This document shows positions 1-64,000 of a stretch of DNA of 64,000 nt, in pieces. Numbering within the stretch: the stretch's first letter is position 1; every line of letters begins with the position of its first letter. The notes below the pieces were generated by a model, which searched no databases, was not told the DNA's origin, and worked only from the letters and a program-made list of their open reading frames with translations. Position numbers and translations under genes: made by a program. The DNA comes from an uncultured Alphaproteobacteria bacterium (GTDB taxonomy: Bacteria > Pseudomonadota > Alphaproteobacteria > HIMB59 > GCA-002718135), in contig CACEMR010000001.1 of assembly GCA_902560725.1 (NCBI GenBank), forward strand, positions 65,027 through 129,026. The letters are read 5' to 3'.

Positions 1-1
1 T

Positions 2-487
2 GTTAAAATGGCTCTTCATCCAGATGATCCCCCAATACCATTATTTGGTGTGCCAAGAATTGTTTCAAATCTTGAAGATTATAATTATATATTAAATGCA
101 TATAATTCTAATGCTAATGGAATTACTTATTGTGCAGGTTCTCTTGCTTCAAATATAGACAATGATGTTTATAAAATATTTCAAAAATTTAAAAATAAGA
201 TTAATTTTATACATTTAAGAAATGTTAAAATAGAAAAAGATAAAAAAAGTTTTTATGAATCAAACCATCTATCAGGAGATGTTGATTTTGTTAAAATTAT
301 AAAGATGATAAAAAAAGAAGAAAAAAGAAGAAGTATTAATAAAAAAATAAATATTCCAATGAGGCCAGATCATGGACATAGTTTATTAGATGATCAAACA
401 AAAAAATCAATAAATCCAGGTTATACTGCAATAGGAAGAATGATGGGTTTATCTGAGTTAAGAGGCATAATTAAATCGATTAATTAG
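2..487 (+). CDS. uxuA: mannonate dehydratase, C-terminal ~160 aa (5' end outside window)
   Basis: The frame is open to the window edge. HPDDPP, GVPRIV, FIHLRNV, MRPDHGH and PGYTAIGR segments match the UxuA C-terminal half as I remember it. Confidence 0.8.
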   Translation, partial: VKMALHPDDPPIPLFGVPRIVSNLEDYNYILNAYNSNANGITYCAGSLASNIDNDVYKIFQKFKNKINFIHLRNVKIEKDKKSFYESNHLSGDVDFVKIIKMIKKEEKRRSINKKINIPMRPDHGHSLLDDQTKKSINPGYTAIGRMMGLSELRGIIKSIN

Positions 488-550
488 AAAATATTTCCTT
501 TTTCTAAATTTGTATATTTTTTTATAACATTTATAAAGAGACATTTGTAA

Positions 551-1657
551 ATGAATAATAGAAAAATCAGATTTGGAGTAGTTGGAATTGGCGGTATGGG
601 TGCCAGTCATGCATTGAAATTATTTAAAAATGAAATACAAAATGCTACTTTAACAGCTGTATGTGATGCAGATAATTCACATAAAAATAAATTTAAAGGT
701 ATTCCTTTTTTTGAAAATGTTGAAAATTTTTTAAAAGAAGATTTATTAGATGCTGTAATTATTGCAACTCCTCATAGATCACATATTGAGCTTGCAAAAT
801 TAGCACTTCAAAATAATATTAGTGTAATAGTTGAAAAACCATTAGCTATAACTAAAAAACAATGTCGAGAATTTATTAAGCTATCTGAAAATTATAGCTC
901 TCAATTTACTGTAATGCTCAATCAACGAACAAACCCCGTATATATTAAAATTAAAGAACTCATTAGAAATGGTGAGCTTGGAATAATCCATCGTTATCAA
1001 TGGACAATCACCGATTGGTTTAGGACTAATTATTATTATAAAATCTCTAACTGGAGAGCAAAATGGGAAAGTGAAGGTGGGGGAGTTTTGATTAATCAAA
1101 GTATTCATCAACTTGATTTGTGTCAGTGGTTATTTGGAATGCCTAATAGCATTTATACAGATTTAGGATTAGGTCGTTTTCATGATATTGAAGTAGAAGA
1201 TGATGTTACATCGATTTTAAAGTATTCTGATGGTAAAAAAGGAGTATTTATTACAACAACTGGTGAAGCCCCTGGTGTAAATCGTTTAGAGATTGCCTCG
1301 GAAAAAGGTCTAATTACAATAGAAAAAAATAATGTCAGCTGGCATAAAATAGAATCATCAATAGATTTTATAAATAATTCGAAAACTCTTTTTGAGATGC
1401 CAAAAAAAGAAAAAATTAACTTTAAATTTAAAATTGAAAATGATGAACATGTCGAGCACCAAAGAATTATTCAAAATTTTACAAATTTTTTACTTGGAAA
1501 GGAAAATTTAATCGTAAATGGAAAAGAAGGTTTGGACTCAGTTGAACTTATAAATGCTATGTTACTGTCTGGACTAGAAAAAAAGGAAATAGATTTACCT
1601 TTAGATGAAGTTCAATATGAAAATAAATTAAAAGAACTAATAAATGAGACGAAATGA
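551..1657 (+). CDS. Gfo/Idh/MocA family NAD(P)-dependent oxidoreductase
   Basis: N-terminal Rossmann motif GVVGIGGMGASH, EKP motif (VEKPLA) and a C-terminal GGG..INQSIHQLD dimerisation-domain pattern. Confidence 0.85.
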   Translation: MNNRKIRFGVVGIGGMGASHALKLFKNEIQNATLTAVCDADNSHKNKFKGIPFFENVENFLKEDLLDAVIIATPHRSHIELAKLALQNNISVIVEKPLAITKKQCREFIKLSENYSSQFTVMLNQRTNPVYIKIKELIRNGELGIIHRYQWTITDWFRTNYYYKISNWRAKWESEGGGVLINQSIHQLDLCQWLFGMPNSIYTDLGLGRFHDIEVEDDVTSILKYSDGKKGVFITTTGEAPGVNRLEIASEKGLITIEKNNVSWHKIESSIDFINNSKTLFEMPKKEKINFKFKIENDEHVEHQRIIQNFTNFLLGKENLIVNGKEGLDSVELINAMLLSGLEKKEIDLPLDEVQYENKLKELINETK

Positions 1658-2424
1658 AAATTAATAATATTGCTGTTACCTTATATACTGTTAGAAATTT
1701 TTGCCAAAATGAAAAAGATTTATTTGAAACTCTAAAAAAAATCAAAAGTATTGGATATAGTAGCATTCAAATCAGTGGTGTTGGTTTAATTAATCCTAAA
1801 ACAATAAAAAAAATGTGCGAAGACTTGAGTTTAGTTATATGTGCTACACATGAACCAAATAAACAAATTATAAACAATACCTACGAAGTTATTGATAAGC
1901 TAAATATTTTTAATTGCGAATATTCAGCTCTTCCTTATCCATTAAATTTAGATATGAAAAACTTAAAAAACATTGATAAATTCATAGATGATATAAATAT
2001 TGCGGGCTCAAAGTTTCATGCAGAAGGAAAGGTGTTATGTTATCATAATCATGCTCTTGAATTTCAAAAAATTCAAAATGAAATAATTTTAGATAGAATT
2101 TATAAAAATACAGATAGTAAATTCATACAAGGAGAGCCAGATATTTATTGGATACAAAAAGGTGGTCAAGACCCATTAATGTGGTGCAAAAAATTAGAAC
2201 AAAGAATGCCATTATTACATTTAAAAGATTTTATAATGATCAATGATCAAGAAAGTTTTTTTGCAGAAGTTGGTTCAGGTAATTTAGATATCAAAAATAT
2301 TGTTAAAACAGCAACTGATTCTGGATGTAAATGGTTTATTGTTGAGCAGGATGAATGTAGTGGTAACCCTTTTGATTCACTAGAGATTAGCTATAATAAT
2401 TTAAAAAAATACGCAGTTACTTAA
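1654..2424 (+). CDS. sugar phosphate isomerase/epimerase (xylose-isomerase-like TIM barrel)
   Basis: 256 aa with an HNHALEF / GEPDIYW / FIVEQD metal-ligand-like pattern typical of AP-endonuclease-2/IolE/IolI-type TIM barrels. ATGA overlap with the upstream oxidoreductase. Confidence 0.65.
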   Translation: MKINNIAVTLYTVRNFCQNEKDLFETLKKIKSIGYSSIQISGVGLINPKTIKKMCEDLSLVICATHEPNKQIINNTYEVIDKLNIFNCEYSALPYPLNLDMKNLKNIDKFIDDINIAGSKFHAEGKVLCYHNHALEFQKIQNEIILDRIYKNTDSKFIQGEPDIYWIQKGGQDPLMWCKKLEQRMPLLHLKDFIMINDQESFFAEVGSGNLDIKNIVKTATDSGCKWFIVEQDECSGNPFDSLEISYNNLKKYAVT

Positions 2425-3628
2425 CAAAAAAAATTTTTGCGTTTTGATTTAATAAATTGTTAATATCTCTTTCTATTATAAATTGTGACAGCTCAAAATT
2501 TTTCTTTGAAAGATCTTCATAATATTCATATAGAATCTCATGTAAAATATTTTTGAAATGAGACCATTTATATATAAGCTGATCATTAACTCTTGCATCG
2601 GAATGTTGAGGTATAAATGACAGACCTAGCATATCAATCCTCATTTTTAGAACAATTTTTATAATACTTGGCTGATTCATAAACCACCAAAAACCAAAGA
2701 TTTTTAAATTAGGATGTTTACGAGCCAAAACAGTTAATTCGTACTGATCATTTAAAGATAAACAAGTTACAAGAAATTTGTTTTCTGGAAAAGAGTTGCA
2801 TAATCTACTTAGTTCTTTAAGATTAATATCACCAATCCCATCACCGGCTAAACCAAAACTGCTATTTACAGCTCTTTTAACACCTAGCATTAAAGACAAT
2901 GGGATATTTTTTTCATTTAACCAAGACAAAATTAATTTCCAAAGAGGATCATTTAAAATTTCTTTAAAATTATCTGAATTTGCTGATATAGCTGCGTATA
3001 CTGGATTTGATATTAAAAAACAGCTATCTAAATAATTAATTATCACATCATTTTCTTTTTGATTTATATTAGTTTGATTTTTTGCAACATCAATTGCTTG
3101 AGCTTTATTACTTATTAAATCATCAAGTCGTAATGATGATTGAAATATATTTCTATCCCAGTTATTATTTTTAAATAAATTCCATTCATCAATATCAAAT
3201 GGATTATTAGTCATAACTAAGGAAGAAACATTAGATAATTTTAAAATTTTTTCATCTGTTAGATATTTATTTTCATATTCATTGTTTAGCTCTTCAAAAT
3301 TTTTATTATTGTAATTAATATCTAATTTTTGAAGAACAGTTAATACACCCTTACAAGCCTCAGATATTGGAGTTCTATTTTGAAATAGCTCTTCCCAAAT
3401 AAGTTTTGCTTTATTTTTTTTATCAAGAGAATAAAATTTTTCTGCACTTATATTTACATTGGTTAATAGTTCTGCAATTAAATAATGATAGTTTAATAAA
3501 TTAATCAAACCAGAAAGAGAGTGGCTTTTAAATACTGATGGAAATAAATGCGTATGAATATCAAATATTTTTGTATTATTAATAACTTTGTCTAGAGTGT
3601 GAGATAGTTCCTGATTAGACATGTTCAT
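2417..3628 (-). CDS. uronate (glucuronate) isomerase family protein, short form
   Basis: IFDIHTHLFP near the N-terminus (UxaC has FDYHCHLPP), VMTNNPFD (UxaC TTDDPID) and FGFWWFMNQ...SDAR (UxaC GSGWWFNDQ...TDSR). 403 aa versus about 470 aa for E. coli UxaC. Confidence 0.65.
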   Translation of the reverse strand: MNMSNQELSHTLDKVINNTKIFDIHTHLFPSVFKSHSLSGLINLLNYHYLIAELLTNVNISAEKFYSLDKKNKAKLIWEELFQNRTPISEACKGVLTVLQKLDINYNNKNFEELNNEYENKYLTDEKILKLSNVSSLVMTNNPFDIDEWNLFKNNNWDRNIFQSSLRLDDLISNKAQAIDVAKNQTNINQKENDVIINYLDSCFLISNPVYAAISANSDNFKEILNDPLWKLILSWLNEKNIPLSLMLGVKRAVNSSFGLAGDGIGDINLKELSRLCNSFPENKFLVTCLSLNDQYELTVLARKHPNLKIFGFWWFMNQPSIIKIVLKMRIDMLGLSFIPQHSDARVNDQLIYKWSHFKNILHEILYEYYEDLSKKNFELSQFIIERDINNLLNQNAKIFFVK

Positions 3629-4647
3629 TACTTAATATTGCCCAGCCTAATTGCTTTTTTTTGGGCTTTTATTGCCAATTCCATAACTTTTAAACAATGA
3701 GATTGATCCATTGCTGTGCTAGTTCTATCTACAACATCACTCATTAATCTCTGAAAATATGTAAGAGGCTCTTTAGAAGCATTTTTGTATTCATATTTTT
3801 TGTTATTAACTAAAAACAGATGATCTGTACCCTCTCTACCAACAATATCTACATACTTCCTTAATTCTATGTATCCTTTTGTGCCTAAAATGGTCAATCT
3901 TCCATCACCCCAATTAGGCAAGGCATCAGGTGTATACCAGTCTACCCTAATATAACCTCTCCCCTTATCCCCATGAATTAAAATTTCACCAAAATCTTCA
4001 AACTTATTATGTTTGGGATTTGAAAAATTTCCTGTTGATGAATTTATAATTTCTACATTTTTAGATCCAGTAAAAAATAAAAATTGATCTATTTGGTGTG
4101 ATGCAATATCACATAATATACCACCGTATTGATTATAATCAAAAAACCAATCAGGTCGAGTTTGAATGTTCAATCTATGAGGCCCCATTCCAATTGTTTG
4201 AATAACATCTCCAATTTCGCCCGCTTGAATCAAATCATAGGCTACTTGGACCGAGGGTACTTCAAATCTTTCAGAAAAATCAATTGAAAAAATTTTTCCT
4301 GTTTTTTTTATAGTATTTTCAATTTCTTTAAGTTGTTCTAAACTTGTACAACCAGGCTTATCTAACATTACATCTTTTCCAGCATTCATACATTCAATAG
4401 CTAAAGCTGATCTTTTAACAGGGATGTCTGCTATCAATACTAATTCAATTTCTTTATTTTTTAATAAATCATCTTTATTTTTAAAGCGGGGTATATCAGG
4501 ATGTTTTTTAATAAAATCTTCTGTAATATTGTTATCAGTTTCATTCCACCAACCAACACATTCACATCCCAAATTTAACATACCATTTAATTGTCCAAAA
4601 ATGTGCCTATGCTCAACACCCATTGCAGCTACTTTAATTTTTCTCAT
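3628..4647 (-). CDS. Gfo/Idh/MocA-like oxidoreductase (atypical N-terminal nucleotide motif)
   Basis: MLDKPG (EKP-like) and GGILCDIASHQIDQF C-terminal domain pattern. The N-terminus reads VAAMGVEHRH instead of the canonical GxGxxG. Confidence 0.7.
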   Translation of the reverse strand: MRKIKVAAMGVEHRHIFGQLNGMLNLGCECVGWWNETDNNITEDFIKKHPDIPRFKNKDDLLKNKEIELVLIADIPVKRSALAIECMNAGKDVMLDKPGCTSLEQLKEIENTIKKTGKIFSIDFSERFEVPSVQVAYDLIQAGEIGDVIQTIGMGPHRLNIQTRPDWFFDYNQYGGILCDIASHQIDQFLFFTGSKNVEIINSSTGNFSNPKHNKFEDFGEILIHGDKGRGYIRVDWYTPDALPNWGDGRLTILGTKGYIELRKYVDIVGREGTDHLFLVNNKKYEYKNASKEPLTYFQRLMSDVVDRTSTAMDQSHCLKVMELAIKAQKKAIRLGNIK

Positions 4648-4658
4648 AATTAAATATT

Positions 4659-5687
4659 TTACTCCATTATAATTAATTTATTTTTTTTAGATGATTCTAT
4701 CATTGCATCAATTAGATAATGAACTTTCAATGCTTCTTTTCCGGTAATTTCAAATCTTTCATTAGTACTAATTGATTTTGCAAAATTAATTATGAGATCT
4801 TTATGCCAATCAAATGGGAAGGCCATAGGATCAGCGCTACCACCTGTTCCAGATTCTTCTCCAAACTCTTCTTTTTTACCATTCCTCCAATTAATTATTA
4901 GTGTTCCTGCTTCAAGTTTAACTGTTGCATTTTCACAATGAAGAACAATTGACTCTGATGAGCCTGGAAAAACACTCGTAGTAGCAAATAAAGATGCAAT
5001 TACACCATTTATAAATTTAATACCTCCAGTAACAAAATTTTCTGACTCCATTTTATGAAACTTTGTAGTTTCTGCCATTACCATCACCTCCTTAACATCT
5101 CCTAAAAGACTAATAGCAAGATCCAGTGTGTGAATAGCTTGACTTATAAGAACTCCTCCACCATCTCTTTCATAGGTTCCTCTTCCCGGATCGTCATAAT
5201 AGGATTGTTCTCTCCACCAAGGAACATTGATTTGAGCTGAAAAAATTTGACCAAATTTATTATCACTAATTAATGATTTTAATTTAATTGAGGATTTTCT
5301 AAATCTATGTTGAAAAACTATACCAAGGTTAACTTTATTATTTTCACAAATTGAAACTATGTTTTTTGCATTTTCTAAAGTGCGTTCAATTGGTTTTTCC
5401 ATCAAGATATGTTTTCCATATTTGCTAAATTGTTCGACCAGTTCTAAACGTTGATTTGGAGGAGTAATGATATCAACCATTTCAATTTCAGGATTGTTAT
5501 AAATACTGTCAATATCTTGAAATGTATTAAAATTATAATTTTTAGAAAAATTTTCCTTTCTTTCTTTATTTCGGGAAAAAACTCCTACTACATTAATATC
5601 ATCTTTCAATTCATTCAAAGCCAAGGCATGAGGCTTTGCGGCCATACCAGTGCCAATAATGGCAAGACCAATTTTTTTTGAACCCAT
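4659..5687 (-). CDS. Gfo/Idh/MocA family oxidoreductase
   Basis: IGLAIIGTGMAAKPH Rossmann motif, MEKPIE and GGGVLISQAIHTLD. Confidence 0.85.
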   Translation of the reverse strand: MGSKKIGLAIIGTGMAAKPHALALNELKDDINVVGVFSRNKERKENFSKNYNFNTFQDIDSIYNNPEIEMVDIITPPNQRLELVEQFSKYGKHILMEKPIERTLENAKNIVSICENNKVNLGIVFQHRFRKSSIKLKSLISDNKFGQIFSAQINVPWWREQSYYDDPGRGTYERDGGGVLISQAIHTLDLAISLLGDVKEVMVMAETTKFHKMESENFVTGGIKFINGVIASLFATTSVFPGSSESIVLHCENATVKLEAGTLIINWRNGKKEEFGEESGTGGSADPMAFPFDWHKDLIINFAKSISTNERFEITGKEALKVHYLIDAMIESSKKNKLIIME

Positions 5688-6769
5688 TAATTATTTTTTT
5701 TTGATACAGACATCCCATTCTCTTCAAAAAGATGCACTGAATCTCTTTTAAAACGGAGATATAATTCTTCTCCCTTATTAATTTTATACTGTCCTGTATG
5801 ATGAACGATTAATTGTTTTATACCTTCCCCCTGACAATAAAAATAAGTTTCACTCCCTAGTTGTTCAGTAAAATCAACATTTACTTTTAAATCTGAGTCT
5901 TGGTGTTCACAAACTTCTATATGTTCAGGTCTTATTCCAAAAGAATAAGGTGAATTATTTTTTAAATTTTTGTGATTTGTTTGCAAATTCAATGCATCTG
6001 AAACTAAATTAAATGAACCAGCATTATCAATTGCATTAACTTTTATAAAATTCATTTTTGGAGACCCAATAAAACCAGCTACAAAAATATCACTGGGATT
6101 ATTATATAAATCAAGTGGCGCTCCAGCTTGTGCAACATAACCATTATTTAAAACTACAATTTGATCAGCCAATGTCATTGCCTCAACTTGATCATGCGTA
6201 ACATAAATCATTGTACCGCCTATCTTTTCATGAAGTGCTGATAATTCTTTTCTCATTGTTACTCTCAATTCAGCATCAAGATTAGATAATGGTTCATCAA
6301 ACAAGAAGGCTTTTGGATCTCTAACTATTGCTCTACCAATTGCTACCCTTTGTCGTTGACCACCAGAAAGTGCTTTTGGTTTTCTTTGAAGATACTCTTC
6401 AATTTGTAAGAGTTTAGCTGCGCTATTTACTTTTTCTTCTATTGTTTTTTTATCAATTTTTAGATTTTCTAGAGCAAAGGCCATGTTTTTAAAAACAGAC
6501 ATATGTGGATACAAAGCATACGATTGAAAAACCATAGCTAAACCTCTTTCTGAAGCAGGTATATTACTTACTTCATTGCCATCAATTAAAATTTCTCCAG
6601 AGGTAATTCTTTCTAATCCAGCTATTATCCTTAATAATGTTGACTTACCACAGCCAGAAGGGCCTACTAAAACTAGAAATTTACCACTTTCAACTTTTAA
6701 ATCAACTCCATGGATCACTTCTGTTTGATCATAGCTTTTAAAAATATCTTTTAGAATAATTTCAGTCAT
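5687..6769 (-). CDS. sugar ABC transporter ATP-binding protein (MalK/UgpC type)
   Basis: Walker A GPSGCGKST, signature LSGGQRQR, Walker B FLFDEPLSNLD and a C-terminal TOBE-like regulatory domain. Confidence 0.9.
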   Translation of the reverse strand: MTEIILKDIFKSYDQTEVIHGVDLKVESGKFLVLVGPSGCGKSTLLRIIAGLERITSGEILIDGNEVSNIPASERGLAMVFQSYALYPHMSVFKNMAFALENLKIDKKTIEEKVNSAAKLLQIEEYLQRKPKALSGGQRQRVAIGRAIVRDPKAFLFDEPLSNLDAELRVTMRKELSALHEKIGGTMIYVTHDQVEAMTLADQIVVLNNGYVAQAGAPLDLYNNPSDIFVAGFIGSPKMNFIKVNAIDNAGSFNLVSDALNLQTNHKNLKNNSPYSFGIRPEHIEVCEHQDSDLKVNVDFTEQLGSETYFYCQGEGIKQLIVHHTGQYKINKGEELYLRFKRDSVHLFEENGMSVSKKNN

Positions 6770-7779
6770 CTATCTCTTCTCATTATTGCTTTATCAGGGT
6801 CGGCATGTTGTAAATATGAGGGTGGCACTCCATTTAGAATTTTTTTTATATCATTCATCATCATATCTCTTATATTTTTATACGAATAATCTAAAGCACC
6901 TGCAACATGTGAAGTAAATAAAACATTAGATTTTTTTCTAAAAATTGAATCTTTTGGGACAGGCTCAACTGGATATACATCTATAGCGGCTCTAAAATAT
7001 TCATTTTCAGCAAGTTCAACAAATGCTTCAAAATCAACTACCTCTGCTCTACTAACTAGAATTACTGAACTATTTTTTTTAATTAATTTTAATTTATCTT
7101 TGCTAATAAAACCTTCATTTTCAGTAGTTACTCCCGCAAGTATAAATATAAAATTATTTTTTGATAATAAATCATCAATCGAAACAGGATTTACACCCTG
7201 ACTTTTTAAATATTCATTTGATAACCAGGGATCAAATACTGAAATTTTACAATTAAATGGTTTTAATAAAGGAAGTAAACTTTTTGCTAAATTTCCAAAG
7301 CCAATAAATCCTACATTAGAGTCAAAAAGTGTGTAAGCAAATTTATTTTCTTTAATTCCATATTGCTCTTCAGAATTTATAAATTTTTTATAAACTCCTA
7401 AAACATTTCTAGATAGTGAAATTGCGTAACCAACACAAGCTTCTGCAACAGCAGGAGCCATTGCAGGTGCGGCCGATAAAACATAAATACCTCTTCTATG
7501 TGCTTCATGATAATCAATATTAGGTTCCCAATTTGCTTTGACATTTATAATGGCTTTTATTTTTTTTGATCTATCTAAACGTTCTTTTGGCATGGCAGTC
7601 TGACCAACCAATATTGCAATTTCTTCAATATTTTTTTCTACAAGTTCATCAGGAGCTCGACTGCCAAAGTGATAAACTAATTTTGATATTTTTTTTAATT
7701 CAGACTTAACATCATCAGTAAAAACCATTTCTTCATTTCTTGGATAAGGATCAAAAAATATTAAAGGTTTATCTTGCAT
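6766..7779 (-). CDS. D-isomer-specific 2-hydroxyacid dehydrogenase
   Basis: GFIGFGNLAKS NAD motif, SRAEVVD and TSHVAG catalytic-region motifs. I moved the start to the internal ATG at 7779 (MQDKPL...), which forms a TAATG junction with the upstream permease stop. The 37-aa extension in the ORF track lies inside the permease gene. Confidence 0.8.
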   Translation of the reverse strand: MQDKPLIFFDPYPRNEEMVFTDDVKSELKKISKLVYHFGSRAPDELVEKNIEEIAILVGQTAMPKERLDRSKKIKAIINVKANWEPNIDYHEAHRRGIYVLSAAPAMAPAVAEACVGYAISLSRNVLGVYKKFINSEEQYGIKENKFAYTLFDSNVGFIGFGNLAKSLLPLLKPFNCKISVFDPWLSNEYLKSQGVNPVSIDDLLSKNNFIFILAGVTTENEGFISKDKLKLIKKNSSVILVSRAEVVDFEAFVELAENEYFRAAIDVYPVEPVPKDSIFRKKSNVLFTSHVAGALDYSYKNIRDMMMNDIKKILNGVPPSYLQHADPDKAIMRRDR

Positions 7780-8843
7780 TACTTCATACCTGTACTTGCT
7801 ATTCCAGTAGTTATAAATTTTTGAAGATATGTAAATATAATTGCTATAGGTAATAAAGTTACCATAGTCATTGATAGTACATAGTTCCACTGACTGGTTA
7901 ACTCTCCATGAAATGCATTGAGTCCAATTTGTAATGTATATACTTCACTTTTTGATAAAACTATTAAAGGCCATAAGAAATCGTTCCATCTCCACATTAT
8001 TGAAAAAATTGCTAAAACTGCAATAGCCGGTATAGATAATGGTAACACAACTCTCCAATAAATTGCCCACTCGCTAGCATGGTCCATTCTTGCTGCCTCA
8101 ATAAGCTCTCGAGGTAATGTAAGCATATATTGACGAAGTAAAAAAACTCCTGTTGGTGTTGCTGCACCTGGCAGAATTACACCCCATAATGAATTAATCA
8201 TTCCAAAGTTAGCAACAACATAAAATACTGGAACTAGGATTATGGTTAAAGGAATTAGCAACGTGCCTATTACAAAAACAAGTGCAAAGTTTTTTCCTCT
8301 AAACTCATAAATAGATAGTGCGTAAGCTGCCATTGAATTTATTATTAACGTTATTATTGTTGCAACAACTGTAATAAAAGTTGAGTTTTTAAAATAAAGT
8401 AAAAAATCATACTTCCTTAAAGGGTCGACGTAATTCTCCCATTGTATCTTAAACTCTCTTACCTTTTCTCTTTTATCTATAGGAACCTTGATAGTTTCTT
8501 CTGGATTTAAAGGATCAACCATTTTGGCATTAATTCCAATTCTTTTAATTTGTGCAAGCTGCTTAACTGACCCATCCTCTTGAGTAACATTAAAAATTGG
8601 TAACGGCTTGTCGTATCCTTCAACATCAACTTGAATTTGTGAAAGTGGTAGAATTGTTGGAGGATATTCTTGTATCCCTGCTAATGTTTTGAGTGAAGAT
8701 AAACCCAACCAAACAACAGGACCAAACATTAAAAGAACGCCTAAAAATAAATAAAAATAAGAAAAATAATCTGTCCAATGATATTTATTTTTATATCTTT
8801 TTTTTGTAGCAATTTTTATGATTCTTGAAGCTGTATCAGACAT
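7779..8843 (-). CDS. carbohydrate ABC transporter permease (MalG-like) with a large periplasmic loop
   Basis: Multiple TM segments and the EAA loop EAARMDHASEWAIYWRVVLP. Confidence 0.85.
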   Translation of the reverse strand: MSDTASRIIKIATKKRYKNKYHWTDYFSYFYLFLGVLLMFGPVVWLGLSSLKTLAGIQEYPPTILPLSQIQVDVEGYDKPLPIFNVTQEDGSVKQLAQIKRIGINAKMVDPLNPEETIKVPIDKREKVREFKIQWENYVDPLRKYDFLLYFKNSTFITVVATIITLIINSMAAYALSIYEFRGKNFALVFVIGTLLIPLTIILVPVFYVVANFGMINSLWGVILPGAATPTGVFLLRQYMLTLPRELIEAARMDHASEWAIYWRVVLPLSIPAIAVLAIFSIMWRWNDFLWPLIVLSKSEVYTLQIGLNAFHGELTSQWNYVLSMTMVTLLPIAIIFTYLQKFITTGIASTGMK

Positions 8844-8844
8844 A

Positions 8845-9876
8845 TTAAATTTCTTGATGTTTACTTTCTTTATTTCTACTAAAATATAGTTGCATAAGTG
8901 TTAAAAATAAAAGTACCACACCAAGAACCATTGAGGCTGCAGCTGCAAGTCCAAAATTTTGAACAGATCCTGATGAAGCAAATCCTGTCGTAAATATATA
9001 TTGAACAATTAATGATGTAGATGTTCCAGGTCCTCCACCAGTTAAAACATATATTTCATCGAATGTTTGAACGCCTTTTATTGAAGCAAGAATAAATACA
9101 ACTAATAAATTTGGCATTAAAAGAGGAATAGTTATTCTAAAAAAAATTCTCTCTCTACTAGTTCCATCCATTTCAGCAGCTTCGTATAGATTTGGAGGTA
9201 TTGCCTGAAGACCTGCCAAAACAATCAATGTATAAAAGCCCATATGTGCCCAAATTGATACAAAGATTACTGATGCCATAGCCCAAGAAGGGTCAGTTAA
9301 AAATGATACTTTGTCTCCACCATAAGACTCTATTATAGCATTGAAAGCTCCATTTTTTAAAAGTATCCACTGCCAAATCAAACCAACAACAACAGGTGAT
9401 AATAAAACAGGGAAAAAAAATACCGATCTAAAAAAACCTCTACCAATAATTTTCTTATTTAAGATTACGGCAGTTAAGACCGAAAAGAAAATCATTAAGC
9501 CAACTTGAAAAACAACAAAAAATATAGTGTTATAAACCCCTCTCCAAAAAAAATCTTCTGTACATGTGTTTGGATTTAAGTAGCTCTCACAATCAAATAA
9601 CTGATCATATTGTTTTGTTGTAGGAAGTTCTCTCTCAGCAAATAATAGTTCATCACCTGATGAAAGTGAAAAGAAAAAATTTGCACCAAGTGGGATTATT
9701 ACAAATAATCCAAAAAAAATTAAATTTGGAAGCAAAAAAATATACGGCATATTTCTTACACCAATAATTTTTTGAATTGGCCACATAATTAAATCAATGG
9801 CATGCATTAAAAATGCAAAAGGAATATTTAAAATTCTAAGGAAAAAAATTTTTATTTGATTTCTAATATTTTCCAT
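8845..9876 (-). CDS. carbohydrate ABC transporter permease (MalF-like)
   Basis: TM-rich, with the EAA loop EAAEMDGTSRERIFFRITIPLL. Confidence 0.85.
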   Translation of the reverse strand: MENIRNQIKIFFLRILNIPFAFLMHAIDLIMWPIQKIIGVRNMPYIFLLPNLIFFGLFVIIPLGANFFFSLSSGDELLFAERELPTTKQYDQLFDCESYLNPNTCTEDFFWRGVYNTIFFVVFQVGLMIFFSVLTAVILNKKIIGRGFFRSVFFFPVLLSPVVVGLIWQWILLKNGAFNAIIESYGGDKVSFLTDPSWAMASVIFVSIWAHMGFYTLIVLAGLQAIPPNLYEAAEMDGTSRERIFFRITIPLLMPNLLVVFILASIKGVQTFDEIYVLTGGGPGTSTSLIVQYIFTTGFASSGSVQNFGLAAAASMVLGVVLLFLTLMQLYFSRNKESKHQEI

Positions 9877-9887
9877 TAAAGCACTTT

Positions 9888-9916
9888 GAAAAAAAGCTGC
9901 TCAAAACGAGCAGCTT
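9888..9916 (-). terminator. intrinsic terminator / intra-operon attenuator after the binding-protein gene
   Basis: Read on the minus strand: AAGCTGCTC-GTTTT-GAGCAGCTT (9-bp stem) followed by a T-run. It sits between the SBP stop (9942) and the permease start (9876). Confidence 0.6.
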
Positions 9917-9941
9917 AATTTTTTAATTATTTTGGATATGA

Positions 9942-11222
9942 TTATCCGCCGTATTTTTCTTTAAGTTGTTTTTCAACATCTTCATCCATACGCTCCCAAG
10001 CTTCTTCCATAGTCATTTCACCAACAATAGCTTGTCCTAATCTTGAGATAATTGCGTTAAACATAATACGGTTGTCAACGTGTGCCTGAAGATCAAAAGC
10101 AACTTGATCAATAGTTGGCACTGCGCCAGCAAAAGTGTTTAATGCGTGTTTTGCATTTGGATCATCAGTTTGATAGTCAACTTGTAGATCTAAGTGTCCA
10201 GGAATAGCAAGAACTTGACCAATAAAACTACTTAGTTGTTCTTTACTAGAAAGGTAGTCCATTACTTTTCCAACAGCAGGATTAGCATTGAATGCTAATA
10301 GTGCATTTCCACCTGGCATTCCAGTACATGCAGCAGGACCACATGGAGCTGGTACAGCCCACCAATCAAAATCATCTCCAACTTCGTTTGCGAATCTTCC
10401 AATTTGCCATGAACCACTCATCATGAAAACTACTTCAGCAGCATTCCACCAATCATTTGGGGCATGATATTTTGATCCTGAAACTGATCCCCAAAGATCT
10501 TTAGACATAGTACCTTCTTGATGCCAATCATAAAGCATTTGAGTCATAGCTTTTAAACCATCATCAACAAGTTTTGGATCACCATTTGAGTCAAAATATT
10601 TAGCACCCATTGAAATTGCTGGACCAGAAACACGGTGGCCTGATCTATCCCAAGCCATTGGAATAGGAGTTCCTGTTTTATTTGCTACTTCAATTGAAGC
10701 TGCTGCCCATTCTTCCCAAGTCGCACCAGGGCCTAATAGGTCTACACCAGCTTGTTCAAACAAAGTTTTATTTACATAAGGACCTGTTACAGTCATTGTA
10801 GAATGGAAACCATGTATTGAAGTTGTGTCTCCCGACTTACGATACCAATTTAAAAAAGGTCCAAAACTTTTTTCGTAGTAACTAGGATCAGCTACATAAG
10901 GTGTTATGTCAGCATAATATTTATTTAAACCACCAAGATCTGTAACTCTTGCAATATCAGGGCCTTCTCCAGCTGCCAGCTGAATAGGCAAAGTATTCAT
11001 AATTGCATCGTAAGGTACAATATCTAATATTACATTAATATCTGAATTTGCTGCATTGAACTCATCAATTTGTGCCGCTATTGGCACGTTTTCTTTATCT
11101 CCATCACCATACCACATAATTCTTACGTCAGTGGCAGCAAAAGAAACTGCAGAAATTAAAGTTAATGAGAGTGTAACTAAAGCTACAGAAATAGCTTTAA
11201 AAATAAACTTAAAGTTCATCAT
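9942..11222 (-). CDS. carbohydrate ABC transporter substrate-binding protein (family 1)
   Basis: Sec signal peptide (MMNFKFIFKAISVALVTLSLTLISAVSFAA). About 400-aa mature protein, W/D/G-rich as in CUT1 SBPs. First gene of the transporter operon. Confidence 0.85.
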   Translation of the reverse strand: MMNFKFIFKAISVALVTLSLTLISAVSFAATDVRIMWYGDGDKENVPIAAQIDEFNAANSDINVILDIVPYDAIMNTLPIQLAAGEGPDIARVTDLGGLNKYYADITPYVADPSYYEKSFGPFLNWYRKSGDTTSIHGFHSTMTVTGPYVNKTLFEQAGVDLLGPGATWEEWAAASIEVANKTGTPIPMAWDRSGHRVSGPAISMGAKYFDSNGDPKLVDDGLKAMTQMLYDWHQEGTMSKDLWGSVSGSKYHAPNDWWNAAEVVFMMSGSWQIGRFANEVGDDFDWWAVPAPCGPAACTGMPGGNALLAFNANPAVGKVMDYLSSKEQLSSFIGQVLAIPGHLDLQVDYQTDDPNAKHALNTFAGAVPTIDQVAFDLQAHVDNRIMFNAIISRLGQAIVGEMTMEEAWERMDEDVEKQLKEKYGG

Positions 11223-11358
11223 TTTTCCTCCTATTTTAATTAAACATAAACATATTAAATTATTTTATACAAGTGATAAAATTACAGAAATCATAGCTAA
11301 TTTATTAATAAAAGCTTAATACTATTTAAAAAAAATAAGATAAACTTATAGTAATGTA

Positions 11359-12735
11359 ATGATCGGTTATTTGGCTTTAGCAAGAGATACTTTTGATGTT
11401 AATTATGCAATTGATAAAAAGAATAGATTTGAAAAGTTTATTAATTCTTTTGCAAACGATATAGTAAAATACGATAGAATAATTTCAAATAATGATATTG
11501 GAAAAGAAGCAATTAACTTTTTTAGAAAATTAAATTGTAAGAAGTTTATTATTGCGCAAACAACATTTACAGATGCTAAATTTATCACTAAATTTGCTGA
11601 TATTTTTGATAAACCAATTTATTTTATTAGTTTTAAAGAACCGAGAACAGGAAAAAGATTAAGATTAAATTCATTATGCGGTGTTAATCTTGCTATGCAT
11701 TCATTAATGAAATTTAAACATAAACCTGAATTTTCAATATTCACAAACAATAAACTTTATGATTTTGATAAACTTAATAATTTTATTATTAATACAAAAA
11801 AAAATAAGAAAATTAATAAAATTAGAGAAATAAAAAAAAATAAAAATATTGGTAAAAAGTTATTTTTAAAAAAGAAGAATTTGGGCCTTATAGGTAAAAG
11901 ACCAGAAGGATTTTATACTTGTGATTATGATAGCTTAGAATTAGTTAAAAAATTAAATTACAACCTAAAAAAAATAAAATTAGAATCTTTATTTAATGAA
12001 TCTAAAAAAATAAAAGCTAAAGATATTTTGTTGACTAAAAGCAAAATTAAAAAAAACTTGGATTCTGTTTCTAAACTAAATCAGAAGGAGTTAGATAAAA
12101 GTATATCGATTTTTCATGGTTTAGAAAAAATAAAAAAAGATAAAAAAATTGATACATTTGCAATTAAATGCTGGCCTGAAATGTTTACAGAATATGGATG
12201 TGCTTCGTGCGGCCCAATGGCCATGATGAATGAAAAAGGTGTTAGTTGTGCATGTGAAGCTGATGTATTAGGAAGTGTCAGTTGCGATATATTAAATCAA
12301 ATTACCAATCAGCCATCATTACTTGTAGATGTAGTAGATTGTGATCCACAATCTGATACTGTAGTTTTCTGGCATTGCGGATTAGCGCCAATAAGTATGG
12401 CAAAAAAAAATTCAGCTAGTGCGACTATACACTCAAATAGAAAAAAACCTTTACTTCACAACTTTGCTCTAAAACCTGGAAAGATTACTATTTTTAGAGT
12501 GTCTAAGTCAGAGAATAAATTAAAATTTTTTGTATTAAGAGCAGAAATTTTAAATAAAAAAAATTCATTTTCTGGAACATCGGGTGTTGTTAAATTTGCA
12601 AAAAACACATATCCGAAATTAAAGAGAATATTCTCTTCAGGTATGGAGCATCACTTTGCTTTTACATATGGAAATATTTATTCTGATTTAATAAAAATAA
12701 GTAAACAATTAAATATTCCTATCTACACAGCATGA
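11359..12735 (+). CDS. putative sugar isomerase (L-fucose/L-arabinose isomerase-like family)
   Basis: The C-terminal half (CWPE...CACEADVLG...FWHCG) resembles FucI/AraA-like isomerase cores from memory. The middle is K/N-rich. The assignment is tentative. Confidence 0.45.
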   Translation: MIGYLALARDTFDVNYAIDKKNRFEKFINSFANDIVKYDRIISNNDIGKEAINFFRKLNCKKFIIAQTTFTDAKFITKFADIFDKPIYFISFKEPRTGKRLRLNSLCGVNLAMHSLMKFKHKPEFSIFTNNKLYDFDKLNNFIINTKKNKKINKIREIKKNKNIGKKLFLKKKNLGLIGKRPEGFYTCDYDSLELVKKLNYNLKKIKLESLFNESKKIKAKDILLTKSKIKKNLDSVSKLNQKELDKSISIFHGLEKIKKDKKIDTFAIKCWPEMFTEYGCASCGPMAMMNEKGVSCACEADVLGSVSCDILNQITNQPSLLVDVVDCDPQSDTVVFWHCGLAPISMAKKNSASATIHSNRKKPLLHNFALKPGKITIFRVSKSENKLKFFVLRAEILNKKNSFSGTSGVVKFAKNTYPKLKRIFSSGMEHHFAFTYGNIYSDLIKISKQLNIPIYTA

Positions 12736-13820
12736 ATCAGAAAATTAAATATGGAATTATTGGAACAGGATTAATGGGGCGCGAACATATATCTAACATT
12801 AATCTTATAGAAGAAGCAGAAATCATAGCTATTTCAGATACATGTGAAAATTCTCTAAATGAAACAAAAAGCTTACTAAATAATGATATCAAAATTTACT
12901 CTGACTACAATCAAATATTTAATATTAATGAAATTGATGCTTTTATCATAGCGACCCCTAATTTCACCCACAATGAAATAGTTAAAAAAGCATTAAATAC
13001 AAAAAAACATATACTCGTTGAAAAACCATTATGTTCAAAACTTGAAGATTGCATGGAATTAAAAAAAATATCGTCAGAATATCCTTCGATAATTTGGGTT
13101 GCTATGGAATATAGATACATGCCTCCTATTCAAAAAATGTTGGAAGAAATAAATAAAAAAGAAATTGGTAAATTACAAATGCTATCAATTCGTGAACACA
13201 GATTTCCTTTTTTAAAAAAAGTTGATGATTGGAACAGGTTTCAAATTAATACTGGTGGTACCTTAGTAGAGAAATGTTGTCATTTTTTTGACCTTATGAG
13301 GCTTATAACTAAGAGTGAAGCAGTACAGGTTTATGCTAGTGGTAGTCAGGGAGTTAATCATTTAAATGAAGAATATGATGGTAAAATTCCTGATATAATT
13401 GACAATGCATTTGTTATTGTTGATTTTATAAATGGAATCAGAGGATCTTTAGAACTTTGTATGTTTGCAGAAAACTCTGAAATGCAAGAAGAATTATGTG
13501 TAATTGGTAGTAAAGGTAAAATAGAAACTGGCGTTCCTGCTGATGCATCTGGGAAAGACTCATCTGATGTTAGAATTGGTTTAAGAAATTCAAATGAACC
13601 CAAAAAAGAAAAAGTAATTGTAGATAAAAATATTTTAGCTGCTGGTCAACATCATGGGTCTACTTATTTTCAGCATCTAGAATTCATAAAATCTATTAAA
13701 AATAATTTATTGCCTCAAGTATCTTTGAATGATGGCTTACAAGCTGTTGCTATAGGTCAAGCTGCTGAACTCTCCATTAAAGAAAATCGAGTTATTAAAA
13801 TGAAAGAGTTTATTTTATAA
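12732..13820 (+). CDS. Gfo/Idh/MocA family oxidoreductase
   Basis: YGIIGTGLMGREH, VEKPL and GGTLVEKCCHFFD motifs. ATGA overlap with the upstream isomerase-like gene. Confidence 0.85.
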   Translation: MNQKIKYGIIGTGLMGREHISNINLIEEAEIIAISDTCENSLNETKSLLNNDIKIYSDYNQIFNINEIDAFIIATPNFTHNEIVKKALNTKKHILVEKPLCSKLEDCMELKKISSEYPSIIWVAMEYRYMPPIQKMLEEINKKEIGKLQMLSIREHRFPFLKKVDDWNRFQINTGGTLVEKCCHFFDLMRLITKSEAVQVYASGSQGVNHLNEEYDGKIPDIIDNAFVIVDFINGIRGSLELCMFAENSEMQEELCVIGSKGKIETGVPADASGKDSSDVRIGLRNSNEPKKEKVIVDKNILAAGQHHGSTYFQHLEFIKSIKNNLLPQVSLNDGLQAVAIGQAAELSIKENRVIKMKEFIL

Positions 13821-14744
13821 ATTATAAAAAAAATTTATTATTTTTTCTGCTATAAAATTACTTACTCTTTGATTTGACTCTTCAGTAATACCAGCAATAT
13901 GAGGAGTTAAAATACAATTCATATCAGGATTAATTTTATCTAAAAAACTTCTTTTAACTGGTTCAGTTTCATAAACATCAATTGCGAATCCAGAAATTAA
14001 TTTTTTTAAATAAGCATTTATTAAATCTTTTTCATTTATTATACCACCTCTTGAGGAATTAATTATAATTGGTTTATTTTTCATTTTTACAAATGAATTT
14101 TTATCTATTAAATTTTTTGTATTTTCAGTAAATGGTAAATGAATAGAAATTATATCTGCAGTATTAAAAATATTATCTAGTGTGGTTAATTTAATATTCT
14201 CTTTGCTAAGATCAGTTTCATTTAAATAAGGATCATAGGCTAAATTATTTACTCTAAATGCATTAGCTAAATTTGCTACTTTTCTTCCTATTAAACCAAA
14301 ACCGATTATACCAAGTGTTTTGCCTTGCAGTTCATTAGAACTAATTGATGTTCGAGGCCATTCTCCTTTAATTGTTCTAGAATTTAAATTGGGAATTTTT
14401 CTTAATAGTGATAATGAACTATTAATAACATATTCAGCAACAGAATCAGCGTTCATACCTGTGGCTATTTGAATTTTAATATTATTTTTTTCACAAAAAT
14501 TTGTATCTATATTATCTAAACCAACACCTAATCTACCAATAAACTTAAGTTTTTTTGCATATTGCAAAATATTACTATTTAACTGTGTTTTATTTCTAAC
14601 AATTATAACATCAACATTTTCTATTTTTTTTTCAATCAAATCAGAATTTTTCCAAATTTCATCATCATAAATAATTTCAAATTTTTTATTAAGTAAATCG
14701 ATAGCAGATTGATCCATAAACTCTGTAATCAAGATTTTATTCAT
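13815..14744 (-). CDS. D-2-hydroxyacid dehydrogenase (SerA/GyaR-like)
   Basis: LGIIGFGLIGRKVA NAD motif, SRGGIINE and TPHIAG. Confidence 0.8.
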   Translation of the reverse strand: MNKILITEFMDQSAIDLLNKKFEIIYDDEIWKNSDLIEKKIENVDVIIVRNKTQLNSNILQYAKKLKFIGRLGVGLDNIDTNFCEKNNIKIQIATGMNADSVAEYVINSSLSLLRKIPNLNSRTIKGEWPRTSISSNELQGKTLGIIGFGLIGRKVANLANAFRVNNLAYDPYLNETDLSKENIKLTTLDNIFNTADIISIHLPFTENTKNLIDKNSFVKMKNKPIIINSSRGGIINEKDLINAYLKKLISGFAIDVYETEPVKRSFLDKINPDMNCILTPHIAGITEESNQRVSNFIAEKIINFFYNL

Positions 14745-15649
14745 AAGATTTTTATAACTTTAATTTTTTTTGAAAATCTGCTAACAGAATTTAGATTAGG
14801 AATTGAATACACGCCTCCACTCTTCATACATTTTAATGTAGCAGTTGATGTTGCAAAAATTATACTTTGGGTAATGTTCTTTTTTTGATTTAAAGCTGAG
14901 GCAAACGCACCATGAAATACATCACCTGCACAGTTTGTTTCTACTACTTTTACTTTGGGGGGTTTGCAATGATATAGATTGCCATCCTCAATCCACAAAA
15001 CTCCATTTGAACCTAAAGTAACTGCAACAAATTTATTCGTTTCTTTGTAAATATCTAATAGTTTTTTTTGAATATTTCCTTTTTTTTTATATTCTTTTAT
15101 TCCTTCTTCAGAAAAAATTGGATGAGAGGCATTTTTAACAATCGATTTTATTTTTTTTGATAATTTGAAATTGTCAAGATCAGCAACACAAAATATTTTT
15201 TTCTTTTGTGTTTTTTTAGAAATAAATTCTGATAATTCTACCCATCTACTGTCAATGGAGTAAACTTTATTTTTATTAAAGTTTAAATCTGGTTTCTTAG
15301 TATAATTTAACAATTTAACATCATTATAAGCTGCTAATAACCTTTCACCATTTTTATCTTCAATGACATAGCTTTGTGATGTTTGAGCATTTTTAATAAA
15401 TATTGAATTTTTTGTATTTATTGAATTCTTTTTAAACTCGCTGATTAAAAATTTTGATGCGTCGTCATTCCCAAATCTACCTATAAATTCTGACTTACAT
15501 CCTAATTTTTTCGCTGTAAATGATGCAACTGCTGCAGATCCGCCAAGTCTTCTCTCTATTTTTTTTGATAAAATTTTAATTGGTTTTTTTGGAAGTTTAT
15601 CAACTTTGCTTACATGATCTAAGAATATTGATCCAATACAAACTATCAT
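14741..15649 (-). CDS. PfkB-family carbohydrate kinase
   Basis: 302 aa with the C-terminal PfkB signature TNCAGDVFHGAF. 4-nt overlap with the downstream dehydrogenase. Confidence 0.8.
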   Translation of the reverse strand: MIVCIGSIFLDHVSKVDKLPKKPIKILSKKIERRLGGSAAVASFTAKKLGCKSEFIGRFGNDDASKFLISEFKKNSINTKNSIFIKNAQTSQSYVIEDKNGERLLAAYNDVKLLNYTKKPDLNFNKNKVYSIDSRWVELSEFISKKTQKKKIFCVADLDNFKLSKKIKSIVKNASHPIFSEEGIKEYKKKGNIQKKLLDIYKETNKFVAVTLGSNGVLWIEDGNLYHCKPPKVKVVETNCAGDVFHGAFASALNQKKNITQSIIFATSTATLKCMKSGGVYSIPNLNSVSRFSKKIKVIKIL

Positions 15650-15661
15650 AAAATTTAAAAC

Positions 15662-16231
15662 TTATAAGTAAGGGACCAAGCCTATGTATTTTCTAAACCT
15701 ATCTCTTATTGATATTGGATGAATTGGTATTGGCTTCACTGAAACATTACCTGAATTTATTCTAGATATTATAACATAAGAATTATTTTTATCTTCTATT
15801 GCTTGGTCTAATCTTTTTGATGTATCTTCACCGTTGCACTCTATAACTTTTTTACAACCAGAACCTATTGCAACCTCTTTTAAAGATGTTGCTTCATTTG
15901 TAAAAGTTTTCTGATCACCAGTTGAGCCATAGGATCCATTATCAATTATTAACAAAGTATAATTATTAGGCGCTCTGTTACCTATAGTTGCTAAAGTATT
16001 CATGTTCATTAATACTGATCCATCGCCATCAATACTAACAACTTCTTTATTTTGAGATAAAGCTAAACCTAAACCAATAGAAGATGATAGTCCCATGCTA
16101 CCAAGCATATAAAAATAATTTGGCTGATCATTAATTTGATATAATTCTTGTGATGGTAATCCAATATTACAAATAACAAGTTTATCTTTTAAACTCTCTT
16201 GTAATTTCTCTAATAGGTCAAATCGATTCAT
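15662..16231 (-). CDS. ThDP-dependent decarboxylase beta subunit (ComE-like; sulfopyruvate/phosphonopyruvate decarboxylase family)
   Basis: 189 aa with the ThDP-Mg motif GDGSVLMNMNTLATIGNRAPNNYTLLIIDNGSYGSTG. The size fits ComE. Confidence 0.75.
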   Translation of the reverse strand: MNRFDLLEKLQESLKDKLVICNIGLPSQELYQINDQPNYFYMLGSMGLSSSIGLGLALSQNKEVVSIDGDGSVLMNMNTLATIGNRAPNNYTLLIIDNGSYGSTGDQKTFTNEATSLKEVAIGSGCKKVIECNGEDTSKRLDQAIEDKNNSYVIISRINSGNVSVKPIPIHPISIRDRFRKYIGLVPYL

Positions 16232-16728
16232 TCATCATCCTTCATTAGATCAAAATCACATAAAATTGCTACTGGAGACTCAATAATTTTTGCATGTTCT
16301 GTAAAAGTAGTGATTTTATTTAAATCATTTTCAGAGGAGCAATGAAGCATAGGTATCTTGAGGGTATGTAAAATGTCTTCGGTGATTTTAGCCATACCAC
16401 CTTGTGCGCCAACTTGTTCTCCTGGTGTCCCTCTATAGCTTATTAGAAAAACAACAGGTAATTGATATAGTTGCAAAAGTGATACAATTGCATTTACAGA
16501 ATTACCAATTCCAGTATTTTGCATCATAATACAAGGTAACTTATCGCCTAAATAAGCACCAGCACAAATTCCCATCCCCTCTTCCTCTCTTGGAACTGCT
16601 GAATAATAAACTTCATCATCCTTTTCTAAAATTTCAATCATATTAGCTAACAATTTACACGGGACACTTAAATAAAAGTTTACTCCACCTTTTTTAAGAC
16701 TAGTAATTATTTTTTTACTCATTTTCAT
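16228..16728 (-). CDS. ThDP-dependent decarboxylase alpha subunit (ComD-like)
   Basis: 166 aa with the pyrimidine-binding domain pattern SVPC...REEEGMGICAGAYL...MQNTGIGNSVNA...YRG. 4-nt overlap with the beta subunit. Confidence 0.75.
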   Translation of the reverse strand: MKMSKKIITSLKKGGVNFYLSVPCKLLANMIEILEKDDEVYYSAVPREEEGMGICAGAYLGDKLPCIMMQNTGIGNSVNAIVSLLQLYQLPVVFLISYRGTPGEQVGAQGGMAKITEDILHTLKIPMLHCSSENDLNKITTFTEHAKIIESPVAILCDFDLMKDDE

Positions 16729-16769
16729 TTTTAGCGCTCTTATAGGTATACATATGTTAAAACAATAAA

Positions 16770-17825
16770 TTAATTTAAGAAGTCATTTCTTAGTTTAATT
16801 TTTGTTGATCTTTTATAGATTTCTCCTTTTTTTAAAATTGGTGAAGGAAAACTAGAATGATTTATTGCATCTGGAAATATTTGTGTTTCTAAACACATCC
16901 CAAATTGAATGCCATATGCTTTATTATGTTTCCCATTGTACTTATCTTTCATCATATTACCTGTATAAAATTGTATTCCAGGTTGGTCAGTAAAATATTC
17001 AACACCCATTCCTGTTTTGGAACTATAAATTGTGGCACTTGGATAAATTGTATCACTTTTAATTAGAGAATAATTATGATCAATACCCCCACTATCTAAA
17101 AAAGCTTTATCTATTTTAAAAAATTTATTTAAGTCAAATTTTGTATCCTTAACATCTATAAGATTTCCTGTCGGAATGGACTGGTCATCAGTTTCGCATA
17201 TTGAATTTGAATTTATTTTTACAAAATGATCAATAATATTTTGGTAATGATTATCATGACCATGAAAATTCCAATAGTTGTGATTAGTTAAATTGACTAT
17301 GGTATCCTTATCAGCAGAAGCAATAAAATTAATTAAAATTTCATTATCATCATTCAATTCATAAACTGTTTTGCAATCTAAATTACCTGGATAGTTTTCT
17401 TCTAAGTCTTTAGAATAATAATTTAAAGTGCATCTTGTAAAATTTTTTTCATTTTTTATTTCTTTTATTTTCCATATTTTTTTATTAAAACCCTCTTTGC
17501 CTCCATGAAGATGATTAGGTGGTGTGTTTGAAAATAAATTATACTCCTTTTGATTTAATATAAACTTACTATTGCCAATTCTATTGCACACTCTTCCAAT
17601 AATTGAATTAAAGTATCCGTCAGCTTGAAGAAGGTCTTCAAATTTATCATAACCAAGTAAAACATCTTCCCTGTAATGTGGATTATGAAAATTTGGAATC
17701 AACACTTCATGCATATAACCGCCTAAAGTATAGAATTTTATTTTATAATTATTTGAATTCTCTATTTCAATAATATCAATATCTAAATTATAATTATTTG
17801 GTAATTTTGAAATATTGTATTTCAT
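16770..17825 (-). CDS. aldose 1-epimerase (mutarotase family)
   Basis: 351 aa with NHLHGG, NLTNHNYWN and MCLETQ motifs typical of the GalM family. Confidence 0.85.
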   Translation of the reverse strand: MKYNISKLPNNYNLDIDIIEIENSNNYKIKFYTLGGYMHEVLIPNFHNPHYREDVLLGYDKFEDLLQADGYFNSIIGRVCNRIGNSKFILNQKEYNLFSNTPPNHLHGGKEGFNKKIWKIKEIKNEKNFTRCTLNYYSKDLEENYPGNLDCKTVYELNDDNEILINFIASADKDTIVNLTNHNYWNFHGHDNHYQNIIDHFVKINSNSICETDDQSIPTGNLIDVKDTKFDLNKFFKIDKAFLDSGGIDHNYSLIKSDTIYPSATIYSSKTGMGVEYFTDQPGIQFYTGNMMKDKYNGKHNKAYGIQFGMCLETQIFPDAINHSSFPSPILKKGEIYKRSTKIKLRNDFLN

Positions 17826-18742
17826 TAAACTTTTCTAACGCGTTCTTTATTATAGTAATTTTGACGTAGATAAATAATTATACCACCGGCTATAATAAAT
17901 AAAGCGCCTGGAAATAGTTGATCTACTGGCCATTCACTAAAAAATATCCATCCTAAAATTAAAGCGAAGAATATTTCTATATAATCAAAAGGCATAATTT
18001 TACTTAATTCAGCTTTTCTTGAACCATATATCAGCAAAAGAACACCAGTTCCCCCAGCTAAACCCATTATAAACAATACAACTAAATCATATAAATTTTT
18101 GAAATTTTCCCACATTCCAAATGAAATAACTAAGATTGCTGAACAGATAACAGTCCCAATATTTGCATATAAATTAATTAAAGGCACAGGAGTATCATTA
18201 GAAAAATTTAAAGCTGTAACTCTTGCAAGAGAGTAACCGAATGCAGCCATTACAGGAAGTAACATATAAAAATTAAAACTTTCAGACCAAGGTTGCATAA
18301 TAAATATTATCCCAACAAAACCAGTTAAAACTGCTAATGTTTTATACCATCCAAATTTTTCACCAAGAAGAGGTATTGCTAATAACGTAACCATCATAGG
18401 TCCGGTATATTCCATAGTTGCTACCAAAGCATAAGGTAAATAAAGATATGATGTATATAAACATAGTTGAGCAAAAGACATTATTAGTCCTCTTGCTAAG
18501 CCGAAACGCCATCTTTTTATTACTAATTTTCTTCCACTTGCATGCCAATCTTTAGAGAAATATAAAACGATAAAACATGGAACCATTCCAAATAGATTTC
18601 TAAAAACTGATAATTGTGCGGCTGGATAATCGTTACGTAAATATTTTATTGCAATACCCATGCAGTCTAGCAAAAATAATCCTGATAAAGAAAGGGCAAC
18701 AGCTATAAATAAATTACTTTTTAACCACAATTTACACCACAT
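17825..18742 (-). CDS. DMT-superfamily (EamA-like) transporter
   Basis: About 10 predicted TM helices and a two-EamA-repeat architecture. The start overlaps the upstream ATPase gene by 22 nt, and no alternative ATG precedes TM1. Confidence 0.75.
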   Translation of the reverse strand: MWCKLWLKSNLFIAVALSLSGLFLLDCMGIAIKYLRNDYPAAQLSVFRNLFGMVPCFIVLYFSKDWHASGRKLVIKRWRFGLARGLIMSFAQLCLYTSYLYLPYALVATMEYTGPMMVTLLAIPLLGEKFGWYKTLAVLTGFVGIIFIMQPWSESFNFYMLLPVMAAFGYSLARVTALNFSNDTPVPLINLYANIGTVICSAILVISFGMWENFKNLYDLVVLFIMGLAGGTGVLLLIYGSRKAELSKIMPFDYIEIFFALILGWIFFSEWPVDQLFPGALFIIAGGIIIYLRQNYYNKERVRKV

Positions 18743-19725
18743 CGATCTACCAAATGATCTGGCTCAACTTCAACTAATCCCATTTCTACATTTACTTCCT
18801 TGCCATCTGCTGAGGCATGAGGGCATCTTGTTCTAAAAACACATCCAGAAGGTGGGTTCATTGCACTTGGTATCTCTCCTTCAAGTTCAATTGCTTTTGA
18901 TTTATTTTCAGGATCAATAGAGGGGATAGAAGATAATAATGCTTTTGTATAAGGATGTTTAGGATTGCTAAATAGCTTTCTTGATGGAGCCATCTCCACA
19001 ATGTGACCAAGATACATTACAGCAACAATATCACAAACATGAGCTACAACACTTAGATCATGACTTATAAATAAGTATGTTAAGTTCAATTCATTTTGAA
19101 GTTGTTTTAAAAGATTTAAAATATCTGCCTGAATAGATACGTCTAATGCTGCAACACTTTCATCTGCAACAATAAATTTTGGATTACTCACTAAAGCTCT
19201 TGCAATAGAAATACGTTGTCTTTGTCCTCCTGAAAAAGCATGAGGGTATCTTCTTAAATGCTCTAAATTTAATCGACATTTAGAAGCAATTTCTCTCACT
19301 TTTTCATCAGTTTCTTGACGTGAATTTGTAATCTTCATAACCTCTAAGGGTTCTGCGATTATATCTCTAACTGTCATTCGTGGGCTAAGAGCTGCATAGG
19401 GGTCTTGAAAGATTAATTGTGCTTTTTTTCTATAATCTTTCATTTCCCTTGAAGTAATAGTTGTTAAATCATAATCTCTCTCGTCATCATGAAAAATTAC
19501 ATTGCCTTGACTAATTTTGTTAGCTCCTAATATTGCTCTACCAAGAGTAGTTTTACCTGAACCAGATTCACCAACCAAGCCAAAGAAAGATCCTTTTTTA
19601 ATTTTAATATTAATATTGTTAACAGCTTTTATTTTTTGTTTTTTTGATAGAAAATTTTCTTGATAATCAAAAGAAACGGAAAGATTATTTACTGATACAA
19701 TATTTTCACTCATATTTTTCCACAA
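18721..19725 (-). CDS. Opp/Dpp-type ABC transporter ATP-binding protein (F-type) with a 4-Cys C-terminal tail
   Basis: Walker A GESGSGKTT, FSGGQRQR and FIVADESVAALD. The tail reads [10 protein letters not shown]...DRCGVNCG. Confidence 0.9.
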   Translation of the reverse strand: MWKNMSENIVSVNNLSVSFDYQENFLSKKQKIKAVNNINIKIKKGSFFGLVGESGSGKTTLGRAILGANKISQGNVIFHDDERDYDLTTITSREMKDYRKKAQLIFQDPYAALSPRMTVRDIIAEPLEVMKITNSRQETDEKVREIASKCRLNLEHLRRYPHAFSGGQRQRISIARALVSNPKFIVADESVAALDVSIQADILNLLKQLQNELNLTYLFISHDLSVVAHVCDIVAVMYLGHIVEMAPSRKLFSNPKHPYTKALLSSIPSIDPENKSKAIELEGEIPSAMNPPSGCVFRTRCPHASADGKEVNVEMGLVEVEPDHLVDRCGVNCG

Positions 19726-20696
19726 TCAACACCACATTTATCTAACCAATGACCAGGTTTAACTTCAACTAAACCCATCTTAATATTTTCTTCTTTACCT
19801 TCCTGTGAAGCATGAGGGCATCTTGTTCTAAAAACACATCCAGTAGGTCTATCAAGAGGACTTGGGATATTACCAGGTATTGGTGTAAGCGGGGCATCTA
19901 AATTATTAATATCAGGAAGAGCATTTATTAAACCTTTTGTATAAGGGTGCATCGGATTTTTTAAAATTTCATTTACTGGTCCTTGTTCCACTACACTTCC
20001 AAGATACATTACTGCAACATCATCTGCTACTTGTGCGATAACACCAAGATCATGAGTAATAAATATAACACCCATATTGAATTCTTTAATAATATCTTTC
20101 ATTAAATTTATTACTTGTGCCTGGATAGTCACATCTAAAGCTGTTGTAGGTTCATCAGCTAACAATAGTTTAGGCATTGTTGATAATGCCATAGCAATCA
20201 TTGCACGCTGTCTCATGCCACCTGATAGCTCAAAAGCATATTGATTAAATCTTTTTTCAGCATCTGCTATCCCCACTCTATTTAACATGTCTATTGATAT
20301 ATTTTTTGCCTCTTTTTTATCTAGAGGTTTGTGCAGCATAAGCTGCTCAACCATTTGACTGCCTATTTTAATGGCAGGTGCAAAACTAGCCATGGGTTCT
20401 TGGAAAATCATTGATACTTTTCCACCACGAATCTTTTTTAAATCATTTTTCGACGTAAATTTTAAAACATTTTCACCATCAATTATTATTTCAGCATTAT
20501 CATTATAAATAGTATTGCCTGGATTAAGCTGCATTATTGATTTTGCTGTAACAGATTTACCAGATCCTGACTCTCCAACAATTCCTAAAACCCTACCTTG
20601 ATCCAATGTTAAAGACACATTATCTATTGCTGTTATGCGACCTTCATCAGTATCAAATTTAACATCAAGGTTATTTATTTCTAAAAGATGACTCAT
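19710..20696 (-). CDS. Opp/Dpp-type ABC transporter ATP-binding protein (D-type) with a 4-Cys C-terminal tail
   Basis: [17 protein letters not shown] and [12 protein letters not shown]. The tail reads [10 protein letters not shown]...DKCGVDCG. Confidence 0.9.
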
Positions 20697-20698
20697 AA

Positions 20699-21859
20699 TT
20701 ATTTAGTTTTATGTGGATCTGCTGCATCTCTAAGACCATCTCCGACATAAACAAATGTTAAAATTAAAACAACTAAGAAAAAGACTGGTATGAAATACCA
20801 TTGATAGTTTAACAAAACATCTGCCTTTGTTGCATTTTGTAAAAGTACTCCTAGTGAATTAACAGGCTCTCTAAGACCTAATCCTATAAAACTAAGTGCT
20901 GTCTCTGATAAAAGCATGTAAGGAAAACTGATTACTAAATCTACAATGATGTAACTGGTAAAACTTGGTAATAAATGCCTTATAATAATATGTGTTGATG
21001 ATGCACCACACATTTGAGCAGCTAAAATATATTCTTGACTTCTTTCACTTAATAAATGTGTTCGAACACGTCTTGCTAATGTTGGCCATGAAATTAATCC
21101 TAACAAACACGATATAAAGAAAAATCGTAATTCTGAACTCCACTCAAGCGGTGCAAAAGCTGCAAGGCACATAAAAAGTGGTATAGGAGGTACTGTCCTA
21201 ATTGCATCAGTAAACATTTGAAGGACACTATCTATCCATCCACCATAGTATCCCGATATTCCTCCAATAATAAGTGATAAAACAAATGATATAAAAACCC
21301 CAAGAGTTCCAACTGCAAGAGAGATATATATGGCGCTTAAGGTTCTACTAAATAAATCTTTTCCTGCTTTATCTGTACCAAAGAGATGAATTCCACCTTC
21401 ATCAACACCAAATAAATGCGTATTAAAAGTAAAGCCAGGAATTTTAAAATCAAACATCTTTCCAGGAAGATTAATATTAAAATTAAAAACTTTATACTCC
21501 CAACCTTTCACAAAAAAATAAACATATCTTCTTTTTTCAGTATCAGTTTTATATATCCATCTAAAATTTGTATCTGCTCCTCTATATTTTGTTAATGTAT
21601 GTAAAAATGGTCTTGCTGAAAATCCATTTTCATCCCAAAACATCGGTATTTGTGGTGCGCCATTTTCATAATCTTTATCTCTTCCTTTAATTGTTGGATC
21701 ATAGGGTGATAAAAATTCAGAAAATAAACTGCAAACTATCATGAATAGTAAAATAGAACCTGCAATCATAGCCGCTCTATTTCCAAAGAATCTAGTTCTT
21801 ACTAATTGCATTTGGGTTGCAGTATAATATGCTTCTTTTTTTCTAGAACTAACCTCCAC
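20699..21859 (-). CDS. Opp/Dpp-type ABC transporter permease (C-type)
   Basis: TM-rich with an extended periplasmic N-terminal loop. BPD-transporter core (LSERSQEYILAAQMCGASSTHII). Confidence 0.85.
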   Translation of the reverse strand: MEVSSRKKEAYYTATQMQLVRTRFFGNRAAMIAGSILLFMIVCSLFSEFLSPYDPTIKGRDKDYENGAPQIPMFWDENGFSARPFLHTLTKYRGADTNFRWIYKTDTEKRRYVYFFVKGWEYKVFNFNINLPGKMFDFKIPGFTFNTHLFGVDEGGIHLFGTDKAGKDLFSRTLSAIYISLAVGTLGVFISFVLSLIIGGISGYYGGWIDSVLQMFTDAIRTVPPIPLFMCLAAFAPLEWSSELRFFFISCLLGLISWPTLARRVRTHLLSERSQEYILAAQMCGASSTHIIIRHLLPSFTSYIIVDLVISFPYMLLSETALSFIGLGLREPVNSLGVLLQNATKADVLLNYQWYFIPVFFLVVLILTFVYVGDGLRDAADPHKTK

Positions 21860-22862
21860 CCATAACTCCTTTCCTTATTCTTGGATCCATAATTGCTAAA
21901 ATTATATCTGTTACAAAATTTACAAAAACTATTGTTGCAGTAAGTAAAAATATTATCGCTCCTGCTAATTGTTGATCATTCGATCTAGCTAATGCTTCAA
22001 TTAAAAGTGCTCCTGCTTCAGTTAAAATTAGAATTAATGCCACAATTGGTAGTGCGCTAAAAATTCTATTTAAATCAAATCCAATTGAGTTAATAACAGG
22101 TCCAAGTGAATGTTTTGCAGGATAACGCCATAACAAGCTCATGCCTGATACACCTCTAGCTCTCGCTGCCATTACATATAACTTATCATTTTCATCTAAC
22201 ATTAGTGCTCTTACAGTTTGTAATGCAAAAGCTGTTGCATTCCAGCCTAAAACAAAAATAGGTAACCACGCTCTACCCAAAAAATCCATTAGTTTATCAG
22301 ATGACCAAGGTTGATTTTCATATTCTTGTGAAAATAATCCAGTCATCGTATCTCCGTAATAAACAGTCATAAAAAGCATAATACAAAGAGCAACCAAAAA
22401 ATTGGGGAGAGCTATTCCAAGATAGCTTACGAATTTAAGTGTATTATCTAAGGATGCATATTTCGTCGTGGCTGAAATGATTCCTACAGGTATGGCAATT
22501 AAATATGAAAATATTAATGCAACTAAACATATGGTTAAGGATAAAGTAAACCTTCCACTTAAAAGTTCATTAATATTCATTCTAAGAATACAGCTATCAC
22601 CAAAATCCTGCTTCACCACAATATCAGAAATCCATTTTCCATATCGATATAGAAAGGGTTTATCTAAACCCAAACGAACTTTTTCAGCTTCAATATCTTC
22701 AAATGTTATCTGTGAACCTTGAGTATTCTTAAATGCCAGGTATCTCTCAGCACATGTCCCTGGGACTAATTCCATTAAAGAAAAAACAATAAAACAAACT
22801 ATGAGTAAAGTTACTATTGCTAAAAAAGCTCTTGTAAAAGTAAATTGAATAAAATTAATCAT
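21849..22862 (-). CDS. Opp/Dpp-type ABC transporter permease (B-type)
   Basis: TM-rich, with an EAA-like loop (YVMAARARGVSGMSLLWRYPAKH). Confidence 0.85.
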   Translation of the reverse strand: MINFIQFTFTRAFLAIVTLLIVCFIVFSLMELVPGTCAERYLAFKNTQGSQITFEDIEAEKVRLGLDKPFLYRYGKWISDIVVKQDFGDSCILRMNINELLSGRFTLSLTICLVALIFSYLIAIPVGIISATTKYASLDNTLKFVSYLGIALPNFLVALCIMLFMTVYYGDTMTGLFSQEYENQPWSSDKLMDFLGRAWLPIFVLGWNATAFALQTVRALMLDENDKLYVMAARARGVSGMSLLWRYPAKHSLGPVINSIGFDLNRIFSALPIVALILILTEAGALLIEALARSNDQQLAGAIIFLLTATIVFVNFVTDIILAIMDPRIRKGVMGGG

Positions 22863-22897
22863 AATCCGTTCTTGTTAATTTTTAATTAAGAATATGT

Positions 22898-22936
22898 AGA
22901 AAAAAGAAAAGCGGCAATAAAAAATTGCCGCTTTTT
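22898..22936 (-). terminator. intrinsic terminator / intra-operon attenuator after the binding-protein gene
   Basis: Read on the minus strand: AGCGGCAAT-TTTTT-ATTGCCGCT (9-bp stem) followed by TTTCTTTTTTC. It lies in the 94-nt gap between the SBP stop and the first permease. Confidence 0.6.
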
Positions 22937-22956
22937 ATAATATTTATTTGTTTATC

Positions 22957-25005
22957 TTACTCGTCTAACCACCACTGGGTAGCTAAATAAGGATAAGTTC
23001 TGTAATACTCATAAGAAGTTGTTTTGAATTGAGTAAAGTTTTTCAAAGCATTTCTATGATATGTTGGGAAAGGTGCTTTTACTGTACCAATTAACAAAGT
23101 TTGCTCTGTTAACATTGTAGTAATTTTTTGACCCCACTCATTTGATTCAGCAGTACCTAATTCATATGATTGGAATTTATCAATTCCATCACTTAAATCA
23201 TATACCCATTGAGGAGGCTCTACACCATCTGATCCATTACTATCAATATAAGCAGCCCATAACATTCCTTGCGTATGGTTAAAATAGTTACCAAAAGGCG
23301 CTTTAAATGTTTCAGGATTACCTGCTATAATTGCTAATGGTTGTCCTTTATCCCATGCATGTACATCAAGAGCATTAGAAGATTGAGATCCACGATATTC
23401 ATCTGGAGTAACCTCTTTAAAAGAAGTTTTAACTCCTACATCGTTCCACATACGAGCTACTAATTCAACTTCAACACCACCTATACCTTGAGTAGCATAG
23501 TCAATGTTCATTGCAAAAGGCGCTCCATTAGGAAGTTCTCTAAATCCATCTCCATCCACATCTTTTAATCCAACTTCATCTAGAAGTGCGTTAGCACCAT
23601 CTGGATCATATTGAGTCATGTGCATTTTAATTTCATCAGGAACAAAGTCAGGTGCTGGAGAGATGCCAACAAACTGCTCAACAACTCCCATACCATAGTA
23701 AGCTACATCATTGATTTCATTTCTATCAAGAGCAATTGACATTGCTTGACGGAAACGAATATCACCATAGACTTTACGTTTTTCAGGATCTGGATGTGTT
23801 ACATTAAAACTAAATAATGCAGCGCCACAACCTGGGTTAATTTGAAGATTATAACCACCTGCTTCTGCTCCATCTAACAATTGAGGGGCAGATTCAAGTT
23901 GTACTGATTGTGATTTGTAATCAACTTCACCATTAACAAGTTTTAAAAGTCTAATCTCATTTTCATTGATGTATCTTTCATTTTGATAATCAATGTATGG
24001 TAATTGATTTCCAGCAGTATCAACTTGGTGGAAATAAGGGTTAGCAGCATAAACTCTACCCTCAGTAGTATCTTCAATAGTCATATAAGCTTCTAGTGAA
24101 GGATAAGCTGCATATTGTAATCCACTTACTAATTCTGGATTTCTTAACATAGGTGTAGGAGTATCAGTCCAACCTGAGTTACCATAATAAGCAGCAAGAG
24201 CATCCCAACCATCTGCAAAACCTAATGCTTGAGCATTTGCATCAGCGTTAGAGTCTATTTCTGGATGAAATTGTTCCAAGAAATGTGCAGGCATGAAAGC
24301 TTGGTTGTAAGACCATGCAAGCGTTGCTAATAAACCAGGGAATGGAGATGGTAAGTTAAATCTAACAGTTGTATCATTAACTACATCTACAGTCATAGGT
24401 TCTCCACCAACTAAAAGATATGGATAAGGCTTTTCTCTAATTTTCGGATTCATCATTAGATCTTCATACCAAAACTCAACATCTCTCGCAGTGAATGGCT
24501 CACCATTTGACCACTTGTGACCTTTTCTAAGAGTAAAGGTTAAAGTTGTGAAATCACTATTCCACTCATAATCTTTTGCAACGTTTGGAACAATAGTTGA
24601 TAGATCATCAGCAAAACGCACTAAGTTTACGTGTCTTGTTGATAACATATCAGATGTACCAGCTTCAGTTGCATTTGATAAAAAGTTAATTGTTCCTCCA
24701 TAAGAACCAATTGAGTCGTAAGGCACAACTACTAATGGCTCATCAGGCAATCTGTCTTCCACTGATGGTAGACTTGGGTTACCTTGAATAGTAGCGTTAA
24801 TACTCGCAATATTTGGATTATCATGAAAATGCATATGACAGCCAGCTGCGCTTTCATATTCTGATAATTCATATTGTTGAGGATACTTTCCACCCTGTTG
24901 TCCATCGTTCATTGTAGAACCAGAACAATCTGCTGCAAGAGAAGTGAAACTCCATAATGCAGTGGAGAAAGAAAATACAAACGCTATGAATAGTTTTTTA
25001 AACAT
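22957..25005 (-). CDS. ABC transporter substrate-binding protein, family 5 (peptide/nickel/opine/oligosaccharide type), unusually large (~680 aa)
   Basis: Start moved to the ATG at 25005 (MFKKLFIAFVFSF...SLAADCSG signal peptide), which is preceded by AGGAGA. The 22-aa upstream extension in the ORF track has no signal-peptide logic. Confidence 0.85.
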   Translation of the reverse strand: MFKKLFIAFVFSFSTALWSFTSLAADCSGSTMNDGQQGGKYPQQYELSEYESAAGCHMHFHDNPNIASINATIQGNPSLPSVEDRLPDEPLVVVPYDSIGSYGGTINFLSNATEAGTSDMLSTRHVNLVRFADDLSTIVPNVAKDYEWNSDFTTLTFTLRKGHKWSNGEPFTARDVEFWYEDLMMNPKIREKPYPYLLVGGEPMTVDVVNDTTVRFNLPSPFPGLLATLAWSYNQAFMPAHFLEQFHPEIDSNADANAQALGFADGWDALAAYYGNSGWTDTPTPMLRNPELVSGLQYAAYPSLEAYMTIEDTTEGRVYAANPYFHQVDTAGNQLPYIDYQNERYINENEIRLLKLVNGEVDYKSQSVQLESAPQLLDGAEAGGYNLQINPGCGAALFSFNVTHPDPEKRKVYGDIRFRQAMSIALDRNEINDVAYYGMGVVEQFVGISPAPDFVPDEIKMHMTQYDPDGANALLDEVGLKDVDGDGFRELPNGAPFAMNIDYATQGIGGVEVELVARMWNDVGVKTSFKEVTPDEYRGSQSSNALDVHAWDKGQPLAIIAGNPETFKAPFGNYFNHTQGMLWAAYIDSNGSDGVEPPQWVYDLSDGIDKFQSYELGTAESNEWGQKITTMLTEQTLLIGTVKAPFPTYHRNALKNFTQFKTTSYEYYRTYPYLATQWWLDE

Positions 25006-25121
25006 ATGTTTTCTCCTATAAGATAAATTTATCGTATACTTTTTTTGTATACAAATTAGAAGTTTTAGCAAAAATATTTTACAAATTTGTTACAATTTTC
25101 TGTTAAAAGATGTGTATTTAT

Positions 25122-26030
25122 TTAAAGCCAAATTGGGTTAGACCAAGCAAAACGGCCAAAATTATCAATAATTGTCACCCTAAACCAATTTGTGTCGATA
25201 TTGTTTAAATCAAAAATTGCCTCAGTAATGTTATTACCATTCTCACTTAAAGATCTTGCTCCTTGACCTACTAAAGTAATGTGTTCTGCAGGAGAGGATA
25301 CTACTTTTACTAAATTATTTTGCATTTCAAATTTTAAAATATCTACACCGGTAGAAGAATAATATTTTCCCATCTTCAATGCATCTAAAATAGATCTTTC
25401 GTTAAAATTTTCTGATGCAACCATCACCCACCCTCCACCAGCATCCGCCATTCTAAAATGTGAGTCATCAGTAGCTGTTAAAAGTATTTTCTTATTTTCT
25501 TCTAATAAATAATCTACAGTTGCTGTTCCAAATCCTCTTGCTGCCTCAATATGACATGAGTGATTGTATATTTCTACTCCATGCGCATGACTTACAGAAA
25601 TACATTCATCAAAAGTTAATTTGTACCATTCAGGATGTGCAATTGTTACAAATGCTCCAGAGTCAATAGCTCGCTGTATCATTTCTGGAGCTCTTTCTTT
25701 ATCATCAGCACATGTAAAATCTACTGGTAGTCCGTTTGCCACAATATGCCAAAGTCCATTATTAACATATTGTTTTCCTTTACAATGAAGTTCAGCAGAT
25801 GGAATTACAATAAAATTATTTTCATTTAAATTTGTTGTATCCAAAACTACTTCATTAGCAAATTTCTCTCCTTTCCATAAATGTTCAGAAAGACATGTAA
25901 AATCATAACCTAAATTTTTGTATTCATTGATAACTTCATTTGGCTTTAGTGCTCCATCCGAATGATTTGAATGTCCATGCAAGTTTCCTTTATAGTAACT
26001 AGTGGAATTTTTTGAGGGTAATAAATCCAT
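25122..26030 (-). CDS. PHP-domain metal-dependent phosphoesterase family protein
   Basis: N-terminal HGHSNHSDG motif plus downstream His/Asp ligand positions (SEH, AHPEW, DDSH). Confidence 0.6.
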   Translation of the reverse strand: MDLLPSKNSTSYYKGNLHGHSNHSDGALKPNEVINEYKNLGYDFTCLSEHLWKGEKFANEVVLDTTNLNENNFIVIPSAELHCKGKQYVNNGLWHIVANGLPVDFTCADDKERAPEMIQRAIDSGAFVTIAHPEWYKLTFDECISVSHAHGVEIYNHSCHIEAARGFGTATVDYLLEENKKILLTATDDSHFRMADAGGGWVMVASENFNERSILDALKMGKYYSSTGVDILKFEMQNNLVKVVSSPAEHITLVGQGARSLSENGNNITEAIFDLNNIDTNWFRVTIIDNFGRFAWSNPIWL

Positions 26031-26091
26031 AAAATTTGTATAAAAAACTTAATTTATATTTTATTATAACAAAATCTATATAAATAAATTA

Positions 26092-27141
26092 ATGTTAACT
26101 ACAGTAATTGGCGCTTATCCCAAACCATCTTATATAGAAATTACTGATTGGTTTAATGCTAAAGGTGGAACTGATACTGAACATCCAACTAAATTTTATA
26201 ATAATGAAATTAATAAAATGGGTTATAAAGTTGAAGAACTATTCAATAAAGCAACTAAAGAAATAATTAGTGATCAAGAAGAATGTGGTATAGATATTTT
26301 GACTGATGGTGAAGTTAGAAGAGAAAATTATATTCATTATCATTGTAGATATCTTGAAGGTATAGATTTTGATAATCTTACTGAAAAAGTTGCAAGGACT
26401 GGTAATTACAAATGTTGGCTTCCAACCATAACTGAAAAGATTAAAGCTAAAGGCTCTTTTTTAGTTGAGGAGTGGAAAAATAATCAAAAACTTACCTCAA
26501 AACCAATAAAAATTACAATTCCAGGACCCATGACTATAACAGATACTATAGCAAATACATTTTATAATTCAGATCAAGAGATGGGTGAGGATCTAGCTGA
26601 TGCAATAAATGTAGAAATAAAAAGATTAGTTGATGCTGGATGTAAATATATACAAGTTGATGAACCATTGTTTGCACGAAAACCAGAAAATGCTCTAAAT
26701 TTCGGAATTAAAAATTTAGAAAGATGTTTTAAAAATATTGAAGATCAAAATATTGAAAAAATAACTCACATTTGTTGTGGTTACCCTGATAAATTAGATG
26801 CAATTGATTATCCAAAAGCACCTTTAAATTCTTATAGTAAAATTAGTAGAGAGCTGGATGAGTCAATTATAGATACGGTTTCTATCGAAGATGCTCATCG
26901 TTACAACAACCTAGAATTTTTAAAAGATTTTAAAAATACAAAAATTATTTTTGGATTAATAAAAATTGCAAGTTCTCAAATAGAAAGCAAAGAAGAAATA
27001 GTTACAAGAATAAAAGATGCTTTACAATTTATTGACAAGGAGCAATTAATTGTAGCTCCAGATTGTGGACTAGGTCATTTAACTAGAGATTTGGCAAAAA
27101 TTAAATTAAAAATTATGGTTCAAGCTGCTAGAAGTTTCTAG
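26092..27141 (+). CDS. cobalamin-independent methionine synthase (MetE) catalytic-domain-only family protein
   Basis: 349 aa. Zn-ligand pattern THICCGYP (His-x-Cys) and APDCGLGH (Cys) with the (Y)IQVDEP motif. It lacks the N-terminal barrel of full-length MetE. Confidence 0.65.
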   Translation: MLTTVIGAYPKPSYIEITDWFNAKGGTDTEHPTKFYNNEINKMGYKVEELFNKATKEIISDQEECGIDILTDGEVRRENYIHYHCRYLEGIDFDNLTEKVARTGNYKCWLPTITEKIKAKGSFLVEEWKNNQKLTSKPIKITIPGPMTITDTIANTFYNSDQEMGEDLADAINVEIKRLVDAGCKYIQVDEPLFARKPENALNFGIKNLERCFKNIEDQNIEKITHICCGYPDKLDAIDYPKAPLNSYSKISRELDESIIDTVSIEDAHRYNNLEFLKDFKNTKIIFGLIKIASSQIESKEEIVTRIKDALQFIDKEQLIVAPDCGLGHLTRDLAKIKLKIMVQAARSF

Positions 27142-28253
27142 TGTACTAAAGTTTCTGGATTAACATATTCATAACTCAGATCATCAGCAATAGCTTTATA
27201 CGTCACTGAGCCTTTATAAATATTTAGACCATTCATAAAATTTTTGTCATTTTTTAGAGCTTTATTAAAACCATTTGTAGCTAAATTTTGAATGAAAGGT
27301 AAAGTAACTGCATTTAATGCAAGAGTAGAGGTTCTAGGAACGCCTCCGGGCATATTTGCAACGCAATAATGAACTACATCGTCAACGATGTATGTAGGAT
27401 TTGCGTGTGTTGTTGGTTTACTTGTTTCAACACATCCCCCTTGATCTATTGCTACATCAACAATTACAGATCCGCTTTTCATTTCTTTAATCATTTGTTT
27501 GGTAATGATTTTTGGAGCATTTGAACCAGGCACAAGCACCCCTCCGACTAATAAATCACATTCAGAAATATAATCCTGAATATTTATTTTATCACTATGA
27601 AGAGGTTCAATTTTATCTCCAAATTTTTCTTTCAATTCATCTAATCGTTTTTCTGATTTGTCTACTATGAAAACTTTTGCTTGCATTCCTGTTGCAATAA
27701 TTGCTGCATTTTCTCCAACAACACCTCCTCCTAAAATAAAAACTTTACCCGGTAAAACTCCAGGAGCACCACCTAACAGTAAACCACTTCCACCTTTATG
27801 TCTTTCAAGTGAGTAAGCACCTGCTTGGATAGACATTCTTCCAGCAACAGCACTCATCGGAGCTAAAAGAGGTAGTTTGTTATTATGATCACTTACAGTT
27901 TCATAAGCTATACAAATTGATTTTGAATCAATTAGGCCTTTTGTCAATTGAGGAGCAGCAGATAGATGTAAATAAGTAAATAAAATTTGATTTTCTTTTA
28001 ACATTGCTACCTCATTCATTAGAGGTTCTTTAACTTTAATAATCATGTCAGATGTATTAAAAATATCTTCTGCTGAATTTAAAATTTTTGCACCAGAATT
28101 TTCATAATCGCTATTTGAAAAGCCTGCCCCAAGACCTGCATTATTTTGAATCAAAACAGTATGGTTGTCTTTAACTAATTCTTTTACACTTTGTGGTGTA
28201 AGTCCGACTCTAGATTCTTGGTCCTTAATCTCAGAAGGAACTCCAACTTTCAT
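27138..28253 (-). CDS. ald: alanine dehydrogenase
   Basis: MKVGVPSEIKDQESRVGLTP N-terminus, ILGGGVVGENAA NAD motif, 371 aa. TAATG junction with the upstream aminotransferase. Confidence 0.9.
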   Translation of the reverse strand: MKVGVPSEIKDQESRVGLTPQSVKELVKDNHTVLIQNNAGLGAGFSNSDYENSGAKILNSAEDIFNTSDMIIKVKEPLMNEVAMLKENQILFTYLHLSAAPQLTKGLIDSKSICIAYETVSDHNNKLPLLAPMSAVAGRMSIQAGAYSLERHKGGSGLLLGGAPGVLPGKVFILGGGVVGENAAIIATGMQAKVFIVDKSEKRLDELKEKFGDKIEPLHSDKINIQDYISECDLLVGGVLVPGSNAPKIITKQMIKEMKSGSVIVDVAIDQGGCVETSKPTTHANPTYIVDDVVHYCVANMPGGVPRTSTLALNAVTLPFIQNLATNGFNKALKNDKNFMNGLNIYKGSVTYKAIADDLSYEYVNPETLVH

Positions 28254-29593
28254 TATCTATCATGCATATAGTTTGAGATACCAGTTCGTAATTTTTCGAT
28301 AATCTCATCTATATGTTTTTTCTCACAAATAAATGGTGGAGCAACGATTAAACAATCCCCTGTAGCTTTAAGACTTAAACCAGCTTCAAAAAGTTTTTTA
28401 AAACAAGCGTATCCAGCTTTACCAAGTCTTTCATCCATTTTAATATCTATACCACCCATCATACCATAACCTCTAATGTCAGTAATAATATCCAAATCTT
28501 TAAGACTAAAAAGACCATCTAAAAAATAAGGTGACATATCTTTGGCCCTATTAAATAAATCTTCTTTTTCAATTATATCTTGCATCGCTAATCCAGCAGC
28601 CATTGAAACCGGTATTGCCGAATAAGTATATCCATGAAAGAATTCAATTGCACCAGTTGGTGAAGCATCAATAATTGTATCGTATATTCCATCCCTTGAA
28701 GCAACTGCGCCAAGAGGAACTACACCATTTGTAATAGCTTTAGCCATTGTCATAATATCAGGACATACATCAAAAGCTTGTGCTCCAAAAGGGGCTCCCA
28801 TTCTTCCCCATCCTGTTATAACTTCATCAAAAATTAATAAAATTCCATGTTTATCACATAACTCTCTTAGTCTTTTTAAATACCCTTTTGGAGGAACTAA
28901 TGTGCCAGTTGATCCTGCAACTGGTTCAACAATACATGCAGCAATATTTTCAGCTCCAATATTACCTGCTATTCTCTCTAAATCATCAGCTAAATCTGCA
29001 CCATTCTCTGGCTCACCTTTTACATATTTATTTTCAGGTAAATGAGTATGTCTAAGATGATGAACATTTGGCATTAGAATATTTGAAAAAGTTTTTCTAT
29101 TAGCTATCATACCACCAACAGAAATACCTCCGATATTCATGCCATGATAACCTCTCTCCCTTCCAACTATGTGTGACCGATGTCCTTCTCCTTTTGCTTT
29201 AAAATAAGCAATTGCTGTTTTAATGGCTGTCTCCACGGCAGAAGATCCACAAATTGTAAAAAAAATTTTGTTTAAGTCTTCAGGTGTGTGTTTAGAAATT
29301 TTTCTTGCTAAATCAAATGAGCCACCAAAACCTTGTTGAAAAGGTTGAACATAATCTAATTGTTCTAATTGATTTGAAACTGCTTCACGAATTTCTGGTC
29401 GTGAATGACCAGCTGGACTACAAAATAAACCAGAACTGGCATCAATTAACTGATTACCATAATGATCTGTATAATAAACACCTTCTGCTTTAACCATTAA
29501 TCTAGGGCTATTTTTATAATCCCTATTAGAGGTAAATGGCATCCAATGTTCTTCTAGAGAATTTGGTATTTCAGTTCTTTTTTCTAAGTCCAT
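28253..29593 (-). CDS. class III aminotransferase, omega-amino acid:pyruvate type (candidate taurine:pyruvate aminotransferase)
   Basis: HWMPFTSNR, GYHG, FDEVITGWGRMG, the PLP-lysine context MTMAKAITNG and HGYTYS. Translationally coupled to ald. Confidence 0.85.
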   Translation of the reverse strand: MDLEKRTEIPNSLEEHWMPFTSNRDYKNSPRLMVKAEGVYYTDHYGNQLIDASSGLFCSPAGHSRPEIREAVSNQLEQLDYVQPFQQGFGGSFDLARKISKHTPEDLNKIFFTICGSSAVETAIKTAIAYFKAKGEGHRSHIVGRERGYHGMNIGGISVGGMIANRKTFSNILMPNVHHLRHTHLPENKYVKGEPENGADLADDLERIAGNIGAENIAACIVEPVAGSTGTLVPPKGYLKRLRELCDKHGILLIFDEVITGWGRMGAPFGAQAFDVCPDIMTMAKAITNGVVPLGAVASRDGIYDTIIDASPTGAIEFFHGYTYSAIPVSMAAGLAMQDIIEKEDLFNRAKDMSPYFLDGLFSLKDLDIITDIRGYGMMGGIDIKMDERLGKAGYACFKKLFEAGLSLKATGDCLIVAPPFICEKKHIDEIIEKLRTGISNYMHDR

Positions 29594-29711
29594 TTTTTTC
29601 CTTTGAAATTAATTGAGTATATGAAAATTAGCCTAAATCAAAGAATATTTATTTGATTAAATACAAATATCATAGGAAAAAATGTAGCAGTGGTATAGAG
29701 AGAGAGAAAAT

Positions 29712-30611
29712 ATGACTGCATTACCAGAAGATCTTAAAAATATAGCTATAAAGACACCTAAGATTTCAGCCGCAGTGGTTTGTCCTGATCAAGAGACTGT
29801 ATTATCTGCAGTGAAAGAAGCAAAAGATATAAATTTAATCAATCCAACTTTAATAGGCGACAAAAATTTAATTGCAGAAACTGCAATAAAATTAAATTTG
29901 GATATTAAAGATTATAATATTATAGAAACAAGCGACAGAGAAGAAAGTGCTGCAGTTGCCTGTCAAATGGCAAGTGAAAATAAAATAAAAATTATTATTA
30001 AAGGAAATTTACATACAGATATTTTAATGAGATTTTATTTAAAAAAAGAATTTTCTTTACTTGAAGGTAAAAGACTAAGTCATATTTGGCATATGACAGC
30101 ACCTGAACTAAAAAAACCTCTTTTTATAACTGATGGTGCACTAAATGTTTTGCCTCGAGTTGAAATTAAATTACAAATCTTAAAAAATGCTGTTCAGTTT
30201 TGTAATAAATTAAATATTTCCAAACCAAAAGTTGCAATTTTATCTGGAACAGAGGATCCGATAGATAGTATGCCAAGTTCTATAGAAGCTAAAAAAGTTA
30301 TGGAACAAGCGCATGAAGAAAAAATTAATGCCTTTATTCATGGTCCTCTTGCATTCGATAATGCTGTGTCTGAACAAGCTGCTAAAATAAAAAATATAGA
30401 TAATGAAGTAGCTGGTAAAGCGGATATAATATTAGTTCCTAATTTAGAAACTGGAAATTCTCTATCCAAAATGATGGTCTATTTTATGAATGCTTGTGCT
30501 GCTGGAATAGTTATTGGAGGTAAGACACCTGTAGTTGTACCTAGTAGAGCAGATAGCAAAAATTCAAAAATAGCATCAATTATGGCTGCAGTAGTCGCAA
30601 TCCAAAATTGA
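29712..30611 (+). CDS. pta: phosphate acetyl/butyryl-transferase (short Pta type)
   Basis: 299 aa with PTA_PTB-like segments (HGPLAFDNA, ADIILVPNLETGN, PSRADS). This short form commonly accompanies xsc. Confidence 0.7.
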   Translation: MTALPEDLKNIAIKTPKISAAVVCPDQETVLSAVKEAKDINLINPTLIGDKNLIAETAIKLNLDIKDYNIIETSDREESAAVACQMASENKIKIIIKGNLHTDILMRFYLKKEFSLLEGKRLSHIWHMTAPELKKPLFITDGALNVLPRVEIKLQILKNAVQFCNKLNISKPKVAILSGTEDPIDSMPSSIEAKKVMEQAHEEKINAFIHGPLAFDNAVSEQAAKIKNIDNEVAGKADIILVPNLETGNSLSKMMVYFMNACAAGIVIGGKTPVVVPSRADSKNSKIASIMAAVVAIQN

Positions 30612-30639
30612 TTTCTTTCTATCAACTTTATAAATAATC

Positions 30640-31500
30640 ATGAGTTTAAGACATTATTTGTTAATTTTAATCATTACAATTTTATTTGGTAGCGCTTATC
30701 CAGTTCAAAAAGTTATTTTTAATGAAAATGTCCCTCCTCTATTAATGGGCAGTTTAAGAATGCTAGTTGTCTTCATTTGCTTAATCCCTTTTTGGAAATT
30801 TAAAATTCCAAATAAAAAATATTGGCTACCTCTTTTTTGTTTTTCCATATCAATGGGCTTTTTGGCAAATGTTTTTATGACATTATCTTTAAATGAAGCA
30901 GGAATAGTTTCACCAATAATTATTGGATCACAACTTGCAATACCATTTGCTATATTATTAAGTTCATTTTTTTTAAATGAAACAGTTAGTATTAAAAAAT
31001 GGATCCTAATATTTATTTCTTTTTTTGGTATTATATTACTAGGTTTTGATCCACTAATAAGAAATGAAATATTTGCATTAATTCTTATAAGTTTTATGGC
31101 ATTTTTTTATGCGAGTGCTCAAGTATTTTCTAGATATTTAAAAGATTTAGAGGTTACACTAACTAATGCTGTAATGGGTTTAATAGGATTTATATTTTTA
31201 ATAATTTCTTCATTTATTTTTGAAGGTGAGACATTAAAACAAATTAAAAATATCAGCCTTCAGTCATGGTTATTAATTTTGCATTCCGGAATATTTGTTT
31301 CGATAGGTGCACATATGTCAATGTTCTATCTTTATAGAATATACCCAGTTAATAGAGTTTTTCCATTTTATGCATTATTTCCTGTATTTGGAATTTTATT
31401 AACATTTATGATATTTTATGAAATACCAACTTTAATTACTTTAATAGGTGGTTTTATTGTAATCGTAGCAACATATTTAATTAACAAAGAAAAAAATTAA
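30640..31500 (+). CDS. DMT-superfamily (EamA-like) transporter
   Basis: 286 aa, about 10 TM helices in a duplicated EamA arrangement. Confidence 0.75.
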   Translation: MSLRHYLLILIITILFGSAYPVQKVIFNENVPPLLMGSLRMLVVFICLIPFWKFKIPNKKYWLPLFCFSISMGFLANVFMTLSLNEAGIVSPIIIGSQLAIPFAILLSSFFLNETVSIKKWILIFISFFGIILLGFDPLIRNEIFALILISFMAFFYASAQVFSRYLKDLEVTLTNAVMGLIGFIFLIISSFIFEGETLKQIKNISLQSWLLILHSGIFVSIGAHMSMFYLYRIYPVNRVFPFYALFPVFGILLTFMIFYEIPTLITLIGGFIVIVATYLINKEKN

Positions 31501-31501
31501 T

Positions 31502-31897
31502 TTACTTTAATTCTCCTTTAGTTCGCATTTCATTTCTAATTTTAGTTGCAGAAATATCGTGAATTTCTTTTCCTAAGTCATGTTCAGTAAATGAATATCC
31601 AACTCCCCTTCCATATGAAATATCAATAATATTTGGAACTTTTACTACAACATACTCTTTGCCTTCAGAATATCCATGCTTACTTAACCCTTCATTAATT
31701 TTATTTTTTACTTCTTCAAATTGAAAAGGGTTGTCAGCCTGACCTTCTACACCTGCATCGACCCCGCCTACATCTCTATACATAATACAAACTTGACCAG
31801 TCTTTTGTAAAGCTCTCTTAAATAATTCTGTATGACCATCATGCCATGGTTGCCATCTACCTAGCATTTGTACAGTTGGTTTTTTCCAATCAAACAT
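31502..31897 (-). CDS. minimal HxGH nucleotidyltransferase (cytidylyltransferase-like / NadM-like fold)
   Basis: 131 aa. GRWQPWHDGH (HxGH motif) near the N-terminus and ISATKIR near the C-terminus, which are the two hallmark motifs of the nucleotidyl-transferase alpha/beta phosphodiesterase superfamily. Confidence 0.55.
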   Translation of the reverse strand: MFDWKKPTVQMLGRWQPWHDGHTELFKRALQKTGQVCIMYRDVGGVDAGVEGQADNPFQFEEVKNKINEGLSKHGYSEGKEYVVVKVPNIIDISYGRGVGYSFTEHDLGKEIHDISATKIRNEMRTKGELK

Positions 31898-32303
31898 TCT
31901 TAATCTCCTTTGCTAAATTTTCAATTTCTTCATCTGATAAAAACTTTGTTATTTTAATATCTGTTTTAATTGGCTGTTCGAACATTTTATTTGTATCTTC
32001 AAATCTACCTTCTTTAATTGTATCTAACCAAATAACAAAATCAGGATTGAATGCCTCTCTAGCTTTTTCAGTTGGGGCTACAAAATCACACATTACCCAC
32101 CGACCATTTTGTTTTTCAAAATCAGCAAATGTTTTCATTCTATTTGCTTGTCTAATTCGGCCTTCCATCGAAAAATCCCAATCATTAGCAGATTTTCTAA
32201 CTATATCTGCATTATACCATGCGCAATTTTCAATCACTTTTATAAGTCTCTCAGCAAGCCAAGTTTTTCCAGAACCAGGAAGTCCACAAATAAGTATTTT
32301 CAT
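31890..32303 (-). CDS. P-loop kinase, adenylylsulfate (APS) kinase-like
   Basis: 137 aa. Walker A GLPGSGKT is followed by YNADIVRKSANDWDFSMEGRIRQANRM...FVAPTEKAR, which aligns by eye with the CysC pattern LDGDNVR...LGFS..DR.ENIRR...FISP....R. Confidence 0.5.
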   Translation of the reverse strand: MKILICGLPGSGKTWLAERLIKVIENCAWYNADIVRKSANDWDFSMEGRIRQANRMKTFADFEKQNGRWVMCDFVAPTEKAREAFNPDFVIWLDTIKEGRFEDTNKMFEQPIKTDIKITKFLSDEEIENLAKEIKNV

Positions 32304-32316
32304 TTTTTATATTGAA

Positions 32317-33102
32317 TTAGTTTCTTGCAATAAAGTACGGGTTAATAACATTTTCTTTAGTGTTGTATAGTATTTTATTATTATCAATATTATTGATTGA
32401 GCCACCTGCTTCTTCTAAAATAATATGACCTGCTGCTATATCCCATTCTGAAGTCGGTCCTAACCTAGGATAAATATCTGCGCCTCCCTCTGCAAGAAGA
32501 CAAAATTTTAATGAACTGCCTATTTTTACTAATTCATAAGAATTTAAATTATCGCTTAGCCATTTCTCAAACTTCTTATTAGAATGAGAACGACTACCGA
32601 TAACTCTAACAACATCGTTTGATTTTTTGTAAGTTTTAATGATCTTAAATTCATCAACAGTTTCAATGTTTGAATTAGTAATTATTTTAAAAGCTCCATT
32701 ATTTTTGATAGCATAATAAAGAAGAGATTTTGCAGGAGCATAAATGACACCAAATATTGGATAATTTTTTTCAATTAAAGAAATATTAACTGTAAATTCA
32801 CCATTTTTATTTATAAATTCTTTGGTTCCATCAAGTGGATCTATTAACCAGTATTTTTGCCACTCTTTTCTCTCATTCCAATCAATTAAACTTTCTTCAC
32901 TCAAAATTGGAAAGTTTGGTTCCAAGTTTTGCAATCTATTAATTATAATTTTATTTGAATTAATGTCAGCTTTTGTAAGAGGTGAATTATCTTCTTTAGA
33001 TTTTACAATTATATCATCATTATAAATTTTTAAAATTTCTTTACCGGCATCAATTGCAATGTTTAATATTTCCAAAAGTATTTTTGGATCATTTAATTTC
33101 AT
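32317..33102 (-). CDS. cysQ: 3'(2'),5'-bisphosphate nucleotidase (inositol monophosphatase family)
   Basis: WLIDPLDGTKEF and WDIAAGHIILEEAGG motifs; 261 aa. Confidence 0.8.
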   Translation of the reverse strand: MKLNDPKILLEILNIAIDAGKEILKIYNDDIIVKSKEDNSPLTKADINSNKIIINRLQNLEPNFPILSEESLIDWNERKEWQKYWLIDPLDGTKEFINKNGEFTVNISLIEKNYPIFGVIYAPAKSLLYYAIKNNGAFKIITNSNIETVDEFKIIKTYKKSNDVVRVIGSRSHSNKKFEKWLSDNLNSYELVKIGSSLKFCLLAEGGADIYPRLGPTSEWDIAAGHIILEEAGGSINNIDNNKILYNTKENVINPYFIARN

Positions 33103-33107
33103 AATAT

Positions 33108-34019
33108 CTAAATATAAATAAAATACATATAACTAAAATACAAAACTAACCCTATAACTCCGTAAGTTCTGCCTAGTTTTTTTGATAAATACATAAAACC
33201 AAGAATCATAAAAGTTATCAAAAGCATGAAAATTAAATCTTGTTTTGCTAAAACATTAGGCATTGAAAAATGATCAAAAAAAGAAATAACACCTAATACT
33301 CCCAATACATTATAAATATTAGATCCTAAAATATTACCTAAGGCAAAATCTACTTTTCTCTTAAGTGCAGACATAACACCAACTACTAACTCAGGAAGTG
33401 ATGTGCCAAAAGCAATCAATGATAATCCAATAACAGTTTCAGAAACACTAAAGGTGTTTGCTAAATTTATTGCAGAACTTACAAATAACTCAGATCCATA
33501 AATTAGAAAAACTATACCAATTATAATCAAGGAAATTGAAATTATTGTTGAGTAATCCCCTTTATTAATTTCATCTATGTTTACAGATCCTCTTTTGATC
33601 TGAATGTACATAATAAATGTTAGTAAAGTTAATGATAGAATTCCAAATACAAAATTAAAATAAAAGTAACTCATAAAAATTAGAGCTATGCCTAGTACAA
33701 TATTTATCCAAGCTTGATTAATTTGATTATTATTAATATTAGTTATTGGAAAAATTATTGTAGTTGCTGCCATTACTAAAATTAAATTTGCAATATTACT
33801 TCCAACAACTGCGCCTAATGCTAAATCTGCATGTTGAGTAATAACCGCATTAATACTACTTGCTAATTCAGGAAGAGAAGTTCCTCCTGCAACAATGACG
33901 ACACCTATCGCAAAAAGAGAAATATTTAATTTTTTTCCAAAACTAACTGATCCCCTTATGACTACTTCTGCTCCAGCAACCAGAATAATCAAACCTAAAA
34001 TTAAATATAAAAAATCCAC
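33108..34019 (-). CDS. CaCA-family cation (Na+/Ca2+) exchanger, YrbG-like
   Basis: Two alpha-repeats GGTSLPELASS and FGTSLPELVVG, about 10 TM helices. Confidence 0.8.
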   Translation of the reverse strand: MDFLYLILGLIILVAGAEVVIRGSVSFGKKLNISLFAIGVVIVAGGTSLPELASSINAVITQHADLALGAVVGSNIANLILVMAATTIIFPITNINNNQINQAWINIVLGIALIFMSYFYFNFVFGILSLTLLTFIMYIQIKRGSVNIDEINKGDYSTIISISLIIIGIVFLIYGSELFVSSAINLANTFSVSETVIGLSLIAFGTSLPELVVGVMSALKRKVDFALGNILGSNIYNVLGVLGVISFFDHFSMPNVLAKQDLIFMLLITFMILGFMYLSKKLGRTYGVIGLVLYFSYMYFIYI

Positions 34020-34027
34020 TTAATAAA

Positions 34028-35797
34028 TTATTGAATAACAGTGTCTTTTGGATCTATTCCTGCGACTTCAACAGGTGTTTTCATTGCATCCCTTCTAAAT
34101 GGCTCTCCAAGTTCTTGATTTAACATAACTTCTATAAAAGTTGTGATACCTTCCATTTGTTCCTTACAAGAAAGTTTTAGTGCTTCTGTTAGCTCTTCTT
34201 GTGTATGGGCTATTATTCCTTTAAAGCCACAAGCTTCAGCTATTTTTGCATAACTTAGTTTTGGGTCAAGTTCGGTTCCTATGAAATTATTATCATACCA
34301 AAGAGTTGTGTTTCTTTTTTCTGCGCCCCATTGATAGTTTCTAAATATTATCATTGTAATATTAGGCCATCCTTCTCTATTGCAAGACGTCATTTCACTC
34401 ATACTAATACCAAATGCACCATCACCAGCAAATCCAACTACAGGTGTATTTGGACACCCAATTTTAGCTCCTAACACAGATGGAAAACCGTATCCACATG
34501 GGCCAAACAAACCTGGAGCTAAATATTTTCTTCCATTTTCAAAAGTTGGGTATGCGTTACCAATTGCACAATTATTTCCAATATCACTAGATATGATTGC
34601 ATCTTCCGGTAAGCCAGCCTGTATAGCTCTCCAGGCCATTCTTGGAGACATTTTCTCTGGCTCCCTATCTCTTGAATCCTTATTCCAAGAGGTACCAGGA
34701 TCATCATCTTCATGATCAAGACCAGTTAATGTTTGTAACCATGATGATTTTTTTTGATGTATAAATTCTTCTCTTTCTTTTCTGTTTTCATCTCCGGCAG
34801 TGGATGAAAGATTTTCTAATATTTGCTTAGAAACTAATTTAGCATCTCCACAAATGCCAACGCTAATTTTTTTTGTTAATCCAATTCTATCCGAATTAAT
34901 ATCTACTTGAATTATATCTGCATTTTTAGGCCAGTAATCTATACCATATCCTGGGAGAGTAGAAAATGGATTCAGTCTTGTTCCTAGAGCAAGAACCACA
35001 TCTGCTTTTGAAATTATTTCCATTGCTGCTTTTGAACCATTGTATCCTAGTGGACCAATAGCTAAGGGATGTTTTCCAGGAAAACTATCATTATGTTGAT
35101 AACCACATGCCACAGGTGCGCTTAATTTTTCAGATAATTTTTTACAGTCATCAATAGCGTCAGATAAAATTACTCCTGCACCAGATAATATAACAGGAAA
35201 TTTTGCATTAGATAATAGTCCTGCTGCTTTTTTGATTGCATCGATACCTCCGGTTGGTCTTTCAAATTTAATAATTGAAGGCAGTTCAATATCAACTACT
35301 TGTGTCCAATAATCTCTTGGTATATTTAATTGTGCAGGTGCTGAACCTTTAATGGCTTTTGAAATTACTCTGTTTAATACTTCTGCAACTCTAGTTGGAT
35401 CTCTTACTTCTTCTTGATAACAAACCATATCTTTAAATAAATTCATTTGTTCAACTTCTTGAAATCCACCCTGACCCATAGTTTTATTTGCGGCTTGAGG
35501 TGTTACTAATAACATTGGTGTGTGATTCCAATATGCTGTTTTAATTGGAGTAACAAGTCCGGTTATTCCTGGTCCATTTTGTGCAATACACATAGCGATT
35601 TTTCCTGTTGATCTAGTGTATCCATCAGCCATTATTCCACCGTTTGACTCATGAGCTACATCCCAAAATGTAATTCCAGCTTTAGGGAATAAATCAGAAA
35701 TTGGCATAAAGGCAGATCCTATAATGCCAAAAGCATGCTGTATGCCATGTTTTTGCAAAACTTTTACAAATGCTTCTTCTGTTGTCATTTTCGGCAT
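34028..35797 (-). CDS. xsc: sulfoacetaldehyde acetyltransferase
   Basis: The N-terminus MPKMTTEEAFVKVLQKHGIQHAFGIIGSAFMPISDLFPKAGITFWD matches my memory of Xsc very closely. ThDP motif GDGAFGISMSEMTS...N. 589 aa, with AGGGAG upstream of the ATG. Confidence 0.85.
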   Translation of the reverse strand: MPKMTTEEAFVKVLQKHGIQHAFGIIGSAFMPISDLFPKAGITFWDVAHESNGGIMADGYTRSTGKIAMCIAQNGPGITGLVTPIKTAYWNHTPMLLVTPQAANKTMGQGGFQEVEQMNLFKDMVCYQEEVRDPTRVAEVLNRVISKAIKGSAPAQLNIPRDYWTQVVDIELPSIIKFERPTGGIDAIKKAAGLLSNAKFPVILSGAGVILSDAIDDCKKLSEKLSAPVACGYQHNDSFPGKHPLAIGPLGYNGSKAAMEIISKADVVLALGTRLNPFSTLPGYGIDYWPKNADIIQVDINSDRIGLTKKISVGICGDAKLVSKQILENLSSTAGDENRKEREEFIHQKKSSWLQTLTGLDHEDDDPGTSWNKDSRDREPEKMSPRMAWRAIQAGLPEDAIISSDIGNNCAIGNAYPTFENGRKYLAPGLFGPCGYGFPSVLGAKIGCPNTPVVGFAGDGAFGISMSEMTSCNREGWPNITMIIFRNYQWGAEKRNTTLWYDNNFIGTELDPKLSYAKIAEACGFKGIIAHTQEELTEALKLSCKEQMEGITTFIEVMLNQELGEPFRRDAMKTPVEVAGIDPKDTVIQ

Positions 35798-35931
35798 ATT
35801 TACTCCCTTTAATTGTATTTTATCCCTATAATATATTAAAATATAAATGAACCATAATAATTTTTTTTTAATAAATACTTTATTGTATAAAATTGAATTT
35901 ATAGAAAATTTACTTATTTACGACAGTTAAA

Positions 35932-37764
35932 ATGACGCTTCAAGGACAAGAGATTATCAGAAATATTTCAAAGACCCTTCCAAAGCAACCTGGCGTATAC
36001 CAAATGCTAGATGAAAAAGGGAATATTTTATATATTGGTAAAGCTAAAAATATTTTTAATAGAGTAAAAAATTACGTATCAATCAATAGCCTTACTAGAA
36101 GAATTCAAAGAATGGTTAGTATGACTAAAGATATGAATTTTTTTGTAACAAATACAGAATTTGAGGCAATTATTTTAGAATGTAATTTGATTAAAAAACA
36201 TAAACCAAGATTTAATATTTTATTAAGAGATGATAAATCATTTCCATATATATTTATTTCTTCTGAACATAATTATCCAAGAATTGAAAAGCATAGAGGG
36301 GCTAAGGATAAAAAGGGGAGATATTATGGCCCATTTGCCAGTCCCGATGCAGTAAACAAAACGATAAATACAATTCAAAGAATTTTTCTTTTAAGATCTT
36401 GTACTGACAAAGAAGTTTCAGCAGGAAATAAGCTTTGTTTTAATTATTATTTAAAAAGATGTTCTGGACCATGTGGGGGAAAAATTTCTCAAGCAGAATA
36501 TTCAAAACTTGTTGAGTCAGCGGATGAGTTTTTAACCAGTGGAAACTATGAAAAGATTCAAAAAAAATTTTCCAATCAAATGTTCATAGCTTCAGAAAAG
36601 AAAAACTTTGAATTAGCCGCATCACTAAGAGATAGGCTCAAGGCTCTAAAACATATTTCTCAAAATAATTCTATAAATATTAAAGATATAAATGATGCAG
36701 ATATTTTTGCTATTACAACTAAAGAAGGAAAGACATGCATATATGGGAGTTTTTATAGAAATAATTCATCTTATGGAGGCAAGGCCTTCTATCCTGATCA
36801 CGATAATTTATCTGAAGTAGATGAAATTATTATTGGTTTTTTAAATATATTTTATGCTGAAAAAGAAATTCCAAAATATATAATTACAAATATAGATATA
36901 AATAAAAAATTAGATTTACATGTATTTGGTAAAAATTTTGAAAAAACTAAATTTTTAAGACCTCAAAAAGGTCCAAAAAAAAATTTATTAAAATTTGCTG
37001 AAGAAAATTCTCGAATAAATTTAGAACTAAAATTAAATAAATTAAAATCATTCGATAATTTTACTAATGAAATAAAAAAAATATTTAAGATAGACAGAGA
37101 CATAAAAAAAATTGAAGCATATGATAACAGTCACACATTTGGAAAATTTCCTATAGGAGTAATGATTGCTTATAATAATAATGGGTTTTTAAAATCAAAT
37201 TATAGAAAATTTAATATTAAATTTAATATTGATAATAATAAAAATACAATTGATGATTACTATATGATGAAAGAAATGCTTATAAGAAGATTTAAAAATA
37301 TTAAATTTTCAGAGGAAATAGAATTGCCAGATTTAATAATTATTGACGGTGGTAAAGGTCAGTATAATTCCGTAAAGAGCGCTTTAGATAATTTAAACAT
37401 AAACATTCCTATTATATCAATGGCTAAAGGAGCCGAGAGAGATTCAGGAAGGGAAATATTAATCCATGAGAAGGTTTCTTATAGACTTAATAATAACAAC
37501 CCGCTTTTACATTTTTTACAAAATATAAGAGATGAAGTTCATAGATTTGCTATTACAACTCATAGAAGTAAAAGGTCTAAAATGAGTGTTAGATCAGTGT
37601 TTGATGATATTGAGGGAATTGGTCCACAAAGAAAGAAAATATTAAAAAAACATTTTGGAACAGTAGAAAATATAAAAACAGCTAGTTTAGAAGATTTGAA
37701 ACAGGTAAAATCTATACCTTTTGCTATGCTTAAAAAAATATATGAATATTTTCATAGCACTTAA
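35932..37764 (+). CDS. uvrC: excinuclease ABC subunit C
   Basis: GIY-YIG N-terminus (GVYQMLDEKGNILYIGKAKN), UVR domain and C-terminal HhH region; 610 aa. Confidence 0.95.
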   Translation: MTLQGQEIIRNISKTLPKQPGVYQMLDEKGNILYIGKAKNIFNRVKNYVSINSLTRRIQRMVSMTKDMNFFVTNTEFEAIILECNLIKKHKPRFNILLRDDKSFPYIFISSEHNYPRIEKHRGAKDKKGRYYGPFASPDAVNKTINTIQRIFLLRSCTDKEVSAGNKLCFNYYLKRCSGPCGGKISQAEYSKLVESADEFLTSGNYEKIQKKFSNQMFIASEKKNFELAASLRDRLKALKHISQNNSINIKDINDADIFAITTKEGKTCIYGSFYRNNSSYGGKAFYPDHDNLSEVDEIIIGFLNIFYAEKEIPKYIITNIDINKKLDLHVFGKNFEKTKFLRPQKGPKKNLLKFAEENSRINLELKLNKLKSFDNFTNEIKKIFKIDRDIKKIEAYDNSHTFGKFPIGVMIAYNNNGFLKSNYRKFNIKFNIDNNKNTIDDYYMMKEMLIRRFKNIKFSEEIELPDLIIIDGGKGQYNSVKSALDNLNINIPIISMAKGAERDSGREILIHEKVSYRLNNNNPLLHFLQNIRDEVHRFAITTHRSKRSKMSVRSVFDDIEGIGPQRKKILKKHFGTVENIKTASLEDLKQVKSIPFAMLKKIYEYFHST

Positions 37765-37793
37765 AATCATCTTAATTTAGATATAAATTATAA

Positions 37794-38336
37794 ATGAATT
37801 TATCCAATTTTCTTACTTTAATAAGAATTGCTGTAATACCAATAATTGTTTTTTGTATATATCTTAAAAATCCTTACTTTGGTTGGATAGCATTTGTTTT
37901 ATTTTGCCTAGCAAGTATAACTGATTATTTTGATGGATATATAGCCAGACTAAGAAATGAAGTTACTAATTTTGGAACTTTCCTAGATCCTATTGCTGAT
38001 AAGCTATTAGTTGCTGCAGTAATTTTAATCTTAACTTCTAAGGGCGTGATTAGTGATTGGGATACAGTCCCAGCTCTTATAATACTATTAAGAGAAATTA
38101 CTGTATCTGGATTAAGAGAGTATTTGGCAGGAATAAAAGTGAGTATTCCTGTTTCTACAATAGCTAAATCAAAAACATTATTTCAATTGTCAGCACTTGC
38201 TTTATTAATACTATCTGAAAGTAGTATTGATATGACTCCAATTTTATATCTAGGAAAAATTTTTTTATGGGTAGCAGCTGTGTTAACCTTATATACCGCT
38301 TATGATTATGTAAAAGGTTCAGTAAAACATTTTTAA
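37794..38336 (+). CDS. pgsA: CDP-diacylglycerol--glycerol-3-phosphate 3-phosphatidyltransferase
   Basis: CDP-alcohol phosphatidyltransferase motif DYFDGYIAR...G..LDPIADK. Confidence 0.9.
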   Translation: MNLSNFLTLIRIAVIPIIVFCIYLKNPYFGWIAFVLFCLASITDYFDGYIARLRNEVTNFGTFLDPIADKLLVAAVILILTSKGVISDWDTVPALIILLREITVSGLREYLAGIKVSIPVSTIAKSKTLFQLSALALLILSESSIDMTPILYLGKIFLWVAAVLTLYTAYDYVKGSVKHF

Positions 38337-38337
38337 A

Positions 38338-38583
38338 ATGAAAATTAAATATTTTGCTTGGATCAAAGATATAACAAAGAAAGATTATGAATTTATTGAA
38401 AAAGATTTTCCTAGGAATATCAATGAATTAAAAAAAAATTTAAATACAATGTATCCAGATTTAGAAAAACATATAATGAGTGATATTTTACGTTTTGCTA
38501 TTAATAAGGAATATGTTTCCGAAAATTCAGAAATAAAATCAACAGATGAAATAGCTATATTCCCTCCTGTCAGTGGTGGATAA
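38338..38583 (+). CDS. moaD: molybdopterin synthase sulfur-carrier subunit (ubiquitin-like, C-terminal GG)
   Basis: 81 aa ending ...FPPVSGG. Immediately followed by moaE with a 1-nt overlap. Confidence 0.7.
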   Translation: MKIKYFAWIKDITKKDYEFIEKDFPRNINELKKNLNTMYPDLEKHIMSDILRFAINKEYVSENSEIKSTDEIAIFPPVSGG

Positions 38584-38999
38584 TGATAAAAATACAAAAA
38601 AAAGAATTTAATATTGAAAAAGAAATAAAAATTATAAAAGACCAGTACTCAAGCGTTGGTGCAGTAAATACATTTGTTGGATATGTTAGAGATATAAATA
38701 ATAATAGGGATGTTAAATTTTTAGATTTAGAGGTCTATAAAGAAATGGCAATAAAAGAACTTTCGAAAATTAAAGATAATGCTGTTGATAAATGGAGTTT
38801 AATTGATTGTCTTATAATTCATAGATATGGAAGATTGCATATAAATGAAAAAATTGTTCTTGTTGCTTGTTTTTCAGAACATAGAAATGATAGTTTTGAA
38901 GGTTGTAAATTTATAATGGACTATCTAAAAAAAGATGCTCCATTTTGGAAAAAAGAATTTTACAATGAGGAATCGAGCTGGTTACAAAATACTAGTTAG
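38583..38999 (+). CDS. moaE: molybdopterin synthase catalytic subunit
   Basis: 138 aa with a MoaE-like pattern (GAVNTFVGYVRD...HRYG.L...E..V.V...S.HR...F.......D.LK...PFWKKE). Confidence 0.8.
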   Translation: MIKIQKKEFNIEKEIKIIKDQYSSVGAVNTFVGYVRDINNNRDVKFLDLEVYKEMAIKELSKIKDNAVDKWSLIDCLIIHRYGRLHINEKIVLVACFSEHRNDSFEGCKFIMDYLKKDAPFWKKEFYNEESSWLQNTS

Positions 39000-39876
39000 T
39001 ATCAGTAACTATTTTTTTATAATCTTTCATAAACTGAAAAGTAGTAGTATTATCACCTGTTCTAAAGCCTAGAGAGTCTATAGATTTTACTGGAGTGATC
39101 TCAGCAGCAGTACCTGTTAAAAATACTTCATCAAAATTTTTTAATTCATCAGGTTTAATATGACGCTCAACCAAATTGAAACCTTGATGTTTTACCATTT
39201 CAATTACTGTTTGACGTGTGATACCATTTAGAAAACAATCTGGAATAGGTGTATGAATATCTTTATCTTTAATTAAAAAAATATTTGAACTTGTTGCTTC
39301 AGCAACATAGCCTCTATAATCTAACATTAAAGCTTCATTATAACCTTTATCTTCTGCAAAAGATTTTGAAAGCGTACAAATTAAATATGGTCCAGAAGCC
39401 TTAGCTTCAAAAGGTATCGATTCAGGCGAAGGTCTTTTCCAAGGAGAAGTAATTAAAGTTAAACCATGTTTCATATCTTCCATTTTATAATATGTTGTCC
39501 AATCATCCCAGATAGCAATCGATACATGAACATCAGAATTTGCCGTAGACAATCCCATCAACTTTCCCCCTCTCCATGCAAATGGCCTTACATAACAATC
39601 TTTATAATTCATTTTTTGTATCAATTCGTCTTTTGCATTATTTATTTCTTCTTCAGAGTATGGAATTTTTATTCCGATGGTTTCAGCTGACTTAAATAGT
39701 CTTTTTGTATGCTCTTCACTTTTAAAAATTTTACCATTATAAGCTCTTTCTCCTTCGAATACTGCGCTTGCATAATGTAATCCTTGACCAATTACATGAG
39801 TTGTAGCATTATTCCACTCAACAAACTCTCCATTGTACCAGATCCAACCATCTCTGTTTTCAAATGTTTTAGGCAT
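38992..39876 (-). CDS. ilvE: branched-chain amino acid aminotransferase (class IV)
   Basis: 294 aa with GLHYASAVFEGERAY, YVRP and LNGITR...TGTAAE motifs. Confidence 0.9.
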   Translation of the reverse strand: MPKTFENRDGWIWYNGEFVEWNNATTHVIGQGLHYASAVFEGERAYNGKIFKSEEHTKRLFKSAETIGIKIPYSEEEINNAKDELIQKMNYKDCYVRPFAWRGGKLMGLSTANSDVHVSIAIWDDWTTYYKMEDMKHGLTLITSPWKRPSPESIPFEAKASGPYLICTLSKSFAEDKGYNEALMLDYRGYVAEATSSNIFLIKDKDIHTPIPDCFLNGITRQTVIEMVKHQGFNLVERHIKPDELKNFDEVFLTGTAAEITPVKSIDSLGFRTGDNTTTFQFMKDYKKIVTDTN

Positions 39877-39938
39877 AAATTAATTATTTTTATTTTTTAA
39901 ATGACAATTGACTATCAGTGATGCATAATTAAGTCAAT

Positions 39939-40421
39939 ATGGCTGACCTAAATAAATTGTTAACACCTCTTTATTTGAATGAGAAAGAAATAAGGAAAAT
40001 AATAGAATTAATGTTTTTTTCTTATAGAGATTTCACATCCGGCCCCGATAGAGTGCTTGAAAAAATTAAGTTTGGACGTGCTCACCATAGAGTTATTTAT
40101 TTTGTAGGAAAAAAAAATGGACTTACTATAAAAGAACTTCTTTCAATTTTGCAAATAACTAAACAAAGTTTATCTAGAGTTTTAAATCAATTGGTAAAAG
40201 AAAAGTTTATTATTTTGTCTACTGGTGAAGACAAAAGAACAAAAAAACTTACACTTTCTAAAAAAGGTCAAGAATTAGAAATAAAATTATCGAATATTCA
40301 AATTACAAATATTTATAACGTTATTAAAAATTTTGATGAAATAGATATTAATGGTTTTAAGAAAGTTTTATTTAAAATGATAGATGAAAAAAACCAAAAA
40401 AAATTTAATGAAATAAATTAA
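39939..40421 (+). CDS. MarR-family transcriptional regulator (PetP-like position)
   Basis: 160 aa with a winged-helix segment LTIKELLSILQITKQSLSRVLNQLVKEKFI...DKRTKKLTLSKKG. Confidence 0.7.
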   Translation: MADLNKLLTPLYLNEKEIRKIIELMFFSYRDFTSGPDRVLEKIKFGRAHHRVIYFVGKKNGLTIKELLSILQITKQSLSRVLNQLVKEKFIILSTGEDKRTKKLTLSKKGQELEIKLSNIQITNIYNVIKNFDEIDINGFKKVLFKMIDEKNQKKFNEIN

Positions 40422-40425
40422 ATAA

Positions 40426-41106
40426 ATGAATAAAAATATACTCATTGTCGATGATGATAAGAGACTAAGAGAACTTCTTAAAGATTATTTAACTGAAAAA
40501 AAATTTGCAGTTTTTACATGTGAAGATTTTTTAGAAGCCAAAGATATTTTATCATTTTTATTTTTTGATCTTATTATTCTTGATAGAATGATGCCTTCAG
40601 GAGATGGGATTGATTTAATTGAATTTATTAAAAAAATTTCTAAATCACCAATAATAATGTTAACTGCTTTAAGTGAAGATCAAAATAAAATTGATGGATT
40701 AAAAATTGGAGCTGATGATTATCTGGCTAAACCATTTGAGCCTGAAGAACTATTTCTACGAATTAAAAATCTTTTAAATTTATATGATAATATATCTAAT
40801 AAAAATACTAAAGTTTCATTTGGAAACTTTATATTTGATATGTCTTCTCTAGAATTAAAACATCATAATAACCTTATATATCTTACTGAAGGTGAAAATG
40901 ATCTTTTATTAAAATTAATTTACAAAAAAAATAATATAGTTTTGAGAGAAGAATTAGCAGATCAAGAGTTTGATGAATCTGAATTAAGAAAAGTTGATGT
41001 AAGAATTACTAGATTGAGACAGAAAATAGAAAAAAATGCCAAACAGCCTCAATTTATTAAAACTGTAAGGGGCAAAGGATATAAATTAATTTGTGATGAA
41101 ATATAA
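40426..41106 (+). CDS. OmpR-family two-component response regulator
   Basis: Receiver domain (ILIVDDD, LIILDRMMP, AKPF) plus a winged-helix output (RITRLRQKIE...IKTVRGKGYKL). Confidence 0.9.
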   Translation: MNKNILIVDDDKRLRELLKDYLTEKKFAVFTCEDFLEAKDILSFLFFDLIILDRMMPSGDGIDLIEFIKKISKSPIIMLTALSEDQNKIDGLKIGADDYLAKPFEPEELFLRIKNLLNLYDNISNKNTKVSFGNFIFDMSSLELKHHNNLIYLTEGENDLLLKLIYKKNNIVLREELADQEFDESELRKVDVRITRLRQKIEKNAKQPQFIKTVRGKGYKLICDEI

Positions 41107-42398
41107 TGTATAAAAAAATTATTCCTTCAACGTTAATAGGTCGCTCGATTATAATAATTTTTGTTCCAATAATTATATTAGTATTACTTACTTCACTTGT
41201 TTTTTATCAAACTTCATGGAATATTATTTCAAAGAGATTAGCAGAGTCAGTTGTTGCAGATATTAATGTTTTAGTAAAATTAATAGATGATGATTTGCAG
41301 AATTATGCACGAAACATAGCTAAAAAAGATTTCAAGATGGAAATAAATATTAGGAAAGATGAGTCTATTAATCCTTTATCTAAAAAAATAAGTAGAGGTA
41401 TTTTATCAAGGAGACTTGATCAATCTCTCACAAATTTAGACAAACCCTTTAGTTATGATCTTACTAATTTAGAAAGAGGAGCAATAATTAAAATTCAATT
41501 AGATAATGAATTATTAATCATTAATGTTGATAAAGACAGACTCTACAGTGAAACGGCCTTTGTGTTTCTTCTATGGATGATCTTTGCATCGCTCATTCTA
41601 TTATTTATGTCTTATTTTTTAATGAGCAAACAACTTAAACCTCTAAAAAGATTAGCAATAATTGCTGAAACTTTTGGAAGAGGTTTAGATGCACCCGAGT
41701 TAAAAAGTGTAGGAGCACATGAAATAAGGCAAACATCTCAGGCTTTTAATCAAATGAGAACAAGAATTAAAAGATTTTTAAAGCAAAGAACTGATATGCT
41801 TGCTGGTGTAAGTCATGATTTAAGAACGCCTTTAACAAGAATGAAATTACAAGTATCGTTAATGAAAGATAAAAAAGCACAAGCTGAATTGGAAATAGAT
41901 ATTAAAGAAATGACGGCAATGCTCGATAGTTATGTCAGTTTTGTTAAAACTGAATCCCCAGAAACTATCGAAAATATAAATATTAATGAACTTATTAAAG
42001 AATGTATTAAAAATTTAAATGAGGATAATTATACAATAAAACTAGATGAAAAAAATATTGTTCAAACATCAGGTCGACCTATTCAATTAAAAAGAGCATT
42101 CCAAAATATAATTGATAATTCAAAAAGATATGGTGATAAGATTGAAATTAAAATATTTCTTGATGAAAGTGGTTGTAATATTGACATAAATGATAATGGA
42201 GGAGGTATACCAAAAGAAAAATATGAAGATGTATTCAAACCTTTTTACACACTTGATCCTTCGAGAAATAAATTAAAAGGTGAAAGCGGACTTGGATTAA
42301 CAATTACTAGGGATATAATAAGGTCTCATGGAGGTGAAATAAAATTAGATGAATCTGAATTAGGCGGTCTTAAATTATCTGTTTTATTACCTATTTGA
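41106..42398 (+). CDS. EnvZ-like sensor histidine kinase
   Basis: Two TM segments, a HAMP-like linker, the H-box LAGVSHDLRTPLTRM, and N/G boxes (IIDNSKRYG, DNGGGIP, GESGLGLTI). 1-nt overlap with the regulator gene. Confidence 0.85.
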   Translation: MYKKIIPSTLIGRSIIIIFVPIIILVLLTSLVFYQTSWNIISKRLAESVVADINVLVKLIDDDLQNYARNIAKKDFKMEINIRKDESINPLSKKISRGILSRRLDQSLTNLDKPFSYDLTNLERGAIIKIQLDNELLIINVDKDRLYSETAFVFLLWMIFASLILLFMSYFLMSKQLKPLKRLAIIAETFGRGLDAPELKSVGAHEIRQTSQAFNQMRTRIKRFLKQRTDMLAGVSHDLRTPLTRMKLQVSLMKDKKAQAELEIDIKEMTAMLDSYVSFVKTESPETIENININELIKECIKNLNEDNYTIKLDEKNIVQTSGRPIQLKRAFQNIIDNSKRYGDKIEIKIFLDESGCNIDINDNGGGIPKEKYEDVFKPFYTLDPSRNKLKGESGLGLTITRDIIRSHGGEIKLDESELGGLKLSVLLPI

Positions 42399-42400
42399 GC

Positions 42401-42745
42401 TTAGTATAACTTTATTCCATTTTTTAATCTATTGGATGGTACTACTAAAATTGGTTCATTATTTTCATCAGGCAAACCAAGAACTAATACTTCAGATATA
42501 ATTTTACCTATTTGTTTAGGTGCAAAGTTCACAACAGCTATAACTTGTCTATTTAGTAAATCTGCAGATTTATAATTTCTTCTGAGCTGGGCAGAACTTT
42601 TTTTGATACCAATTCCTTTACCAAAATCAATTTTTAATAATATTGAGGGTTTTAGCAATTCATCATATTCTTGGGCGTCAATAATAGTTCCTAGTCTAAT
42701 ATCTACTTTTTCAAAGTCTGAGTAACTTATAGTTTTATTGTCCAT
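42401..42745 (-). CDS. tRNA-binding domain protein (CsaA/Trbp111-like)
   Basis: 114 aa with an OB-fold tRNA_bind pattern (VDIRLGTI...KIDFG...VNFAPKQIGK..SEVLVLG). Confidence 0.7.
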   Translation of the reverse strand: MDNKTISYSDFEKVDIRLGTIIDAQEYDELLKPSILLKIDFGKGIGIKKSSAQLRRNYKSADLLNRQVIAVVNFAPKQIGKIISEVLVLGLPDENNEPILVVPSNRLKNGIKLY

Positions 42746-43281
42746 TAAAATACAAATGAAAGTTTATCAACATTTGTTAAATAGTTATCTAAAGTTGTCA
42801 TAGTTTTTTCTAGTGATTCAGTTTCGTCTTTGTTCCATGTATAGATAATCAAAAAATACAAAATCATAATAACTTTAATATTAGCTAAACCTTTTATACC
42901 GTTAACTTTAATATTAGATATTGTAGCCATTAATATTATACTTTCTGCAAAAGAAGGAAATATTTTAGCAAAATCTTGAGGATTAGATGATAAATATTTT
43001 AATAAGTTTTTTATAGATTTTCTATATGAATTTAGTATGTCTAATCTTGCCATAAAGACTTCAAAAAGCATATCTTTTTTTGATGAATCTTCTAAGTTTG
43101 ATAAATTTTTCTTTAGCAAATAATCAAAATATCTATTTATGTTTATTAAAAGTTCAATTTTATTTTTGATAATTGTTTTTTTTTCATTTTTTATAACACT
43201 TGAAATTGAAATATTTTTCCAAGATTTCTTTTCTAACAACAATAAAGTTTTTTTTGCCAAAGAAATTTTATTAATTTGCAT
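42745..43281 (-). CDS. hypothetical protein (possibly a TetR-fold/COQ9-like accessory protein)
   Basis: 178 aa. Only weak resemblance (KSWKNISISSV N-terminal pattern, helical C-terminus). Function unsupported. Confidence 0.3.
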   Translation of the reverse strand: MQINKISLAKKTLLLLEKKSWKNISISSVIKNEKKTIIKNKIELLININRYFDYLLKKNLSNLEDSSKKDMLFEVFMARLDILNSYRKSIKNLLKYLSSNPQDFAKIFPSFAESIILMATISNIKVNGIKGLANIKVIMILYFLIIYTWNKDETESLEKTMTTLDNYLTNVDKLSFVF

Positions 43282-43282
43282 T

Positions 43283-44092
43283 TTACTTACCTTGATTTTT
43301 TGCTTTTTTATATGAGGCTCTTGCTAAATCTTTAAAAATTTTATGAATCTTGTTAATGTTCATTATTTTAAGTCCTGCTTCAGTAGTGCCTCCTCTAGTA
43401 GCAACAGTGTTGACTAATTTATCTGCGCTCATTTTATTTATATCTAACAAATTGATAGACCCTTTAAATGTTTCTAATACTAGAGTTTTGGCAATATTTT
43501 TTTTAAATCCTAAATTAATTGCAGCTTTTTCAAATGCATCTATAAGATTAAAAACAAAACCAGGACCACTTCCTGAAATAGCAGTAGCCATGTCTATTTG
43601 ATTTTCATTTTGTAAAAATATAGTCTTGCCAGAGTATTCAAATAGCTTGCTAACATCTTTTTTTTTCAAAATATTTGCTTTTTTGTTTGAAACAATACAA
43701 TTCATACTTTGCCCAATTAATGCTGGCATATTTGGCATAATCCTAAAGAAGTTACTAATATTTTTAAATTTTTTTTCAAAAACTCCAATTTTTTTTCCTG
43801 CAATAACACTTACGATTGCGCATTGATTTTTAATTTTAATCTTTCCTAATTCTTTTAAAACATTAATAAGATCACTTGGCCTTACAGCTAATACAATAAA
43901 ATCAAAGTTTATAAATTTTCCTAATTCTGATATGGATTCAATAAATTTATTATTTTTTCTTTTATATTTGAGTCTCAACGATTTATATTTAATTGGATCT
44001 ACTACAGTTAATGAATATTGATTTGATTTAATCCATGAAACCAATAATGCATTGCCCATATGACCGCATCCAATTAATAATATTTTTTTCAT
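43283..44092 (-). CDS. proC: pyrroline-5-carboxylate reductase
   Basis: ILLIGCGHMGNAL NAD motif, SGSGPGF and the C-terminal TTEAGL motif. Confidence 0.85.
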   Translation of the reverse strand: MKKILLIGCGHMGNALLVSWIKSNQYSLTVVDPIKYKSLRLKYKRKNNKFIESISELGKFINFDFIVLAVRPSDLINVLKELGKIKIKNQCAIVSVIAGKKIGVFEKKFKNISNFFRIMPNMPALIGQSMNCIVSNKKANILKKKDVSKLFEYSGKTIFLQNENQIDMATAISGSGPGFVFNLIDAFEKAAINLGFKKNIAKTLVLETFKGSINLLDINKMSADKLVNTVATRGGTTEAGLKIMNINKIHKIFKDLARASYKKAKNQGK

Positions 44093-44128
44093 AATTTAAA
44101 AAAAAGCAAGATAGTAATAATATATTTA

Positions 44129-44602
44129 TTATGCTCTGCCAATTATTTCAAATTCAGAAAATTTAATAGCTTGTTTTGGTAATGTATCATCAAATAGTAC
44201 TTGCTGAAAACTAGGATAAAATTTTTCGCATTCATAGATTCCTATATCTACCAAATCTTCAAATTTTTTATGAAGTACATCAGACTCATTGTTTGATAGA
44301 ATTGTGTGTCTAAAAGCTGGAATACCATTTTTACTTGTTATATCAAAATGCCCTATCCACAAATTTTCGTTAATTAATGCTAATAACTCGTAAGCTTTAT
44401 TTAGTTTTGTTTCAGGGAACCTTATGTCGAAAGTTATTGATAAACTTAGTGCATTAATATTTTCTGACCATGAAAAATAAAGTCTATATGCGCACCACTG
44501 AGAGGAAATTTCTGCTACAAGTTCATGGTCAGCAGCACGACTAAAATTCCACTTTTTTTGGTGAATTACATCCTCAACAATATCTATTGGATTTAATAAC
44601 AT
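44129..44602 (-). CDS. YbjN-domain-like protein (function unknown)
   Basis: 157 aa. The size and the position next to proC resemble alphaproteobacterial YbjN-domain genes. The sequence evidence is weak. Confidence 0.35.
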   Translation of the reverse strand: MLLNPIDIVEDVIHQKKWNFSRAADHELVAEISSQWCAYRLYFSWSENINALSLSITFDIRFPETKLNKAYELLALINENLWIGHFDITSKNGIPAFRHTILSNNESDVLHKKFEDLVDIGIYECEKFYPSFQQVLFDDTLPKQAIKFSEFEIIGRA

Positions 44603-44735
44603 ATTTTGATATCCATACTTTATCTAGTACTATAATCGAAACGAAGTACTAAATATTGATTACTAAAATTTTACGATGTTTTGCAAGGTTATTTATTAAA
44701 AATATTTAAATTTTGTGAATAATTTTGGAGTTTTT

Positions 44736-45026
44736 CTAGCTTTTCTTAGTTTTCTTTTTAGTTCTAGCCTTTTTAGTAGTTTTTTTGCTTTTAGTTGCTT
44801 GTCTTTTTGTTGATTTATTTAACTTCGCGTTTTCTATCATTAACTTTTGAACCATTTTTTTTAAAACTTCAAATTCATCTTTTTTTACCAAATTCATTTT
44901 TTTAATTACCTTATCTACTCTTAGGGATACAATAGTCTCTATTTCCTCTTTTAAACCAGAAAAAGCTCCCATAGCATCTACTGCAAATTTTGATAAATCT
45001 GATAATATTTTGTTTTTATTAACCAT
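44736..45026 (-). CDS. UbiK/YqiC (BMFP) family accessory protein with a lysine-rich tail
   Basis: 96 aa with a coiled-coil core (LSKFAVDAMGAFSGLKEEIE...LVKKDEFEVLKKMV). Positioned beside lgt as in other alphaproteobacteria. Confidence 0.5.
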   Translation of the reverse strand: MVNKNKILSDLSKFAVDAMGAFSGLKEEIETIVSLRVDKVIKKMNLVKKDEFEVLKKMVQKLMIENAKLNKSTKRQATKSKKTTKKARTKKKTKKS

Positions 45027-45049
45027 AATTTTATTAATAATGTAGATAT

Positions 45050-45844
45050 ATGAATTTTATTCAACCTTCAATAGATCCTGTAATATTCTCATTCGGTTTT
45101 ATAGATATACGCTGGTATAGCTTGGCTTATATTTTTGGGCTGATATTTGGTCTTATCTTAATTAAAAGGCTAAATAGAGTAAAAGGAAATTTGATAAGCA
45201 TTAATCAATTAGATAATTTTTTTATTTGGGCTGTAATTGGTATTATTTTTGGAGGAAGAATTGGTTACGTACTCTTTTATCAAACATATTTATTTATCGA
45301 GAATCCATTTTATATTTTTGAAATTTGGAATGGGGGTATGTCTTTTCATGGAGGATTAATTGGAATAATAGTTAGTACTTATTTTTTTTGTAAAATTAAT
45401 GATATAGATTTTTTTTATCTTTCAGATTTAGTATCTATTGTTGCTCCAATAGGATTGTTTTTAGGTAGAATTGCTAACTTTATTAATACCGAACTTATTG
45501 GAAAACCAACAGATTTTTTTATTTCAGTTATATATCCAACTATTGATAATTTACCTAGACACCCCTCACAGCTTTATGAAGCTCTGTTTGAAGGCTTAGT
45601 ATTATTTATAATATTAATTTCTTATTTTTTTAAAAATAATAAAAAAATAAACAATGGATTTATTACTGGTCTATTTTTAGTTTTGTATTCTTTTTTTCGT
45701 TTCATTATTGAATATATAAGAGAACCAGACTTGCATTTAGGCTTATTTTTTAATTTTATTTCAATGGGACAAATATTAAGCATACCATTATTTATATTAG
45801 GTATTATTTTATTAAGAAAAAATGAATATAGAAAAAATAATTAA
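45050..45844 (+). CDS. lgt: prolipoprotein diacylglyceryl transferase
   Basis: GGMSFHGGLIG, GRIANFIN.EL.G and HPSQLYEALFEG motifs. Confidence 0.9.
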   Translation: MNFIQPSIDPVIFSFGFIDIRWYSLAYIFGLIFGLILIKRLNRVKGNLISINQLDNFFIWAVIGIIFGGRIGYVLFYQTYLFIENPFYIFEIWNGGMSFHGGLIGIIVSTYFFCKINDIDFFYLSDLVSIVAPIGLFLGRIANFINTELIGKPTDFFISVIYPTIDNLPRHPSQLYEALFEGLVLFIILISYFFKNNKKINNGFITGLFLVLYSFFRFIIEYIREPDLHLGLFFNFISMGQILSIPLFILGIILLRKNEYRKNN

Positions 45845-46859
45845 ATCTAAAATCATTGAAAAAAAAAGAGATATGCGTTTAGATTACTTCCTAAGCAGTG
45901 CACTTTATGAAGATAAGGGTTATTATTCTAATCAAAATCCAATAGGGGGAAAAAATGATTTTGTTACCGCTCCTGAAATTTCTCAGATGTTTGGAGAAAT
46001 AGTTGGGCTTTATTTGTATTACATTTGGAGAGAAAATATAAATTCTAAATTCAACTTAATAGAATTAGGACCTGGAAATGGTACTTTATTTAAAGATATT
46101 TCGAGGAGTGTATCATCTTATCCAGATTTTTTAAAAAATGCTAAAATAAAATTTATAGAAATAAATAAAAAATTAATAAAAATACAAAAGGAAAGCCTTA
46201 AAAAATTATCATTAAATAATATAAATTGGAGTAAGCAAATAAATTATAAAACAACTAGACCGTCAATTATATATTCTAATGAATTTTTTGATTGCTTCCC
46301 AGTAAGGCATTTCATTTTAAAAAAACATTGGTACGAAAGATATGTGAGCTTTAATCAAATAGAAAAAAAATTATTTTTTAAAAATATGCATGTAAAAAAT
46401 AAAAAATTAATATCTTTTTTAAATTTATATAAAAAAGAAAAATTGTTAGAAATTTCAATTCAAAGAAATAAATATTATGAAAAAATTTGTAAATTTATTA
46501 AAAATAGAGGAGGTCTGTTTTTGACTATAGATTATGGTTATTTTGAAAATATTGATAATTTTACTCTACAAGCAATACAAAATCATAAATTTTCAAATGT
46601 TTTAGAAGATATAGGAAAAAAAGATATTTCAAGTCATGTGAATTTTAGAGAATTTATAAATATTGCTAAAAAATATAAATTAAAGATTGAAGAGTATTGT
46701 TCACAAAGAGAATTTTTAATTAAATATGGTATTCTAGAAAGAAAAAAAACTTTATCTAAATCAAATATTAATAAAAAATTTAATATTGAACTAGAAAGAT
46801 TAATAGGAAAAGATGAAATGGGTGATCTATTTAAGTGTTTAATTGTTTCTAATCTTTAG
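45822..46859 (+). CDS. SAM-dependent methyltransferase, MidA/NDUFAF7 (DUF185) family
   Basis: DFVTAPEISQMFGE and ELGPGNGTL motifs. 23-nt overlap with lgt. Confidence 0.75.
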   Translation: MNIEKIIKSKIIEKKRDMRLDYFLSSALYEDKGYYSNQNPIGGKNDFVTAPEISQMFGEIVGLYLYYIWRENINSKFNLIELGPGNGTLFKDISRSVSSYPDFLKNAKIKFIEINKKLIKIQKESLKKLSLNNINWSKQINYKTTRPSIIYSNEFFDCFPVRHFILKKHWYERYVSFNQIEKKLFFKNMHVKNKKLISFLNLYKKEKLLEISIQRNKYYEKICKFIKNRGGLFLTIDYGYFENIDNFTLQAIQNHKFSNVLEDIGKKDISSHVNFREFINIAKKYKLKIEEYCSQREFLIKYGILERKKTLSKSNINKKFNIELERLIGKDEMGDLFKCLIVSNL

Positions 46860-46861
46860 TA

Positions 46862-47626
46862 ATGCAAAATTTTATTAATATAAATAAATTTATAGATATT
46901 GTAAATTTAGGTTTTTTTACTTCTAAGGGAGGAATTTCTAAAGGTGATTTTAATTCTTTAAATTGCAGCAAAAGTAATGATGATAAAAAAAATAATGTAT
47001 CAAAAAATATTAAAATAGCAATTAATGCACTTGGCATAGAAAAGAAGAGGTTAAAATTAATTAATCAAATACACTCAAATAAAATATTTTTTGTCAATAA
47101 TAATAATTTAAATAAAGATATTTACGGGGATGGATTAATTACTGAAAATAAAAATATTGCATTGGGTATATTAACTGCAGACTGTGCGCCAATATTTATT
47201 TTTGATAAGAAAAAAAGTATTGTTTGTTGTCTTCATTCTGGCTGGAAGGGGGCTTTAAATAATATTGTAAGTAAAGGAATTAAAAAAATTAAAAGAAAAA
47301 AAATAAAAAGTCAAAATATTATTGTAATAGTTGGACCATGTTTGGGGTTTAATAATTTTGAAGTTGATAAAAAATTCAAATTAAAATTTATAAAAAAAAA
47401 TAAATCGTACCAAAAATTCTTTAAATCAAAAAATCGTAATAAGGATATATTTGATCTACGTAATCTTATTAACTTCCAAATTAGCAAAGAAGGGATAAAT
47501 AATGTGTTTAATATAAGAAAGGATACCTATAAAAATAGTCATATTTTTTTTAGTCACAGAAGAGCAACTCATCAAAATAAGATTCAAACTGGCAGAATGA
47601 TAAATATCATCTCTTTAAGAGATTAA
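46862..47626 (+). CDS. pgeF: YfiH/PgeF family (purine nucleoside phosphorylase / peptidoglycan editing factor)
   Basis: LTADCAPI, HSGWKG and FFSHRR motifs. Confidence 0.8.
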   Translation: MQNFININKFIDIVNLGFFTSKGGISKGDFNSLNCSKSNDDKKNNVSKNIKIAINALGIEKKRLKLINQIHSNKIFFVNNNNLNKDIYGDGLITENKNIALGILTADCAPIFIFDKKKSIVCCLHSGWKGALNNIVSKGIKKIKRKKIKSQNIIVIVGPCLGFNNFEVDKKFKLKFIKKNKSYQKFFKSKNRNKDIFDLRNLINFQISKEGINNVFNIRKDTYKNSHIFFSHRRATHQNKIQTGRMINIISLRD

Positions 47627-47673
47627 TTTCTATTGAACTATTTTAATTCTGATATAGTACATAAAAAGATTAA

Positions 47674-48609
47674 ATGAAAATAATCGCCTGTAATAGCAGT
47701 AATTCTCTTTCAGAAAAAATTTCTCAACATATTGGTGTCTCTTTAGCAGATGCTTCCGTAAGAACTTTTAACGATAGAGAAATTTTTGTAGAGATAAACG
47801 AAAATATTCGAGGAGAAGATGTTTTTATAATTCAATCTACATCTCATCCTGCAAATGATCATTTAATGGAACTGCTAATAACAATTGATGCTGCACGGAG
47901 AGGTTCAGCTAAAAGAATAACTGCGGTTATTCCTTACTATGGATATTCAAGACAGGATAGAAAAACTGGACCAAGGACTCCAATAACTGCGAAACTAGTT
48001 GCAAACTTAATTACTTCAGCTGGAGCTCATAGAGTTCTAACTATGGATTTGCATGCTGGTCAAATTCAAGGGTTTTTTGATATTCCTTTAGATAATATAT
48101 TTTCAGCCCCTCCTATAATTAAAGATATAAAAGAAAAATTTAATGGAGCGAATGATTTGGTTGTGGCTTCTCCAGATGTTGGTGGTGTCGTGAGAGCTAG
48201 AGCTTTTGCAAAAAGACTAAATGCTGGATTAGCAATAGCTGACAAAAGGAGAGAAAAAGCAGGTGAGTCAGAAGTTATGAATATTATAGGGGATGTAAAT
48301 AATAAAACCTGTATACTACTTGATGATATTGCAGACTCTGCAGGAACATTGTGCAATGCAGCTGAGGCTTTGAAAAATAATGGGGCAAAAGAAATTTATT
48401 CATATATTGTTCATGGAGTATTATCAGGTCAAGCTTTGTCAAGAATATCAAATTCTCAAATAAAGGAACTAGTATTAACTGATACAATAGAGCCAACTAA
48501 AGAAGTAAAAAACACAAAAAACATTAGACATATTAGTATCGCTCCTTTAATGGGTGAGGCGATTAAAAGGATCAGCAGTGATGCTTCTGTCTCTGCTCTT
48601 TTTGATTAA
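47674..48609 (+). CDS. prs: ribose-phosphate pyrophosphokinase
   Basis: [17 protein letters not shown], and the PRPP-binding loop [12 protein letters not shown]. Confidence 0.95.
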
Positions 48610-48620
48610 AAATTAAAATT

Positions 48621-49304
48621 ATGGATAGTTACAAAGCACTAGATAGAAATAAAGAACCTAGTTCTACTCACAGCCTACTTAATAAGGGTATGGTGCCTGG
48701 TATAATTTATGGAAAAAACTCTGAACCTACAAAAATTGCTATTGAAGATAAAGTTTTAAGAAAACTTATGGAAACAGGATCATTTTATTCTACAATTCTT
48801 GATATTGATATTGATGGAAAATTGGAAAAAATACTTCCAAAACAGCTCCAATATCACCCTGTTAATGATAAGCTTATTCATTTTGATTTTCTAAGAGTTC
48901 AAGAAAATACAAAGGTAACAGTTGAAATACCTGTGGAATTTTTAAACCAAGATAAATGTCCTGGTCTAAAAAAAGGTGGAGTTCTTAATACTGTAAGAAG
49001 ACTAGTAGAGCTATCCTGTTTTGCAAATAAAATACCAAGTAAGCTTGAATTTGATTTACTAGAAAGTGAAATTGGTGACGCAGTAAAAATAAGCAATATT
49101 AAATTACCTGAAGGTGTTACTCCTACTATATCTGACAGGGATTTTGTAATTGCAACTTTAGTACCTCCAACTGTTGAAGTCGAAACAAAGTCAGAAGAAG
49201 AAACAACTGAGGAAGGAGGAGCAGAGGAAAAAACTGACGAGAAGACTGAAGCAAATAAAGAAGAACCTAAAGATAAAAAAGAAGAAGATAAAGAATCTAA
49301 ATAA
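48621..49304 (+). CDS. rplY: 50S ribosomal protein L25 (Ctc form) with an acidic/lysine-rich tail
   Basis: GMVPGIIYG and HPVNDKLIHFDFLRV motifs. Gene order prs-rplY-pth-ychF. Confidence 0.9.
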   Translation: MDSYKALDRNKEPSSTHSLLNKGMVPGIIYGKNSEPTKIAIEDKVLRKLMETGSFYSTILDIDIDGKLEKILPKQLQYHPVNDKLIHFDFLRVQENTKVTVEIPVEFLNQDKCPGLKKGGVLNTVRRLVELSCFANKIPSKLEFDLLESEIGDAVKISNIKLPEGVTPTISDRDFVIATLVPPTVEVETKSEEETTEEGGAEEKTDEKTEANKEEPKDKKEEDKESK

Positions 49305-49324
49305 AATAATTTATATCATAATAT

Positions 49325-49885
49325 ATGTTTATAATTTGTGGGCTTGGTAATCCAGGAGTTAGGTATACTAATACAAGGCACAATATTGGCTTTAAATTAG
49401 CAGATAAAATAATTACTAATTTTAATATAAGTAAAGTTAAAGAAGATAAATCGAAAGAGTTGTATTCAGGATCAATAAGTGGTTTAAAAATATTTGTCAT
49501 AAAACCTCTTACTTTCATGAACTTATCAGGTAAACCTATTTTTGAAACAGTTAATTATTATAAAATAAAAAAAGATAATATTTTTGTTATTCATGACGAT
49601 CTAGATTTAGAATTATCAAAAGTTAAAATAAAAAAAGGTGGTGGTAATGGGGGTCATAATGGTCTTGCTAGTGTAGATGAATATTTAGGAGAAAATTATA
49701 ATAGAATAAGAGTTGGTATTGGTCATCCAGGTCACAAAGATTTAGTATCAAATTATGTGTTAAATAATTTTTCTGAAGAAGAGGAAAATTTAATTGAAAA
49801 AAAACTAAAAAAAATGACAGAAAATTTTAATTTAATATTATCTGATATGCCTCTTTTTTTGACTAAAATAAGTGAAGATAAATAA
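49325..49885 (+). CDS. pth: peptidyl-tRNA hydrolase
   Basis: ICGLGNPG..YTNTRHNIGF, HDDLDL and GGHNGL motifs. Confidence 0.9.
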   Translation: MFIICGLGNPGVRYTNTRHNIGFKLADKIITNFNISKVKEDKSKELYSGSISGLKIFVIKPLTFMNLSGKPIFETVNYYKIKKDNIFVIHDDLDLELSKVKIKKGGGNGGHNGLASVDEYLGENYNRIRVGIGHPGHKDLVSNYVLNNFSEEEENLIEKKLKKMTENFNLILSDMPLFLTKISEDK

Positions 49886-49887
49886 AT

Positions 49888-50988
49888 ATGGGTTTTAAAT
49901 GTGGAATAGTTGGTCTTCCAAATGTTGGGAAGTCGACATTGTTTAATGCATTAACTCAATCAAATAAAGCTGAGGCAGCAAATTATCCTTTTGCAACTAT
50001 AGAACCTAATGTAGGAAGAGTTGCAGTTCCTGATGAAAGATTAAAAATTCTTGCCACTATTGGAAAGAGTGAAAAAATTATTCCATCATTTATGGATTTT
50101 GTTGATATTGCTGGATTAGTGAAAGGTGCCTCAAAAGGTGAAGGTTTGGGTAATAAATTTCTTGGACATGTAAGAGAGGTAGATGCAATTGCACACGTTG
50201 TAAGGTGTTTTGAGGATACGAATGTTACACATGTATCAACAAAGATAGATCCTCTAGATGACATAAGCACTATAAATCTTGAACTACAATTAGCGGATAT
50301 AGAGGTTTTAAGCAGTAAGAAAGTAAGTTTAGAAAAAAAATTAAAAGCAAATGATAAAGAAGCTAAAGCACAAAATGAAATTGTTAATAAACTTCTAATA
50401 AGACTTGAAGGAGAAAAATTAATATTGCTAGATGAGTTTAAAGATATTGAAGTAGAATTTATTAATTCATTAAATTTGATATCTCTAAAACCAACAATGT
50501 ATGTATGTAATGTAGATGAACAATCTATTCACAATGGAAATGCACTTTCACAAAGAGTAATTGAATTGGCAAAAAAAAATAATAATTCAGTTGTTTTAGT
50601 TTCTGCTTCAATTGAAGCACAAATTGCAGAATTAGAAAATGAATCTGAAAAAAAAGAATTTCTTAGTGAATTAAATTTAGATCAGACAACTTTAAACAAA
50701 GTAATCAAATCAGGGTATAATCTTTTAAATTTGATTAATTATTTTACATGTGGGCCAAAAGAAACAAGATCTTGGACTATAAATAAAAATACATTGGCGC
50801 CACAAGCAGCAGGAAAAATTCATACTGACTTTGAAAAAGGTTTCATCCGCGCAGAAACAGTTTCTTATGAGGATTATGTAAAAAATAATGGTGATGCAGG
50901 TAGCAGAGAAGCTGGAAAATTAAGACAGGAAGGTAAAGATTATTTAGTAAAAGACGGCGATGTTATGAATTTTTTATTTAATGTTTAA
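49888..50988 (+). CDS. ychF: redox-regulated ATPase YchF
   Basis: GIVGLPNVGKSTLFNALT, DIAGLVKGAS and the C-terminal TGS domain (DGDVMNFLFNV). Confidence 0.95.
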   Translation: MGFKCGIVGLPNVGKSTLFNALTQSNKAEAANYPFATIEPNVGRVAVPDERLKILATIGKSEKIIPSFMDFVDIAGLVKGASKGEGLGNKFLGHVREVDAIAHVVRCFEDTNVTHVSTKIDPLDDISTINLELQLADIEVLSSKKVSLEKKLKANDKEAKAQNEIVNKLLIRLEGEKLILLDEFKDIEVEFINSLNLISLKPTMYVCNVDEQSIHNGNALSQRVIELAKKNNNSVVLVSASIEAQIAELENESEKKEFLSELNLDQTTLNKVIKSGYNLLNLINYFTCGPKETRSWTINKNTLAPQAAGKIHTDFEKGFIRAETVSYEDYVKNNGDAGSREAGKLRQEGKDYLVKDGDVMNFLFNV

Positions 50989-51734
50989 TGAATGTCTCTC
51001 CACAATCTATTTTTGGCTAAATAAACAATTGTTCCCAAAATAATAAAAAATAAAATTACCTTTATTCCTAAATTTTTTCTTACTTCCATTTCTGGTTCAG
51101 CTGCCCATTGAAGAAAATGAGTTACATCTTCAGATAATTGCTGAGCATTATTATCAGTACCATCATCATAGTCTACACTACCGTCAGCAATTGGTGCCGG
51201 CATTGCTATTTGGTTTCCAGGCATCCACTTATTGTAATACATACCATTGCCAATCTCCATTCCCTCTGGTGGCTCAACATAGCCTAGAAGTAAATTATAA
51301 ATATAGTCAGGTCCGTATTTTCTAGCTTTTGTAATAACGCTAAGATCTGGAGGGTAAGCACCATTGTTACTTGCTCTTGCTTCATTGTCATTTGCGTATG
51401 GATTTACAAATCTATCAGCTGGTCTAGCTGGTCTTTCAAACATTTCACCATCATCGTTTGGCCCATCTAAAATAGTATATTCGGAAGCTATAACTTTAAC
51501 TTGTGCTTCTGAAAATCCAACATCTATAAGATCTCTATAATATAGTAACTTCATTGAATGACATCCGGAACACACTTCTGTAAAGACTTTATACCCTCTT
51601 TGAATTGCAGCTCTATCAAATGTTCCAGTTATTCCTTCAAAAGACCAATCGTGTTTGGGCATTTTCTCACTTGTCATTTCTGCAGCGTTAATAATTGATG
51701 AGAAAAATAAAAAAATAATAAAAACAAGGCGCAT
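50985..51734 (-). CDS. petC: cytochrome c1 of the bc1 complex
   Basis: Signal peptide, heme motif CSGCHS and a C-terminal TM anchor. Confidence 0.9.
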   Translation of the reverse strand: MRLVFIIFLFFSSIINAAEMTSEKMPKHDWSFEGITGTFDRAAIQRGYKVFTEVCSGCHSMKLLYYRDLIDVGFSEAQVKVIASEYTILDGPNDDGEMFERPARPADRFVNPYANDNEARASNNGAYPPDLSVITKARKYGPDYIYNLLLGYVEPPEGMEIGNGMYYNKWMPGNQIAMPAPIADGSVDYDDGTDNNAQQLSEDVTHFLQWAAEPEMEVRKNLGIKVILFFIILGTIVYLAKNRLWRDIH

Positions 51735-53026
51735 TATAGATTACTATCTTTTTCCATTGCGGTTGAAGGTATTTCCTTTTGTCCTCCACCTAAACTGGCT
51801 TCGATATTTTTAGAGTATACATCACTGATACTTAATGGCAGCTTATTTGGTTTTTCTATCCATCCAACAAATGGGGTAATAATAAAGAAAAATCCAAAGT
51901 AATAAAGTAAACCAACTCTTGCAATTAAAAGATATAAACCTTCGGCAGGTAACATTCCAACATAACCTAATACAAAAAAGTTTACAAAAAAAGCCATCAT
52001 AAACCACTTGTAGATAGGTCTATAATTACAACTTCTTACTTTTGATCTATCAAGCCATGGTAAAACAAATAATATTGCTATGGCTCCAAACATTAAAAGA
52101 ACTCCACCCAATTTATCAGGTACTGCTCTTAAAATTGCATAAAAAGGAGCAAGATACCAGTTTGGTACAATGTGAGCTGGAGTAACAAGAGGATCAGCTG
52201 GTATATAATTATCAACCTCAGCCATTAGATTAGGTCCAAAAAATATTACAGCCGATATTGCTACACCAAAAACACAGACTGCTATTGTATCTTTAATCAG
52301 CATATATGGAAAAAATTTTACAGAGTCATTTTTGGATTTAATATCAATTCCGTCGGGATTATTTGAGCCATGCACATGTACTGCAGCTACGTGTAAACCA
52401 ACTACACCGAAGATTACAAAAGGTAGAACATAATGAAGAGCAAAGAAACGATTTAATGTTGCATTGCCTACATTGTAATCTCCTAGTAACCAAGTTTTTA
52501 AACCTTCTCCAATAATAGGGATTGCACTAAATAAGTTTGTAATAACAGTTGCCCCCCAATAAGACATTTGTCCCCAAGGTAACGTGTAACCAAGAAATGA
52601 TGTTGCCATCATTAAAAGAAATATAAATACTCCAAGAATCCAGTTAAGTTCTCTTGGATATTTATAAGAACCAAAATACATTGCCCTTACAATATGAATA
52701 TAAACAATTATAAAAAAGAATGCTGCACCATTAGAATGAATGTAACGCATTAACCATCCATAATTTACGTCTCGCATAATTCTTTCAACACTATCGAATG
52801 CCATATCAGTATGAGGAGTGTAATTCATAGCTAAGAATATTCCACTCACAATCATGGTGATAAGAGTGATAGTTGCTAGAGCTCCAAAGCTCCAAAAATA
52901 ATTACAATTTTTTGGCATTGGATAATCACCATACTCTTTCTTAAAATAAGAAATGATAGGTAATCTAAATTCAATCCAATTAAGAACTGGATTTTTAAAT
53001 TGATGTACTTTTCTGTTTTGATCCAT
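51734..53026 (-). CDS. petB: cytochrome b of the bc1 complex
   Basis: 430 aa, 8 or more TM helices, conserved His pairs and a PEWY-equivalent region (PNWYLAPFY). Confidence 0.95.
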   Translation of the reverse strand: MDQNRKVHQFKNPVLNWIEFRLPIISYFKKEYGDYPMPKNCNYFWSFGALATITLITMIVSGIFLAMNYTPHTDMAFDSVERIMRDVNYGWLMRYIHSNGAAFFFIIVYIHIVRAMYFGSYKYPRELNWILGVFIFLLMMATSFLGYTLPWGQMSYWGATVITNLFSAIPIIGEGLKTWLLGDYNVGNATLNRFFALHYVLPFVIFGVVGLHVAAVHVHGSNNPDGIDIKSKNDSVKFFPYMLIKDTIAVCVFGVAISAVIFFGPNLMAEVDNYIPADPLVTPAHIVPNWYLAPFYAILRAVPDKLGGVLLMFGAIAILFVLPWLDRSKVRSCNYRPIYKWFMMAFFVNFFVLGYVGMLPAEGLYLLIARVGLLYYFGFFFIITPFVGWIEKPNKLPLSISDVYSKNIEASLGGGQKEIPSTAMEKDSNL

Positions 53027-53028
53027 TT

Positions 53029-53556
53029 TTATCCAATCTTTATCGTTGTATCATTTAAAAAAGTATAAGGGGGAACATCCAAATTTTTTGGTGCTGGACC
53101 TTTTCTAATTCTGCCTGAAGTATCGTAGTGCGAGCCGTGACAAGGACAATACCATCCATCATACTCCCCTTTCATGTCAGATACTTTCTGGCCAAGTGGA
53201 ACACATCCTAAATGTGTACAAACGCCTACTAATATTAACCATTCATCTTTTTGAACTCTATCTGCATCATCTTGAGGATCTTTTAAATCAGATGCTTGAA
53301 CCTTTTTAGCTGCATCAATCTCTTCTGGTGTTCTTTTTTTAATAAAAACAGGTTTGCCTCTCCATTTAATTGTAATACTCTGACCTTCTTCTATATCACT
53401 TATATCAACTTCTGTTGACCCTGCCGCTAAAGTATCTTCTGCTGGATTCATGCTTTTAATAAATGGCCATATAAAAGCAGCAGTTCCTACAGCACCAAGT
53501 GTTACAGTGCTTAATTGTAGGAAATCTCTTTTCTTTTGGTCAGTTTCTTTTGCCAT
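53029..53556 (-). CDS. petA: ubiquinol-cytochrome c reductase Rieske iron-sulfur subunit
   Basis: Tat-like N-terminus (KKRDFL). Rieske boxes CTHLGC and CPCHGS. Confidence 0.95.
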   Translation of the reverse strand: MAKETDQKKRDFLQLSTVTLGAVGTAAFIWPFIKSMNPAEDTLAAGSTEVDISDIEEGQSITIKWRGKPVFIKKRTPEEIDAAKKVQASDLKDPQDDADRVQKDEWLILVGVCTHLGCVPLGQKVSDMKGEYDGWYCPCHGSHYDTSGRIRKGPAPKNLDVPPYTFLNDTTIKIG

Positions 53557-53649
53557 TTATTTAATCTGCTTATATCTTAAATATTGTAAAAAATACTTTA
53601 TAAATATGTGCCAGCGTGACGCAAGCCTTAAAATAATATAGAAAAATCT

Positions 53650-54102
53650 ATGCGTATTGCCTTATTTGAACCTGACATACCTCAGAATGCTGGAAATATT
53701 TTTCGCCTTGGTGCCTGTCTCGGTATTCCTATAGATATTATTGAGCCAGCGGGATTCGTAATAGATGATAAAAGATTAAAAAGAGCATCAATGGATTACT
53801 ATGATTATTTAGATCTTACAAAGCATGTAAGTTGGGAAAAATTTTATGAATGGTCAAAAAAAAATTCATTCCAACTCATTCTACTCACAACCAAAAGTCA
53901 AAAAAGTTATTACGATTATAAATTTCAAGCTAAAGATATTATTTTATTTGGCAGAGAAAGTGCTGGTGTACCAGATTATGTTCATGAAGCAGTTGATGAG
54001 CGATTAACAATTCCTATGATAAAAGGTCCAAGGTCGATCAACTTAAGTAGTTCTGTTTCAATGGTTGCAGGTGAAATGATTAGGCAATTAAAATCAAGAT
54101 AA
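53650..54102 (+). CDS. trmL: tRNA (cytidine/uridine-2'-O)-methyltransferase, SpoU/TrmL type
   Basis: 150 aa SPOUT core (NAGNIFRLGA, LFGRESAGVP, RSINLSSSV). Confidence 0.8.
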   Translation: MRIALFEPDIPQNAGNIFRLGACLGIPIDIIEPAGFVIDDKRLKRASMDYYDYLDLTKHVSWEKFYEWSKKNSFQLILLTTKSQKSYYDYKFQAKDIILFGRESAGVPDYVHEAVDERLTIPMIKGPRSINLSSSVSMVAGEMIRQLKSR

Positions 54103-54951
54103 TGTCCCCATTTTACCATCTTGATAATCCATCATAGCTTTTTTAATTTCACCTTCAGAATTTGCAACAAAAGGTCCGTAACGCGCAACTGGTTCATTGA
54201 GAGGTTGACCTGCCAATACTAGATAAGAGCCTTCTTCAGATATTGAAGTAAGTTGAACATCATCACTTGATTGATCAAAGAAAATCATATCACCCTTATT
54301 TGCTATTTTTTCTGAGTTAGAAAACTGTAATTGTCCGTCAATAATATAGATCATTAAAATTTGTTCTTTATCAACTTTAAACTTTGTCATATCAGGTTTT
54401 GAAAATTGAATATCAAAAATCGAAACAGGTGAGTAGGTTTGAACTTTTGATTTAATTCCTTTTATTTCACCAACCAGTACTTTAATTTTTATATTATTAT
54501 TTTCTGAAACTGTTGGAATTGTCTCTTTTTTAATATGTTGATACCAAGGTTTAACTTTTTTATTTTTTTGTGGCAGATTTACCCAAATCTGTAAACCTTG
54601 CATAACTCCACCACTCTTCTTAAATTTTTCGGTTACTAATTCAGAATGAATTAAACCTGAGCCAGTAGTCATCCACTGTACATCACCAGTTTCAATCTCT
54701 GCTTGTCCACCAAAAGAGTCGCGATGTTCTACTTCACCGCCAAGCATGTAAGTAATTGCCTCAAAACCACAATGTGGATGAGCCGGAACTCCACTTGCTC
54801 CTCCAGGTTCATAATTTATTGGACCAAAATGATCAAAAAGAAGAAATGGATCATTTTCTCTCATACCAGGAACAGGAAAGGCTCTGGTTACAGGTATTCC
54901 ATCACCTTCAAAAGTCTTCATACATTCTTTGATTTCAATTATTTTTCTCAT
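54094..54951 (-). CDS. pirin family protein
   Basis: HPHCGFEAITYML and HRDS.G cupin metal motifs; 285 aa. Confidence 0.85.
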   Translation of the reverse strand: MRKIIEIKECMKTFEGDGIPVTRAFPVPGMRENDPFLLFDHFGPINYEPGGASGVPAHPHCGFEAITYMLGGEVEHRDSFGGQAEIETGDVQWMTTGSGLIHSELVTEKFKKSGGVMQGLQIWVNLPQKNKKVKPWYQHIKKETIPTVSENNNIKIKVLVGEIKGIKSKVQTYSPVSIFDIQFSKPDMTKFKVDKEQILMIYIIDGQLQFSNSEKIANKGDMIFFDQSSDDVQLTSISEEGSYLVLAGQPLNEPVARYGPFVANSEGEIKKAMMDYQDGKMGTLS

Positions 54952-54988
54952 AAATTTATTTTAAAATCTTACTTTTATAGATATAGGT

Positions 54989-55078
54989 ATGAATATGAAA
55001 AATCAAAATCCAGAACCACCAAAGTGCGGATGTAGTTGTAGCTGTTGCTGTACTTGTGAAGGTGGAGGGTGTTGTTAA
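54989..55078 (+). CDS. candidate 29-aa cysteine-rich peptide (9 Cys; metallothionein-like), absent from the supplied ORF track
   Basis: My own translation of 54989-55078 is MNMKNQNPEPPKCGCSCSCCCTCEGGGCC*. Nine in-frame TGY codons sit in a locally G+C-enriched patch of an otherwise AT-rich 167-nt spacer, and the stop codon lies in the loop of a 9-bp hairpin. The SD is weak, and there is an alternative ATG at 54995. Confidence 0.45.
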   Translation: MNMKNQNPEPPKCGCSCSCCCTCEGGGCC

Positions 55079-55090
55079 ATTAACACCCTC
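55065..55090 (+). terminator. stem-loop whose loop contains the micro-ORF stop codon, between convergent genes
   Basis: GAGGGTGTT (55065-55073) pairs perfectly with AACACCCTC (55082-55090) around an 8-nt loop. The downstream sequence is A/T-rich but not a clean U-run. It may serve both the micro-ORF and the convergent znuA. Confidence 0.4.
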
Positions 55091-55118
55091 AATTTAAATT
55101 TTATATTTAAAATAATTA

Positions 55119-56258
55119 CTAACAGCCTTTAAGCTCATCTCCAAGATTTGTTATCAACTTAAAATAAAGAGATTTATTTGAGTCAATATTAGCACCTAGA
55201 GGATCAAAGACACCTGTTTTGATATTCATATCCTCAGCTATTGTTGTAATTATCTTTGGATTGAACTGTGGTTCAGAGAATATACATTTTATTCCTCTAT
55301 CCTTAATTACATCCTGAATATCAGCAATCTGTTTAGCGCCTGGTAAAACATCAGTGTTTAACGTAAGTGCTCCAGCTGCTCTAACACCAAATCTTTCTTC
55401 AAAGTATTGGTAAGCATCATGGAAGACAACAAACTTAGCATCTTTATTTATACCTTTGTCAATATCATTAACAAGTTGATCAAGTGATTGAATTGTTGCT
55501 TTTGCATTAGCCTCATATTTATCTTTGTTTGCTGGATCTAAATCACCTAACTCATGAGCAATTTCATGAACCATTTCTTTAGCATTCATTGGATCTAACC
55601 ATATGTGAGCATCAAACTCTCCATGATTGTGACCTTCGTGTCCAGCATGATCGTCGTGGTCATCATGGTCATCATGATCATCGTGGTCATCATGATCATC
55701 ATGGTCATCATGATCATCGTGGTCATCATGATCATCATGGTCATCATGATCATCGTGGTCATCGTGGTCATCGTGGTCATCATGGTCGTCGTGGTCATCG
55801 TGGTCATCATGGTCATCATGATCATCATGGTCATCATGATCGTCGTGGTCATCGTGGTCATCATGGTCGTCGTGGTCTTCAAAAATTGATTCTTCTCTAA
55901 ATTTTAATTTATTAATACTTTCAATTTCCATAAACTCAACAACTTCAGCATTTTTAACAATAGACTCAAGTGGTCTCTCCATAAAAGTTTCGATACCTTC
56001 TCCTATCCAAAAAATTATGTCAGCTTCTTCAAGAAGTTTTGCGTGTGAAGGTTTTAATGTAAAACTATGCGGAGAAGTGCTGCCTTCAATTATAAGTGCA
56101 GGCTCTCCCACGCCGTCCATTACATTTGCAATCAGTGAGTGAAGGGGTTTAATTGTAGTAACAACTTTTAACTCTGCTCTGGCAGAGGAAGTTGATACTA
56201 GAATTGCTGAAAAAAATACGATTTTTAAAAACATTAAAAAAAAGTTGTGTTGTCTCAT
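55119..56258 (-). CDS. znuA: zinc ABC transporter substrate-binding protein with a hyper-extended Asp/His loop
   Basis: Signal peptide and cluster-9 SBP motifs (PHSFTLKP, AHIWLDP, VFHDAYQYF, FSEPQF). Divergent from znuCB-zur. Confidence 0.9.
   Translation of the reverse strand: MRQHNFFLMFLKIVFFSAILVSTSSARAELKVVTTIKPLHSLIANVMDGVGEPALIIEGSTSPHSFTLKPSHAKLLEEADIIFWIGEGIETFMERPLESIVKNAEVVEFMEIESINKLKFREESIFEDHDDHDDHDDHDDHDDHDDHDDHDDHDDHDDHDDHDDHDDHDDHDDHDDHDDHDDHDDHDDHDDHDDHDDHDDHDDHAGHEGHNHGEFDAHIWLDPMNAKEMVHEIAHELGDLDPANKDKYEANAKATIQSLDQLVNDIDKGINKDAKFVVFHDAYQYFEERFGVRAAGALTLNTDVLPGAKQIADIQDVIKDRGIKCIFSEPQFNPKIITTIAEDMNIKTGVFDPLGANIDSNKSLYFKLITNLGDELKGC
55647..55877 (-). repeat. 231-bp in-frame tandem repeat of 9-nt period (25.7 units) encoding (DHD)n inside znuA
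   Basis: I parsed it unit by unit: plus-strand units are ATG/GTG-ATC/GTC-ATC/GTC. Two perfect adjacent 36-nt super-units lie at 55674-55709 and 55710-55745. Together they encode 77 consecutive D/H residues. Confidence 0.95.
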
Positions 56259-56297
56259 AAAAAGTGTTCCTATAAATAATTAAGTCTGTTAATGACC

Positions 56298-56315
56298 GTA
56301 ATGTTATAATATTAC
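56298..56315. promoter_or_regulatory. putative Zur box overlapping an extended -10 in the znuA/znuC divergent promoter region
   Basis: GTAATGTTA|TAATATTAC is an 18-bp palindrome with 8 of 9 positions matched per half. It contains TGtTATAAT (56302-56310), a perfect extended -10 for the plus-strand znuC. The zur gene lies in the same locus. Confidence 0.55.
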
Positions 56316-56337
56316 ATATCATAATGTAAATAGAAAA

Positions 56338-57081
56338 ATGAGTGAAAAAAACAATTTGTTGGTAAAATTAGAAAACGGAGGAATTTTCAAATCGTCTAAA
56401 TGGTTAGTTAGAGGTGTGTCCTTAGAAATAAATAAAGGTCAAATTGTAACTTTAATTGGTCCAAACGGATCTGGAAAAACGACAACAGCTAAAATGGTAT
56501 TGGATATTCTTTCTCCTGATGAAGGAGTAATGAAAAGTTTTACAAAGAAGGTGGCTTATGTTCCTCAAAAAATTAGTATTGATTGGACATTGCCTCTTCG
56601 TGTCATAGACTTTATGCAATTAACAAGTAAACTTAGTCAAAATGAAATTATTGAGTCCTTAAGTTTAACTGGTGTAGAACAACTACTTTACAATCAAATA
56701 CATAATTTATCAGGTGGAGAGTTTCAGCGCGTCCTAATTGCAAGAGCCGTTGCTAAGAAACCTGAATTTTTAGTTTTAGATGAACCTGTACAGGGAGTTG
56801 ATTTTAATGGAGAAATTGCTCTTTATGATCTTATTAAAAAAATATCTTCAACACTCAATTGTGGTATTTTATTAATATCACATGATCTACATTTTGTGAT
56901 GTCAGCAACAGATCATGTAATTTGTTTAAATGGACATATTTGCTGTTCTGGAACACCAAGTGCAGTGGTAAAAGATTCTGCTTATATTGAGTTATTTGGT
57001 GAGCATAGATCAAAAACTTTAGCATATTACCAACATGATCATGATCATTCACACGAAACTGATGGAAGTGTAGTTAATTAA
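56338..57081 (+). CDS. znuC: zinc ABC transporter ATP-binding protein
   Basis: GPNGSGKTT, LSGGEFQR, LVLDEP and a His-rich C-terminus (YYQHDHDHSHE). Confidence 0.9.
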   Translation: MSEKNNLLVKLENGGIFKSSKWLVRGVSLEINKGQIVTLIGPNGSGKTTTAKMVLDILSPDEGVMKSFTKKVAYVPQKISIDWTLPLRVIDFMQLTSKLSQNEIIESLSLTGVEQLLYNQIHNLSGGEFQRVLIARAVAKKPEFLVLDEPVQGVDFNGEIALYDLIKKISSTLNCGILLISHDLHFVMSATDHVICLNGHICCSGTPSAVVKDSAYIELFGEHRSKTLAYYQHDHDHSHETDGSVVN

Positions 57082-57884
57082 TGTTTGATGATTTTTTTAT
57101 AAGGGCGCTTGTAGCTGGTATAGGAATAGCTATTGTCGTTGGTCCCCTTGGATGCTTTGTTATATGGAGAAGATTATCATATTTTGGTGATACTTTATCT
57201 CACTCAGCATTATTGGGAGTGACACTTGCTTATTCGTTTAGTTTAAATATTTCTTTATCTGTTTTTATAATATCTGCAGTTGTAGCATTACTTCTGATTA
57301 ATTTACAAAAAAGAACCAAATTAGCTGGAGACTCTTTACTGGGGCTTTTAGCTCACTCTACATTAGCTATTGGTTTGGTTTTAATTGGTTTTTTATCTTA
57401 CATTCGTTTTGATCTTATGGGTTTATTGTTTGGTGATATTCTAGCCGTAACAATAGAAGATATTGCTTTAGTTTGGGTTGGTGGTTTTGTTATTTTAGGA
57501 ATTTTATATTTTATTTGGAAGTCGCTATTTTCAGCAACTGTTAATTATGATCTATCTGCAGCAGAGGGTATGAAGCCTGAAGTTTCAAATTTCATATTTA
57601 CTCTTCTATTAGCAGGAGTAATTGCTCTTTCAATAAAAATGATAGGTGCCTTATTAATTACAGGGTTACTTTTAATTCCAGCAGCAACGGCAAGAAATAT
57701 TAGCAATAGTCCAAATCAAATGGTTTTTTTAGCAACTTTAGTTGGTATTATATCAGTAATTGCCGGTTTGTTTACTTCATTAGAACTTAACACATCTTCA
57801 GGCCCTACAATCATTGTAGTTGCCTTGATACTATTTATTGTATCTTTGGTGCCACTTGAAATTAAGGGTCAGTTGCAAAAATGA
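57081..57884 (+). CDS. znuB: zinc ABC transporter permease
   Basis: 267 aa, TM-rich ABC-3 family pattern. 1-nt overlap with znuC. Confidence 0.9.
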   Translation: MFDDFFIRALVAGIGIAIVVGPLGCFVIWRRLSYFGDTLSHSALLGVTLAYSFSLNISLSVFIISAVVALLLINLQKRTKLAGDSLLGLLAHSTLAIGLVLIGFLSYIRFDLMGLLFGDILAVTIEDIALVWVGGFVILGILYFIWKSLFSATVNYDLSAAEGMKPEVSNFIFTLLLAGVIALSIKMIGALLITGLLLIPAATARNISNSPNQMVFLATLVGIISVIAGLFTSLELNTSSGPTIIVVALILFIVSLVPLEIKGQLQK

Positions 57885-57906
57885 TAACAATTTGGTAATT
57901 TAAATT

Positions 57907-58311
57907 ATGACTTTAGAATCATCTAACTTAACTAAAAACCAACAAACAGTTCTTAATATTTTAGAAAAATCAACAGAACCTCTAAAAGCATATGCTATTC
58001 TTTTTGATATTCAAAAAAAAGGAATAAAATCTCCACTTCAAGTTTACCGAGCGCTAGATAAATTAATTGAGATTGGCAAAGTACACAAAATAGAAAGTAG
58101 AAATTCTTACATAGCTTGTAAGCATGAGGGTTGTAACGCTAAAACTTCTACTGCTTTTTTGATCTGTGAAAAATGTGATAACGTTACTGAGTTAAAAAGA
58201 AATAATTTATTAAGCTATTTTTCAAAACAAGCTGAAAAAGATAATTTTCAATACAGAAAACATAATTTAGAAATTTATGGATTATGTAATAATTGTAAAC
58301 TTAAAAATTAA
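57907..58311 (+). CDS. zur: Fur-family zinc uptake regulator
   Basis: 134 aa with a winged-helix N-terminal domain and two CxxC pairs (CEKC, CNNC). Last gene of znuCB-zur. Confidence 0.75.
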   Translation: MTLESSNLTKNQQTVLNILEKSTEPLKAYAILFDIQKKGIKSPLQVYRALDKLIEIGKVHKIESRNSYIACKHEGCNAKTSTAFLICEKCDNVTELKRNNLLSYFSKQAEKDNFQYRKHNLEIYGLCNNCKLKN

Positions 58312-59099
58312 TTAATTAAATTATCAATTTTATTTAAACATTTATTTAAACCAAGCTCATATTTCGTCCTTATAAAATGCTCTTTAATTATTTCTACCCA
58401 CTTAAACTTTTGTTGATTTTGATGAGATGCATAAAAACAATTTAAAGTATAAGGCATATTAAACATTTTTAATATTTCTTGCCTGATGACATCATTTGTT
58501 AAAATAGAGAGAGATTCATGAATATATTTTTCAACTATTTTTTGATCACTTAATGTAACTTTGGGTATTTCAAAAAGACCGAGAAATCTAAAATATCTAT
58601 AAATTCTTAAATAATCCTCTTTGATTCTATCTTCGATTTCTCCAATAAATTTTATTTTTTTTTCTCTCAAATGTGATTGGCCATCATAATAATCATATAA
58701 TTTATTGTTACCTCCAAGATAAAGAGCATTAAATGTAAAATCTCTTCTTGCTGCATCTTTTTTCCAATCAGTTGTATAAATGACGTTTGTGTGTCGTCCA
58801 AGCTGATTTACATCTTCACGTAAGGTTGTTATTTGTATTTTTTTATTTAAAGGATATGAAATTATAGATCCATATTGAATAGCAAAGTCATCGTATTCAA
58901 TATTATTATTTTCTAATAAATTTAAAACTTCTTTTGGTTCAATTTTAGTAGCAGTATCGATATCCTTGACTTCTCTATGCATTAATTTATCTCTAATACA
59001 GCCTCCCACTAACCTAATATCAGCACTATTTTTTTCAAAAATTGAAAATAATAGTTTTACATGGTTTGTATTTAATAAATCAGTAACATTATTATTCAT
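58308..59099 (-). CDS. cca: class II tRNA nucleotidyltransferase (CCA-adding / poly(A) polymerase family), short 263-aa form
   Basis: Head-domain motifs GGCIRDKLMHREVKDIDTAT (motif A), ARRDFTFNAL (motif B/C) and EDYLRIYRYFRF (motif D). The ORF ends soon afterwards. Confidence 0.7.
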   Translation of the reverse strand: MNNNVTDLLNTNHVKLLFSIFEKNSADIRLVGGCIRDKLMHREVKDIDTATKIEPKEVLNLLENNNIEYDDFAIQYGSIISYPLNKKIQITTLREDVNQLGRHTNVIYTTDWKKDAARRDFTFNALYLGGNNKLYDYYDGQSHLREKKIKFIGEIEDRIKEDYLRIYRYFRFLGLFEIPKVTLSDQKIVEKYIHESLSILTNDVIRQEILKMFNMPYTLNCFYASHQNQQKFKWVEIIKEHFIRTKYELGLNKCLNKIDNLIN

Positions 59100-59137
59100 A
59101 ATCTGGTTATTTCTCTAAAATAATTTATATTACAATA

Positions 59138-59749
59138 ATGATCTCGACTTCTTCAAAAGAAAATACTCATGAAATATTTGAGGAAATAAAAACAAATTTA
59201 ACGAGAGGTGTAAAAGACCGAAAACACGCCTTTCATAACCCGGTATTTTGCAATGTTGATCAAGATGGAGGGGTAGATTCAAGAGTAGTCGTTTTACGAA
59301 AATTTGATCCTATTAATATGATATTAAATTTTCACACTGACTATAGATCTCCTAAAGTTAGTAATTTAAAACAAAATAATAAATCCATGTTAGTTTTTTA
59401 TGATCATAAATTAAAGATTCAAATGAGAATTAAAACTACATCAATTATTAATTATCAAAATGAAATAGCAAAAGAGATGTGGGATAAGACAAAACTATTA
59501 AGTAGAAAATGTTATTTAACATCTAAAGATCCAAGTTCATTAACAACTCTACCCGAGGATGGAATTCCTGAACATCTTATTGGAAAAGAACCTGAATTTG
59601 AAGAAAGTGAAAAAGGATATAAAAATTTTACCGTTATTGAAAATAAAATTAATGAAATAGATTGGTTGTATTTAAAAATTTCAGGACATCGAAGATTAAA
59701 TCTTTTGTTTCAAAATAATAAACCACAGTTTCAGTGGTTAATACCTTAA
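59138..59749 (+). CDS. pyridoxamine 5'-phosphate oxidase-like FMN-binding family protein
   Basis: 203 aa. The RKHAFHNPVF...SRVVVLRKFD pattern resembles split-barrel PNPOx-like proteins. Confidence 0.6.
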   Translation: MISTSSKENTHEIFEEIKTNLTRGVKDRKHAFHNPVFCNVDQDGGVDSRVVVLRKFDPINMILNFHTDYRSPKVSNLKQNNKSMLVFYDHKLKIQMRIKTTSIINYQNEIAKEMWDKTKLLSRKCYLTSKDPSSLTTLPEDGIPEHLIGKEPEFEESEKGYKNFTVIENKINEIDWLYLKISGHRRLNLLFQNNKPQFQWLIP

Positions 59750-60579
59750 TATAATTTAAAATTATCAATAATTCTTATTTCATCAATATATAAAGCTATA
59801 AATAATCTAGAATGAGAATAATCATCAGTCACTGACAAGTTGTCTTCATCTCTTATTTCAAAATAATCTATTTTATTAATATTAATTTTTGAAAGATCTT
59901 TTTTAAAATTTTCTAATTTAATTTTTGTGTTTCTTTGTTTTATTATAACTATTAATTTAGATATTTTTTTTGCTAAATTTTTAAAAATTTCTAGTTGATC
60001 TTTATTTAATTTTGAATTTCGAGAGGACAAACTCATCCCAAGATTATCTCTTACAGATAGGCATGAAATAACATTAATTTTATGATTTTTAATTTTTACT
60101 AGCTCATTAATATATTTTACTTGTTGAAAATCTTTTTCACCAAAATAACTATTATTTGGTTTTATAATATTAAAGAAAGTATCAACAACTGTAGTGACTC
60201 CATCAAAATGACCAGGTCTAAATTTATCACAAAGAATATCTCTATATTTTGTGATAGATTTTTCTCTAATCAAACCTTTTGGATAGATATCTGTAACTTC
60301 AGGCAAGTATAATAAATCACAATTTAAAGATTTTAATTTTTCAACATCATTTTCAAATGTTTGTGGATAGGAATTATAATCTTTTTTGTTATTAAACTGA
60401 GTTGGATTAATAAAAATTGTAGCTATGACAAAATCATTATCTGTTTGAGCTTTTTTGATGAGTGATAAATGACCGTTATGAATATTTCCCATAGTAAGCA
60501 CAAGCCCAATTGATTTTCTTGAGTCTTTTAATGAATGCAAAATATTCTCTAATTCATCAGTTTTTCTTATAATTTTCAT
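59746..60579 (-). CDS. panC: pantoate--beta-alanine ligase
   Basis: TMGNIHNGHLSL (HxGH), FGEKDFQQ and SSRN motifs. Confidence 0.9.
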   Translation of the reverse strand: MKIIRKTDELENILHSLKDSRKSIGLVLTMGNIHNGHLSLIKKAQTDNDFVIATIFINPTQFNNKKDYNSYPQTFENDVEKLKSLNCDLLYLPEVTDIYPKGLIREKSITKYRDILCDKFRPGHFDGVTTVVDTFFNIIKPNNSYFGEKDFQQVKYINELVKIKNHKINVISCLSVRDNLGMSLSSRNSKLNKDQLEIFKNLAKKISKLIVIIKQRNTKIKLENFKKDLSKININKIDYFEIRDEDNLSVTDDYSHSRLFIALYIDEIRIIDNFKLY

Positions 60580-60641
60580 TAAATTTTAAGTAAATAATTG
60601 ACTTATATATGATGAATTCGTATTAGGCCCAAATATTAATT

Positions 60642-60776
60642 ATGAAACGTACATATCAACCAAGTAAATTGATAAGAAAAAGAAGACATGGCTTTAGAGC
60701 TAGAATGGCAACAAAAGCTGGTCGACAAATTATAAACAGACGTCGCGCAAAAGGAAGAGCTCAACTAAGCGCTTAA
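60642..60776 (+). CDS. rpmH: 50S ribosomal protein L34 (absent from the ORF track; too short)
   Basis: My own translation is [44 protein letters not shown], the canonical L34 sequence, upstream of rnpA. Confidence 0.95.
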
Positions 60777-60784
60777 TTGGCCAA

Positions 60785-61114
60785 ATGGCCCAATCATTAT
60801 TTACAATCAAGAAAAGATCAACATTCGTCATGATACGAGATGAGGGAAAATTTATTAAGGGTAAAAATATAAATGTGCAAATTTTACACAACCAAAAACT
60901 AGAAAACTCTATTGGGGTAGGTTACACAGCATCTAAAAAAATCGGAAATGCAGTAAAAAGAAATAAAGCGAAAAGAATAATGAGGGAATTAGCAAGAAAA
61001 ATTATTATTAATGGTAAAATAAATTCATATTATGTGCTAATAGCTAAATCCTCAATACTGAAAGAAAAATTTGATAAACTGTTATTAGAGCTTAAAGAAA
61101 AGATAAATGATTAG
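60785..61114 (+). CDS. rnpA: ribonuclease P protein component
   Basis: 109 aa, basic, with the RNR-like motif AVKRNKAKRIMRE. Position rpmH-rnpA-yidD-yidC. Confidence 0.85.
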   Translation: MAQSLFTIKKRSTFVMIRDEGKFIKGKNINVQILHNQKLENSIGVGYTASKKIGNAVKRNKAKRIMRELARKIIINGKINSYYVLIAKSSILKEKFDKLLLELKEKIND

Positions 61115-61349
61115 TAAATCCATTGCGTATATTTTAGTTTTTTTAATAAAATCATACCAATTATTAATTTCTCCTCTTCTAGGACAGAACTGTAGATATT
61201 TACCTACTTGTTCAGAGTATTCAGCACAATCAATTCGAGAACATGGAGTCATTAAGGGAATAGCTTTATCTTTAAAAAGAATTTCTAAGTGTCATCCTTG
61301 GGGAAGTCATGGATATGATCCTGTTCCAAAAAAAGTTGAAGAAAAATAA
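61107..61349 (+). CDS. yidD: membrane protein insertion efficiency factor
   Basis: YQLLISPLLGQNCRYLPTCSEY and HPWGSHGYDPVP motifs. Confidence 0.9.
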   Translation: MISKSIAYILVFLIKSYQLLISPLLGQNCRYLPTCSEYSAQSIREHGVIKGIALSLKRISKCHPWGSHGYDPVPKKVEEK

Positions 61350-63077
61350 TGAACGAACAAAAAAATTTATATTTAGCAATAGGCATATCCATAGCAATAA
61401 TAATTTTTTTTCAAATTTTATTACCAAGCCAACCAATTCAACCGCCTTCTGAAAAAAGTAATGAGGTTTTAGAACCTGCAACTTCAATCGATGAAAAAAA
61501 CAATGAAAATGTTAAAGAAATAAAAACTAGGGAAGAAATAATAAACGAAAGTCAGAGGGTCTCATTTAAAAATACATCTATAGAAGGATCAATAAACTTA
61601 AAAGGTGGAATACTTGATGATCTTATATTATCAAAATACAAAACAAGTTTAGACACTAGTTCAAATAATATTCAATTATTATTACCAGATGGAACTTCAA
61701 ATCCTTATTATATCGAGACTGGATGGAAAGAACTTAAGGATTCAAATATTGATTTACCAAATCTGGATACATTATGGGAAACAAATTCACCAACATTAAG
61801 CTCTTCAAGCCCTGTTACTTTAACCTGGACTAATAAGCAAAACATAACTTTTAAGATTAATTATTCTATTGATGATGAATATATGTTTTCAATTACTCAA
61901 GAGATCATAAACAATAGTAATAATAGAATTGAAGTATTCCCTTATCGATTAATTAAAAGAATCAATACACCTGAAACAATTAATTTTTTTATTCTTCATG
62001 AAGGTTTGATTAGTCTTATTAACGATGAACTTTTAGAAAAAAATTATGATGATTTAGCAGATGATTGCACATCCTCATTACAAACAAACAAAACTTTTTG
62101 TGATAACAAATCAAAAGGTGGTTGGTTAGGTTTTACGGATAAGTATTGGATGTCTGTTTTGATACCAGACGCTGATCAATCTATTAACGTAAATTACCGT
62201 CACAGTAATAATGGAAGGGATAATTATAGAGCAGGCTATGTTGGTCAAATTTATGATATCATGCCAAATAGTAGCCTAAAATATGATGGTAAATTATTTG
62301 TTGGTGCAAAAAAACTAGATATTTTAAGTTCTTACGCTGATAATTTATCTATTCCTAGATTCACTGATGCAATTGATTGGGGATGGTTTAGTTTTTTAAC
62401 AAAACCGGTTTCTTATGCAATTAATTGGTTTTATGGATATGCAGGAAATTTTGGTTTAGCAATTATCGCATTTACAATTTTAATGAGATTAATACTTTTT
62501 TCCTCTTGCACAAGCTTCATTCAAATCAATGGCAAAAATGAAAAAATTACAACCAGATATGCAAAGATTAAAAGAGACATATCCAAATGATAGACAAAAA
62601 ATGCAACAGGAACTAATGGCACTTTATAAAAGAGAGGGTGCAAATCCAGTAGCAGGATGTTTACCTATACTTGTACAAATACCAATATTTTTCTCGTTAT
62701 ATAAAGTTTTATTTGTAACAATCGAAATGTATCATGCGCCATTCTATGGTTGGATAAATGACTTATCAGCACCAGACCCTCTAGGCCTAATGACTTTATT
62801 TGGAATATTTCCTTGGGATGTACCTCCATTATTATCTATTATTGATATTGGAATTTTGCCAATATTTATGGGTTTTACAATGTGGCTTCAGCAAAAATTA
62901 AATCCTGCTCCCGCTGATCCTACACAAGCAAGAATTTTTGCTATGCTTCCTTTTGTGTTTACTTTTGTTTTAGCTGGATTTGCAGCAGGATTAGTTTTGT
63001 ATTGGTCAGTAAATAATATTTTATCAATAGCTCAACAATGGGTCATTCAAAGAAAAATTTTAGCCAAAGATGGCTAG
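61349..63077 (+). CDS. yidC: membrane protein insertase YidC, interrupted by a +1 frameshift in a T6 run (ORFs 61349-62590 and 62529-63077)
   Basis: The N-terminal ORF carries TM1 and the periplasmic domain up to ...FTILMRLILF. The second frame continues PLAQASFKSMAKMKKLQPDMQRLKETY..DRQKMQQELMALYKREGANP..GCLPILVQIPIFF, the conserved YidC core. Deleting one T at 62496-62501 restores a single ~575-aa protein. Confidence 0.85.
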
Positions 63078-63690
63078 TTCCAATAAAAACTTAAACGGCT
63101 TTTTTAGTAGAAATAAATTTCTTGGATCTTATTATTCCTATAATGAAATTCCTGTATCAAATATTAATAGAGAATGTTGTTTTATTGGAAGATCAAATGT
63201 TGGGAAATCAAGTTTAATTAATTCCATTACAAAAACTAAAAAACTTGCAAAAACGAGTAAAACTCCAGGAAGAACTCAATCCATAAATGTTTTCGAAATA
63301 AGTAATAAGATTAATATTGTTGATTTACCTGGTTATGGATTTGCTAAAGTGTCAAAAGTGATGAGAGATAATCTTAAATATTTAATTGAAGATTACATTA
63401 TTAATAGAAATATTTTAAATCATATTTTTTTGCTTATAGACTCAAAAGTTGGAGTAAAAAATTCTGATATTGATATGTTAGATTATATAAATAGTGGTTC
63501 CAAAAAATTTTCAATTATATTAACAAAAATTGATAAAATTTCTAAGAATCAAAATGATTATCAAAGTAAATCAATATTAAGTTTAATGAAAAATTATGAG
63601 AATAATTTTGAAAACTTATATTTATCTGAAACTAAAAAAAATAATGGTATTATTACAATCCAAAAAATAATATATGAAATGTCTCTATAA
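63070..63690 (+). CDS. engB: ribosome biogenesis GTP-binding protein YihA/EngB
   Basis: [12 protein letters not shown] (G1), DLPGYG (G3) and TKID (G4). Confidence 0.9.
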
Positions 63691-63692
63691 AA

Positions 63693-64000
63693 ATGAAATT
63701 TGATTTTTTATCTGAAAGTGATCAAGCTTATTTTATACATAAAGCATCAACTTTAGTTGAAGCTTTACCTTATATACGACAACACAGTGGAGAGATAATT
63801 GTAATAAAATATGGAGGACATGCTATGGGCGATAAAAAGCTATCTGATAGTTTTGCTAAAGATATAGGTCTATTAAAAGAAGTAGGTGTATACCCTATTA
63901 TTGTTCATGGTGGGGGACCTCAAATTGGAGAAAGATTAAAGAGTAAGAATATATCCTCAAAGTTTGTTGATGGTTTAAGAGTTACTGATAAAGAAACAAT
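63693..64000 (+). CDS. argB: acetylglutamate kinase, N-terminal part (3' end outside window)
   Basis: My own translation is [47 protein letters not shown]...IVHGGGPQI...GLRVTDKET, the canonical ArgB N-terminus. Confidence 0.9.

Follow-up and report, generated by a model that had tools for sequence, protein, structure and literature searches.

A pure Asp-His-Asp repeat of variable length in the His/acidic loop of a ZnuA-family protein from an uncultured marine alphaproteobacterium

The znuA gene in a 64,000-nucleotide stretch of contig CACEMR010000001.1 (the whole of this stretch is called here "the window"), which belongs to an uncultured, AT-rich marine alphaproteobacterium, contains a tandem repeat that encodes Asp-His-Asp over and over, with no other residue. 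The repeat lies in the loop that precedes the second metal-binding histidine, and its length differs among strains whose znuA genes are otherwise nearly identical. The reading we favour, with some reserve, is that this coding repeat is genuine, stays in frame and is hypervariable in copy number, and that it enlarges the flexible His/Asp loop usual in ZnuA, here under Zur control, into what we infer to be a multivalent zinc-capture arm. The features on which this reading is built are collected in Table 1.

Table 1. Features of the znuA locus, in positions of the window
Feature	Position	Strand	Basis
znuA, coding for the 379-aa periplasmic zinc-binding protein of an ABC importer	55119..56258	-	Pfam, NCBIfam, structure matches
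Probable Sec signal peptide, residues 1-28, ...SSARA/ELKVV	56175..56258	-	Inspection: hydrophobic core, then A-x-A
His64, first metal ligand, equivalent of E. coli His60	56067..56069	-	Alignment
(DHD)n array, 25.7 units of 9 nt, 77 residues (51 D, 26 H)	55647..55877	-	Translation, Tandem Repeats Finder
Perfectly 36-nt-periodic block, 2.9 copies of d-b-d-c	55660..55763	-	Self-match, shuffle tests
Conserved non-repeat end of the loop, AGHEGHNHGEFDAH, finishing in metal ligand His218	55605..55646	-	Homologue alignment
His280 in FHDAY, third metal ligand, equivalent of E. coli His207	55419..55421	-	Alignment
Zur-box-like palindrome GTAATGTTATAATATTAC	56298..56315	.	In the 79-nt divergent intergenic region of znuA and znuC
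znuC, ABC ATPase	56338..57081	+	PF00005; NCBIfam ZnuC best match, 274.2 bits, cutoff 306 not reached
znuB, ABC-3 permease	57081..57884	+	PF00950, E=2.4e-65; NCBIfam ZnuB best match, 233.7 bits, cutoff 284 not reached
zur, Fur-family zinc uptake repressor	57907..58311	+	PF01475, E=4.4e-10; NCBIfam Zur best match, 81 bits, cutoff 167 not reached

The product of znuA matches the Pfam family ZnuA (PF01297) over residues 32-378 with 197 bits against a cutoff of 29 (E=5.1e-58), and the E. coli ZnuA structures 2ogw and 2osv with E=9e-53. The top NCBIfam model is likewise ZnuA (NF007091), at 248.7 bits, which is below the equivalog cutoff of 268, an operational naming threshold that does not stand for any biochemical feature. 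A score below this cutoff is to be expected because the lineage is divergent. ZnuAs of the Pelagibacteraceae are only 43-52% identical to the window protein, and the organism is therefore not assigned to SAR11. The three lines of evidence agree with the initial annotation of the gene as znuA, and the product is best filed as a member of the ZnuA family from a divergent lineage rather than as a certified equivalog.

The three metal-binding histidines, His64, His218 and His280, are invariant among 28 homologues and align with His60, His143 and His207 of E. coli ZnuA. The metal site of ZnuA proteins consists of three His plus a Glu or a water molecule (PMC8900738, PMC7731109). The position of E. 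coli Glu59 is taken in the window protein by Pro63, directly before His64, and this substitution corresponds to the variant with three His and water that is known from ZnuA of Synechocystis (PMC8900738). The N-terminal 28 residues, judged by eye, are probably a Sec signal peptide, and AlphaFold models residues 2-22 as a helix. Strands and helices alternate within the domains of the model, and residues 242-269 form a helix, in agreement with the ZnuA architecture of two alpha/beta domains and a long linking helix. The mean pLDDT, 67.8, is kept low by the loop: residues 128-218 have pLDDT values below 50 and lack secondary structure, and the model offers no usable loop conformation.

The znuA gene is divergent from znuC-znuB-zur, and the intergenic region between znuA and znuC is 79 nt long. 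The core of the palindrome in this region, ATGTAATATTATAACAT, is almost fully kept across eight diverged genomes, while the flanking sequence varies. The palindrome matches at 16 of 16 bases the Zur site AATGTTATAATATTAC footprinted at znuA of Yersinia pestis (PMC2706843). Given this conservation and this match, znuA is likely to be expressed under zinc starvation, through the putative Zur box.

The loop comprises residues 127-217, 91 residues in all, and the array occupies in it the position of the E. coli His-rich loop, directly before the second His ligand. The array had been proposed at the outset to take the place of the His/acidic loop known from ZnuA proteins, and the alignment bears this out, the loop being both replaced and extended. 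Residues 128-204 are 25 copies of DHD and a terminal DH. The recount of units, of Asp and His residues and of the array limits reproduced the initial annotation exactly. The array is followed by the segment AGHEGHNHGEFDAH, which had looked native on first reading; it aligns with HHHGDFNMH(143)LW of E. coli, and its residues H210, H212, G213, E214, F215 and H218 are invariant among the 28 homologues.

Only four codons are used in the array: GAT (29), GAC (22), CAT (15) and CAC (11). Tandem Repeats Finder reports, for positions 55646-55881, a period of 9, 26.2 copies, 84% matches and a score of 304. The array is built from just four kinds of 9-nt unit, and all the differences between them are synonymous third-position exchanges of C and T, as had been noted. 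The order of the units is a b c a d b d b c a b c c c d b d c d b d c d b a d'. Three further open reading frames that run across the array (55589-55900 and 55605-55889 on the forward strand, 55595-55882 on the reverse strand) were rejected as by-products of the repeat.

Part of the array is perfectly periodic at 36 nt. This block contains the two adjacent 36-nt copies recognized earlier (55674-55709 and 55710-55745), which are indeed identical, and extends beyond them. The perfect self-match of the block, 68 nt long, was reached in none of 3000 third-position shuffles and in 8 of 3000 unit shuffles. Because a match of this length is so rare in shuffled arrays, the block marks a recent multi-unit duplication, which supports the recent expansion that had been suspected. 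However, the supposed 36-nt organization is a local one. Upon comparing the whole array with itself, identity was found to be 84.7% at lag 9, 88.3% at lag 18, 88.2% at lag 36 and 89.3% at lag 81. Lag 36 is thus no better than lag 18 or lag 81, and a 36-nt super-unit spanning the entire array was rejected.

Adjacent identical 9-nt units are depleted in the arrays: 40 of 340 neighbour pairs are identical, whereas shuffling gave 65.3 +/- 6.6 and did not produce so low a value in any of 5000 trials. The arrays are uniform as protein and scrambled as DNA. The scrambled order of the units may slow single-unit slippage, or may be simply what survives slippage. Both the set and the order of the synonymous unit variants differ from array to array, as is expected under local duplication and loss.

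The residues themselves appear to be held by selection. Among 1071 repeat codons from 30 arrays, only 3.3% are codons for residues other than Asp and His, and 43.8% of the Asp and His codons end in C, which is near maximal mixing of C and T. Since slippage is blind to the difference between synonymous and non-synonymous change, this asymmetry indicates purifying selection on Asp and His identity. In the window array, 43% of Asp codons end in C against 12% in the other long open reading frames of the window (Fisher p = 9e-8), and the corresponding values for His are 42% and 18% (p = 0.008). The share of C-ending codons is similar across independent arrays, mostly about 40-50% in those with at least 20 codons. 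Expression-linked codon bias over the whole gene looks unlikely as the source of these codons: the scaffold of znuA outside the array has 16 GAT and 4 GAC codons, although these numbers are small.

The contig collection has 63 blocks that encode the exact ZnuC protein of the window, and in nearly all of these blocks the contigs are short ones from marine metagenomes. Contigs with identical ZnuC were read from these blocks in 23 cases, and the outcome at the array is given here for ten. Where these contigs read through the array, their znuA flanks are 98-100% identical to the window and their loops are different. Against the 77 pure residues of the window, there are 11 in L112 (flanks 99.0% identical), 23 in L109 (flanks 99.9% identical, at 381/381 and 527/528 bases) and 59 in L091, which is the same contig as L104 (flanks 98.9% identical). 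Three others, L081, L105 and L107, have irregular loops. The flanks of L081 are 100% identical to the window, yet its loop has E, Y and Q substitutions, and the purity of the loop is therefore not obligatory. Four of the ten contigs (L108, L110, L111 and L113) end within the array, in keeping with the initial warning that the repeat would be an assembly hazard.

The same variation in length is found in at least four lineages besides that of the window. Pairs of loci with few differences in their flanks include L090 and L099 (99.9% identical, 26 and 53 pure residues), L084 and L098 (99.9%, 38 and 62), L084 and L086 (99.8%, 38 and 26), L087 and L093 (99.5%, 26 and 44), and L003 and L102 (97.6%, 32 and 68). 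In more than 30 pairs of loci the flanks are at least 97% identical, and the arrays mostly differ in length. Arrays differ in length where flanks differ at 0.1% of sites, and these comparisons indicate, if indirectly, that units are gained and lost much more quickly than point mutations build up. The initial annotation had expected the loop to vary between strains, and the comparison of unit numbers across single-cell genomes and metagenome contigs agrees: length is not common to the orthologues, as would be expected of a dynamic expansion.

The step of this variation is one 9-nt unit, because the pure runs that end at the native segment in a metagenome scan all have 3n+2 residues and pure arrays differ from one another by whole units only (2, 4, 6, 8, 9, 12 and 18). 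Steps of 3 or 12 codons had been anticipated; the 3-codon step was found, whereas steps of 12 codons are not favoured. Some of the short alleles were taken from metagenomes assembled from short reads; such assemblies favour short alleles and may collapse repeats, which biases the allele spectrum. The existence of the length polymorphism is secure, whereas the allele spectrum is not. The array was also considered as an on/off phase-variable contingency locus and rejected as such, since the unit is 9 nt long and the frame is kept in 20 of 20 znuA arrays of the metagenome scan. An out-of-frame stretch in the loop of L042, from a long-read MAG, is more likely a sequencing error.

A mechanism may be proposed along the following lines. 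Whole 9-nt units, and blocks such as the 36-nt d-b-d-c, are gained and lost, as the comparisons above largely show, with replication slippage or unequal exchange as the likely causes. Each gain or loss keeps the frame, so that alleles with between about 4 and about 28 units occur in wild populations. The loop would form a disordered, strongly anionic chain directly before His218, where the three-His site opens. Its 26 His residues, set at a fixed H-x-x-H spacing and flanked by carboxylates, would most likely provide many transient Zn(II) sites of lower affinity. By analogy with loops of about 20 residues, which add one or two sites, roughly 6-13 zinc sites might be expected. Such sites would enlarge the capture volume, strip zinc from weak ligands or buffer it, and the loop would hand the zinc to the high-affinity site for delivery to ZnuBC in zinc starvation. 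Copy number would then set the zinc-capture capacity. Selection would hold the Asp and His residues, while nucleotides and copy number would drift or be tuned.

Published work bears on this proposal in both directions. The additional zinc sites of ZnuA depend on the loop, and their number has been suggested to increase with the His count (PMC8900738). The loop is dispensable for high-affinity binding and its function has been called "enigmatic" (PMC7731109, PMC8900738). Deletions in the His-rich loop of P. denitrificans left zinc acquisition unimpaired (PMC7731109). These deletions fit the main rival explanation, which is that the array is a near-neutral runaway repeat. A disordered loop might tolerate almost any length, selection removing only residues that harm solubility or metal handling, and slippage would inflate or deflate the loop without effect on zinc uptake. 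Near-identical strains have from 4 to 26 units, which could just as well be the sign of a nearly neutral length, and the 11-77 pure residues found between near-identical flanks, together with loops of 16 to 125 residues in related ZnuAs, are what such a repeat would produce. However, several lineages with small, AT-rich genomes have kept long arrays despite the cost of His and Asp in every unit. Moreover, non-synonymous change is near absent where synonymous change is saturated, so that at least the composition is selected, and the raised use of C-ending codons is alike across independent arrays. For these reasons near-neutrality is taken to be a possible but rather unlikely account of the array.

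A zinc-capture arm might go further and serve as an evolvable tuning knob. In these open-ocean Alphaproteobacteria with small genomes, slippage would make alleles with varied numbers of zinc-capture sites, local zinc availability would sort them, and array length would track the trace-metal regime from one part of the ocean to another. This extension is speculative, and we regard it as distinctly unlikely. If it is true, the array would be a counterpart of contingency loci in a non-pathogen and in nutrient acquisition, and would provide the first natural dose series for the role of the ZnuA loop.

It is very unlikely that the loop acts instead as a sensor or brake, becoming loaded with metal at high periplasmic zinc and then blocking docking to ZnuB or closing the site, so that a longer loop would shift the set-point, or that its role lies with another metal or a partner protein. 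A role as a high-zinc sensor has been proposed for Synechocystis ZnuA, and in the Salmonella protein His140 of the loop is able to enter the primary site, both as cited in PMC8900738. The substrate specificity of SAR11 ZnuA was noted as untested by the authors of PMC4771312. Zinc excess is improbable for an organism of seawater, however, and expression appears to be under a Zur box, that is, switched on in starvation. As to a partner protein, no ZinT-like or AztD-like gene was seen beside the znu operon in the window.

The array is found well beyond the window. Pure (DHD)n occurs at the same site in related single-cell genomes, with 55 residues in L001, 44 in L026 and 32 in L003. A scan of metagenomes with the pattern Phe-[E/G/D]-(DHD)8 matched 22 contigs, 20 of which belong to this znuA clade. 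The pure runs include 83 residues in L083, 77 in L100, 68 in L102, 62 in L098 and L101, and 59 in L091, and in L095 the loop as a whole reaches 125 residues. Taken over the single-cell genomes and the scanned metagenome contigs, the pure runs at this site range from 23 to 83 residues. Four of the 20 array-bearing metagenome contigs, L100 among them, have the AACY prefix of GOS contigs, which we take to be Sanger-read assemblies with reads long enough to span such arrays. The contigs L083 and L100 come from separate projects; their flanks are 99.5% identical and their unit order is mostly common to both. Viral contigs scanned for (DHD)8 gave one unrelated match only, in a giant-virus MAG.

Because the same array recurs in independent single-cell genomes and metagenome contigs, the window array is unlikely to be an assembly artefact. 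The longest exact internal repeat of the window array is 68 nt, and longer k-mers or reads therefore resolve it in ordinary assembly. It is very unlikely that units were mis-joined or over-extended in assembly and that the true allele is shorter or different. The interruption at the array in four of ten sibling contigs, the shorter arrays of those siblings that were assembled through it and the exact look-up in which the 379-aa ZnuA matched no record would fit such an error, but arrays of 83, 77 and 55 residues stand in independent data, unambiguous assembly is possible, the reading frame is unbroken and sibling alleles have matching units at the array edges (a... b a d'). An exact look-up of the window ZnuB likewise matched no record.

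The initial annotation called the loop unusually long, and this holds in comparison with characterised ZnuAs. Experimentally characterised loops have about 20 to just over 30 residues, and "extremely long" has been applied to the P. denitrificans loop of "over 30" residues and to the ZrgA region of about 60 (PMC7731109, PMC8900738). It does not hold among alphaproteobacterial loci: in 80 genome loci measured between common anchors the loops have 37-123 residues, and 12 of the 80 exceed the 91 residues of the window. Many of these 80 loops are tandem-repetitive with other units, and the loops of close homologues have 16-112 residues. The window loop is among the longer ones in a wide spread of lengths that had not been described before, and its length alone is not exceptional. 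Its purity is exceptional; what is distinctive is the perfect two-letter, three-residue repeat together with copy-number variation at the level of strains. Neither the repeat nor its polymorphism was found described in the literature on ZnuA in connection with SAR11, tandem repeats or histidine-rich Pelagibacter proteins, and two papers on metal transporters of SAR11 mention znuA, not its loop.

For two decades the His-rich loop has been called "enigmatic", and model bacteria that lack it show little phenotype. A natural series of about 4-28 DHD units in otherwise identical proteins makes the question of the loop directly testable, and the hosts are abundant bacteria whose waters are among the poorest in zinc anywhere on Earth. 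There is also a practical consequence. In short-read marine assemblies znuA is routinely broken, truncated and possibly collapsed, and in long-read assemblies it can be frameshifted, so that catalogues of marine zinc transporters under-report or mis-measure this gene.

The closest known counterparts are the ZnuA loops of E. coli, Salmonella and Citrobacter (group II cluster A-I; structures 2osv, 2xqv and 7rcj). They lie in the same position, before the second His ligand, and the E. coli loop is likewise rich in Asp and His, beginning with HGDDDDHDH. These loops are disordered in the structures, as the window loop is in the AlphaFold model. However, they are irregular and have about 20 residues, whereas the window loop has 91, of which 77 form a perfect three-residue repeat, and no strain-level variation in copy number has been described for them. 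The P. denitrificans loop and the ZrgA region are also long, disordered and His/acidic, belong to binding proteins of zinc import, and have a function still called "enigmatic". They are shorter and of mixed composition, and have not been reported to be tandem-repeated or polymorphic, whereas the window array is both.

Other alphaproteobacterial ZnuAs have repeats at the same site, including HGHKE x11 in L074, DDEHAH x9 in L051, HDDHGHGHKEKK x2-4 in the Pelagibacteraceae and the 123-residue loop of L016. Their architecture is driven by repeats like that of the window, and their length is comparable or greater. However, their units have 5-29 residues and include K, E, G or A, and none is as pure as the two-letter DHD. 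Outside the ZnuA family, the Ser-Asp (R/SD) repeats of staphylococcal ClfA and Sdr proteins resemble the window array in being in frame, in having a minimal peptide unit that is synonymously degenerate, and in varying in length between strains. Those repeats form the stalks of adhesins that span the cell wall, whereas the window array is a loop in the metal-binding protein of a periplasmic transporter component. The COG0523 metallochaperones have repetitive HHX/HXH stretches of up to 70 residues (PMC3323870). Like the window loop, these inserts are long, repetitive and rich in His, and they occur in marine bacterial proteins of zinc homeostasis; unlike the window ZnuA, COG0523 is a cytoplasmic GTPase family with other motifs and without copy-number data at the level of populations (PMC3323870).

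A distinct, GC-richer cluster A-I binding protein that contains ...AGHDHGAFDPHAW..., present as whole ORFs at the compared loci L082 and L094, likewise has a loop of about 90-100 residues. The loop is built of HDD triplets with K, A, E, N or G interspersed, suggesting that the repeat of the ZnuA loop has evolved in parallel in a second subfamily. A (DHD)8+ run was also found in a giant-virus MAG (L114, contig IMGVR_UViG_GVMAG-S-ERX555976-44_000001), where the contig terminates within the run. The run is situated in a small ORF that has a hydrophobic segment and bears no relation to ZnuA, and the (DHD)n repeat therefore occurs beyond ZnuA as well.

The flanks of the sibling allele L081 are 100% and 99.8% identical to those of the window. 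Five successive units of its array carry one transversion each; the encoded substitutions are E, E, Y, Q and E. Either the allele is genuinely interrupted, or the changes stem from errors in the reads or the assembly.

The loop region of a pilon-polished long-read MAG (L042) reads ...TAIMTIMTSTSMTSTAMRIMT..., which looks like an H/D repeat translated out of frame. One protein cluster includes two fragments, 152 and 215 aa long (P0135 and P0142), that are both located on a single 1.31-Mb contig. Taken with the L042 loop, they suggest that frameshifts are present within the H/D arrays of long-read assemblies.

Three ORFs that cross the ZnuA repeat were rejected as genes, being spurious by-products of the repeat; one of the three is also His-rich (HHGHHDHRGHH...). 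Gene mis-calls are possible across the repeat.

The ZnuC protein terminates in a short His/Asp-rich tail, YYQHDHDHSHETDGSVVN. Downstream of zur, the gene content varies among the window and the sibling contigs L104, L106 and L108, which encode the identical ZnuC protein. There is thus a gene-content polymorphism immediately adjoining the zinc operon.

Positions of the repeat-related features, of the ZnuC tail and of the genes adjoining zur
Feature	Sequence	Position	Strand	Remark
PolyA_pol (CCA-adding type) gene	window	58308-59099	minus	after zur; likewise in the compared locus L106
CobW/UreG-like, UreF and UreE genes	L104	3427-5118		post-zur position
CobW/UreG-like gene	L108	2572-3533		post-zur position, followed by contig end
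ZnuC tail	window	57028-57081
Sibling allele	L081	1246-2262		ENA contig LUOE20-1_SAMN11874621 scaffold_12693
(DHD)8+ run	L114	12288-12359	minus
ORFs crossing the ZnuA repeat	window	55589-55900	plus	94-103 aa for all three; alternative frames or opposite strand
	window	55595-55882	minus
	window	55605-55889	plus

In the single-cell genomes of Pelagibacteraceae (L007-L029), the ZnuA loop is formed by two to four copies of a 12-residue unit, HDDHGHGHKEKK, with sizes of, for example, 42 aa (L019), 52 aa (L014) and 64 aa (L013). Copy-number variation is therefore found in SAR11 proper also, where it involves another unit.
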